DNA of 52,332 bases, the filler included, from Trichosphaerium sp. ATCC 40318 (Eukaryota > Protista > Tubulinea): assembly GCA_038496445.1 (NCBI GenBank). It is 3 parts of 3 records of this genome, joined end to end, with 100 filler letters (N's around TTAATTAATTAA, not from the genome) between each part and the next. Parts side by side here need not be neighbours in the genome. Positions count along the whole stretch, not along the records: positions 35,001 to 52,332 come from JALMLS010000617.1; 2 more parts are not named here. One strand, written 5' to 3'. Within the stretch, counting starts at the first letter, position 1. Each line of letters begins with the position of its first letter. Below, one piece after another: positions 1-52,332 of this stretch. The notes below the pieces were generated by a model. It was given only the letters and a program-made list of their open reading frames with translations. It had not been told where the DNA came from and ran no database searches. Made by a program: the position numbers and the translations under genes.

Positions 1-278
1 TCTGAACCAAAGTATCAAATAATATTTTGTGTAATTTATACAGTATTTTTTATTGAAATCTACAAAAAATACATTAAGAAATGCTATAAAGAATACATAG
101 AGAATTCTATATAAAATACATACACAATTCCAAAAGTAATACTCTAAGAATTCTATGAGTAATACTTACGGAATTTCATATAAATTCAATGGGAATTAAG
201 GAAGAGTTTTTCCGTCTACTTTTCCCATAAGAAAACAGGGTGGATTACTTAAAAATTCCCATTTCTATTTTACTACTG
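1..278. mobile_element. Terminal part of a putative DNA transposon/MITE (end ...TTTTACTACTG, i.e. CAGTAGTAAAA terminus), nested in a CAGGTCT-element arm
   Basis: Homology of the CAGGTCT arm to its sister copy stops abruptly at 279. Immediately left is ttttactactg followed by TA, which resembles the CAGTACTAAAA TIR of the 41515-42352 element. The other end lies outside the window. Confidence 0.5.
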
Positions 279-654
279 TAATACTGTGTTTTATGGTATA
301 ATTATATGGTATAATGCATGGTATAATATACTTTAAAATGCAGTATAATACCATGGTATAGTACCATGTTTTATGGTATAATTATATGGTATAATGCATG
401 GTATAATGTACTGTAAAATGTGGTATAATACCATGGTATAGTACCATGTTTTATGGTATAATTATATTCTATAAATTGAAATATGGTACAAACATGGTAT
501 AATGGCTGTTATACCATTTGTCCAAAAAACATGGTATTATACCATATTTTATGGTATAATTATATGGTATAATTATGGATTATACTGAGCTTGTACCATA
601 AAAGGTGATTATACCATAAAATACGGTATAATACCATGATAATTTTCAGACCTG
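279..654 (-). mobile_element. Terminal arm of a CAGGTCT-family non-autonomous DNA transposon (inverted copy, truncated)
   Basis: Ends in TTTTCAGACCTG at 654. Its reverse complement nearly matches the arm starting at 1529. Dense GGTATAAT/ATTATACC motifs with an 80-bp tandem period (291, 371, 451). Confidence 0.85.
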
Positions 655-3600
655 CACCGCTGTTGTTACCGCTATTACCACCGCCGCCGTTTCAATTCTT
701 TCCACGATCTCTTCTTCCTCGACGTCGGTTTCGTTTTTGTAGCGCTTGTTTGTATCTAAGTGCCTCGTTCTTGTGCTTATGTTCTGACTCGCGCTTCTGT
801 TTGAGCGCGTTCGCTTTATCCATCTTTTCTTGAAACTCTGCCAGCATGTGATACACTGATTTATCTTCCAATACCTCACATGTGATATCAGAACCAACTT
901 CTTCCATCAACAAAATCTTAGTCATCATACCAAGAATAGTATGAACCATAGGATCTGATTTCTTTGCGCCAGATTTTCGCGCTTGCTCTAAAACGATTTC
1001 ATAGTTTTGATAATTACGTCTACGCTCTCTAGACACATCATTTGGCTCCCATTGAACTTTTCCTGAAGCCATCCACTGATAATACTCTTCATCACCAGGT
1101 TTTACTTCTCTGTACGAAAATTTGGGCATAGGGTCCCCCGTAGGTACGAGAACAGGGTTTTTCGTACGTACTTTACCGGAGTGATCTTCTGTTGTGAATC
1201 TTTTTGCCTCCAAATTGTCAAATTTTTGGTCAAGAGTATCCTCTAGTAAAGAGCTGAAAGTTTGAAGCAACGTAACGTTGTGATTTAAAATAACTTCCTC
1301 AAAATTTTGAGAGAAATATTTCAGCTGCGTGCCTATTACGGCCTCAATATCGTGAGGCTCGCTTTGTGTAGATTTACCGTCCTTAGACGCTCCGCGCAAT
1401 TCGAACAGATTGCCGGGTTTGCTTTATAAGACTTGTCGAGCTTCAAATCCATACCATCGCAGAAATGTGGGGTACTAACGACGTCCCAAGCGATGTTAAA
1501 ATTGTGCACAGAATTTGTATTGATTAATCAGGTCTGAAAATTATCATGGTATTATACCATATTTTATGGTATAATCACCTTTTATGGTATAAGCTCAGTA
1601 TAATCCATAATTATACCATATAATTATACCATAAAATATGGTATAATACCATGTTTTTTGGACAAATGGTATAACAGCCATTATACCATGTTTATACCAT
1701 ATCTCAATTTATAGAATATAATTATACCATAAAACATGGTATTATACCATGGTATTATACTGCATTTTAAAGTATATTATACCATGCATTATACCATATA
1801 ATTATACCATAAAACACAGTATTATACCATGGTATTATACTGTATTTTAAAGTATAGTATACCGTGCATTATATCATATAATTATACCATAAAATGTGGT
1901 ATTATACCGTGGTATTATACCGTATAAGTATAAGTTAGTCAAAGCTCACTTGGTCTACACTTGATTTAATAGCCTTTGCCTACGCAAATGCCATACCACA
2001 CAATGCTTTGACAGTAGCCGTTATTGAACATAATTGGCATATAAATGTGTGAAAAACAGTTTTAAGAGAGAAATCTGGTAATGCACCCCAATTACAGGCA
2101 TTTTAGGGATAAATTGGCCAACTTTCTCCGATTAATGGTATTTGAGGAAGAAACCACTCCACGTACCCCATGTTAGAACGCTACAGTGGTAGACACACCA
2201 AAAACGCGTTTAGCGCTCAAAAAATGCCCATTCGCAAAAAACCTCCAATTGGAGGTTTTTTTCTCCGGCTCTCATTTTTTTCTCCCCTCCATAGGCATTT
2301 TTACACTCAATCAACGCCATACAGCCTCATTTACCAAATCAGGAGCAAAATTATTTATTTTTTTTTGACATTCTTGATATATGCCCCAATGTGTGTTAAA
2401 CCGTGCAATTAGTGCTATAAGGCAAAGTTGTTTCAGAGCCTACCCATTTTTTGAGTTTTTTGGTTTTTTTTGGATTTTTTTGGATTTTTTTGGTTTTTTT
2501 CCTACTAAACGCCCACATTTGCCAGAACAGATAGCATTTAGGCTCTGCACCCATGTGTTGACCTTACGAGTGATATTGTAAACCAATTGGCTAAGTCAGA
2601 GCACAAAACTAAGTCTTGTCCAGTTTATCACCCACACAACACAAGGTACGCTAAAAGTAGTTGTTTTGAAGCTGCTTGCCATAGGTTTTAACCAAGCTAG
2701 ATAGATGATAAAAAAAAAACCAACATGTGTTAGCTAACAGGTACAATTCCACTAGAACTTGTTTCTGATGAAGTTGGCAGTTATTTTCATTTCTTTGTTT
2801 TAGTCTTGGTTTGGCTCCACCGCACAGGTCATTTGTTACTCCCAGTGTCGCCACCACAACAAAACAGCAATTTTTGTACGACTATTTATTTTGTGCATCA
2901 AGCCTTCACTAATTCTTCTTCTAGTTTTCATGCTATGTCCATTCGATGCACTTACAGCAAGTACAATATTTTTTTTGAAGGTTATTTGATGTGTCAACTA
3001 CCACAAAAGAGGATATGGGCAAAACCAAAGGTCACGGATGTAAACAAAAAAATGTATTAATAAATGTGGTTTTATTATTAGAACAGTTTTTACACGGTAT
3101 AATACACCTGGTTTTGTGGTATAATCTACCAAGTTTTAAGGTATAATATACCAGACTTTGTGGTATTATACTGTGTTTTATACCATGTTTTATGGTAGAA
3201 TTATACCATATATTGCATTTTTTCAGGTGAAAAAATATGGTATAAATTCGCACTTTCTACTGTATATTTATGGTATAATTTGGCTGTTTTATGGTATAAA
3301 TCCTTTGATTTATGGTATATTATACTGGAATTTGTGGTATAAAATTGTAATCAATGGTATAATTATACCACAAATCCATGGTATCTACCATAAAAACAGC
3401 TCGAAAATTTTAGACCTGATAGTCTGTAAAGGTAGTAGGCGTTTGCTCTGACGCCGTCTCGTGGAATATACTGAATGCCAAGCTGATCATAAACTTCTTG
3501 TAGATAATGTATAGAAACATCCCCTTTTCGTAGCTTTGGCACCATTAAACCGAGTTTTATCCACCACTCTTCATTTTTAATTTGTTCCGGGACAACGTAT

Positions 3601-3728
3601 TTTGTTTCCTTCTCACTCTGTGTCATCTCACTACCACAGAGTAAATCGTAAGAAACGTTGCAATCGTTGTAAGGAATAAAGGGCTTAACGATTAACAACG
3701 TCTTAATTGTTATGTCCGCTTGCACCAA
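655..3728 (-). pseudogene. Degenerate intronless ORF (gag/ORF1-like, Arg/Gly/Asn-rich C-terminus) interrupted by CAGGTCT elements
   Basis: ORF 3728-3421 runs into the element end. Removing 1529-3418 and one AT copy lets it read on (RLLINTNSVHNF...). ORF 1399-692 continues past a TGA into NGGGGNSGNNSG up to the 654 insertion. In-frame TAG/TAA/TGA stops and a frameshift are present. Confidence 0.45.
1529..3418 (+). mobile_element. Complete 1890-bp CAGGTCT-family non-autonomous TIR element with 2-bp TSD (AT)
   Basis: at|CAGGTCTGAAAA...TTTTAGACCTG|at. Subterminal arrays of GGTATAAT/ATTATACC at ~1545-1925 and ~3095-3390. No intact transposase inside. Confidence 0.85.
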
Positions 3729-4384
3729 TAACTACAATAGTCCTACTAAAACGTAGGACAATGTAGCATTACTAACAGTCATGACTTTCTAAAATCATAT
3801 TGAAGGATTTGTGGATACAATCAACCTATCAACTCGCAATTAGTTAACTATTTTTACCGTTTACGCCAAAACTGGCCTTATTGGTGTATCTACTCAATAT
3901 AGTCAGCTGCATCGAGGAAAATGACTTCTGTGTCAACGTGCAACAAAGAGTGCGGATGTTCCAAAACTTGTTTGCTTTGTTCTAAAGCGATTGTTCTTGT
4001 TGATTCAAATAAGCAGAACTCTACTGTAGAATATGGTCATGTGAACCAGGATTACTTAAAGGCAACCCCTCCCACATACCGCGCTTCTTTCATTAGAACT
4101 TGGCGTGAAGCATTTCTTTGCAAACACAAGACATCGGTCTTTTGAACTTTGAAAAAAGTACAAGTTTTTTTCATCAACACAGACTGAAAATTCCAAACTA
4201 CACAATTAGTTATCATTGTGTAATTAAACCAAATTTGAAAAACTGAAGTCGTTTCGACTTCTCCCAAGATCGTAAGAACGAAATTAAAACCGTTTCTCTG
4301 ATCGGCTAAATTTAGCACACAAATTGTGCTCAACTTAAGCATATTTCGTACTCTCATCTGTCTACGACGCTGCAAAATAATACA

Positions 4385-4740
4385 ATGCAAGTAACTTTGA
4401 AGCTTCAACGATACCCAGAGAATTTTGGTAAAATACGACAACGTGACTTCCCGGTTTCAAAGGAGATACCGTTTGAGATGAAGCCAGAGCAGACACTTGA
4501 AGATTTAGAAAAGAAATTAACTAAACTAGCCGGAGAAAAAGTAAATAAAGACAATTGTACTGGCATACGCAGGTTTAAACTCAATGGGAACCCAAAACAA
4601 CCTTTGCATGAGATATTGGGTGAAAAAACTGATATTTACTTTCTGAGCGACAAAGCTAAAGGACGCAAAGTACGACAACCTAGCCCATAAATTTTACAAG
4701 AGAAAAATGCTAACGGTTTCTTTTGCAGAACTGGCCTTGA
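4385..4740 (+). CDS. Small protein, possible ubiquitin-like fold
   Basis: MQVTLKLQ...FEMKPEQTLEDLEKKL...PLHEILGEKTDIYF pattern. One GT-AG intron (~4670-4728), then TGA at 4738-4740. Confidence 0.45.
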
Positions 4741-5503
4741 ATTTAGCTGAATCTTTCAACCAGTAGCGGCTTTGAAGCTACGAGACAATGTGTCGTGTAA
4801 GGTTTCCACCGCACTCTGACAGTGAGTGTGTTTATAATACGCGACAAATAAAACCGTATTCACAATTTATTCCCCAAGAGTTTAAAGATGTTGAATCAAA
4901 AAGTTACAATTTATGGCTACATCAATGAGTCATAGTGCACTTCTGATACATTTTAAGAGTGCCTTTGTTTTCTGCCTGAACTAAAACAAAACACTTATTT
5001 AGCTGACTTTCTTGTTCAACTAACTGTTTGAAAGGAGAACAGTACATTGACAGAAGTAATTGTATCACAATGATCTTTAGTTACAGCTTCCTCTGTTAGC
5101 CGTCTTATAACGGTGAGGCTAAACTAAAACTAAACCAAATATGATGTTACTGATACGGCAGCTAAAATACAAAGCAACAAGTATCAATTGCTTTAATACA
5201 TAGAAACGAAGTCTCATATGTTTTTCTTTCTTTGCAGTGAGGTCACGTGATGTACTTTTGGAGTCATTAAAGTCGGTTCAGCCGAGTCATTTAGGTTGTC
5301 AAAAGCTGGATTGAGCAAGCTGCTAAAAGACGAAGACTATTACTTCGAATGAAGATATCACGTGACTCACGTATCAAAAAATGTGAATACATGTTGTTGT
5401 TTTTTGATTGCGAATCCCTCGTTTTAGTTGCTCAGGGTACGTTGGCAAAAAAGTAATTTCTTCAAAACAAGTCAACGAAAAACGTCAAATACACCCGTAC
5501 AGG

Positions 5504-8500
5504 ATGGACAGACACTGGACATGCGCTGAAGTGAGTCAGTGGTTATCCGGAGAAGGCTTGGAGCAATGTATATCAACGTTGAGGTTTGTTTAGACAATTA
5601 CTCATCTTTAACTGACTGTGCCACAGAGAGCAACAAATAGATGGAAAATACCTCATGGAGCTTGACGAAACGGTATTAAAAGAAGAATTTGGCTTTAACT
5701 TTGGTAAGTAATTACATTATGAATGAATACATGTTTAATTACCTACAGTCACGCGTAGAAAGCTGTTAGAAGCTATTCGCAATCTTCGTAATCAACTCTT
5801 TGCCAAACAGCCCTATTTGCTTCCAAAAGTGCGTTATTTACGTCTATTCGCTACTTACAGCTCAAAGAGCGCTCTTGGCGAGCAAAACACGAGACATTCA
5901 CGAGGTGATCAGAATGTGTTGCCAGTGCAAATTCCACACGCTGTACAACCTCAAGAACTTCAAAACCCAGCGTTGGATATTGATAAGGTCGAGCTGGAAG
6001 CGAATAAACAAGAAGACACGGAACCAGAAGAACAAGAAGAACTTGATGATGCAAGTGACACTAGCTCTGAGTACGTTACAAAGTAACGAATGGTACTATC
6101 GTATTCTTACTTGATTGACACTAGATATGGACTAGAAGAAGTAATTGAGCCTTTAAGTGCTACTGATAAAGAAAAAGAAGAAGAACCTCGGGAGGTTGGC
6201 CCAAGCGTGGTACGTTCAAGATAAGAAAAACAACTCGGAATGACTTGAAGTTGCAAATGTTCTTGAATACTCCTAACGAGTGTTTAGTTCGATGGTGTGC
6301 CATTGGAAATAGTGGTACATATCATTCAATTCTTGGGTAAACGTGATTCAATCGCTTGTTCTGTTGTTTGCCGGGATTGGGAACAAATTTATCAAAGACA
6401 CTTGTGGCATGATCTCACATGTGACTTGGAAGCAGATGATGACACACCTTTAAAGAAGATGGTAAAAACTGCATTAAGGAGGAAGTCAAGAGTTAGATCT
6501 ATTTTCTTTGGAGGTACGCTGAGAAACAACTAAATTCTTCATTTTTTTTTGCAAGAACAACATTCAAAGTAATGCCTTTATTTTAGGTGTCTCTGAACCT
6601 GAATACATGGAAGAGTACGCACTTTCTATGAATATACCAGCAAATGCGTACTAACATCTATTTGTGCTAAAGTGAGATCATTAAGATTGCTACCAATTGC
6701 AAGAACTTAAAGGCTGTCGTAAGTAACGAAATAAGAAAAACGAGATTTTCTTAATTTTTTTTCTTCTCTTACGTTGTGTAGACTATAGATAGATTATCAA
6801 GTAAGGGGATAAGACCACTTCATGGGTTATATATGGGACACCGTACCATGCATAGATTTATGTTTGGGATGCAAGATGTGGTATGACAAAAAAGAGAAGA
6901 CGATTGAACTAACGTACATAACCAATGTTTTAGGTTCACACAGTAAGTGTTAATTGGCTTATCGAACTGGCCAAGCATTGTCCACTTGAGCTTATATCAA
7001 TAAGTAAGCAATTGTGCCATGCTGGCCTTCTTGATGTCGTTACCCATCTTCTTAAAAAGTGCGTTATCAGATGGACTACTTTAAAGCTGTATTTTTTTGA
7101 AGTATTATTGTGTACAACTAATTGTGTTCATTAGAGGTGCCCTTAAGAATTTAAAGCATATAAAACTTGGATTATCAACATTTAGAATTGAACTATTTAA
7201 TCTTCTTAAAGCGTACGACACCAGTCCAACTGATATTTTTCACAAAAGTTTTAACACTTCAATTCAATCTGTTTTTTTTTTCTTTCTTTTTTGCACCTTC
7301 TTTTTATGGCTATTGTCTTTATACTATATATAAGTATAGTATCCATAGTATCATTATGCATTTTGACTTGTTTGTAGGTGTAAAACAATTCATATAAATT
7401 TTAAAGGAGAATCAAAAGACTATGTTACCATGCTTAATAGCGCCAGCATGCTAAAGAATACATCAAGTCTTGCTCTTATGAGTTCAGGTGATTACCGTAT
7501 ATGGAATACTGTAAAGACAGTATTCCATAATGACTTTAAATTAAGTCTTCCAAACATAAGGTATGAAAGCAATGTTTTAAGTTATCACTTTCATCAACTG
7601 TTACTTAATCATTTCTTTTGTACTGTAGGACACTTAAGATCTCTCAAGTCGATTTTCAAAAGACTTCTTTCTTGACTTGCCAATGCTCAGGAAATTAAAG
7701 TTATCTCAAATCAGCCTTACTAGAGAAGCGGTAAGAAACATACAAACCAATAGCTGACATTGATGCTAATCTTTTTTTTTTCTTAACCTTACAGATAGAA
7801 CATGTTGTAGAACTTACCAAGAATCTTGAATATCTAGACTTGATTGTAGACTGTCCTGATGAAGCACCAACTATCAAGATTGTATCAGACTCTTTGACTA
7901 CATTAAACTTGGTTAATTATGATGGTATTGTGAGTAGTACTGTCTTCATCTTAAAAGCTATTTAACTCTTTATTTAGATTTCTGTTGAAGCGCCTAAGCT
8001 TTTGAGAGCTCTTCTTTATGCAAATCAACTCATAGTTAATTGCGCAAATCTTATAAAACTTACAAGTCTATACAGATGTGATATTATAGTATTGAAGTGT
8101 CCTAAACTTCGTTTTGCCGAATGCTCTAGACTTCCAGAACTGTACTTCTTTCTTTTCCCATTTTTTCTTTTTTTTTTTTGTTGCTGGTATCACCGGTGCT
8201 TAGTATCTTATTTTCTTCTTTTTTTCTTTAGGTCAGCGAATACTATTGAAGTGCTTTCTATCAAGGATAGCAGGAGGAGAATTGAAATGCCTCCAAAGAT
8301 GAATTTTATTAAACTTCGTCATTTGTCAGTTAATCGTGTTGATATGTTACAGACTTCAGAGTTCCCTGTACTGGAGTGTTTCACCGCTACTGGTATGTAC
8401 TAATATTTTTTACAAATCACATGAAATCGCTTGCAACAACAAGAGACGAAACTTGACAATCATCCTGTAAACCACGAGCTACCTTTTTTGTTTGGAAGAC

Positions 8501-9884
8501 TTGAGAAATTTTTTTCTGAAAATTACAGTCGGTGGGTACTCAAACGTTATTGTTTTTTGCCCATAAAATACGATAAACAGCTTAGTTTGTTGTTCAATAG
8601 TAGGCCACTGACATTGAAAATTAGGTAGCAATAAAAAGAGTATTGATGCATTGATGAGAAGTAAAAAGTTAAAGTTTTGTACTATTAATGGATTACACAA
8701 CTCGTTTCCATTCTGCAATGAAACCTTGGTATACTTGGATTTATCATTAACATCAAAAGCTCCAGGATCAGTAATAGATTGTCCAAATCTTGTACGTCAT
8801 TTCCTTAAACCACTGCAGTTAACATTTTCTCATTTTTTTCTTATTTTGTTTAGAGATATCTTGGCTTTTCTTGTTCTTCTTTGCCTAGACTTTCAAAACG
8901 TACATATAAAATCAAGGAATTAAGATTGTCTTCCATGAATCAGATGAATGTTGTTGCGTTTACAAACATGATTAAACAGTTGAGAAGATTGGAAGCTCTT
9001 TATATATTTAACTTTACAGAAGTCACTGAAATAGTCATTCAAAGCAATAAGTTGAGTTCTATCAGTACGTATTCATTTACTATGTCTGTATTACATCACA
9101 TTAGCTCCATATCACTTATTGCTGATCAGTTAACTTTCATCAAATCTTAGCTTTGAGAAAGGCAAACGCATTGATTTTTTAGCTTGCAGTTTTTTTTTCT
9201 TTGTTTTTATCTGTTTCTGCGTTTACTCATCTTGTTGTTTTTATTAGCACTTCTCCGTACAAAAAGTCTTGAAACTCTTAAATTGAATACACCAAGATTG
9301 GTCAATGCTCATATTCGGGATATACCTCAATTATCATATATATCATGGGGTAATAAGCCAATGAATGCACTTAGTACATTAGATTTAAGTGGAAACTACA
9401 GTCTTGGCGATAATGGGCTAAACCTAACTACTTCAAAAGTATTTCCTTTTTCTAACCTTGTTAATCTTGGACTTGCTTCAACATGTATAAGTATAAAAAC
9501 ACTCAACATAATCAATGAAAACTGTAATTCATTACTCAGGGTACAAAAAAACAAAGACATGGGCTTGAAACTTTATTTTGTCCAAACGCTTACCCTTTAT
9601 TTTTCTAGGTCGATGTGAGTTATATTAAAACAATCCAAAACAGAGATAGACAGAAAATGCGTTATAAATTAACTGGAAGGCGTGGTGTCAGAGATAATAT
9701 CCCAGGAGCCCGTAAGTAACTTTTCTGTTTACAAACTTTTTGTTGTTGCTAGTTTGTAGCTAAACTAAAATTATTTCTAGAGTCATCACTACATTGTACA
9801 GAGTATAGTAAACATATCAAAGGTGTTGATGCTATTCTTAAACGTCCTACAATTGGAAGATTTGATAGAAATGGCCGATATTAA
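5504..9884 (+). CDS. Multi-exon SAM domain + F-box + leucine-rich repeat protein
   Basis: Spliced N-terminus WTCAEVSQWL...QIDGKYLMELDETVLKEEFG...RRKLLEAIRNL (SAM). PLEIVVHIIQFL...CSVVCRDW (F-box). Many LRR-type exons (LKCPKL, LSTLDLSGN, LVNLGLAST). Confidence 0.8.
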
Positions 9885-10474
9885 GTCAGAACATAGTTAT
9901 TTATTATGGAGGAACTTGGGCGTTATTTTCGGACACTTAGAAGAAGTTGTAGTGGTTCTCAAAAAAGATACTTAGTATCTCGAGTTTTTACCTTGTAAAC
10001 GTTGATTGATGAGTTGCTTTCAGAGCTTTAGAAACTTATACTGCAGTCTCATACATTGTTGAGTGCAATCGGCCAACCATTTTTTAGTTTTACATCTTCA
10101 CACCATGTAATCACATGGCTTTCGGCCCAAGTCGTCCATTTTCATGTCATGATTTAGCTTCACCATGTAGGTTACCATCACAAATTGACCATACTACACA
10201 CTTGTGTTAACAGTATACAACTGAAACAACGATTTTGTTTGCTACTCATGTGTAGTTTAGACGCTCAATATGTAGTACAGGCTCACAATTCTAAGTCACT
10301 GGCCGTATGTTTGACGCTTAAGCAAACAATAAGCCAATTGAAAGGCACAACACAACGGCTAAGAATTGAACACCATGCAAACCGCAACCAACGAACATCA
10401 AACACGAAAAAAATAAGACAAAAGTATCCCTGTAACAGCATTCCCAATTGATAGAGGCAAATAAGAACATAAAA

Positions 10475-12507
10475 ATGGCAGAATCGAACAATCCTGTTCA
10501 AAGACCTGCCTTAACAAAACAAAAAACCAACACAACACAACGGCTATGCTCTTACGTGGGCTTCTTACGCCACGCACCCGAGTTTACCAGACGTACCAAG
10601 AATATTTAACAGGCACACACAAACTAATTCAACCCAAAAGCAGTCGCAAATGCCAAATACGGCGTAATCGAAGGGACCAGAGGCATATTTCGACAACGTC
10701 GATTCGTAGATGTACAATTAGTTCTTTGGCTGATATTATGAGCTACAGAGACAGCTACAGCGAAAAAAAAACTTATAAAGACCCTTTGGATTTGTCTAAG
10801 AACGGAAAACGAGAGTACAACGTTACAATTTGTAAGTCAATTTTTACTTTTTTTGACTCAACGGTGTGACTAAAAATACCAAGCGTCAACTATAAAGGAA
10901 ATGTCGAATCACTACGAGAATCAAAACGTATTACAGTCACTCTGGAGTATGGAACCTGAAAAAGAAATTCCAGATACACTACATGTACCTACTATTTATG
11001 CTGCAACCACCAGCGTTTACCATAAGTGTTCGTTTACATTCAAACCCACAAAATCTGACTTTGTTGAAATTGATATTATTCGAGAAGGTGAGGCTATAAC
11101 TCCAAACAACAAAGGTAAGTTACTCACTATCACGTGTTGAAAAACCGCCCTACCCTTTTTCATTATTGTAATTTCAGCAAGTGAATATATGGTTGCTACT
11201 ACATTCTCAACTGTATTCCAAATCGTAACATTGGTTGTACAGTTAACTCAAGAGTATTTTAGACTTTTTTTTTTGTTGTTAAGGGTTCTTAAGCTAAGTG
11301 CGGTTTTAGCACAGTTTTATACTGAAGCAATGCGCATGTTAATGTACTTACATTATGCAACCTATGTACCAATCGGCTATACGGGTAGCGTAAATAGTCT
11401 CCGAATATCAGATATAATCTTTAAATTCATAAACCAGTCAGAAGTACCTCTGGATTTATACGAAAGGCTTAAATATGATGGAGAATTTGCTACGCTCTAC
11501 TTTTCGATTTTTTCAAGACATGGTCTTAAGAGTTTGATATTGCACCATGTATTGGTTAATCTACCAGAATTGCAATGGGCAGAGAAGTTTCCCCGTGTGT
11601 GGACCTCTCACAAGTGAGTAGCGATATCACACTTTTTTTTTTCTTTTTCTTATTATTATTCTACTAGCGAGCCAGTACTGGATTTTCAAATGGATGCAAT
11701 GAACGTGTGTGTTAGAAGCTTAACCAACTCAAATAGTACATAGCCACTGATTTGATTCTTTTAGCGTCCACCTTATGAGCATAGAAGTTTGTTTTACGAC
11801 GAAACATTTGCTAGCATAGAGCTTTCGGTTAAGAGAGTTTTTATCTTCAATCTAAGTATGTGCTCTATTAATAGACTTGACATATTTCTTTATATATTTA
11901 ACAATTGAAGATTAATCCTTTCCCCTTTTAATTAATATATTTAGACCGAAAGATGTTGCTTGGCTATGTCGAGCACATGGACAAACATAATTACTTTAAA
12001 CTTCATAAAAAATACGGTACTCCTCCTCTTTTTGAGCCTTTTTTTCCACTTGAGGCAAAGATTGATTGGATGCGATACTTGTCCCGTTTCAAGCTGATAA
12101 GACTACTTCCTCGCAGACTTAGACTGTGCTATTGCTTGAATGTAGGATTTCACTATGGGACCGTGCGAAGGTGCAGATGCTAGAGCAAGTTGTCAAGAAA
12201 TTGAGATTAGAACAGAAGGAGAAAGGAAAAACGATAAGAAATTGAGATTAGAATGGGAGGAGATAAAAAAAAAAAAGATGAGAAATTGAGATTAAAACTG
12301 GAGGAGATAAAAAGAAAAATAGAGGAGAAAGAAAAAAGGAACAAGAAATTGAGATTAGAACAGGAGGAGAAAGAAAAAAGGATCAAGAAATTGAGATTAG
12401 AACGGGAGGAGATAAAAAGAAAAATAGATGAGAAATTGAGATTAAAACTGGAGGAGAAAGAAAAAAGGAACAAGAAAATGTTTAAAAACACGAAAACGAA
12501 ACATTAG
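10475..12507 (+). CDS. Multi-exon hypothetical protein with a repetitive charged coiled-coil C-terminus
   Basis: Successive + strand exon-like ORFs flanked by GT/AG; no recognisable family. The tail may be frameshifted. Confidence 0.45.
12196..12480 (+). repeat. Imperfect tandem repeat (GAAATTGAGATTAGAAC core; KKLRLEQEEKEKR units)
   Basis: The aaattgagatta motif recurs about 6 times in purine-rich sequence. Confidence 0.75.
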
Positions 12508-13371
12508 ATCTTGAACAATCTTATAAATAAATCACCTACACGTGACGAGTATAAAAGAGTATTTAGAACATTGTACAATAGTTACATCCTATTGTAGTGA
12601 TGGTAAACGACTAGAGTCGAGCCGAGTTAAAATCAACTAGTCGACTTTAATTTGTTGATCAACCCACTCAGTGGCTGAGAAATTGAATAACTTTCAGAAA
12701 AAAGCGGGAAGAGTATCACCTTGAGCGCTATGATGACATTGTATTGCTAACATTAGAACAGGCTATATTTCGTTTTTAATGTAGATGTTCTTTCAAGAAG
12801 TGTTGACGGGAACAGCATATTTTTTACCTTGTCAAAGGGAAGACAGTACCATAGACGTTCAGTGGCTCAGTTGGTCGAAAGTATGGCGTTAGTCGACTAT
12901 TTAACATCACGTCCATATTGGAGATCCTTTCAAGGTCCTATAACTAGAACGTTGAATTCACAATTCTGCTTTGTAGCTTGTTATACCAAGAAATACCACT
13001 TGTAACCTAGATGTACTCAAATATTCCAGTACAATAAAATGTGTTGTCACGCCAACAAGCAGTTTTTTTGCTAATTCTTGGAAGGCTTTATTTCTACCAA
13101 CTTCAACAAAACTAGACGCTTACAACAGATCGAAAACTCTGCCGCACCCAATTTATAAGGTGCTCAGCTATTGTAGCTTTATATGAAACTGACGTTGACC
13201 AAATGTCTGTAACAGAAAAAACACGTGTCTTGCTACCAGCAATAATCTTAAACTTGATGGCATCAAATGGCATCAAAACGAAAGGCACATCATCTTCACC
13301 TAAAACTGTCACTGTAAACGTTATTCTAATGAAATCAATAGCTAAACGAAACAACGTTTGATTCCTGTAGG

Positions 13372-13746
13372 TTGCTGCACCTCCCAATGGAACTACAGCT
13401 CTATATCATTGATTTAGAAAGCGAAATAGATTACAAGTGGCCTTTGCTATCAAAATACACGGCAACAACAACAAGATTTGATAGAGACTTGAAAAAGAAT
13501 GCAAAGTGGATTCAGAAAGGACACCGTTTCAAAATCCTTGTTACTTGGAGTCATGGTCAAAAACATGGAGAGTACAAGAGTTGGTACCTTAATAGTGATC
13601 AAGTGTATGAGGAATACCAGCATGTTAATGGTAAAATTGAAGGAGAGTACAAGGTATGGTCTTCTCGTGGTGACTTATACAAGAAGTGTCATTATGTTAG
13701 AGGTCTGCTTAGTGGAGAATACATAGAGTACGACAAGGCTCATTGA
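13372..13746 (+). CDS. F-box-like + MORN-variant (YwqK-type) repeat protein
   Basis: LHLPMELQLYII...WPLLSK, followed by HGQKHGEYKSWY / NGKIEGEYKVW / GLLSGEY repeats. Confidence 0.7.
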   Translation: MLHLPMELQLYIIDLESEIDYKWPLLSKYTATTTRFDRDLKKNAKWIQKGHRFKILVTWSHGQKHGEYKSWYLNSDQVYEEYQHVNGKIEGEYKVWSSRGDLYKKCHYVRGLLSGEYIEYDKAH

Positions 13747-13752
13747 AAAAGC

Positions 13753-13853
13753 ANNNNNNNNNNNNNNNNNNNNNNNNNNNNNNNNNNNNNNNNNNNNTTA
13801 ATTAATTAANNNNNNNNNNNNNNNNNNNNNNNNNNNNNNNNNNNNNNNNNNNN
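13753..13853. other. Assembly gap with TTAATTAATTAA six-frame stop linker
   Basis: N-run, ttaattaattaa (13798-13809), N-run. Confidence 0.97.
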
Positions 13854-14142
13854 TTGACGGTATAAATCCTTCTTGTACTACGACTTTTACGCCTTTTTCG
13901 TTACGCCAGTACTTCCTAAACTCGCCGTGCTTGCGACCATTCTTGATTTCTTGAGTGATAGTTGTACGCCCGTTTTGAAGCTTCCATAGACCATGACGAC
14001 GCATTTTCTCGTTATATCTAGAGTTTGTAGCGGCGTATTTAGAAAGTACAGGCCATTTAACGAATACTTCATAATCGAGGTTGTAAATGATTGATTGTAG
14101 TTCCAGAGGCAGTGAAAGGAGTTTAACTAAACGATTCATCAA
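13854..14142 (-). CDS. F-box-like + MORN-variant repeat protein, 3' end truncated by the gap
   Basis: LLSLPLELQSII...WPVLSKYAATNSRY...NGRKHGEFRKYW; paralog of 13372-13746. Confidence 0.7.
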
Positions 14143-15695
14143 AAACAGAGAATATAGAGCGGTACAAAGGCATTTTAAGTTGAAATGGTAAAGTCCTTTT
14201 CTTTTTGTAAAGTAAACTTACGTTCGCTCAATGGATACCCACGATATTGTGTAGTGCTTGGAGTGATGTTTTCTACGCATTTTCGCTTCTCTACAAAAAG
14301 GGTTAGTGAACCAATTTTAACGAAAAAAAGGTATTCGGAGATGATCAAAAAGTCAAAAAAAGGTAGTATTTGTAAAGTGAATGAAAGTGCCGACGATTGT
14401 GTTGTGTACGGTTGAAGTCTTTGATTAAAAATTCACGAATTTTTTTTTGAATCCTAGTTTTTTACGCTAAACAGCATTGAAGTGCTGAAATAATGTTTAG
14501 GAGTGCTAGACGAGTATAGTCGTATGCAACTTGCAACTTTTTGTAAGCCTTGAAATTTCCTTTTTTGCAGCGAACTGAACGGATGAGTGCCGGAACAGAA
14601 TAGAGTTGCAGAAAAGGTAGGAACTCGATGCAAAAATAGTTGTTCATGTGAAAAACGTTTGAACTACAAAAAATCCAAAACACTGAAGATTTATTGAATC
14701 TACAGCGCCCAGATACATCAATTAGATGATGGAAGAAACGCAGGTGATCAACTTGAGCGTTTGAGGGATTATCATCAAAAACTCCCGCAATTAACGGGTA
14801 AAAGCCCCATATGGATTGTAATGATGTTGGTATTCTATTTTCTTCGGTTTTGCATTTAAAAAGCGCCGGCACAGTTTTTTCTATTTTTTTTTTGTGTTTC
14901 TCCTTTTAAATGGGCAAAATTCTTATTCAATAGGATAATGTGCGTACCATTAGACATTTTTTAGGAATCTTTGGTGACGTTGCTACACTCAGAAAAGGAA
15001 CCGGGTTTGACCCAATTTTCGGTTTTTACAACCAAATCCCGTTACACATGAACTATTTGAACTACACGAGATTACTACAAAGGAACTATCATTTCTAGCC
15101 GCGAATAGAACACCCTTTACAAAAAGCTTTTTTTATCTCCTGAAGTTTTTTTTTTTTTTTTTACATTAGTTTCACGCGATTAATCGTCATCCCAACTATA
15201 AGGATCATCCGCCTACGTCAAAAACAAAGTTAATTGTGTACGTGTCAATGTGGTAAAAGTCAAAAAATTCCTTTTGACCATGATGGGTCCACAATAGCGT
15301 TTATAGCGTTTATAAACGCGTCTAGTGCGTTACACATTGACAGTTTCGGGTATATTGGCTTAATGGGCGGTTTGGAGGCCGAAACGGCTTTGTTACAACT
15401 TTTAGTCAATAACTAGCGTAGTAAAAGTGCACGTTGAGATAATTGCAACCCAGTAATGCACTTTTACACCAACGCGTTCAAAAACCCCGACTCCTGTGTG
15501 CGACACAAAACAACGCTCACGCCATTGATTGGTGAATAAAAGTAGAACAAATCGATGTAGAATGCTTTAGTGAGTAATTGGGTAACGCGATTGGCAACGC
15601 AAAAAGAAGTTCCGGGTTGTTTCGTGCAGATAACAAAAAAATTTCACAAAAAAAAATTCGAACATTTCAAAAAAAAAAAAAAAAGAAATGACGAA

Positions 15696-18600
15696 TTACA
15701 TTCTCTGTATGTTTTTCCGTACCAGATAATGATCATCTACATCACCTAGGATGTCTTGTAACTCGAAATCAACATCCATCATAGCATCGTCGTCATCTAA
15801 ACCTGATACAGACTGGAAAAAAAAAAAGTTAGCGCTATATAACGTATAAATAACGTATAAAAAACTACAAGCGCGAAAACGTCATTAAATATTCCTAGAC
15901 CGTGATTGTGAAACAATATCGGTTTTCGGCCTCAATGGTAACCCCAAAAACGTGTGAACGATAATTTTTACGCGTTGTCGACCCGAACACCATCAAGCGA
16001 GCGTAATAAAAAAAGATCAAAAAAAAAAAACTGCAAAGCTTCAAAGTTTGTCCTTAATCCGTACATCATCGTCGTCTTCGTATGTTTGAGTAGTACAATC
16101 CCATAGGCGTAGAATACGTTGTAATCTGCCATATTGCTAACACGTGTTCGGTTAACTTGAAGTTTCTTTGTAAAAAGATCTGGCGTACCTCAAGCAACAT
16201 TGCTGACATGTTGTTTTCTAATACTACCAAGTCTAGTAAATCTCTACCTGGTTTGTATATCTGAGCAACAGGTTCAAATTGTCTTGTATCTGAAACACTG
16301 ATTCCAGATTCATTACCATCAGTAGAGCGAACTAAAACAAAAAGTTTGTGAATGACATTTTAGCTAAACAAAATTCACGAAAATATTTTCGTTCTAAAAA
16401 TATCTACGTACTTGCAAATACAACGTCACTGCTTCTGTCAAATTTAAATCTAGCCTGGTCGAACTGTGGACCTATAAATATGTCATATAAAAGAGATAAA
16501 ACCATTTCAATGCGTACATGTTTTGATTAACTTGTATGTCCTTACATCCCATAGTTCACTATTAATTAAACACTCATTTCCGCTTGGAGTGAATGCATCT
16601 GTTTATTACAAACTGTTACTTCCCACTGTGGGATATTTCAGAAAATATTTTACAACAAAGCAACAAAAAACCCTCAACAGGCAACAAAAGCATGAAAAAA
16701 CCACTTGGAAGGAAAAAAGAAACATGTATGTTACGTGTTAACTTACCATGACCGTATTCCGTAAATCTATCAAAAGAGTGTATCAATGACTTTGACCTTG
16801 GGATAATGTGTGAGCAATGTTTGATGAAAGAAATCATAAGTCTTTTTTTGCTTCTCAAACGTTTTTTCCCTGAGTGATAGCATGACTTTCTTGCTTTTTT
16901 TTGCCAAAAAAAATGTAACTCTAAATGTTCACAGATGTTTGCACTTACCGAATATCCCATAGCAGACCTTTAAAAAGTATAGTACGATCATCAACACTGA
17001 TTTGTGGAATTGCATCGTCGTGGTCGTCCAAACCATTTCGAGATGTTTGCCATACAACAGTACCACTTGATACATCAACATAATTTATAGCTCCATGCTC
17101 AGTAAGACCAACAATACCCGAATTGTCGCGGGTTAACTTGGCTAAAGAAAAGTTAAAAAAAAATCACAAGCAGAACACGTTTCGATGTGAAGTCCTAACA
17201 TTATCACAAAATCAACATACCATAGGCAGCACTGAGGTCTATTATAGGTTCTGTCATATTATCAATAGTCCAAAGGCAAGTGTCATTTTGCAAACCACTA
17301 AAGAAGGAAAAATTAATATTTACAGTAAAAAATCTTAAAATAGGCTTCTTTGAATGATATTCTCAGTCTGCGACAAACTTCGTACCTGTACACTAAAAAC
17401 CTTTTACCATCATTTGCGGCTTCAATACCGAGAACAGATTCATGTTTTGTCTCCCAAGTATGCTTATACAAAGATCAATAAAAGAAAACAAAGCATAGGT
17501 GTTTTTTTGTCCAACAAAATTCATACCTTTGCTTCGCCACCATCAAGTCCATATAACATAATCTCTCCTGTAGGTGTACCTGCAATTAAATTATTTGCAC
17601 CCAATACAGACATTGTGGAGTATCCATATTCCTGCTCCTCGTATAACAATGGAGTAGGCTGTAATTTATTCCATTTTAAAGATGCATCATGCTTTACACC
17701 ACCAAACATGCCACCATGCTTCTTTCCTACTTGTGATGCAAAGAAACGTGATGCAAAATTTGTTGGTGCACAATCAGCACGTATTGTTTTAATCTTCTCA
17801 GGACACTACAAAGAGTAAGACACTAAAGAAAAAAAAGAAAATTGTAATTAAAAAAATATCTTTGTACCTTATGAGGCCGTAGTAATGATAATTCCGGAAG
17901 GGTTGCTATAGGGTGTCGACAGTGTCGGTGTTGATTGTGTAGGTATCTAAGAATGGTAAGAAATTAGAAGTTTTTGTCTGTTTTTTTAAAACGTACTCTG
18001 TGATTATCTTATTTAACATGGTACCCTGTAGTCATAACTGTGAATATAGAAACAAACAACGTGAAATTCGCAAAATAAAAAATTCTCAAAAACCTAGGTG
18101 GCTAGGAGAAGTGCGTACCTTTTCTCTTGCTATTTTCTCTTTTTTTTCTTTTTTTTCAGTATTAGCTTGTTCATTTATTTTGTAAGCTTTTACTCTGTAT
18201 TCCTTCGTATTTGTATTAGTATTTGTATCTTTCAAGCTGTCTTGAGATGATTTCAAATCCTTTACAGGTTTATCCTTAGGCGTATTGGTATCAACTGGCT
18301 TTTTAGGTGCTAGTGACTTTGGAACTATTAATTTTTGTCTTTTCCTACTTAAAAATGTTTCCCCGTCAGGTTTTCTCTTTCCCAAGCTAAATGTTCGCTT
18401 ATTAAGGTTTAATTTACCCTCTCTAGCAAGCATATCGGCTGTTCTCTGATAGTAATTTAGCAAAAACTTCACAGTAGATGAAGAATGAAGTCAAAATTTG
18501 TTACAACTAAAAGACAAATCGGAATCCGACTGGACTTACTGTTAACCCTTGAGATGCCAGGTGAGCATGAATCACTTGTAATAGTTCTTTTTGAGAGTAT

Positions 18601-21600
18601 GTAATAGTTGTAGCATTAACAATCCTGTTTGTCTCAAGTCTAGCAAGTGCGATATTGCTCTGATCTCCCATTTTAAAGTCAAACTTTTGATTATCCTTAC
18701 CATCTTTTCCAGTCAGACTTATCCTACTTAAAAGTCTATTCGCAGCTTCTGCAAAGTCTTTTCTTTGTTTTTGTCCAGTATGTATTGGATACTCCTGTAT
18801 TTGTAGAATATCTTGAAGAATCCTAAATAGCTTCTTACTGAGCACTTGACTGATCATTGGATCTTTTGCCAAATATCTCAATACTCGACAAGCGAGTGTC
18901 TTTGCTTCAACAACACCTTCACTATTCAATCTTGCCTTGACGACATCTACAAGAACACTAACACCATTTGCTGCTCTTAATTGTTTGACAGCGTTTGCGA
19001 TAGGAGAATTATCTTGATTGTCGCTTGGCACTCCTTTCAGAAAATTTATTATAATCTAAGAAAAAATTGTATCGTTAATAGATTATCGTGACTTGAAGAA
19101 GATTTTTTGAAAAATAAACAGTACCTGAAGAGCATTGACGATCAAATACATATTCTCAAATTGTAAGAAATCGTGAACAATATCAACAATACAGATAAGA
19201 CCTAATTTTGTTACAAATGTGGAAGCCCAAAACAACACGTTTTTTTAACGGCATACCTGATTTGTCACCATTCTGTACTTTTAAAAACTCGTCCCTCACA
19301 GCTGGTATAAGTGTCATAACAGCTACTATTGACAAAAGCTGAATGAGTGAGTCTTCACCCAACTGAAAGTGGTCCATATCTCCTGCGAGAAAAGCATACA
19401 TTACAGGAAGATGTTGAACAAGCGAAGGTAGTGGCGTTGCAGGATAAGTGTTCACTAAACCTTTACTAAAAGCTCTTACATATCCCAAGCAATGTGTAAA
19501 GACTTTTTTTTCACAAACCTCAATACACTTGTATCCAGGTATAGCTTGCTAAGTAAAAAACAAATAAGTTATTTCAAGCAATTTTGTTATCTTTTTGTTT
19601 GATGAAATTATATGTGTGACGTACTAGTACTAAACCTTTTCGCTTAAAGTGCTCTTCATTCAAGCGGAGAGTAACAACAAAGTATGTATGCAATGCATTG
19701 ACACTGTGCTTAAGTACTGTCATGGCGAGAGTTGTTTGATCATTACTAGCAGCAACTTGTATACGTTCAACTGCCTTGAATATCTTTTCTATACCATGCT
19801 GTTCCCCAAAAATCTTCATGACAGTACCATACTTTAAAGCAATACCAAAAAAACTCATTATGGACTTTATACGATGTTGTGCAGTGGCACCTTCAACAAA
19901 AAAAAGTTAGGAAACAGAATGTAAAACACGTATGACGCGTTACCTTCTATATCTTGATCAAGCACCCACAATGCACGTGAAACTATCGTTTCAAGGTCAG
20001 CTCTGTTACGCTTGAGTGGCGTTAGGATCATTCAAGAGGTTAGATGCGTGTGGCGACGTACTAGACATATTTGTTCCATAACAGAGGATGCTAGATAGTA
20101 TAAGGCATTGCAAACCTCTACTGATAGATACAATGCTTCTGAGGACGTCTGGCGAGCTTTTTTGGTTGTTAGAAAAAGCTGTCGGAGATCAAGGTTAAGT
20201 CATACCGATAGCCTGTTCGAGAGCCATTAAGCCACCTCTATCCACGAAAACAGAACATAATTTCTTATGCATCGTCATACTTGTAACAAGTGTTATGGTT
20301 GCCTTTAAAATAGCGATATTATCTAGTAATGTGAGTCAATGTAAACACTTCCAATGTCCACTTGCTACAAATTGCCAAAAAAGAACAAAATGAAGAAGTT
20401 GCTTCATCGCAACCAACAAAGAGAAAATGGTTGTCAACGTTCTCCAAATGTATTTTACTTACCACTTTTGAGGTAGCTGAGTATGATATCAAGACCTCCT
20501 CCCATAAGTACGGGTCTAATTGACATTTAATACTTGACACATTTGGTGACACATGTCAAAAAAAAATTCATTGAAAATGACTTTGCCAGTTATTGTTGAC
20601 TTGTACCCTATAGCGTTGTGGTAAGAACCACAAACCGTCCAAAAACACTCAAGAATATACTGTTGCTCCATTTTAGCAAGGTTATCAGCGGACACATGCA
20701 GAGAGGAAAGCGGTGGCTAACGACGTTAGATATTTAGTTGATTTGATTCAGTGAAAGTACTTTTACAACGTCCATATCAGGTGTCGTATTCTTCACTACA
20801 AGGCCTTCTCCCTTTGAAGAAAATTATTTAGGATGCTCCAGGATTATACTAAGGTTAAAAGAAGGTGAATACGCACAAAGGATTTCCCATCAATTTTTTT
20901 GTCAATGTACATTCTCAATCGTTTTAACAAGACCTCTCGGAACTATCCATCAAAAGTAAGCCGTAAATAACTTAAAAAAAAATAAGAGTACCTCCAGAGA
21001 TACTTGTTCGCTTTCTTCGTCCATTGCATCCTACCATATTATAAATTTGTTTTTTTTTATTTATGTAATTCGAAAATGTATATTTTGCATTTCGTAGCGC
21101 ACCAAATACGACGCTAGAGTTCCAGTGGCATAAACGCGCATAGGAGAAGCCTTTTCTTCGAGCACCAGTTTGATAAGTTTGACTGTGTCAAGTTAGTGTA
21201 ACGGGGAAGCGAGGATAAGTACGTACCCAGTATAAGCTCTTCTTGAGTATCCGAAATGAAGTAAAAAGCGCCTCTACTTGCGGCTACAATGATCTAAACG
21301 CAAATAAGCGAATAAAAAAATCAAAGAAGTTTCACAAGATAGTTTCTCTAAAATACCCTGCAAGCTGCTAGTGTGGCGTCAGGGTCATCGGATATGAGTT
21401 CGTTTGTTATGAGAAGTATTAGATCTTCGTCACCTTGTAGACATTAATTAAAAACGTAGTTTGCGTTCTTTTAACCTTCAAATGCACTCAATAGTTGTCC
21501 TAAGCATGGTTACTACGCGAAACATGTCATTATGGTCTTACCGATTGGCGTTCCTTCTCGTACTTCATCTGAGCCTTCAATAGACTTGTTGCGCTCAATG

Positions 21601-21916
21601 AAAGCGGTTTCTTCCTGTTCTAAGAGCGCGGCAAGTCTGTAAAATGTAAGTCTGTTTTAGATACTGGCCAAACAGCGTACCGATGCAAATTTTGTATTTT
21701 TTGGGCTTGGCTGGTATGTTCAAAACCGACAGAATTTAAATGTTCGAGAAACGTTTGCAGAAGAGGGTCTCCATACATATCAAACGCATCGCCGCCATCA
21801 TCGTCCATTAACTAGTAAACTTTAGGCGCCTTACATTGTTTTATTCCAACTTGGTCGTATATTGATTCCCCATCAAGTTGCTCGAACGAATCAGAGGCGT
21901 CACTATCATCAGACAT
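15696..21916 (-). CDS. DCAF1: DDB1- and CUL4-associated factor 1 (VprBP), multi-exon
   Basis: ARM-like region (AKTLACRVLRYLAKDPMISQVLSK). LisH context (IVNATTITYSQKELLQVIHAHLASQGL..TADML). FASRFF..KHGG motif, WD40 (FTPSGNECLINSELWDVR) and an acidic tail. Confidence 0.9.
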
Positions 21917-22177
21917 CAGTTTTAATCATTTTCTGAGAAGCCACACAGAGTCAATGCAATTCTGTGACAAGCTGACCGTTTTGCCTTGTAAAAAGCTGTA
22001 CAAGCGAACATCGCACCAAAATGCCGTTGATGTTCACTAAAAAGTCCTCGACTCGTCGTACGTGTAGAGCCTCTATTCAGTCGTCTTGGACTATACTTCC
22101 TTGCTAGAGGAACGTTCCCTTAAGCACAGAAAACTGATACAAATTCAATTTGTGTTATAGTGCTGTCTGACATAGCA

Positions 22178-23293
22178 ATGCGTATAAACGATACTCTGGT
22201 AGTACTATCCTTCTTTATTGCATGCGTAGTCGCAATTTCACTTGACAGATCAGTTCAATGCCCACATAGTAGTTGTACGAGCTTGACAAGCGTTTAAATG
22301 CGACTCAAAAATTGTCGTTTCATTTTCCTGGCCAAAAAAAGTCTGCTAGTCTTTTTCTTCTCTCAAACAGCGTGAATATCATACAGTACTCTTTTGGACC
22401 TGTTTGGATAGAAACGGACAAATTCTTTATTGAACAAAACCAATACGGCTTGGGTTGCATCTCATTTTTCTAGTGGATTTACGAGACGACGCATCTTCTT
22501 TTTATTTCCACAGCTCGGGATCAGAAGACTCAGATCGCGTTACATACCTTCCCACTAACTCTACTGTGCGCTCTACAATTCCAACAAGGTATAACAAATT
22601 ATACCTAATAGTTTTGGTAGGGTTGGATAAGCATTACACCTAACACTAAGACTGTACATTTGGAGTATAGCAACAGTACGCTCTAGAGAAGCTCAAGATG
22701 TTTATGTATTTCCTTTAGAAGCAAGTACAGCTACCATTTTGGTAGCTGTTATCTCAACAAGTGATGGTAATAGTTTTACACACAGTATCATGTACGCAAG
22801 GAAAATCAAAACAATCACGTGCCAGTACAAAAATTTACTTGTTTTCTCTCTGGCCTCTGACGCAACACATTTCACGTCTTTTTTCTAGTTTCGTTAATGA
22901 GGTATAAGGACGGAGTCATTTGAAAATATGTTATCCATTCCAATTCCATTTGACGTCAGCAAAGTCAAAATAGACTGGACAAGATGTACTGCAATTACGC
23001 TACAAGAGGCTGAAAGCAAGAGTACGAGAACATCAGAATCACCAAATACTCCCGTAGTAGAGGCACCTATTGACCCACCATCGACTAGTTTAAAGGAAAA
23101 CACGGTACGTATTTTGTTGAGACTTATTGTTCTAATATGTTCGTTCTAGCCTTTATTGGTTTTCCTTTGCTTGGGAGTTGCAATAATCGCTGTTGCAATA
23201 ACAATATTTATATTCATTGCATTAAAACGCATGTTTGGGTGCGACAAGAAGTCGCACAGTATCATCGCTCAAGATAGCGTTGCTTTGGTGTAG
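22178..23293 (+). CDS. Predicted single-pass type I membrane protein
   Basis: Signal peptide (LVVLSFFIACVVAIS), several exons, S/T/P-rich stalk, C-terminal TM segment (LLVFLCLGVAIIAVAITIFIFIAL). Divergent from DCAF1. Confidence 0.6.
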
Positions 23294-24213
23294 TGGTATT
23301 TTTGTTTTGACGGTATAAAAGCACTGTTTGCTGGACCTCCGAAAGATTAGCCTGTACTAAGATATATACTCTGTAATAAAAAATATAAAGTAGTTGCCTT
23401 GCAGAATGTAGATAGGCATAAGTAGAATAGTTTGATGGTAGCCGGAATCTTGTGATTGTTGTGATAGAAATTATCTTACACTGAGGCAACTGCAATGTGC
23501 TCTGATAATACGAGGCGGTTTCTTGTGCTTTGAAAAAACAACAAGAGGTTTTTGACATTATGGTACGCCAGATTTTATTTTGGGTAGCATTTATTCGGAA
23601 AATATCAAGTTTGACAAATGCACGTGACTTTATGAATTTCATATCACTAAGACGTTAACGCTAATGTCAATTCCAAGCATAAAACAAATAATACTACTTC
23701 AAAAGCTACCACCAGAGACGTTGACACATATTCTAAGTTATTTAAACAAAATACAACGCATTAGAGCTACTACAGTCTGTAATCTTTTTAACAACATCAT
23801 TCGTCACAATATTGGCTTCGTCGAGATCTATTTAGAGCATTCGTCAGACTGCGACGTTCTAAAAGGCAATCCTTTGCTTAAAAACACTCGAATTAGTATT
23901 GATTGTAGCCTTTCTGAGGCTGCATTACACTGCCTATCACGTGCTCATATCTTAGATCTATCAGAAACGACAATAAAAGATAAAGATATCCTTATTTTAG
24001 CACAAGAAGGAAAGCATACCATTCATAAAATTAACTTGGCTTCAACAAATATAACTGATGTTTCATTAAAGGCACTTAGAGCTGTACAAACACACTTTAA
24101 AATAATACCATACTTTTTGAAAAATAAAACCATACTTTTTGGATCTCTAACCAGTGTATTTTATATGAAATAAAGTAAACTTATTCTAGTTATTTGGATT
24201 TAACAAATTGTAT

Positions 24214-26620
24214 TTATTGATTGTATTGTAAAGTTTTTTGCTGAAGTGCACTTAAAGTCCAATTTACTGGTAGCCATTGTACTGTTAACAAATCTTCATA
24301 AATGTTATCATCTGCAAAATCATCATAATTAATTTCCCATTGGTTGAATTCTACTGAAAAACATTCAACAATGCCACTATACCATCCAACACTATCTATG
24401 AACACTTTAGCCAAAGCATTGATAAGATTATACCTTTATCTGAATCTTCTTCAGTCCAAAACACTTTTATTGTTTTGCCATTAATCTTTAACACATCTAC
24501 ATTTGGCAAACTTTGTGCAACAGAAACACGTCTTTTTTTCCTTTCTTTAGGAAGCCAAGATTTGCGTCTTTTTTTTGGAGTACTTATAGTTATTCGATTT
24601 GTAGTGTATAAATCGTTATTCTCTAAAAACAATAAATGAGAATATTTTAGTGGTTTTACCTGTTAAATTGCAATATCGATATTGATAATCCTCATTGTTT
24701 ACCCAAGACAACATGTCATATGTAGAATTTGCTGGTTTGCCAAAATTTTGTTCTAAACATTGCCAATATTTTTTCACTTCTGTTTGGTGTATATATGGTA
24801 AAAACCATCTAATATTGTCAATTTTTGCATCTGATATTGCTTTAGGCTTAATGATGTTAGGAACAGTAGTTGGTATAGCTTTTTTGAAAACTAATTCTGC
24901 AGGTCTTTGTGTTGTCTAAGTAAAAAAAAGTTATTTTTGAATTATAATGGTTTAGTACATACTTCCCATGGTTCAGCAGCTTGTGCAAAATTTTTACATG
25001 CTAAATATACTTTGCCATCAAGTTTTTTAAATATTTTGTAAGCATGAGGTAATTTATGTCCTTTCATAGAACCAACATAATCAGCCATCCAAGTTTTTAT
25101 ATTCCATATATTGGAAAAACTTTGAACAATTGGTTTGTCTTTCATAGAATGCACAGTTTGTTGCAATTGTTTTGGCCACAATACATCTACACTTCTTAAT
25201 TTTTTTTTTAAACAACCAAAAAATTGATCTATGTCAGTATGTGTGTGTCCCTAAAACAATTAAAAACAGCACAATGTTCAAAGACACACTTGTAGTAGAA
25301 AATATATATGCACTTCTTTGAAAATATTTTTTGTAATCAACCAAGCTAATGTATATACCATCCATTGGTTTTTTACCTCTCTACTACAATTGTCTGCCTA
25401 ATAATGTGCTTAGCAACAAAATATTTTAAAACCATACAGTGATTGCTAAAATTGGAGGATGTTGTTGTTTTTGGGAGTGATATTGTTCAATGCTTAATTT
25501 TAAGTGCCACAATAAAGTTGACACAGAAAAATTTGCATCTTTGGTATATTGTGATTCATAACATATCAATAAGTTTTTTAAATGTAATCCATGATTATTA
25601 AACCCTAAAAAAATTAATAATTTGTTACCATATAACAACAGATACCCATAGAATGTATATCAAACTTTGGAATTCTACTAAATTTTTTTGGAGATCTTGC
25701 AAAATGTGGTAATTGTATTCCATCTGTTCCATCCATTGCAATGCTCATCAATTCATCAGATGTTCTAGCAACCAATTTACGCTTTTGATATTCTATTCTT
25801 TCTCCTTTATGCAAACGCATGTGGTCTTTGTACTCGTTTAAAAATATAGTGCTTTGTTCTTTTGTGGTAGACCATTTGATCAATTGTTGCAAATATTCAC
25901 ATGTGTCACAATGACATAGCCTATGTATATATTAAATGCCATATTTTACATTAATATGGTACTTAGTTCTGTATCCAAATTTGACATTTGAAAAGTGTGT
26001 AAATAAGGTGTTGTTAAAAGTAGCAAATGATGCCACACTTCCTTGTTCTTCAACAAATTGTTTATACAAGCTTTCTTTGGTTTCATGGTGTTTTAACAAA
26101 ATCTACAAAAAGTTAACCTTATGTTGTTCTTGAATAACAAGTACAATATCTTGATTGGGCAAATAATCTGCATAAAGTATATATCTGTTTATCCAAGCAA
26201 TGCATTTGTTGGTTTTTTTTGCTGTTTTATTTCCTATATTACCATGAGGTGCAGGAAATTCATTGTTAATAGCCAAGTAAATAGCTTTTTCCAGTTTATG
26301 TTTAGAAATTCCATAAATTGTTTGAAAAGCAATTCTACACACTGATCTTCCTCTTTAAAGTCATGTTAGTAATTGTCAATATAATACAGTACCTGAATTT
26401 ATATTGCATATGTTGTTTGTTTGGTAATGGCACCATTCCCATCAATAAGTTTTTCAAAAAAATAGTTCTAGCATATTCATTTTGAAGTAAATATGATTTT
26501 CTGGCAATAGACACATGTTGTGTAGAAAAATACTGTTTGCAATTACATCGACATGACAATGTAGCATATGCAGTTATAATACCAGCTTGAGAATATTTTG
26601 TACTATCCTAATAAATATGT
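24214..26620 (-). CDS. Sola-type DDD transposase (intron-containing) with C-terminal Tudor-like domain; further 5' exons probable up to ~27300
   Basis: VCRIAFQTIYGIS, HGN, CHCDTC...H...ER..Y, SIAMDGTD, ADNCSREVKN and GHTHTDIDQFF motifs. Tail IKVFW...GWYSGIVECF...WEINYDD. Confidence 0.85.
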
Positions 26621-26669
26621 GTCAACATGAAACAGTGACAATCAAAGTACAATACAAAAATACTAATTG

Positions 26670-27060
26670 TAAACCACAGGTGATTACACTACATAACTCA
26701 CATATGACTTACCAACATATACATACCACTTGTTATTATCTATATATAGAAATTACATGTGGTATATGCATTGGTAGGCATATGACAATATCAAAAACAC
26801 ATGTGATATAATATATAAACCACATATCTTACCAATATATATATACCACATGTCTTGACAATATATAGAAATCACATGTGAAGTACATATATATTAGTAA
26901 CCACATGTGTGTTATATATCAATAGCCACATATGACTTATATATGTTATTGTCAATATATAGATGTTGTATGTGAATTATGTTGGTAATCACAAGTGAAG
27001 TTTCATATCAGTAACCGTATATAGATATAAGTATTATGTGATATATAAACCAGTTACACA
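26670..27060. repeat. Degenerate short-motif array (CACATATG/CACATGTG/ATATATAG) inside the transposon
   Basis: Recurrent accacatatg/atcacatgtg and tatatagaaat motifs in both orientations; non-coding. Confidence 0.5.
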
Positions 27061-27673
27061 TTCTATCAATCTGCAGTGTACCTTTGATAATATATACATT
27101 TTTGAGGAAAAAAAAAAGGGCGTCCTAATTAGGTAGTCAATAGAAGTAAAAATACTCAAAATTGAAACAAAGAGCATAGACGCATCAATAAATCATGAAC
27201 GGTACGTCTAAATGCGCCAGCGTTTCGGCGAGCGTAAAAACGCTATATATGCCATATTTTCCCAAATTTTTAAGCGTGTACCTTAAATAGACGACGTGGT
27301 ACAGCGTCAACACTACACACTGTATTCCAGCGTTTTTAACAAAATCTTTTTTTTTTTTGTTAAACCACCAAAACGTTGCTTCGATCGATACGGCGCTTGT
27401 ATCGTCACCCAACGCACCTATTAACGCTGTGATTCGTAAAAACAAAACAATTTACGCGTAAACGATTTTTCAAAACCGCACCGCCAGACCAAGCCAATGC
27501 TTCACTGTTTGTATCTTACAAGCAGTGGTTTTTGTTTTTAGACATTGGTTGGTAAGTTATGACGCTGCCGTTTCGATACGCGGATCTAACCAATGCCGGC
27601 GTTTTAATAAGCTTTTTTTTTCTAGCGTACCTTTGATACTGTCGTGTCTGTTGTTGTACTAATATTTATTACA

Positions 27674-29027
27674 GATATACTTTCTCCACAGTCTGAACCT
27701 GAAAGTGAAGAACCAATTATTTCCTCATTTTGCAAACAAAGTGGTGGTGTGTTAAACTGTGAAAATAGAACTGCAGAAGAACTAGAAACATTGATGCATT
27801 ATATGCAAGGTGCACCTATTCATACCAAGTTCTGGTTGGAAGATGTTGCCACCTTTGTCATAGATGTTGGTGTAAAGCAACCTCATTTGAGATCTCTGTG
27901 TTTGGACATAAGCAAGTTAATTGTAAAGGTACTTATTGTACAACATTTGAGTACTTACACATTATGAAGCAAACAAACACTAGAAATACTTTTAATCAAA
28001 TAACCTTTGATAAAAAGGCTGAGATTGCAGTTTCCAAAACCACATTGCAAATGTTGAATATTAACACCCATGGTTTCAAAGGTAAAAAAGAAGTATTTGT
28101 GCAATTTTCTATACTAGCTAAGGTACATTTGTGTATCCACAAAATGAGTTTAATTTATATATAGAAGTATGTGTATTGTGTTAACATGTCTACCAATAAT
28201 ACTCATTATTTTGGCACTGTTCCTGATTCTGAAGAACTTGTTCAGCAATATGAATTTGTTGCTGCTGCAGTTTGTTTACCTAAAGGCAATAGTATAGAAA
28301 GAGGAACTTGGGTAACATACATCAAGACTGCTGCTTCTGGAAAGGTATTATATATCTACAAAAAAGGACAACAAACACATGTTGTGTTACAAACTAAGAA
28401 TGGCAACTTGGATGTGTTGGGTATACACACTACTCCTGTCGTTCCACCTATTCGAGGTGTTAAAAGAGTAGGAAGTCAAGTTCATAACATGCTTGTGGAC
28501 AAGGTATAAATTTATAGATGTTATTAGTTTACTAATGTTACTTGATAGGATGCCGATATGCAGCCTCCACATAAAAAACAACGAACTGGCGTACATCATA
28601 TATATTGTGACAACTAAATTGATTAACATTTGTTATTAGAGTGACTTGAATAACAATGCACAAGTTTTAGCTGTGTTACAAGAAATTGCAAAGCAATCTA
28701 AAAATGCTGCCACCAGCAAAGGTATGATAGTAAGAGAATTGAAGACAATTGTGCCTTTAATCCAAAAAATGGCCACACAATGTGCTAGAATACCTACATT
28801 GGAAGAACAAAATGATGATTTATCTGAAAGGCTAATTGTTTTAGAACAACTAGTAAAACAACTTTTGGTATGTAGTTTTAAGATAATAGTATAATAACAT
28901 GTTATAGAAACCATCACAAGCAGATATTATTGATCTTGTAGATGAAGAAATTGAAGAAGAACTTGCAGAAAATGTTGATGCATTTGCTGGTTTGAAAGCT
29001 TTGTTTAAAAAAGAGTATGAAATGTAA
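27674..29027 (+). CDS. Transposon-borne accessory gene (multi-exon, unknown function, C-terminal coiled coil); start uncertain
   Basis: Chain of exon-like ORFs with GT-AG introns. Beta-rich segment IERGTWVTYIK...GKVLYIY, coiled coil LEEQNDDLSERLIVLEQLV, stop TAA at 29025-29027. Confidence 0.6.
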
Positions 29028-30359
29028 TACCCAATAAAATTGATGACAGGACATGTTCTTTTTTGTGGTTGGAAAAAAAGTGATTTTTTATTTAAACATG
29101 TATGACACATTATAGCAACGACAGATTTCGATGTCATCAAGCTACAATAATCTCCAATATGTTGGCAGTTAAATGAGATTTTATTTGTTGTAACAAGTGG
29201 TTGACATGTCTCACAATAATGAAATACTTTTTATAATCAAGATTTGTTTTCTGTTTTTTGGACATGATGTTTAAATGAGCTTTTAGTTGTAATACATCAC
29301 TCCTCCAACAAATAAGTGTATGACATCACTTTTCCAACAAAAACAAGTGCATGTTTTGATCATTAATAGACAACCTTTAATTATAAAGCTCACAATATTG
29401 TACATTTTACAAAGAGAACTTGTAAAAGTATTTTCAACACAACATATAAAACAATGATACACTTTTTCATAAGCTTGAAATTGTGTATTTTTCTCTTTCA
29501 ATATGTGAATGTCCACTAAATTATGTGTGGTTTACACATATAAAAAGTATGGTTTTACTTTTAAAAAGTATGGTTTTACTTTAAAGTGTGTTTACACACA
29601 ATTGATATTAGTGAATGTCCTCATATTACTGTTGAAGGAATAAAAGCGCTTAAAGATGTGCACTCAATCACACTTATACATCCTCAAAAAGAGTGGCTTA
29701 AATATCTTGGCAATGTGCATTCAGTCCGTATGCAGGAAGCCTATGCAATATCAGATGACGATATTAAATCATTGGTAAATGTTAGAAGTCTTTCTTTGGA
29801 AGACTGCCTCATTACAGACTCAGGTTTGAAGCACTTGGTAAATCTTGAACACCTCGAGCTTATGCTGTGTCCTAACTTAACAAACTCATGTTTGAAACAC
29901 TTGAAGTCGCTTAAATCCATTCACATTAGGGATGTAAATATAAACAAGATTACAAAACAAGCTGTTGAGGCTTTAGGTATAACTTGGGATCATGGCGAAT
30001 ATATGCCTGCGTATGAGTACTTTTTAGAATAATTAAAGAAAAAGATACTGCTGGTCTCTTTACTACCTTTCACTTCCTAACCAGCAACTGTACCTACTGT
30101 CATTTATTAATAAATATTCATTTTCGTCAGACGTAGTCGGTGCACGTGGTGACTTTACTACACGCATAATTTAGTAATTAATGTAAAGACATTTCTTGGA
30201 ACCAGTACGAAGAAATGTTGGTTTTATTGGTTTCTCGAGCTTTGTTAAAGACAAACGCGTTAAAGAATTTACTCAAGCAAAATGTTTACAAGCCAAACGG
30301 CCCTACGCTCTTTTAAGTAGGTGAGAAGAATACTGTGTTCATATTAAAATGAATGATAC

Positions 30360-32744
30360 TTAGTAGTATTTTTTTATTTTATGCTGACAAATACCTTTTG
30401 AATTACATTCATCACAGCGAGTAATCTCTTGTTTACAAAAACGATCAGATATCTGCTTTATCAAACCACCATAATCTGTCTTATAAACACACACAAAGCA
30501 TGATGCCCAACACTGTTCATCAAGGTATGATGCCCATGTATCGATAAAATGTTGCCTTGCATTTTTTTCATCGACACTATTATACATGTGTGTCTTCAAT
30601 GTGTCTACCCACTTTCTGTACGCATTGTCTATTTGGTTTTGCTCGGTTGGAAGTAGTCTTAAGTAAATCATGACATGAAGAAAAGAGAAAAGGTCATGTG
30701 TGGGGTCATACAGCCGTTCAGCATGTGGGTCGAAACTTTCTAGTGTTTGGATTGAGACATATTTATGTCCACCACCAGTTAACACTGACTCATTCAACGT
30801 CACAGCAGACCCGAAATCTATTATCAACGTATTCCCTTCTGCTGTCAATAGTATGTTGGACAGCGAAATGTCCCTGAAGTAAAGTTAACCGAATGTTGAA
30901 AAACTTTGAAAAAAAAAGAAAACTACCTGTGGCAAATATCATGGTCGTGTATTGCTTCTATAGTTCGTATGGATTGGTCAATAAACTTCTCAATATAAGG
31001 GATGCTCTCTCTACGCCGTATTTTGATGCCTACTGGTTGCATCATTATTACACTTCCATTGCTGTGCAGCTAACGAACTTAAGAATGTGATAATCTTTAC
31101 AACAAATTACTTACTATTTTAGGCACGTGGTCAACGCCATTAAGTTCAAGCATGAAGAAAACTTCGCTCTTGACACGATCTGTTGTACTTTGACCCTCTT
31201 CGTTGAACTCTTTAACAGCAACAAGTTCCACTTCTTCGGTGTTAACAAACATTGGTACACTGTACACTGTAGCAGAAGCACCAATACCGCAACATCTCTC
31301 AGGTGAATACAACTTGTTTTTGAACTTGAAAACCTTAGCAACGTATCCAAGATCCTCAGGCGTTTGATAAAGAATCTGAAAGAGCCTTGTGATGCCTCCA
31401 TTTGCGAAGGGAATGAGGTCTGATTTAAAGAACAATGGGTCGTTACCGTTTTGCTCCATTGTAATTTTAAGGATCTTAATCTCCGTAAAATTCATGAGTA
31501 CAACATAAACCTTATTGCGCAACTTCTGTTCCCGTAGTTGACAAAGACCATAGAGAACAGCTTGCCCAATATCCTCGTTACTAAATCCAGCTGGAGTATG
31601 ACTTAGAAGGAATAAAACTAAACTTGTAAATGCGTACTAGGTCTCTTTTTAAGTTCAATCACAAAAACCATGTGATACAGTTGAATGCGCCGGTTTGCAA
31701 GTATTTTTGTATCTATAGGCAGTATGCTAAAATCAGGTTTTCGTCTAAGATCACCAGTCTTTGTTTTCGAAGACGTGGGTTTCTCATGTGTATCATGCAC
31801 TGCGAGGTTTGGGAAAAGTGTGATACCGAAACATTTTGCCAAGTACACATTAAACTCCTCTTCCGAATCCCACGTGGTTATTAACTCACCCTCCTCGTTT
31901 TTTAAAAAATCGTCATGGTTTGTTATCTCTGTATCCGCGAATTCGTTCTTCAGAGGTTTTGCGCGGGATTCAAATATCTTACCGACATTCATTTGTTCTG
32001 TTTCAAAAAAAAAAAAGTTAGTTGATTGAAAAACATGACGAAAAAATACTTTTACAAAAAGCCAGCGTACTGTTGTTTATGTGCGTTGTTAACGTTTTTT
32101 GGCGGTCTGAAGAATGGATAAGAGCTTCTTGTTGTGTAACGATCAATTCAGTTCGAACTGTTTCAATCTCTCGTTTGTTTTTTTTTATCTCTCTTTTGCT
32201 TTCTAGAGCAGTAGCTTTACGCTTACGTTCGTTTTCGTCGATTTGTTTCTGCTGTGCTGCTTGTTTGGCGTCTTGTTCCGCTTGTTTGGCTTGAATGGTT
32301 CTGAGAGTTGCAGCGATAGTGTCACTACCACCTGTCTCTTCCTTAGGATCCTACAATCGGTTTAGACCAAACATGGTACTTTTCAATCTTGAAAAAGAAG
32401 ACACACCTGTTTTGATCCTTCTTCAGCGTGATAAATCTTCGTTTTCATTGTCTCTCGGTATTGAGCAGTGTTTTCACGTGCTTTCTGCTCGCTGGAGCAG
32501 CTTTTACGTTCTATTACGAAAGTTAGTGATTGAGATATGAGTGTAAGGTTGATGTGATAACGCAATCCAAAAGCTTTTACTTACGGCTAGCTTTACAAAT
32601 TTCAGAAATAAGTTTAACCCTGCCCATTGACGAAGTTTTAAGTTCATACTGCTTCGCTATCTTCTGCAATTCCTCTACACCTTTATCTTTGAGGTCTTTT
32701 TTGGTGTACGGCACTGGAAGTAAGGAAGCGTTGTTGTCAGCCAT
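30360..32744 (-). CDS. Crinkler/RHS-type effector: helical (HeH-like) N-terminus, coiled coil, PD-(D/E)xK nuclease-like domain and FunK1-like kinase
   Basis: KPDFSI...FVIELKK then EDIGQAVLYG (REase fold). GIGASATVY, VAVKEF, spliced HRDISLSNILL, IIDFGSA and HDLFSF (kinase). Confidence 0.8.
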
Positions 32745-33885
32745 AGTGTTGATAAATTTATGTTATATTTTGAATGGTATTGACCAAATAAAGTAAAAGT
32801 AGAATTTGAATTGGTGTTGATTGAAAAGCGTACATTGTTTCTGTGTACGAGATTTTTTAGCTGCAGCTCTTGTCTTTGATCGAGTCATCATCTACACCCT
32901 GAGTCAACAGAAAGAAATTTCATAATAAACGCAAAAAACAAGAAAGAATTCTTTGGAAAAAAAAAATGCATCACGTGATTGAAAAAATATGAACGGAAAA
33001 TAATACAAATCCTTCCTTTGTAGTTCAAAAGAATGGCAAAAGGCAAGCTCGGAAATCAGCAGGAAAGTAGACAATAGTGGTTTTTAAAGTCATCAAATTA
33101 AATTTGTAATGCGTAATTAGAAGGCAAAGAAGGATAAATACGATATTAGTGCAGCACGAAATAGTCAAAAAACGTTACAAACTACTGGAACTACGTACGG
33201 TGATTGTGTGAAAACCATAAACGGACGTTTCGAGTCTTATTAACGTAAAACCGAATTATTTTGGCGGTAAATACTGTTATCGGTAAATAATAGCCTATCA
33301 ACGCGTCTGTGCTGGTTTACGAAGAGTTAGTTACCAAAAGCGACACTAGTGTCTCCCACAGCTGTGTTGCGTACCACTACAACGTTTAAGCTTCACCTCG
33401 TGCCATGTAGCTTGTTTTATTAGTCAACTGTATTATTTTAGCGGCTGGTACAGTGAGCTACGCATACATAGCACTAAGCACATTGCGCGGTGGCAAAGTA
33501 CAAAGTACATGCGAAGATCTAAACAATGTGCTGTTGAAGCAAAGCTTTTCACTGAAATACTGGTTTGGACCTTTGGAAGTCTACACTAACGTCTGCAATG
33601 TTTCTTTGCAGGTACAAGTGTGTACCTACAACCGGAGTGCGGAAAGCCAACAGCATACGCCATAAACCACTGCGAAGTTATAACACTCCTACAACGCCGC
33701 ATTTACAGTAAAATTGCGTAAAACCATGTATTAGCTGCTTACAGCCTGTAGGCGCGGAGTACGATATTCAACAATAGCTACCAGCACTAATTCAGCGCAC
33801 CACGCCGGTTATTTAGCGTTGTGGTACGTAGTAGCGTTAAATAACGCCAACAAATTACCTTTTAGGAAAAAACACTTCCAAGTAG

Positions 33886-34900
33886 CTCCAGAAAGCGACA
33901 CTGTGCCTAAACAAACTGTACTGGACGTATGACTTTGACACGGTGTCAAGTATCATTAACACAAATCATCTAACGCACAACAAGGTTATTGAACACCATG
34001 GCGTATCAACAAAGGATAATAGAATCTCAAACGACATAGCTAACTTGTCAGAAAGTATTGATTTTTCAACGTTCGAAAAGCTTCTCAATGAACACCTCCT
34101 CATATCTAGGACTCTCAAACGTACGCAGATATTACTACCACTAACAACTTTTACATAATAAACTGCATTTAGAGGAGCTTGCTATCGCTGACTTCCCAGG
34201 ATTTGCTTCAAAGGTGAGATACCAAAATTAGTAAAACAAATACTTAAACACTCATTAAAGACAAGACAATTGTTTAAACAAACTATGCAAGATAAACGTG
34301 GAGAACCCGCCGCTTATATACCACAATTGGCAAGAGTTAACCCTGATCTCTTCGGTACCAGCACTGCTTCTTTTATTCTTGCAATGTTTACGGTTTACCA
34401 GGCGTGTCTGTTTGTTCAGTTGATGGACAACGATTGAACTTGGGTGATTACAACGAAGAATTTTCTGTAAGCAAGATAGACGATATTCAAGCTAGATCAA
34501 GTCTTATTGTTATAGGTCCAATCTACTTGCAAGACAATCAACTATTGCATGGCATTACAAGAAAACGGTGAGAACTATGTACACAAGCATGTAGGGTGAG
34601 TACTTGTGTAGTTACATTCTTTGATTCCATACCTTACTTTCTATTGATTACAGGCGTGAAGCATCTGGGAGAAACTTTAACGAGCGAGTGTTGAATGCCG
34701 ATGGTCTACCACATAATCCACTTATAAACAGTGGCGCTATCATGACTTGCTCCCTTCTTAAACAGAAAGATGAAGCACTCACTGATGTTCGTTCATTGTA
34801 TTGCACTGACACTTATTTTGGATAACTAGAGGTGGGATAAAGTGGAGGACACGTGGAGTAAATTAATAGGCGGTGGACGTGTAGGATTTGCTAATTCTGT
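33886..34900 (+). CDS. GLS: Glutaminase, partial (5' end uncertain, 3' end cut by the gap)
   Basis: GEPAAYIPQLARVNPDLFG, VDGQR, catalytic QSTCK, VGREASGRNFN, PHNPLINSGAI. Confidence 0.93.
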
Positions 34901-35000
34901 NNNNNNNNNNNNNNNNNNNNNNNNNNNNNNNNNNNNNNNNNNNNTTAATTAATTAANNNNNNNNNNNNNNNNNNNNNNNNNNNNNNNNNNNNNNNNNNNN
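34901..35000. other. Assembly gap with TTAATTAATTAA linker
   Basis: N-run, ttaattaattaa (34945-34956), N-run. Confidence 0.97.
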
Positions 35001-35052
35001 AACTTACGATTGTTAATAATTTTTATCTAAAGGCTGTATGTACAGGCGCAAC

Positions 35053-35525
35053 AGGCCATGTAGAAGCATTAGAGGTTATTTATGAGCCTGAAGTTGATTT
35101 TCGTGAGTTGTGCAGGTTCTTTTTCCGTATGCATGATCCAACTACCCTCAATCGCCAAGGAAATGATAGGGGTATGTAACAAGAGCTAAATAGAGTGTTA
35201 TTACTGTTTTTTTTATAAAAGGTCATCATTTCTCCGTCTGACCTTCGTAACAGGCACTCAGTACCGTAGCGGTATCTACTACACAGATGACGATCAAAAA
35301 AAGATAGCAGAAGAAGTTAAAGCTGAAATCGGGTCCTCAGGAAAGTACAGCAGTCCAATCGTTACTGAAATTGAGAAACTTGATAAGTTCTGGGATGCTG
35401 AGGACTATCATCAGGTATGTCACGTTTATTGTTAACCAGGATTTTTTGGTTTTTGTTTGACACTTCTTTAGGATTACCTTGAAAAGAACCCAGGTGGTTA
35501 TTGTAACCACAAACTTCGCTGGTAG
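35053..35525 (+). CDS. msrA: Peptide methionine sulfoxide reductase A, 5' end truncated by the gap
   Basis: [50 protein letters not shown] across three exons. Confidence 0.95.
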
Positions 35526-35734
35526 GACGTCCGAAACGGTTTATTTTGTACACCCTCATCAATAAAACATTCTTTTTAAAAAAACCTAGACTCACGTGCT
35601 TGTCTGGTGCTTTTAACGTAAATTCTTCTCGCGCAATGCGAGGAACAAAGAAAGTAACAAAAGCAGTGTAGGCTGTTGGTTTAATGTGCCTCACAGTCCA
35701 ATCAAGTAAACAGGTGTATAAATTTGTGAGTTAA

Positions 35735-36529
35735 ATGTCAGCAAAAAGACAACACACTCAAATACAGAGGGTTACACCACTTTCTCTGATACCATCAGAG
35801 ATATTAACATCTGTTTTGCGTTATTTAAATAGGTATAATCGCATTAGAGCTTCTACAGTCTCTCATCTATTCAATGACATCATTCGTCATAATATTGGTT
35901 TTGATGAGATCAATATCAAAGACTCAGAAGATTGTCACGTGTTAAAAGACAGCCCTTTCCTAAAAAACACCATCATCAAATTTAGGGGTACCATACGTTC
36001 TAAGAAGGATTTATTATGCCTTGTTGGCGTTCGTTCAATAAGTCTTCTGATGTCAAATATTACAGATGATGGTATACTTGCTTTAGTAAACGGAGGAAAG
36101 CACAACATTCATTACATCAACTTAAAATTTTGCTTTCACATAACAGATGTCGCATTAAAAGCTCTAGCTGGCATACACACGGTTTGCATTAATGGTAGCA
36201 ACAATGTCACTTGTGAAGGGATAAAGGCACTGAAGGATGTACATACCTTATATCTTTACCAACCAAAGGACTCTTGGCTCAAACAGCTAGACAATGTGCA
36301 TACAGTAGATATTGAATTCGGGTCTGAAATAACAGATGATGGCATCAAATCATTGGTCAATGTCAAGCGTCTATGTTTGAGATATTGTTTTACTGTAACA
36401 TCCTCAGGATTAAAGGAATTGGTCAATCTTGAATACCTTAAGCTTAAAAAGTGTAGTGTCGGTATGATTACAGAGGCCTATCGGCAACACATGAAATCTA
36501 ATGGTATAACATATGTATGTAAAAAATAA
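35735..36529 (+). CDS. Intronless F-box + LRR protein (264 aa)
   Basis: LSLIPSEILTSVLRYL...STVSHLF (F-box); repeated ITDDGI..L LRR units. Confidence 0.88.
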   Translation: MSAKRQHTQIQRVTPLSLIPSEILTSVLRYLNRYNRIRASTVSHLFNDIIRHNIGFDEINIKDSEDCHVLKDSPFLKNTIIKFRGTIRSKKDLLCLVGVRSISLLMSNITDDGILALVNGGKHNIHYINLKFCFHITDVALKALAGIHTVCINGSNNVTCEGIKALKDVHTLYLYQPKDSWLKQLDNVHTVDIEFGSEITDDGIKSLVNVKRLCLRYCFTVTSSGLKELVNLEYLKLKKCSVGMITEAYRQHMKSNGITYVCKK

Positions 36530-37237
36530 AACCTGTTCAGGAACTACAATAAGACAAGCGGTACCTCCTTCTTTGTTGAGCCTGTTATGTATAAACTCAC
36601 AGTAAGCACGTGTATTTATTGACAGCAAAGACATTGCAGATGAATAGTAAAGTTCATAGCACGAACAGTTTTTTGCTTTATTTTAATTATTAATTAAACA
36701 TAGTACTTTTTTTTTGAGTCAGAACGTACCTCACAGCAATTTTATCACATTAACCTATTTTTACTACCTCTAACGGGGCTCGCTTGAATTTTCCTACAGA
36801 TAGGGTCCAATTTGTACTTTGGAGTGCCGGCATTGAAGAGATTCAGTTGCCATTGGAATTTAAGCTACAATTCAGAACTAAAAAGAAAGAACCATGTGCT
36901 GGCTGAAGAGAAAAACGAGAAAGAACGATTTTCAAATACGCGTTTACGAAAAGTTTTATGTAATTCAACACGTGTTCTATTTTCTTGACTACAGAAAGTA
37001 CAAGTAATTTCCTACAATTTCAAGTACCAGTTCTTGTATTGTGGAAAGCCGCTAATAGTGCTTTGTACTATGTAATTGAGCCATAAAAAATATTTGGTTC
37101 CTGTAAATCTGGAAAAAAGAAGTCGGGCAACCCGAAAAAGAAAACCGAAAATAAGAGAAATCAACAGTTGTTTTAAGTCAAGATCTATCCAAAAGAGGAG
37201 CGAAGAACTGTTAGATCACACCCCAGCAACTTAAATA

Positions 37238-37950
37238 ATGTCTATTTACTCTGATATTGCAAAACACCATGGCTGGACAGGTAGCGGAGGCTCGCCTGTA
37301 AAACCGCGAAAGAGTACGCCCACTACATTTAAAACAACAAGAAAGCACCTATTTCATTAAGTTAAAGGGTTGTGACTGATTCTAATTCTTGACATTGTAG
37401 ACTTGTATGTTGGTGTTGAGCTTCGAACAGGTAAAGAATTGGCAGCAAAAAATTTCAACGGAACGTCAGACCCTTACCTCAAAGTCATGGTTATTGCTGA
37501 GAGGAACAAAGACAAAACAATAAACAAGAAATTACCTGGTGATCCCTATGTCACAACGACCATTGAAAAGACACTAAATCCAACATGGAATGAGTTTACG
37601 TATCTGTACCAAGTGTATGCAGAAGAACAGGGATATTTAAAAATAGAGTGCTGGTATGTGTTGCAACGCAACTTTTTTTTTTTGAAGTTTTGAAATCACG
37701 TGATTTGTTTATGTTTTCCTTTAGGGATAAAAATCTTATTTTTGATGACTTTATGGGAGAGATCCTTGTTGATTTAACAAAACTGCAAAAAGAAACACTT
37801 GATATACCAAGCGTTGTGCATAAAGATGTGAAAAAAACACTTAAAGAGCGTATGAAACCAATGACACTTACATTGCAACCACGAAAAGGTAGAAGAGATG
37901 TAGTAAGTGGTACCATAGACATAGGTATATCACTTGCTTTCATTTCATGA
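37238..37950 (+). CDS. C2-domain protein (3 exons)
   Basis: GKELAAKNFNGTSDPYLKV, KTLNPTWNE, IECW/DKNLIFDDFMG. Confidence 0.88.
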
Positions 37951-38728
37951 TGTATCAGTGATCTTCGCTAGTATAATAAAAACAAGGTTAATTTCTTATT
38001 GCAGACTTGTATTAGTCAATATATTGATGGTACATAACTACGGTGATTGCAGATATTGTCGGGTATTGTTCAATTTTCTACAAGCAAAAATGTGTAGCTT
38101 TTAGGTAATTTACTTAGAGCGCGTGCTATGAACTGTACACTTTTCATTCGACTATGTTTTGGCAATGGATACACCTATTTATTGGATTGGTATGTGCATG
38201 TAACCTCATAACAGAAAGCTCCACGTGGTGTCAACTGTGTGATACAATTCAATGAAAATGGAAGAAACGTTTGATCAGCAAGTTTTGCTGTCAGTTTATT
38301 AACACAGAGCTATTCCTTTCAACCTTTGCTCTAATCTGATCAAACCTATCTGTGCTGAACTCAACAATTTCATTCTCCAATATTTTCATCTGTATTTGAG
38401 AGATGCGCTACACCCATTACTCTAAACTAACCGATTGTAATGTTATAGCATTAACTTTATATTCAGAAGCCGTTTATTACAACACGTGCTGTTAGTGCTT
38501 CCTTTATCGGAAAAAACTCAGAGCGTGTTCATGAAATTGTACCATCGTCCACAAAGACTTCTTTGTCAATACATGCACCTATTTATGTGGAAAGCAAGTC
38601 TACTGCAACAACCTCATAAAAGAAAGTTCCACGCGGTGTAATTCAACACGTGAATTCAATGAAAACTTGAGAAAAGTTCGCAACTTTTTGGCTGAGTCAT
38701 TTTCCAATCAAAAACCGTATTAAACAAC

Positions 38729-39484
38729 ATGAACCGCAACGCATCAACTGATATTTCCTCTACAAATGGACCTAACCTTAACACTGGTATTGCAACAGAG
38801 ATTGCGCCTGGTTTCGTCTTAATTAGAGGAGGATTGGATGTATCAACTCAGAAATGGCTGGCAAAGTATACAATGGAACTAGGCAATCGACAAAAGCTCG
38901 GTTTTTGGGCTGAAAAAGACAATGGTGAAAAAATACTAAATTCAGCGAAAAGTCGAGGTCGTATGTACGACGCGTTGGATAAATTTCCTTCAAGCAAAGA
39001 CTTGAATGATTTGTGTCAAAGCTTAGTTTCAATGGCGAAAGGTGTAACCGATATGCCTTCAATGACAGCAACACATTTGAACATTTTGTACTATGGATCA
39101 AATAATGGCATTTATTGGCATGCGGACGATGATGACAATGATGGTGATGGAGATAGTCCGATTGTATCTATAAGCCTCGGTGACGAAGGAGACTATGGGT
39201 ATAAACTTCTAGGAAGGGAAAAGGAGTACGTACACCTTAAATCAGGTGATGTTTTGTTATGGGGAGGTGTCAACAGGATGTTATGGCACAACGTTGAAAA
39301 AGTAATGCCTGGCACGTGTCCAGAGTTTTTAAAGGATTCTTTATCTACTGGACGTTTAAACTTTACTTTCCGGGACTCACCTTCTGTATTGGGTAAGGAA
39401 GAAGAACATAGGTACTATGTAAATGGATATGGTTATAAACATGTTGAAATGAACTGGCTAGAAAAAAATCGGAACAAAGAATGA
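38729..39484 (+). CDS. AlkB-family 2OG-Fe(II) dioxygenase, intronless
   Basis: HxD (WHAD), PIVSISLG, LKSGDVLLWGG..R..WH, RLNFTFR. Confidence 0.9.
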   Translation: MNRNASTDISSTNGPNLNTGIATEIAPGFVLIRGGLDVSTQKWLAKYTMELGNRQKLGFWAEKDNGEKILNSAKSRGRMYDALDKFPSSKDLNDLCQSLVSMAKGVTDMPSMTATHLNILYYGSNNGIYWHADDDDNDGDGDSPIVSISLGDEGDYGYKLLGREKEYVHLKSGDVLLWGGVNRMLWHNVEKVMPGTCPEFLKDSLSTGRLNFTFRDSPSVLGKEEEHRYYVNGYGYKHVEMNWLEKNRNKE

Positions 39485-40625
39485 AAGGTTGTATTAGCTT
39501 GCTTTTTAACTATTGTGTATCAAATAAACGAGTTTGTTATTTAAACTTGCTTACTTACAGTGTTGTTCACACAAGTCATTCATCTAATGAGGTTATTGGT
39601 TAAAACCAAACCTACCAATGAGTAAAAATGTAAGCAATAGAAGTCTATATTTTAATATCTCATTTTTTTTTTTTGTTTTTTTTGACGCGAAGGTAGTAAA
39701 TTGAGTGGTTGCAAAAGTGTTTTAGTATTTACACGTGCTAGCCATTTACAAGTACAGTCTTTAATACTCACTAAACACCCGAAATCCGGGTTAACTCCTC
39801 ACGTTCAATATTTGTAACTGTATCAACAACGTGTTTGGTAAGGAACTTATTATCCCATTAAGTACATCTACCAGTTTCAGTGTACTAGATCGCACTTTGT
39901 TGTGCTATAAAGGAGAACTGGATGGAGTGGTGAGAAAAAACACTTCCATCATTCACCGGCGACTGAGTACTCAATTTGGTGATGGGAGACAAAGCACTTC
40001 CATTACATTTCCAGATTTTACTCACTCCCGAAAAAAGACTCTTACTCACAAAGTTGTTTCACCATTGTATATACGCTTTATAGTAGCTGGTAAGAGCATT
40101 ACTGAGTAAGTCAAAAACTATTGCACTGATTTACATCCGACCTTGTTAAATAATACTACTCAAATAAAAACAAATACAAGAATTGATGACACGTGACTAG
40201 ATCACATGATATCTTTTTATAACGCGTGCTGCATTCACCTAAAATTCTTTAGAACTTTTGTTGTAAATGGCAGTGAAACGCACGGTACAGTTTCATATCT
40301 CTGCCATGTTTTTAACGCTTTGTTTTTAGTTAAATACCGAAATCTCAGCACACCCTTCTCTGTTAAACCTTCCAGTAGAGCTACAACTTGATATAATAGA
40401 CTTGGATACTAATTTATACTTACATTTTTTTTTTTAGAATAAGAGGCAGCGCGCTAGCGCCTACTTTATTACATAGGGATTTTTACATTGGATAACGACT
40501 TACAAATGTGCGTGTACAACAGGAAAAGCCAGAGTGTCTAGGAGATTCGATCAAGCCAGTACAAAGGAACACCAGAGAAGCCAAATATACGGAACCAATG
40601 AGATAATAAAGCAGATCACTGAAAG

Positions 40626-42561
40626 CTATACCTGGTTAAGTTTTTTACGCTCTTCGTACCAACGAGCCCGTAGATTTTGGATGTTAGAGAGAGAGGTATC
40701 AACACGCTCACCAGCTACCACTTTTTTCCGCCAGTGTGCTTCCAATTCAGTGCGAAAAGCCGACTCCAAGTCGGGTTTGAGAATAGAACCAGAAGTTGAG
40801 ACAGGTACCTTGGGAGCAGGTGAAGAAGAAGGAGAAGGCCTAACCAGTGGTGGGTGCGTACTTGGACGCTGGTTAGAGATGGTAGGTCTAGGCAACACAC
40901 GTGGTTTTTTGTTAGCTACTCGTTGGGGACCTACAAAGCTTCGCTTGCCCAACTTGAACTCATCGAGGCCAGACTCGTCCAAGAACTCAATACTTCTTGC
41001 CTTTTTTTGAGCTGCCAGATAATCTGCTTTGCCTTTGAAAATCTTAAAAACCAGATAATTTTTGTGACGCTTAATAACTTGGAACGTCTCCAACCCTTCT
41101 ATCACCTTGGAGCACCAAAAAACGCACCCATTAGAGGCCAGTTTGTGTTTTTCTGTGAGCCAGCGACGGAAGAAAAGAAGCTTGACATCCATAACCTTAC
41201 AGAACTCGGTGCATAATAATAACATGTCATTGCCTGACTCAGTATTGTGGAAGCCCGAAATCACAATCTTGGTACAGTTGTGGGCAATAGTGTACATGTT
41301 GACGCCTCGGTTTTGAAATGAGCGTCTGATGTTTTGGATGCGGTCATTGTCCAGCTTACTCATATACACAGCTACAGTTAGTCCAAATTCATACTCCCTG
41401 GCAGTCACAACTGTATTATCCTTGTTTTTGCAGATGTTTTTGACGATGATATCACTAGCCTCCTCGAACGCCTTTTGAACATCCACTGGAGCTTTGGACT
41501 CACCGCTACCCTTACAGTACTAAAATGAAAAGTGTAAAAATAGCGATAATCACCCCCAAAAATCTCGGGAATTTTAGACCCTCATTATCGGCCAATTTCA
41601 TCCAAAAATCACGGGGTGAATTATCGCAAAAATCTCCAGTGTAATTCTCGCAAAAATCTCCAGTGTAATTCTCACAAAAATCTCTGGTGTAATTCTCTCA
41701 AAAATCTCTGGTGGTGAATTTCATTAAACGTCTTATACAAACACAATATTTATTAAAGTTTTACAAGTAAATACAAATATTAGGGGTTAGGGGTTAGGGG
41801 TTAGGGGTTAGGGGTTAGGGGAAAATTACAAGTCGTCTCGCTCTTATTGTTGAATCGTATGCTGTAGTTAATTTTGTACAAATAATTAGTACCACCTAAT
41901 ATACCCATGTAATCATTAATGCGCATACATTTAACCACGTACTTGAAAGTTTAATGATATTTTGGCTTATTGTTAAAGCGCTGTAATAAAAATGGTTAGT
42001 ATGGCATTAATTGTGTTTATGGGTTAATATAGAGAGTTTTGTTAAATAATATAGAACGCATCTTAAAATGTTAAGTTTGCCATATCAAATTGACCATGTA
42101 CTTTTTTTACAGAGATTTTTTGTATAATTGCAGTTTATTGAGATTTTTTTTAAAATTACACAACAAAAGAGAGTTTTTGTAAATTTACACTTTTGTGTCA
42201 GAGATTTTTCATAAAATTACACACCAAAAGAGATTTTTTGTAAATTTACACTTTTACTACAATGTAATTTTTGTGGAAATCTCCAAAATTACACGTTTTT
42301 TGTGTAATTTGTAGGAAATCTCTGCAAAATTCTCAATTTATTTTTAGTACTGATAGTAATGAGGTCTGAGTAGATCTCCACCTTAACGATCCAAAGAATA
42401 AGACCCTCTGTACCTTCTTGTTTTAGTCTCGCAGACTGTGCACTCTCGATTGTTTGGACCACATTAATAAGCGCATCCTTAACAACACTAACAGTTTGTT
42501 GTTGTGGCAAACTATTGGCTAAATCAGCCATAGCACTGTCAATGGTGGAGTTGTTGGCCAT
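40626..42561 (-). CDS. ORF1-like protein (365 aa when 42561-42353 is joined to 41514-40626), interrupted by the MITE
   Basis: 209+889=1098 nt, in frame (...YSDLITI-KGSGESKAPVDVQ...). The TVAVYM...TKIVISGF...FCKVMDV...YLVFKIF pattern recalls RRM-type ORF1 of L1/Tx1 elements. Pro/Ser-rich tail. Confidence 0.65.
41515..42352. mobile_element. 838-bp MITE with 11-bp TIR CAGTACTAAAA, subterminal repeats and an internal telomere-like array
   Basis: CAGTACTAAAA...TTTTAGTACTG. 24-bp tandem x4 (AAAAATCTC core) on the left and inverted GAGATTTTT copies on the right. Precise removal restores the ORF. Confidence 0.85.
41780..41821 (+). repeat. (TTAGGGG)6 telomere-like repeat
   Basis: Six perfect 7-bp units. 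Confidence 0.95.
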
Positions 42562-42879
42562 GTTCCTGGTTTGGTGAATAGAGTGAGCAACACGTATACA
42601 CTAGAATTTTCAATGAACATCGGAAAATTAGATTTAGCGAACATGAAAGTGAAGACAAATGGCCTATAGGTCCTAGCGACCTGCGACAAGCATACTACAA
42701 ACACTTTGTAACATTTTGGGCTCAAAGGGCCCAAAGTGTTACCAAGACATACAGGGATACCCTAGGGCGTAAAATATGAGAAAGAAATAAAATAAGTTGA
42801 AGAGAAGCTGCAATCACCAGGCAGTTAAGCCGGCCTCCTACTAATTTATACTTACAATGGCCTCTTCTTTCAAAACAAG

Positions 42880-43939
42880 CAGGTCTAAAAAAATATACCA
42901 GTTTTTTTGGTATATACCACTTTTATACCACTTTTTTATACCAGTTTTTTATGGTATATACCAAAAAAAGTGGTATATTTTGACCGAAATATACCAAAAA
43001 AAGTGGTATATTGACCAAATATACCAACAATATACCAAAAAAAACAGGTATAAAAACAGAAAATATACCACTTTTTTTCACCAGAAAAAAAAAAATATAC
43101 CACTTTTTTATACCACTTTTTTTAGGTATATACCAGTTATATACCACTTTTTTATACCAGTTTTTCATGGTATATACCACTCTTATATACCACTTTATGC
43201 TTACTTATAGTACACCTGCAATTCCAGAAAATACACTTTATTTAATACACAGTTTGTGAGTTACAAGTTTTGGACAATGTCCACTACAGTTACATTACTA
43301 TGGGCATCTGGAAAATTCGTCCATCTCCATGAGCTTGCTGTACCTACTGTAAAAACATGCTGCGCACCTAATGAAAGTGGTTCCACCTGAATCTATCAAT
43401 TACTAAGGCCTACGGAGGTCGGTTAATGTATATCAAACGAAAATAAAATAAAACTTTGTCTGGTACCCACGAACGTCTGTATAATACCTGCAATATAGTT
43501 TCCTCAATGTTGGTACTGGAATCAGGTCCTGCGGTCCGAATGAGCTTGGTTTGGTTAGATTCTATGATATACTAAGGTCCCTACGCACCGTTCAATGTAT
43601 GACGTCCATGATCGTTCAACAAGAAAACCCATTACCAAAAAGCTCCTTAATGACCTTCTTGAAGCATACCATAAAAGTGGTATATACCAATAAAAAGGTG
43701 GTATATACCACATACCATAAAAAAGTGGTATATACCACTTTATATACCATTTTTAGAAGGTCTCATTATGTGAATGAAAAGTGGTATATACCACTTCTAT
43801 ATACCACTTTTTTATTCACTTAATTTTTAAAAAAAGTGGTATTTCAAAATGGTATATACCAGTTCATATACCATTTTGTTGAAAAAAGTGGTATATACCA
43901 TAAAAAAACTGGTATATACCACTTTAATTTTTAGACCTG
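42880..43939. mobile_element. 1060-bp CAGGTCT-family non-autonomous TIR element, 2-bp TSD (AG)
   Basis: ag|CAGGTCTAAAAA...TTTTTAGACCTG|ag, with GGTATATACC arrays at both ends. Removing it with one AG restores the host frame and the paralog's residue spacing. Confidence 0.92.
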
Positions 43940-45115
43940 AGGAGCAATGGCAACAAGGTTTGATTATGATGTTAAAAAACATGGCAAATGGACACAGCGT
44001 TATAAATCAAGGATTTTAGTTCAAGAGAATTGGAAACATGGTAAACTTCATGGTCTTCAGAAGGTAGGTATCGTTGTATTGATAAAATATGTGAGCAATG
44101 TCATTATGTGGATGACAAACGTGATGGAGAGTACAAGTCATGGTATGAGAATGGTCAATTAATGGAGCTTACTCAATATGCCAATGGTGAATTTGAAGGA
44201 GAGCGTACCAAGTGGCATTATAATGGTGAAATAAGTCTTAACTGTTTCTATGTCAATGGTAGACTAGAAGGAGAATACGGAGAGTGGTATAATAATGGAC
44301 AGCTGAGAGAACAATGTCATTTTGTGAATGGTAAACAAGTAGGTGAGTACAATAAGTGGTGTAAGAGTGGCATCCTGGTTAAGAAGAATCACTATGTTAA
44401 TGAAAAATTAGAAGAAGAGGTTACACCCCAGTGTACTGGTAACACAATGATAGAGAAAGATGATACAGATATACTTAATGATGATGCACTATTTTCTTAC
44501 CATCACAGCAACTGTAAAATTCATCAACACGACTATTCGTTTTAGCTGTTCATAAAAAAGTAACTTACAGTTTAACGCAATTTATTCATGCTTGTTTAGC
44601 ACTTAAACTAAACATTAATCCAGCACCAACAATATTGTTAACATATATACTAGTGTTGAGTCTGTAATTTGAGCCTCACTAGGAACTAGTGATATAGACA
44701 ACTAATATGTCAGTTCTTTGCCATTTTTGTGTGAGTAAGGTTGCTGCTTTAACATTATGAACTATTAACAATCGAGATTTTGTAGTCAGCTATGCCAGGC
44801 TTTGAAAAGACATGCAACGATGTACACTCTTACACGCTGTCATGTTTCAACTGACTAATAGAGGTAGGTCACGGGAGTTGCTGTCCGTATTAGTAGGAAC
44901 TTTTGCTATTAATAGGAGGAAACACCTAACATCTGGCCAATACTCTCAGTCAAGAACTACAATCTAGATCGAACAACAGAGGTAAAGCAAGTATGGAATT
45001 CACATCGGAGACTAAACATGTGGCATTATTCACATTTATCCTATTTATCCGCTTGTTTAAGCTCGTGGTAAGTTAAGTGCACGAATTAGCATTGATTGGT
45101 AACTGCTAGCGGAAA

Positions 45116-48100
45116 ATGAAACAAAGTCGTATTTTAATACTGATAATCTCATTTACGTACATACTTTCCACGTGGTCCCAAAAGCCTACTTTACGTATTG
45201 GTACTGTTTTTGTAAATGATGGGTTTGTTGCTGCTATTCAGAACCGTATAGTACAAGGACAACAGATGTGGCAAGAAGAGGTACCAAGGAATATTCTTAT
45301 TACAATAATCTGACTTTATTTTATTCAGGTCAATGATCGCGGAGGTATCGTCATAAATGGCACCGAACATCTTGTCGAAATAATCAAAGTTGGAGTTCGT
45401 ACGCCGCGGAGTTCGTACAGTTTTTTTAATAATACCAACAACCTGTAGCACAATTTCCTTGGAGTGCATCTATAAACGGTACAATGGAAATTATAAATCA
45501 AGGTGTTGATTTTATATTGCTGGTACGAATATTGCGCAACAACACGTGGTACAGCAAATTCACTAATGAAGTTTAGCCTTTTTCATCTGAAAGGGGAGAA
45601 TTGGGTGCTATTGTGGCGAACGAGCATAAAATCAACTCAATAATACGCACGTGATTAATTTATTTTTAATTTTTGCGCTAGTTGTTTTTTATTAATATTC
45701 GAAAATAGCATCCGCCGGTACACCGTCTGTATTTATCTGTGACAAAGTATTAAGACCGCCGTGTGCTGTTCCTTTTGGGAGAAGGTTTAAATACTCTGTT
45801 GGATTGACTCTACCAAGTGTAAAGCACTACACCGAATCTCTTAATCTGTTAGCTAGTCATGGTGCTCGTACTGTAGCCGTCATTTGGGAAGGTATGTTCA
45901 AACTCTTTTCTACAATTAAAGAGTTTACCAGATACTTAGATTTGTTGATTTCGAATGCCGTGATAGAAGGAACGTTGAGATCTATTTCATTTCTAAATCT
46001 ACAAATTGTGTACCAAAAACAAATACCATATACTGCGATCCCAGCTCTTCGAAGAAGTACAATGCGACCGATTGTCGAAGAAGTCAAGGAAAAGAATCCA
46101 GGCGCGCATAAAAACAAAAACAAAAACTTACACATTGAGAGAGTCTAACATGAGGAGCACCTTTAGATATCATAGTGATGGCAACAATTTTCGCTTGTGA
46201 AGATTTTATTGTTCTTGCAAAAGAACTTGATTTTAATGCAAACGTACGTACTGAATGACGGACTCTTCAGTTGCTGGAAGTTGCAAATCATTTTTAGTTC
46301 GTTTTTTGCACTTCTCGAAACACTATTCTTCAACGAGCTATTTTGGTCTAACTTTGTTAAAAGGCATATTTATTTTCGGCTCAATGTATTGGACTACTCA
46401 TAAAGAATACTGGTGAAGACTCAAAGCATGTCTTGGCTGGTGGATTTATAGTAAGATATCTATCGTACACTGTGATGTATTGTTTAACTTATTTATGTAG
46501 TGGGATGAAAGGTTGAGAACTGATTTATACGATGAAACTGACAACAACACAGCATTCCATCATTTTGTAAGCAATGGCACAATTGCGTCACCAATGATAT
46601 TCAATGACAAGTATACACAACGGTTTGGAGAAGCACCAGGTACTGCTGGCGCTGAAGGATATGTTTCTGGATATGTCATTCAATATGCTTATGAAACTGC
46701 AAAGTACGATACATACTCCTTCACTTTTCACGTGAAACATCACAATCGCGATTAAGCGCCACCCTTTTTGGAAGTAATGTTTTGATTTTAGCACCTTCGA
46801 CAGCGATAAACTTCAAATGACAATTGATGCTATGGATATCACTGGGTTTTATGGAGAGGTTGCGTTTGATAGGTTTGGTCAGAATCTTGGAAGGAATGGA
46901 TTGACGTACCAAGTCGGAGATGATCTCAGTTTTGATATTGTTGCTCCTCTTTTCGCTGCAACCACACAGTTGGTTTATCCAGTTCCAAAATGGAATGAAC
47001 GTCAAACAACTTTTGGATGGTACAGTACGTACTTTGTTTGTTGTCTCATTTTGGATATTGATTGTTCTGATTCATTATTTTCAAGAACAAACAAGTGAGC
47101 ATGTGATGCTTTGTTTGGTCAGTGCTGTAATATTAATCACTTGCGGTCTCATTATCTGGGTGTTAATATGTCGCCACAATCGAGTGATACGTGCTTCACA
47201 ACCACTGTTTGTTGTGCTTACTCTTGTACGTGTATCTAACTCAATGTAATACCTATCACGTGATGAATTACGAGTTTAATATGCTGTGAAAAAGTCTGCG
47301 CGATTTGATTTCTCAAAATCACGTGATAGGCTGCGTTTCCGAAATGTACTCATAGTTCTGTTTAGATTGGAACAATATTCATGTATGCGGCAGTGTTTTT
47401 TTGGACACTTCATACAGATGACGTTCATTGTAATGTTGTCAGATGGCTTCTAGGAGTTGGCTTTGGAGTAAGTAGAATTTATAAAGTTTGTTGAATAATG
47501 CCTGACACGTGATTAGTTGACTTATGGAGCAATGTTTGCTCGTATTTACAGAATTGGTCAGATATTTCTTGAAAAAAGTTTGGAAGTCTTCAAAGTCACA
47601 AACATGATGATCATTCCAATTGTTACTGGTATTGTCACCACCGAAGTATTAATATTAGCTGTGTGGACAGGCGTGAGTCCATCAAGAGCTGAACGAGAAG
47701 AAGTGGCACCATACATTCTATCTGATGACTACTTTGATTGTACCAATACAACAATAGATACAGTCTTCATATCAGTGCTCCTTGTATTCAATGCATCAGT
47801 GCTGCTGTACGGTATTTATTGGGTTTATAGAATATGGAGATTGAAGGCAGTTCTGTACAACGAATCAAAGTACGACAGTAGCAATATATTTTAAACACTT
47901 CTGACTGTTTAATAGAGCGATTGGTTTTGCCGTTTACACTCTTACGTTCTTCATCATTATCTTGATCATCATTCAGGTACCTTACCCCAAGTCTAACACT
48001 AAGAGTCATGTACGGCGTTAATAGCCTGTTAGGTGTTTGGCAGTAGTAATCGTTCAGTTGCGTTTATTCTTCGTTCATTGTGTCTTATTCTTGGACCTTT

Positions 48101-48374
48101 CATCTCCATCTTATCAATTCTTATTCCGAGAATGTACTACATGACACTGTCGAATGAAGAGATTGATAGAAGTGATACACGCAGTAACAGTGTAAACAGG
48201 AACACGGTTACCTCAGAACATTCAAAGCCGAACGCACACCTTTCAAAGACAAGTGTAAATGTAGAAGAGCTTCAAGCGACCATAGAAGTGCTTCAACATG
48301 AAGTAAAGAAACTGAAGAAAAACCTTGCGAAAGCATTACAATCAAGTAATGACACAAAAAATGAAGAACTCTAG
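45116..48374 (+). CDS. Class C (GABA-B-like) GPCR with N-terminal periplasmic-binding-protein (Venus flytrap) domain
   Basis: Signal peptide. VNDRGGIVING, TGFYGEVAFDRFGQN (PBP1 fold). VIRASQPLF, WLLGVGFG/LTYGAMFARIYRI, YNESK (7tm_3). C-terminal coiled coil. Confidence 0.9.
47252..47330. repeat. 79-bp intronic segment bounded by the 13-bp inverted repeat CCTATCACGTGAT
   Basis: cctatcacgtgat...atcacgtgatagg; absent from the matching intron of the second GPCR copy. Confidence 0.6.
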
Positions 48375-48439
48375 TTTGTAAATAATTTTATGTTTGTAAT
48401 AATTAGTTGTGGCGAACTATTTTTCCGTCATGTCACAAC

Positions 48440-48670
48440 TTTTCTCTGAACAATCCAATCCATAAATACACCTCCTTTTTCACAAAGAACTCTACAATGA
48501 AGACTTTTCGATTCGGGAATAGTGAAGAAATATGTAGCATACTTTGCAGTTTCATAGGCGTATCCAGAAACATATCCTTAAGCACCAGCATACCCGGTTC
48601 TTCTCCAAAGCTTTGCGTATACGTGTTGAATATCATTGGTGACACAATTGTGCCATTGCTTACGCTGGAA
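48440..48670 (-). pseudogene. Inverted degenerate fragment of a GPCR exon
   Basis: The reverse complement matches ~46570-46710 (caatggcacaattg..tcaccaatgatattcaa...ggatatgtttctggata...tatgaaactgcaaagta) with indels. Confidence 0.85.
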
Positions 48671-49222
48671 CTCTGCTATTGTATTTTAACACTAAGCCTA
48701 CTTTTTAAAAGCGGCCTGATTTATCACGCATGTGACTTACTGCTCTTATGCTTGTAAATGACTCCAGGATAATAGCTTGCAAGGTTGCACCAGGCTACCT
48801 ATGTTCACAAACTGCACCAGTGCTAACACAACAACACATGGTGCCTCTGGTACGTAAAGATTAGATGAATGCTCCTTAGCCCTACAAAACATAATGTAGA
48901 TCTCACTAACAGTGCACCGACGTACCGTCTAAGGACCATTTTACGTCTATGTAGTCGAAGAGGTGAAGATAAAATTCTTGTAAAGAATATTAACAATGGT
49001 AAATTACCAAACGCAGATAGACAAACACTATCTTCGTTACAATCAAACTTTGATTTCTCACTGAAATCAGCTGCACTAAATGAACCAACTCGGACAGTTT
49101 AATGACTAATAAGCGATATCTCAGGACTGGACTCGTATCGGTGTTTGCCACTCTAACAAGTTTTACTATTTTGCAAACTAAAATTGATAAATTTTATACT
49201 TGTTCAACAATACTTCAAACGC

Positions 49223-49565
49223 AATGACAGAAGCAAACAATGTCGAACCTCAAGTAAAGAAGCTCCTAGAAGAATGGACAGAACACTGTGAGATCGTTAC
49301 TAAAAGGAGGTCAAGCACTCATAGTCGTACAAACCATGAAACGTTCAAAACAATAGTAGAGATTGGTAAACCCGCTCTACCAACAATATTCAAGTCATAC
49401 GAACAAGAAGAACACAATTTGCTCTATTTCTTCCTTTTAGAAGCAATCATAGCTGGAGACATTTATAGGGATGTCCCAGGTGTACGACAACAGAATAAAG
49501 AAGATTGGATGGCCTATGCAAGGGAAAATGGGTATTTGCAAACTTACACAGAATGTAAAGAATAA
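49223..49565 (+). CDS. Small intronless helical hypothetical protein
   Basis: Clean 113-aa ORF with the pattern W..H...SS......H..F..IV.IG..ALP.I...LL..I...W..Y.RENGY. Confidence 0.65.
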
Positions 49566-49909
49566 ACTCCATAAATAGACAAGACATTTACTATTTTGTA
49601 ATCAAGCTCATTTCTTTCACTCAAAATCATTTGCAGTAAAACAATATCTCAAACATAGACGCTAGATATTCACCAATGATTTGATGCCATCATCTGTTAA
49701 TTGAGACAGTTTTAACATGCACATACGTACGTGAGCCAAGACTCCTTTGACATAGCTAAAAGAACTGATCTGTATTCAAATTGACCTTGTCTATCCCATT
49801 TTCTGAAACCATCTCTCCTCTGAACCAGTGGTAAATCATCACTAGCGCATAGTTTAAGCTCGAAGTAAGTTAAGTTCTGTTGAATCAGAATAACGGTTAA
49901 CGGCTGACA

Positions 49910-52332
49910 ATGAAGCGAAGTAGAATTTTAATACTAGTACTCATTTACGTATATACTTACCACGTGGTCCCAAAAGCCAACTTTACGTATTGGTACTGTG
50001 TTTTTAAATGACGGGTTCAGTGCTGCGATTCAAAACCGCGTAGTACAAGGACAACAGATGTGGCAAGAAGAGGTAATTTGGGAGATATCTTTGTAACAAT
50101 TATCTGACGTATTTTTAATTCAGGTCAATGATCGCGGAGGTATAGTTATAAACGGTACAGAACACCTTGTTGAAATAATCAAAGTTGGAGTTCGTACGCG
50201 AGAGTTCGAACCGTTTTTAACTACCTGTAGCACAATTTCCTTTGAGTGCATCTACGAATGGTACAATGGAACTGATAAACCAGGGAGTTGATTTTTTATT
50301 GCTGGTACGAATATTGCGCAACGACACGTGGTACAGCAAATTTACGAATGAAGTTTAGCCTTTTTCATCTGAAAGGGGAGAATTAGGTGCTATTGTGGCG
50401 AACGAGCATAAAATCAACTCAATAATACGCACGTGATTTTCGAGTTAAGTTTTTCTGGTTTTAGTCTTTGACGTACACTTTTGTTGATAGTCTACAATAG
50501 CATTCGCTGGTAACCTTCTGTGATCTGTGATAAAGGATGAGCCATGTCGCTGTTCCTTTTGGAAGGCGGTTTAAATACTCTGTTGGATTGACTCTACCAA
50601 GTGTAAAGCACTACACCGAATCTCTTAATCTGTTAGCTAGTCATGGTGCTCGTACTGTAGCCATTATTTGGGAAGGTATGTCAACGAAGCGAACTGTTTG
50701 GGTAATTGCAATATGTAGATATGTTGATTTCGAATGCTGTGATTGAAGGAGCGTTGAGATCTATTTCGTTTCAAAATCTAAACATTATATACAAAAAACA
50801 AATACCTTTTATTGCGATCCCAGCCCTTCGAAGAAATACAATGCGACCGATTGTTGAAGAAGTCAAGGAAAAGAATCCAGGCACGCAAAAACAAAACCTA
50901 AACTTTGAGAAAGTCTAACATGAGGAGCGATTTTAGATATCATAGTGATGGCAACATTTTTCGCTTGTGAAGATTTTATTGTTCTTGCAAAAGAACTTGA
51001 CTTTAATGCAAACGTACGTTTGTCGTCCGTATTTTTTGCTATTCTTCGTAGTATTCTTTGCAATTTTGGCAATAAATCGTTCTGGTTTGATATAGCCATT
51101 AAGTGACCTCTCTAATCTCAAATCACTAATTTCGATTTAAGGCATATTTATTTTCGGCTCAATGTATTACTACACTTGTTAAGAAAACTGTTGAAGACTC
51201 AAAGTATATCTTGGCCGGCGGATTTATAGTAAGATATATCTCTGACTACGCTGTATTGTTTAACTTGTTTATGTAGTGGGATGAGAGGTTGAGAACTGAT
51301 TTATACGATGAGACCGACAACAACACAGATTTCCATCATTTTGTAAGCAATGGAAGAATTGCGTCACCCATGATATTCTACAACAAGTATATACAACGCT
51401 TTGGAGAAGCGCCACGCACTGCTGGTGCTGAAGGATATGTTTCTGGATATGTCATTCAATACGCTTATGAAACTGCAAAGTACGATAAATATAGATTTAC
51501 GCACGTGGTAAATGTTGAGTTTAGCACCTTCGACAGCGATAAACTTCAAATGACAATTGATGCTATGGATATCACTGGGTTTTATGGAGAGGTTGCGTTT
51601 GATAGGTTTGGTCAGAATCTTGGAAGGAATGGATTGACGTACCAAGTCGGAGATGATCTCAGTTTTGATATTGTTGCTCCTCTTTTCGCTGCAACCACAC
51701 AGCTGGTTTATCCAGTTCCAAATGGAATGAACGTCAAACAACTTGGATGGTACAGTACGTACTTTATCCTTTTTTTGATCTCTTTTCGCATTGATTCTTC
51801 TGATTTATTGTTTTCAAGAGCAAACGAGTGAGCATGTGATGCTTTGTTTGGTCAGTATTGTCATATTAATCACTTTTGGTATGATCGTCTGGGTGTTAAT
51901 ATGTCGCCACAATCGAGTGATACGTGCTTCACAACCACTGTTGTTGTGCTTACTCTTGTACGTATATTCAACTATTGATGGCCCTCAGGCTGTATACTAA
52001 AAAACGCCTAAAATACAACAACTCACTTTTCTGTAGTTTGGAACAATCTTTATGTATGCGACGGTCTTTTTTTGGACACTTCACACAGATGACGTTCATT
52101 GTAATGTTGTCAGATGGCTTCTAGGAGTTGGCTTTGGAGTAAGTTGAATTTATAAACTCGTTTGTTGTATATGCCTGACACGTGATTAGTTGACTTATGG
52201 AGCAATGTTTGCTCGTATTTACAGAATTGGTCAGATATTTCTTGAAAAAAGTTTGGAAGTCTTCAAAGTCACAAACATGATGATCATTCCAATTGTTACT
52301 GGTATTGTCACCACTGAAGTATTAATATTAGC
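49910..52332 (+). pseudogene. Second, tandem class C GPCR copy with multiple 1-bp frameshifts (pseudogene or consensus errors); runs off the window
   Basis: Exon-by-exon near identity to 45116-47655. Deletions near 49938, 50510-50545, 51720 and 51940. Confidence 0.8.

Follow-up and report, generated by a model that had tools for sequence, protein, structure and literature searches.

Whether a retroelement that keeps only an ORF1 has become established in the protist Trichosphaerium sp. ATCC 40318 is the question raised by a unit of approximately 2.4 kb in JALMLS010000617.1, which the first-pass annotation had described as a full-length, HAL1-like element. In mammals, HAL1 is a non-autonomous poly(A) retroposon that kept ORF1, lacks reverse transcriptase (RT) and endonuclease (EN) and is moved in trans, as stated in the part of PMC5753468 that cites Smit (1999) and Bao and Jurka (2010). 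The Dictyostelium element TRE5-A.2 has an AB-ORF1-BC structure with a large deletion of ORF2, and the ORF2 protein of TRE5-A.1 mobilizes it efficiently in trans (PMC3159450). With it, a protist retroelement that retains ORF1 alone has a direct precedent, so that ORF1-only LINE derivatives are already known from mammals (HAL1) as well as from a protist (TRE5-A.2). Our analysis covered the 17.3-kb piece at positions 35,001–52,332, which comes from JALMLS010000617.1, within a joined window of 52,332 nucleotides (filler included). At this locus, a short protein-coding RNA was indeed reverse-transcribed and inserted; membership of the unit in an ORF1-only "half-LINE" family is not supported.

A target-site duplication (TSD) of 18 bp, TACTAATTTATACTTACA on the plus strand, brackets the unit: one copy (40407–40424) adjoins the poly(A) tail exactly and the other (42839–42856), 100% identical, adjoins the unit's 5′ end; the flanks outside the TSD are unrelated and the implied empty site reads ...GACTTGGA-TACTAATTTATACTTACA-ATGGCCTC.... 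None of 200 Markov-1 random sequences of 17.3 kb each contained an 18-bp direct repeat within 5 kb, the longest being 17 bp. On the minus strand, the unit runs from GGAGGCC at 42838 to the tail end at 40435–40425 and consists of a 277-nt 5′ leader (42562–42838, starting with GGAGGCCGGC, GC 0.42) that holds five upstream ATGs ahead of the ATG at 42561, a coding region, a 190-nt 3′ UTR (40436–40625) with AATAAA at 40470–40465, and, 29 nt beyond this signal, a pure A11 tail (40425–40435, T11 on the plus strand). The duplication, tail, polyadenylation signal, GGAGG-type 5′ end and leader length were thus described correctly in the first-pass annotation. The "GC hairpin" that it also placed near the 3′ end was not borne out, since the palindromic GC stretch at 40461–40444 (minus strand) has a stem of only 5 bp and folds no better than shuffled sequences (z −0.30; 72 of 200 shuffles equally stable), and the hairpin was dropped as a candidate recognition element.

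Once a nested insert is taken out, the unit measures 1584 nt (~1.58 kb, against the 1576 bp given earlier), which indeed leaves no room for RT or EN. No real RT motif occurs anywhere in the piece: [YF]xDD is matched just twice, at 44105 and 38555, in both cases by a lone tetrapeptide that lies outside the unit, one within a MORN gene and one in a stop-containing frame. Altogether, we regard it as highly probable that the unit is a retrocopy made by target-primed reverse transcription (TPRT), and the origin originally proposed is supported, with a short polyadenylated RNA devoid of RT and EN as template. Nicking of the first strand took place at TTACA^ATGG, unlike the T-rich sites of the L1 type, the second nick lay 18 nt from the first and produced the 18-bp duplication, and the cDNA was extended to the 5′ end of the RNA. 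The ~1.58-kb polyadenylated RNA would have been inserted with RT and EN provided in trans by a LINE located elsewhere in the genome.

The coding region did not prove to be the single intronless ORF of 365 aa previously reported, because it is split by an 830-bp insert (41520–42349, no strand assigned, GC 0.30) and its halves lie in different frames. AGTACT is present at both ends of this insert (41516–41521 and 42346–42351), indicating a target duplication of AGTACT (or TA); the termini are a short CTAAAA, and the inverted arms of ~250 bp are made of 24–30-nt repeats and align at 41603–41713 against 42100–42310. The insert, which has no coding capacity, resembles foldback/MITE transposons in its long inverted arms of short subterminal repeats, its AT-rich, ORF-less sequence and its short target duplication (TA or AGTACT), and differs from them in carrying an internal (TTAGGGG)6 tract (41780–41821). 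Helitron and hAT identities were rejected since the ends do not match. A foldback-type DNA transposon thus lies inside the coding region, where it would have inserted after the retroposition, and the copy is dead.

Upstream of the insert, ORFa (42352–42561, minus strand) starts at the ATG at 42561–42559 and continues for 70 codons, encoding an acidic sequence (pI 4.3); downstream, ORFb (40626–41519, minus strand) comprises 297 codons and a TAG stop, lacks an initial ATG and encodes a basic sequence (pI 9.7). The ORFb frame is open for 11 further codons past the insert, giving 308 codons upon its removal, and since the longest open frame in the 200 random sequences had 211 codons, ORFb was once a real coding sequence. 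Exact removal of the insert (period 830) extends ORFa to 108 codons before a stop and leaves it offset by −1 relative to ORFb, with a 148-nt overlap in the 0/−1 frames. This offset, which falls within ~45 nt of the insertion site, means that the copy cannot make a protein of ~360 aa, and with the copy broken no selection for coding is visible. The 838-bp excision that would yield 365 aa coincides with no repeat or splice boundary and was discarded, as was programmed −1 frameshifting, for which the canonical X XXY YYZ heptamer is absent from the 148-nt overlap.

Comparisons at the protein level took the ORFa and ORFb parts separately, and the joined frames with the insert removed were examined by script alone. 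ORFb consists of an alpha/beta region, a Pro/Ser/Lys/Arg-rich linker (pI 12) and two C-terminal helices. No relatives were recovered by a word search or by HMMER against 1.84 billion cluster representatives, a phmmer search of the PDB returned a single chance match (E 0.36), and ORFb was also absent from the metagenome contigs and the viral contigs (IMG/VR) scanned. At E ≤ 1, Pfam gave no Transposase_22, RRM, CCHC or other real family in the ORFs, the sub-threshold hits of ORFb (DUF4590, ELO, Apolipo_F) being noise, and no CCHC knuckle pattern was found in the protein. AlphaFold models of the 297-aa ORFb part and of its 184-aa core were of low confidence (pLDDT 48.6 and 42.4, respectively). 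The language-model (Atlas) neighbours of ORFb were all arthropod clusters of the RRM/DUF4780/PRE_C2HC/zf-CCHC kind, at 0.87 with a threshold of 0.9; the match involved ~140 shared features and a recognition value of 2164 against a mark of 2300, a level often reached by shuffled proteins. With such sub-threshold neighbours as the only sign of it, the resemblance to RRM-type L1/Tx1 ORF1 that had been suggested is not supported, and the ORFb product is, judging from its sequence, a basic orphan.

These results delimit how far the comparison with known ORF1-only elements can be taken. The unit shares with HAL1 the anatomy of a poly(A) retroposon, including a TSD and a 3′ tail, and the presence of one ORF without RT and EN. 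However, the ORF of HAL1 is a recognizable L1 ORF1 (Transposase_22, i.e., coiled coil, RRM and CTD), whereas that of the unit has no such match by Pfam, CCHC pattern or PDB phmmer; in addition, the nick site is not T-rich and the copy examined has a broken frame. No sequence relation to TRE5-A.2 was found either, and while TRE5-A integrates ~50 bp upstream of tRNA genes, a tRNA scan of the 17-kb piece detected no tRNA gene or tRNA target. Like LINE ORF1 proteins, ORFb is basic and is predicted to have an alpha/beta core with helices at the ends. In terms of types I–V (Khazina and Weichenrieder, in the summary given in PMC4120745), Pfam detected in ORFb no CCHC knuckle (I), Transposase_22 (II), PHD (III) or esterase (IV), so that ORFb, if an ORF1 at all, would fall under "type V, unclassified" of that summary.

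What kind of RNA was copied is a matter of weighing two main readings. Most likely, what was copied was the RNA of a non-autonomous, protein-coding poly(A) retroposon that was mobile in its own right, not an ordinary host mRNA, and we assign a probability of roughly 45% to the locus being a dead copy of such an element. We lean toward a mobile source on the basis of the non-host composition, the length of the leader and its abundance of upstream ATGs, and the weak language-model neighbours of LINE-ORF1 type. GC3 is 0.48 in ORFb and 0.41 in ORFa, and these values and the UTR GC of 0.42 are well above those of all eight host ORFs (GC3 0.33–0.37) and their flanks, a contrast drawn from a small sample in a single 17-kb neighbourhood. 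Such a leader stands out against the short introns of the genome (two in the piece, ~50 and ~130 nt, read by eye). Host mRNAs that become retrocopies tend to derive from conserved, highly expressed genes, and the protein encoded here is an orphan among 1.84 billion representatives. The basic character of the protein and its linker points the same way, and ORF1-only elements moved in trans have precedents in HAL1 (PMC5753468) and TRE5-A.2 (PMC3159450). The source RNA would have carried a long leader, a single basic protein, the 190-nt 3′ UTR and its own AAUAAA, and the protein was probably nucleic-acid-binding and functionally ORF1-like. Against a mobile source, no further copy, LINE or RT lies within the 17 kb searched, no ORF1 domain family is matched, the Atlas scores lie in a range frequent for shuffled proteins, and the succession of UTR, CDS, UTR, AAUAAA and poly(A) fits a full-length processed pseudogene equally well.

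The main rival, in our judgment somewhat unlikely, is such a pseudogene: a LINE acting in trans would have copied the complete spliced mRNA of a lineage-specific host gene, and the copy would then have decayed through the frame break and the transposon insertion. LINE-made processed pseudogenes share with the unit the mRNA anatomy, AAUAAA, poly(A), a TSD of 10–20 bp, the intronless structure and decay after insertion, and the exact layout seen here is what an mRNA would leave: a leader is followed by a single coding region and by a 3′ UTR of 190 nt, in which AATAAA keeps the canonical distance of 29 nt from the tail. The lack of a detected ORF1-type domain and of another copy in the 17-kb piece also agrees with this reading, and sampling of the host lineage is poor (the closest relative of the neighbouring AlkB gene has just 52% identity), so that orphan host genes are to be expected. 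However, the base composition, in GC3 as in UTR GC, exceeds that of the neighbouring host genes, the leader holds five upstream ATGs, and orphan status is atypical of the highly expressed genes that usually donate retrocopies.

Readings in which the unit is neither of these account for less. A functional retrogene or element from which the transposon is spliced as a putative new intron, with donor AAG|GTGGAG (42381) and acceptor TTTTAG| (41520), would restore one frame and a predicted protein of 357 aa; no other GT-AG pair both unites the two frames and has a good pyrimidine-rich acceptor, CGTGAT-like motifs precede the acceptor as in host introns, and the frame break is within ~45 nt of the insert, but at 862 nt the intron would be far longer than the two host introns read and its cryptic donor would cost 11 codons, which makes this reading improbable. 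The hallmarks of TPRT and the TE-like composition and leader would be identical if this copy alone of an autonomous LINE had lost ORF2 by a one-off internal deletion, with no family and no "half-LINE" lineage behind it; no deletion junction is visible, and the stop codon, 3′ UTR and AATAAA resemble the end of an ordinary gene, so we rate it as very improbable. The mRNA of a non-retroviral virus, endogenized through host LINE machinery, could also account for the foreign-looking composition, the lone basic orphan protein, the poly(A) tail and the TSD; still, neither the protein library nor IMG/VR contains a viral relative and most viral mRNAs have no comparable leader of 277 nt with upstream ATGs, leaving this origin highly improbable. 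Finally, the two coding parts 830 bp apart might be taken for an ordinary two-exon host gene with a coincidental flanking repeat. That reading is disfavoured to the point of near dismissal, given an 18/18 identity seen in 0/200 random sequences, the exact abutment of the repeat and the A11 tail, an "intron" that consists of a foldback transposon bearing a separate target duplication, and reading frames that fail to join across the 830-bp insert.

If the preferred reading of a dead non-autonomous retroposon copy is carried further, the unit would belong to a self-chaperoning "half-LINE" family with an orphan-fold protein outside the classified ORF1 types and a LINE partner that nicks non-T-rich sites, perhaps also with a −1 frame change joining the small acidic N-terminal ORF to the basic ORFb. 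We consider this doubtful. Within the 17-kb piece there is neither a second copy of the unit nor a LINE, Rfam and tRNA scans of the piece revealed no SINE-like head, and the 3′ tail pattern of the unit is absent from the metagenome contigs scanned. Should copies exist genome-wide, the family would be the second protist LINE parasite to keep its own RNA-binding protein, after TRE5-A.2, would add an unclassified ORF1 type, and would bear on the bypass of cis-preference and on the origin of ORF1 proteins. What the locus alone reveals is that poly(A)-dependent TPRT machinery works in trans, or did so until recently, in an AT-rich eukaryote, which is of use for annotation and otherwise unsurprising. 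Besides, at least three mobile-element insertions have accumulated in the intergenic patch around the retroposed unit.

The minus-strand unit at 42838-40425, in the 17-kb piece JALMLS010000617.1 (positions 35,001 to 52,332), is a genuine but dead retroposed copy. Read along the minus strand, the locus comprises the first copy of an 18-bp target-site duplication (TSD), TGTAAGTATAAATTAGTA, at 42856-42839, a 5' end at 42838 starting with GGAGGCCGGC, a 277-nt leader, an ATG at 42561 opening the first coding part (ORFa) and followed by 70 codons, an 830-bp insert at 42349-41520, a second coding part of 297 codons in a different frame (ORFb, 41519-40629) with its TAG stop at 40628-40626, a 190-nt 3' UTR with AATAAA at 40470-40465, a pure A11 tail at 40435-40425, 29 nt after the AATAAA, and the second TSD copy on the tail side at 40424-40407. 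The repeat search found the TSD copies to be 100% identical and 2432 bp apart, and the flanks are unrelated beyond the 18 bp, so the 18-mer is not a piece of a larger duplication. In a control with 200 Markov-1 random sequences matched to the piece in length and composition, exact direct repeats within 5 kb attained 17 bp in one sequence and never more (mode 13 bp). A two-strand scan for runs of at least eight A's after which upstream sequence recurs returned the unit and two other candidates, both rejected, one lying inside a GGTATATACC repeat array and the other having a mere run of A's as its "repeat". Since the 18-mer exceeds the random controls and the scan singles out the unit, the signature of target-primed reverse transcription (TPRT) is real, confirming the TSD, A11 tail and AATAAA reported in the first-pass annotation, and we estimate a probability of about 0.9 that the unit is a TPRT retrocopy of some RNA. 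The first-strand nick, as read from the sequence, would fall at 5'-TTACA^ATGG-3' on the other strand of the target, which is not a T-rich L1 endonuclease site, and thus the tail was not primed by pairing with a T run. The "GC hairpin" described at the 3' end proved to be a 5-bp stem folding no better than shuffles (z -0.30), and five upstream ATGs in the leader count against the earlier description of the element.

The insert at 41520-42349 is AT-rich (GC 0.30), interrupts the coding region and is bordered by the palindromic hexamer AGTACT, which contains TA, at 41516-41521 and 42346-42351. Its termini are short (CTAAAA) and its inverted arms of about 250 bp align to one another, the left one carrying CAAAAATCTCCGGTGTAATTCTCG 4.6 times at 41603-41713 in units of 24-30 nt and the other their inverse at 42100-42310. 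The insert is a DNA transposon of the foldback/MITE type, bounded by a target duplication of its own, and not a spliceosomal intron. A perfect (TTAGGGG)x6 array, a telomere-like heptamer, is found inside the transposon at 41780-41821.

Because the coding region is cut by this insert, the single intronless ORF of 365 aa proposed earlier is absent from the sequence; obtaining it needs an 838-bp deletion matching no repeat or splice site. Since the AGTACT copies are offset by 830 bp, the restored sequence is 1584 nt long and identical whichever part of the hexamer is taken as the duplication. In it, ORFa has 108 codons and ends at TGA, and the ORFb frame has 308 open codons and lacks an early ATG. 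ORFa and ORFb share 148 nt, ORFb lying in the -1 frame (within the region 42385-41420, minus strand), and no canonical slippery heptamer was found in this overlap. The frame break, located between 42385 and roughly 41490, may be linked to the transposon insertion, given that it is within about 45 nt of it, or else may be a private 1-nt indel.

No stop-free frame in the 200 random sequences (maximum 211) was as long as the open frame of ORFb, indicating that ORFb is a gene or was one until recently. The ORFb product is basic (pI 9.7) and includes a 60-residue Pro/Ser/Lys/Arg linker (pI 12), and that of ORFa is acidic (pI 4.3). Single-sequence AlphaFold models of ORFb were unusable (pLDDT 48.6 and 42.4), and confidence was high (pLDDT about 90) for two C-terminal helices alone. 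Homology searches used the two coding parts separately, the insert-removed join serving for frame inspection only. Pfam at E<=1 returned only sub-threshold noise, with Transposase_22, RRM, PRE_C2HC and zf-CCHC all absent, and no C-x2-C-x4-H-x4-C knuckle was found in the protein. There were no matches in a word-indexed search of 5.8 billion clusters, in an exhaustive phmmer search of 1.84 billion representatives (E<=1e-3), in the PDB by phmmer, or in translated scans of metagenome and viral contigs. For the proposed resemblance to RRM-type L1/Tx1 ORF1, the one positive sign came from a language-model Atlas search, in which the nearest clusters scored 0.82-0.87 (about 140/256 features shared), under the tool's 0.9 threshold and in a range often reached by shuffled proteins too. 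These clusters are arthropod proteins with RRM_1, DUF4780, PRE_C2HC or zf-CCHC, the set of domains typical of LINE ORF1 proteins of type I (typology from PMC4120745), a hint that we treat as a lead, not a test.

The anatomy alone fits a full-length processed pseudogene and a non-autonomous protein-coding retroposon alike. The measured features lean to a mobile or foreign origin, since the GC3 of the unit (0.48 in ORFb, 0.41 in ORFa) and the GC of both UTRs (0.42) exceed host values, the long leader holds many upstream ATGs, and the protein is an orphan. By comparison, GC3 is 0.33-0.37 in eight host ORFs of the same piece (F-box/LRR, AlkB, MORN, three GPCR exons, an ANF-like ORF and ORF49200), and the flanks stand at about 0.34-0.37 GC. 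The same features weigh against a processed pseudogene of a host gene, the orphan status because retrocopied host mRNAs derive mostly from abundant, conserved genes. However, no second copy of the unit, LINE or RT was found in the 17-kb piece, no ORF1 domain was detected by Pfam or the knuckle pattern, and the copy is broken, all of which count against a mobile origin. So does the poor sampling of the host lineage, which leads one to expect orphans among its own genes: the neighbouring AlkB protein shows only 52% identity to its closest database match, implying that the lineage is absent from the searched collections. On balance, a non-autonomous retroposon as source of the RNA is our tentative reading, at slightly under even odds, and a host-gene source is rather unlikely; the "half-LINE" interpretation, although unproven, may hold and has a slight edge over a retrocopied host gene.

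A functional retrogene from which the transposon is spliced out appears improbable. Of the GT-AG pairs that unite both frames, the sole one with a good acceptor, AAG|GTGGAG (42381) with TTTTAG| (41520), would give 357 aa, but its intron would be 862 nt, against about 50 and about 130 nt for the two host GT-AG introns picked out by eye in the GPCR gene nearby. A one-off deleted LINE is marginally less credible than such a retrogene, an endogenised viral mRNA is very unlikely, and an ordinary gene with a chance repeat is the least likely of all.

HAL1, a mammalian L1 derivative encoding ORF1p alone, had several origins (PMC5753468). The unit shares its TPRT hallmarks but, in the searches above, shows no recognisable ORF1 homology, one of the features that define HAL1-like elements beside copy number and a partner LINE; if an ORF1, its protein would be an unclassified type V in the Khazina-Weichenrieder scheme (PMC4120745). 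An ORF1-only retroelement in a protist already has a precedent in Dictyostelium TRE5-A.2, which has an AB-ORF1-BC structure with most of ORF2 missing and which the TRE5-A.1 ORF2 protein mobilises efficiently in trans (PMC3159450), making the half-LINE idea less novel than the first-pass annotation held.

A second foldback-like element at 42857-43930 directly adjoins the 5' TSD of the unit. Its two arms (about 42890-43200 and 43660-43925) enclose about 450 bp of unique sequence and are densely filled with GGTATATACC, a palindrome present 11 times vs 0.02 expected, and weak miRNA-family Rfam matches at 43721-43862 were rejected as hairpins of this element. Pfam identified genes for an F-box/LRR protein (35735-36529), an AlkB-type 2OG-Fe(II) oxygenase (38729-39484), a MORN-repeat protein (44108-44545) and a multi-exon class-C (7tm_3) receptor (46920-48374); the ORF at 51289-51831 had no Pfam match and is, as a guess, a receptor ligand-binding domain. 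This gene content, the GC of about 36% and the short introns fit a microbial eukaryote of an unsampled lineage. Another palindrome, TCACGTGA, occurs four times (0.23 expected), at 37696, 46728, 47256 and 47319. The copies at 37696 and 47319 precede a YAG acceptor by about 20-40 nt in apparent short introns, that at 47256 shares the intron of the 47319 copy, and a shorter CGTGAT at 47509 abuts a TTAG acceptor; in this lineage the palindrome may represent an extended branch-site or an element carried by introns.
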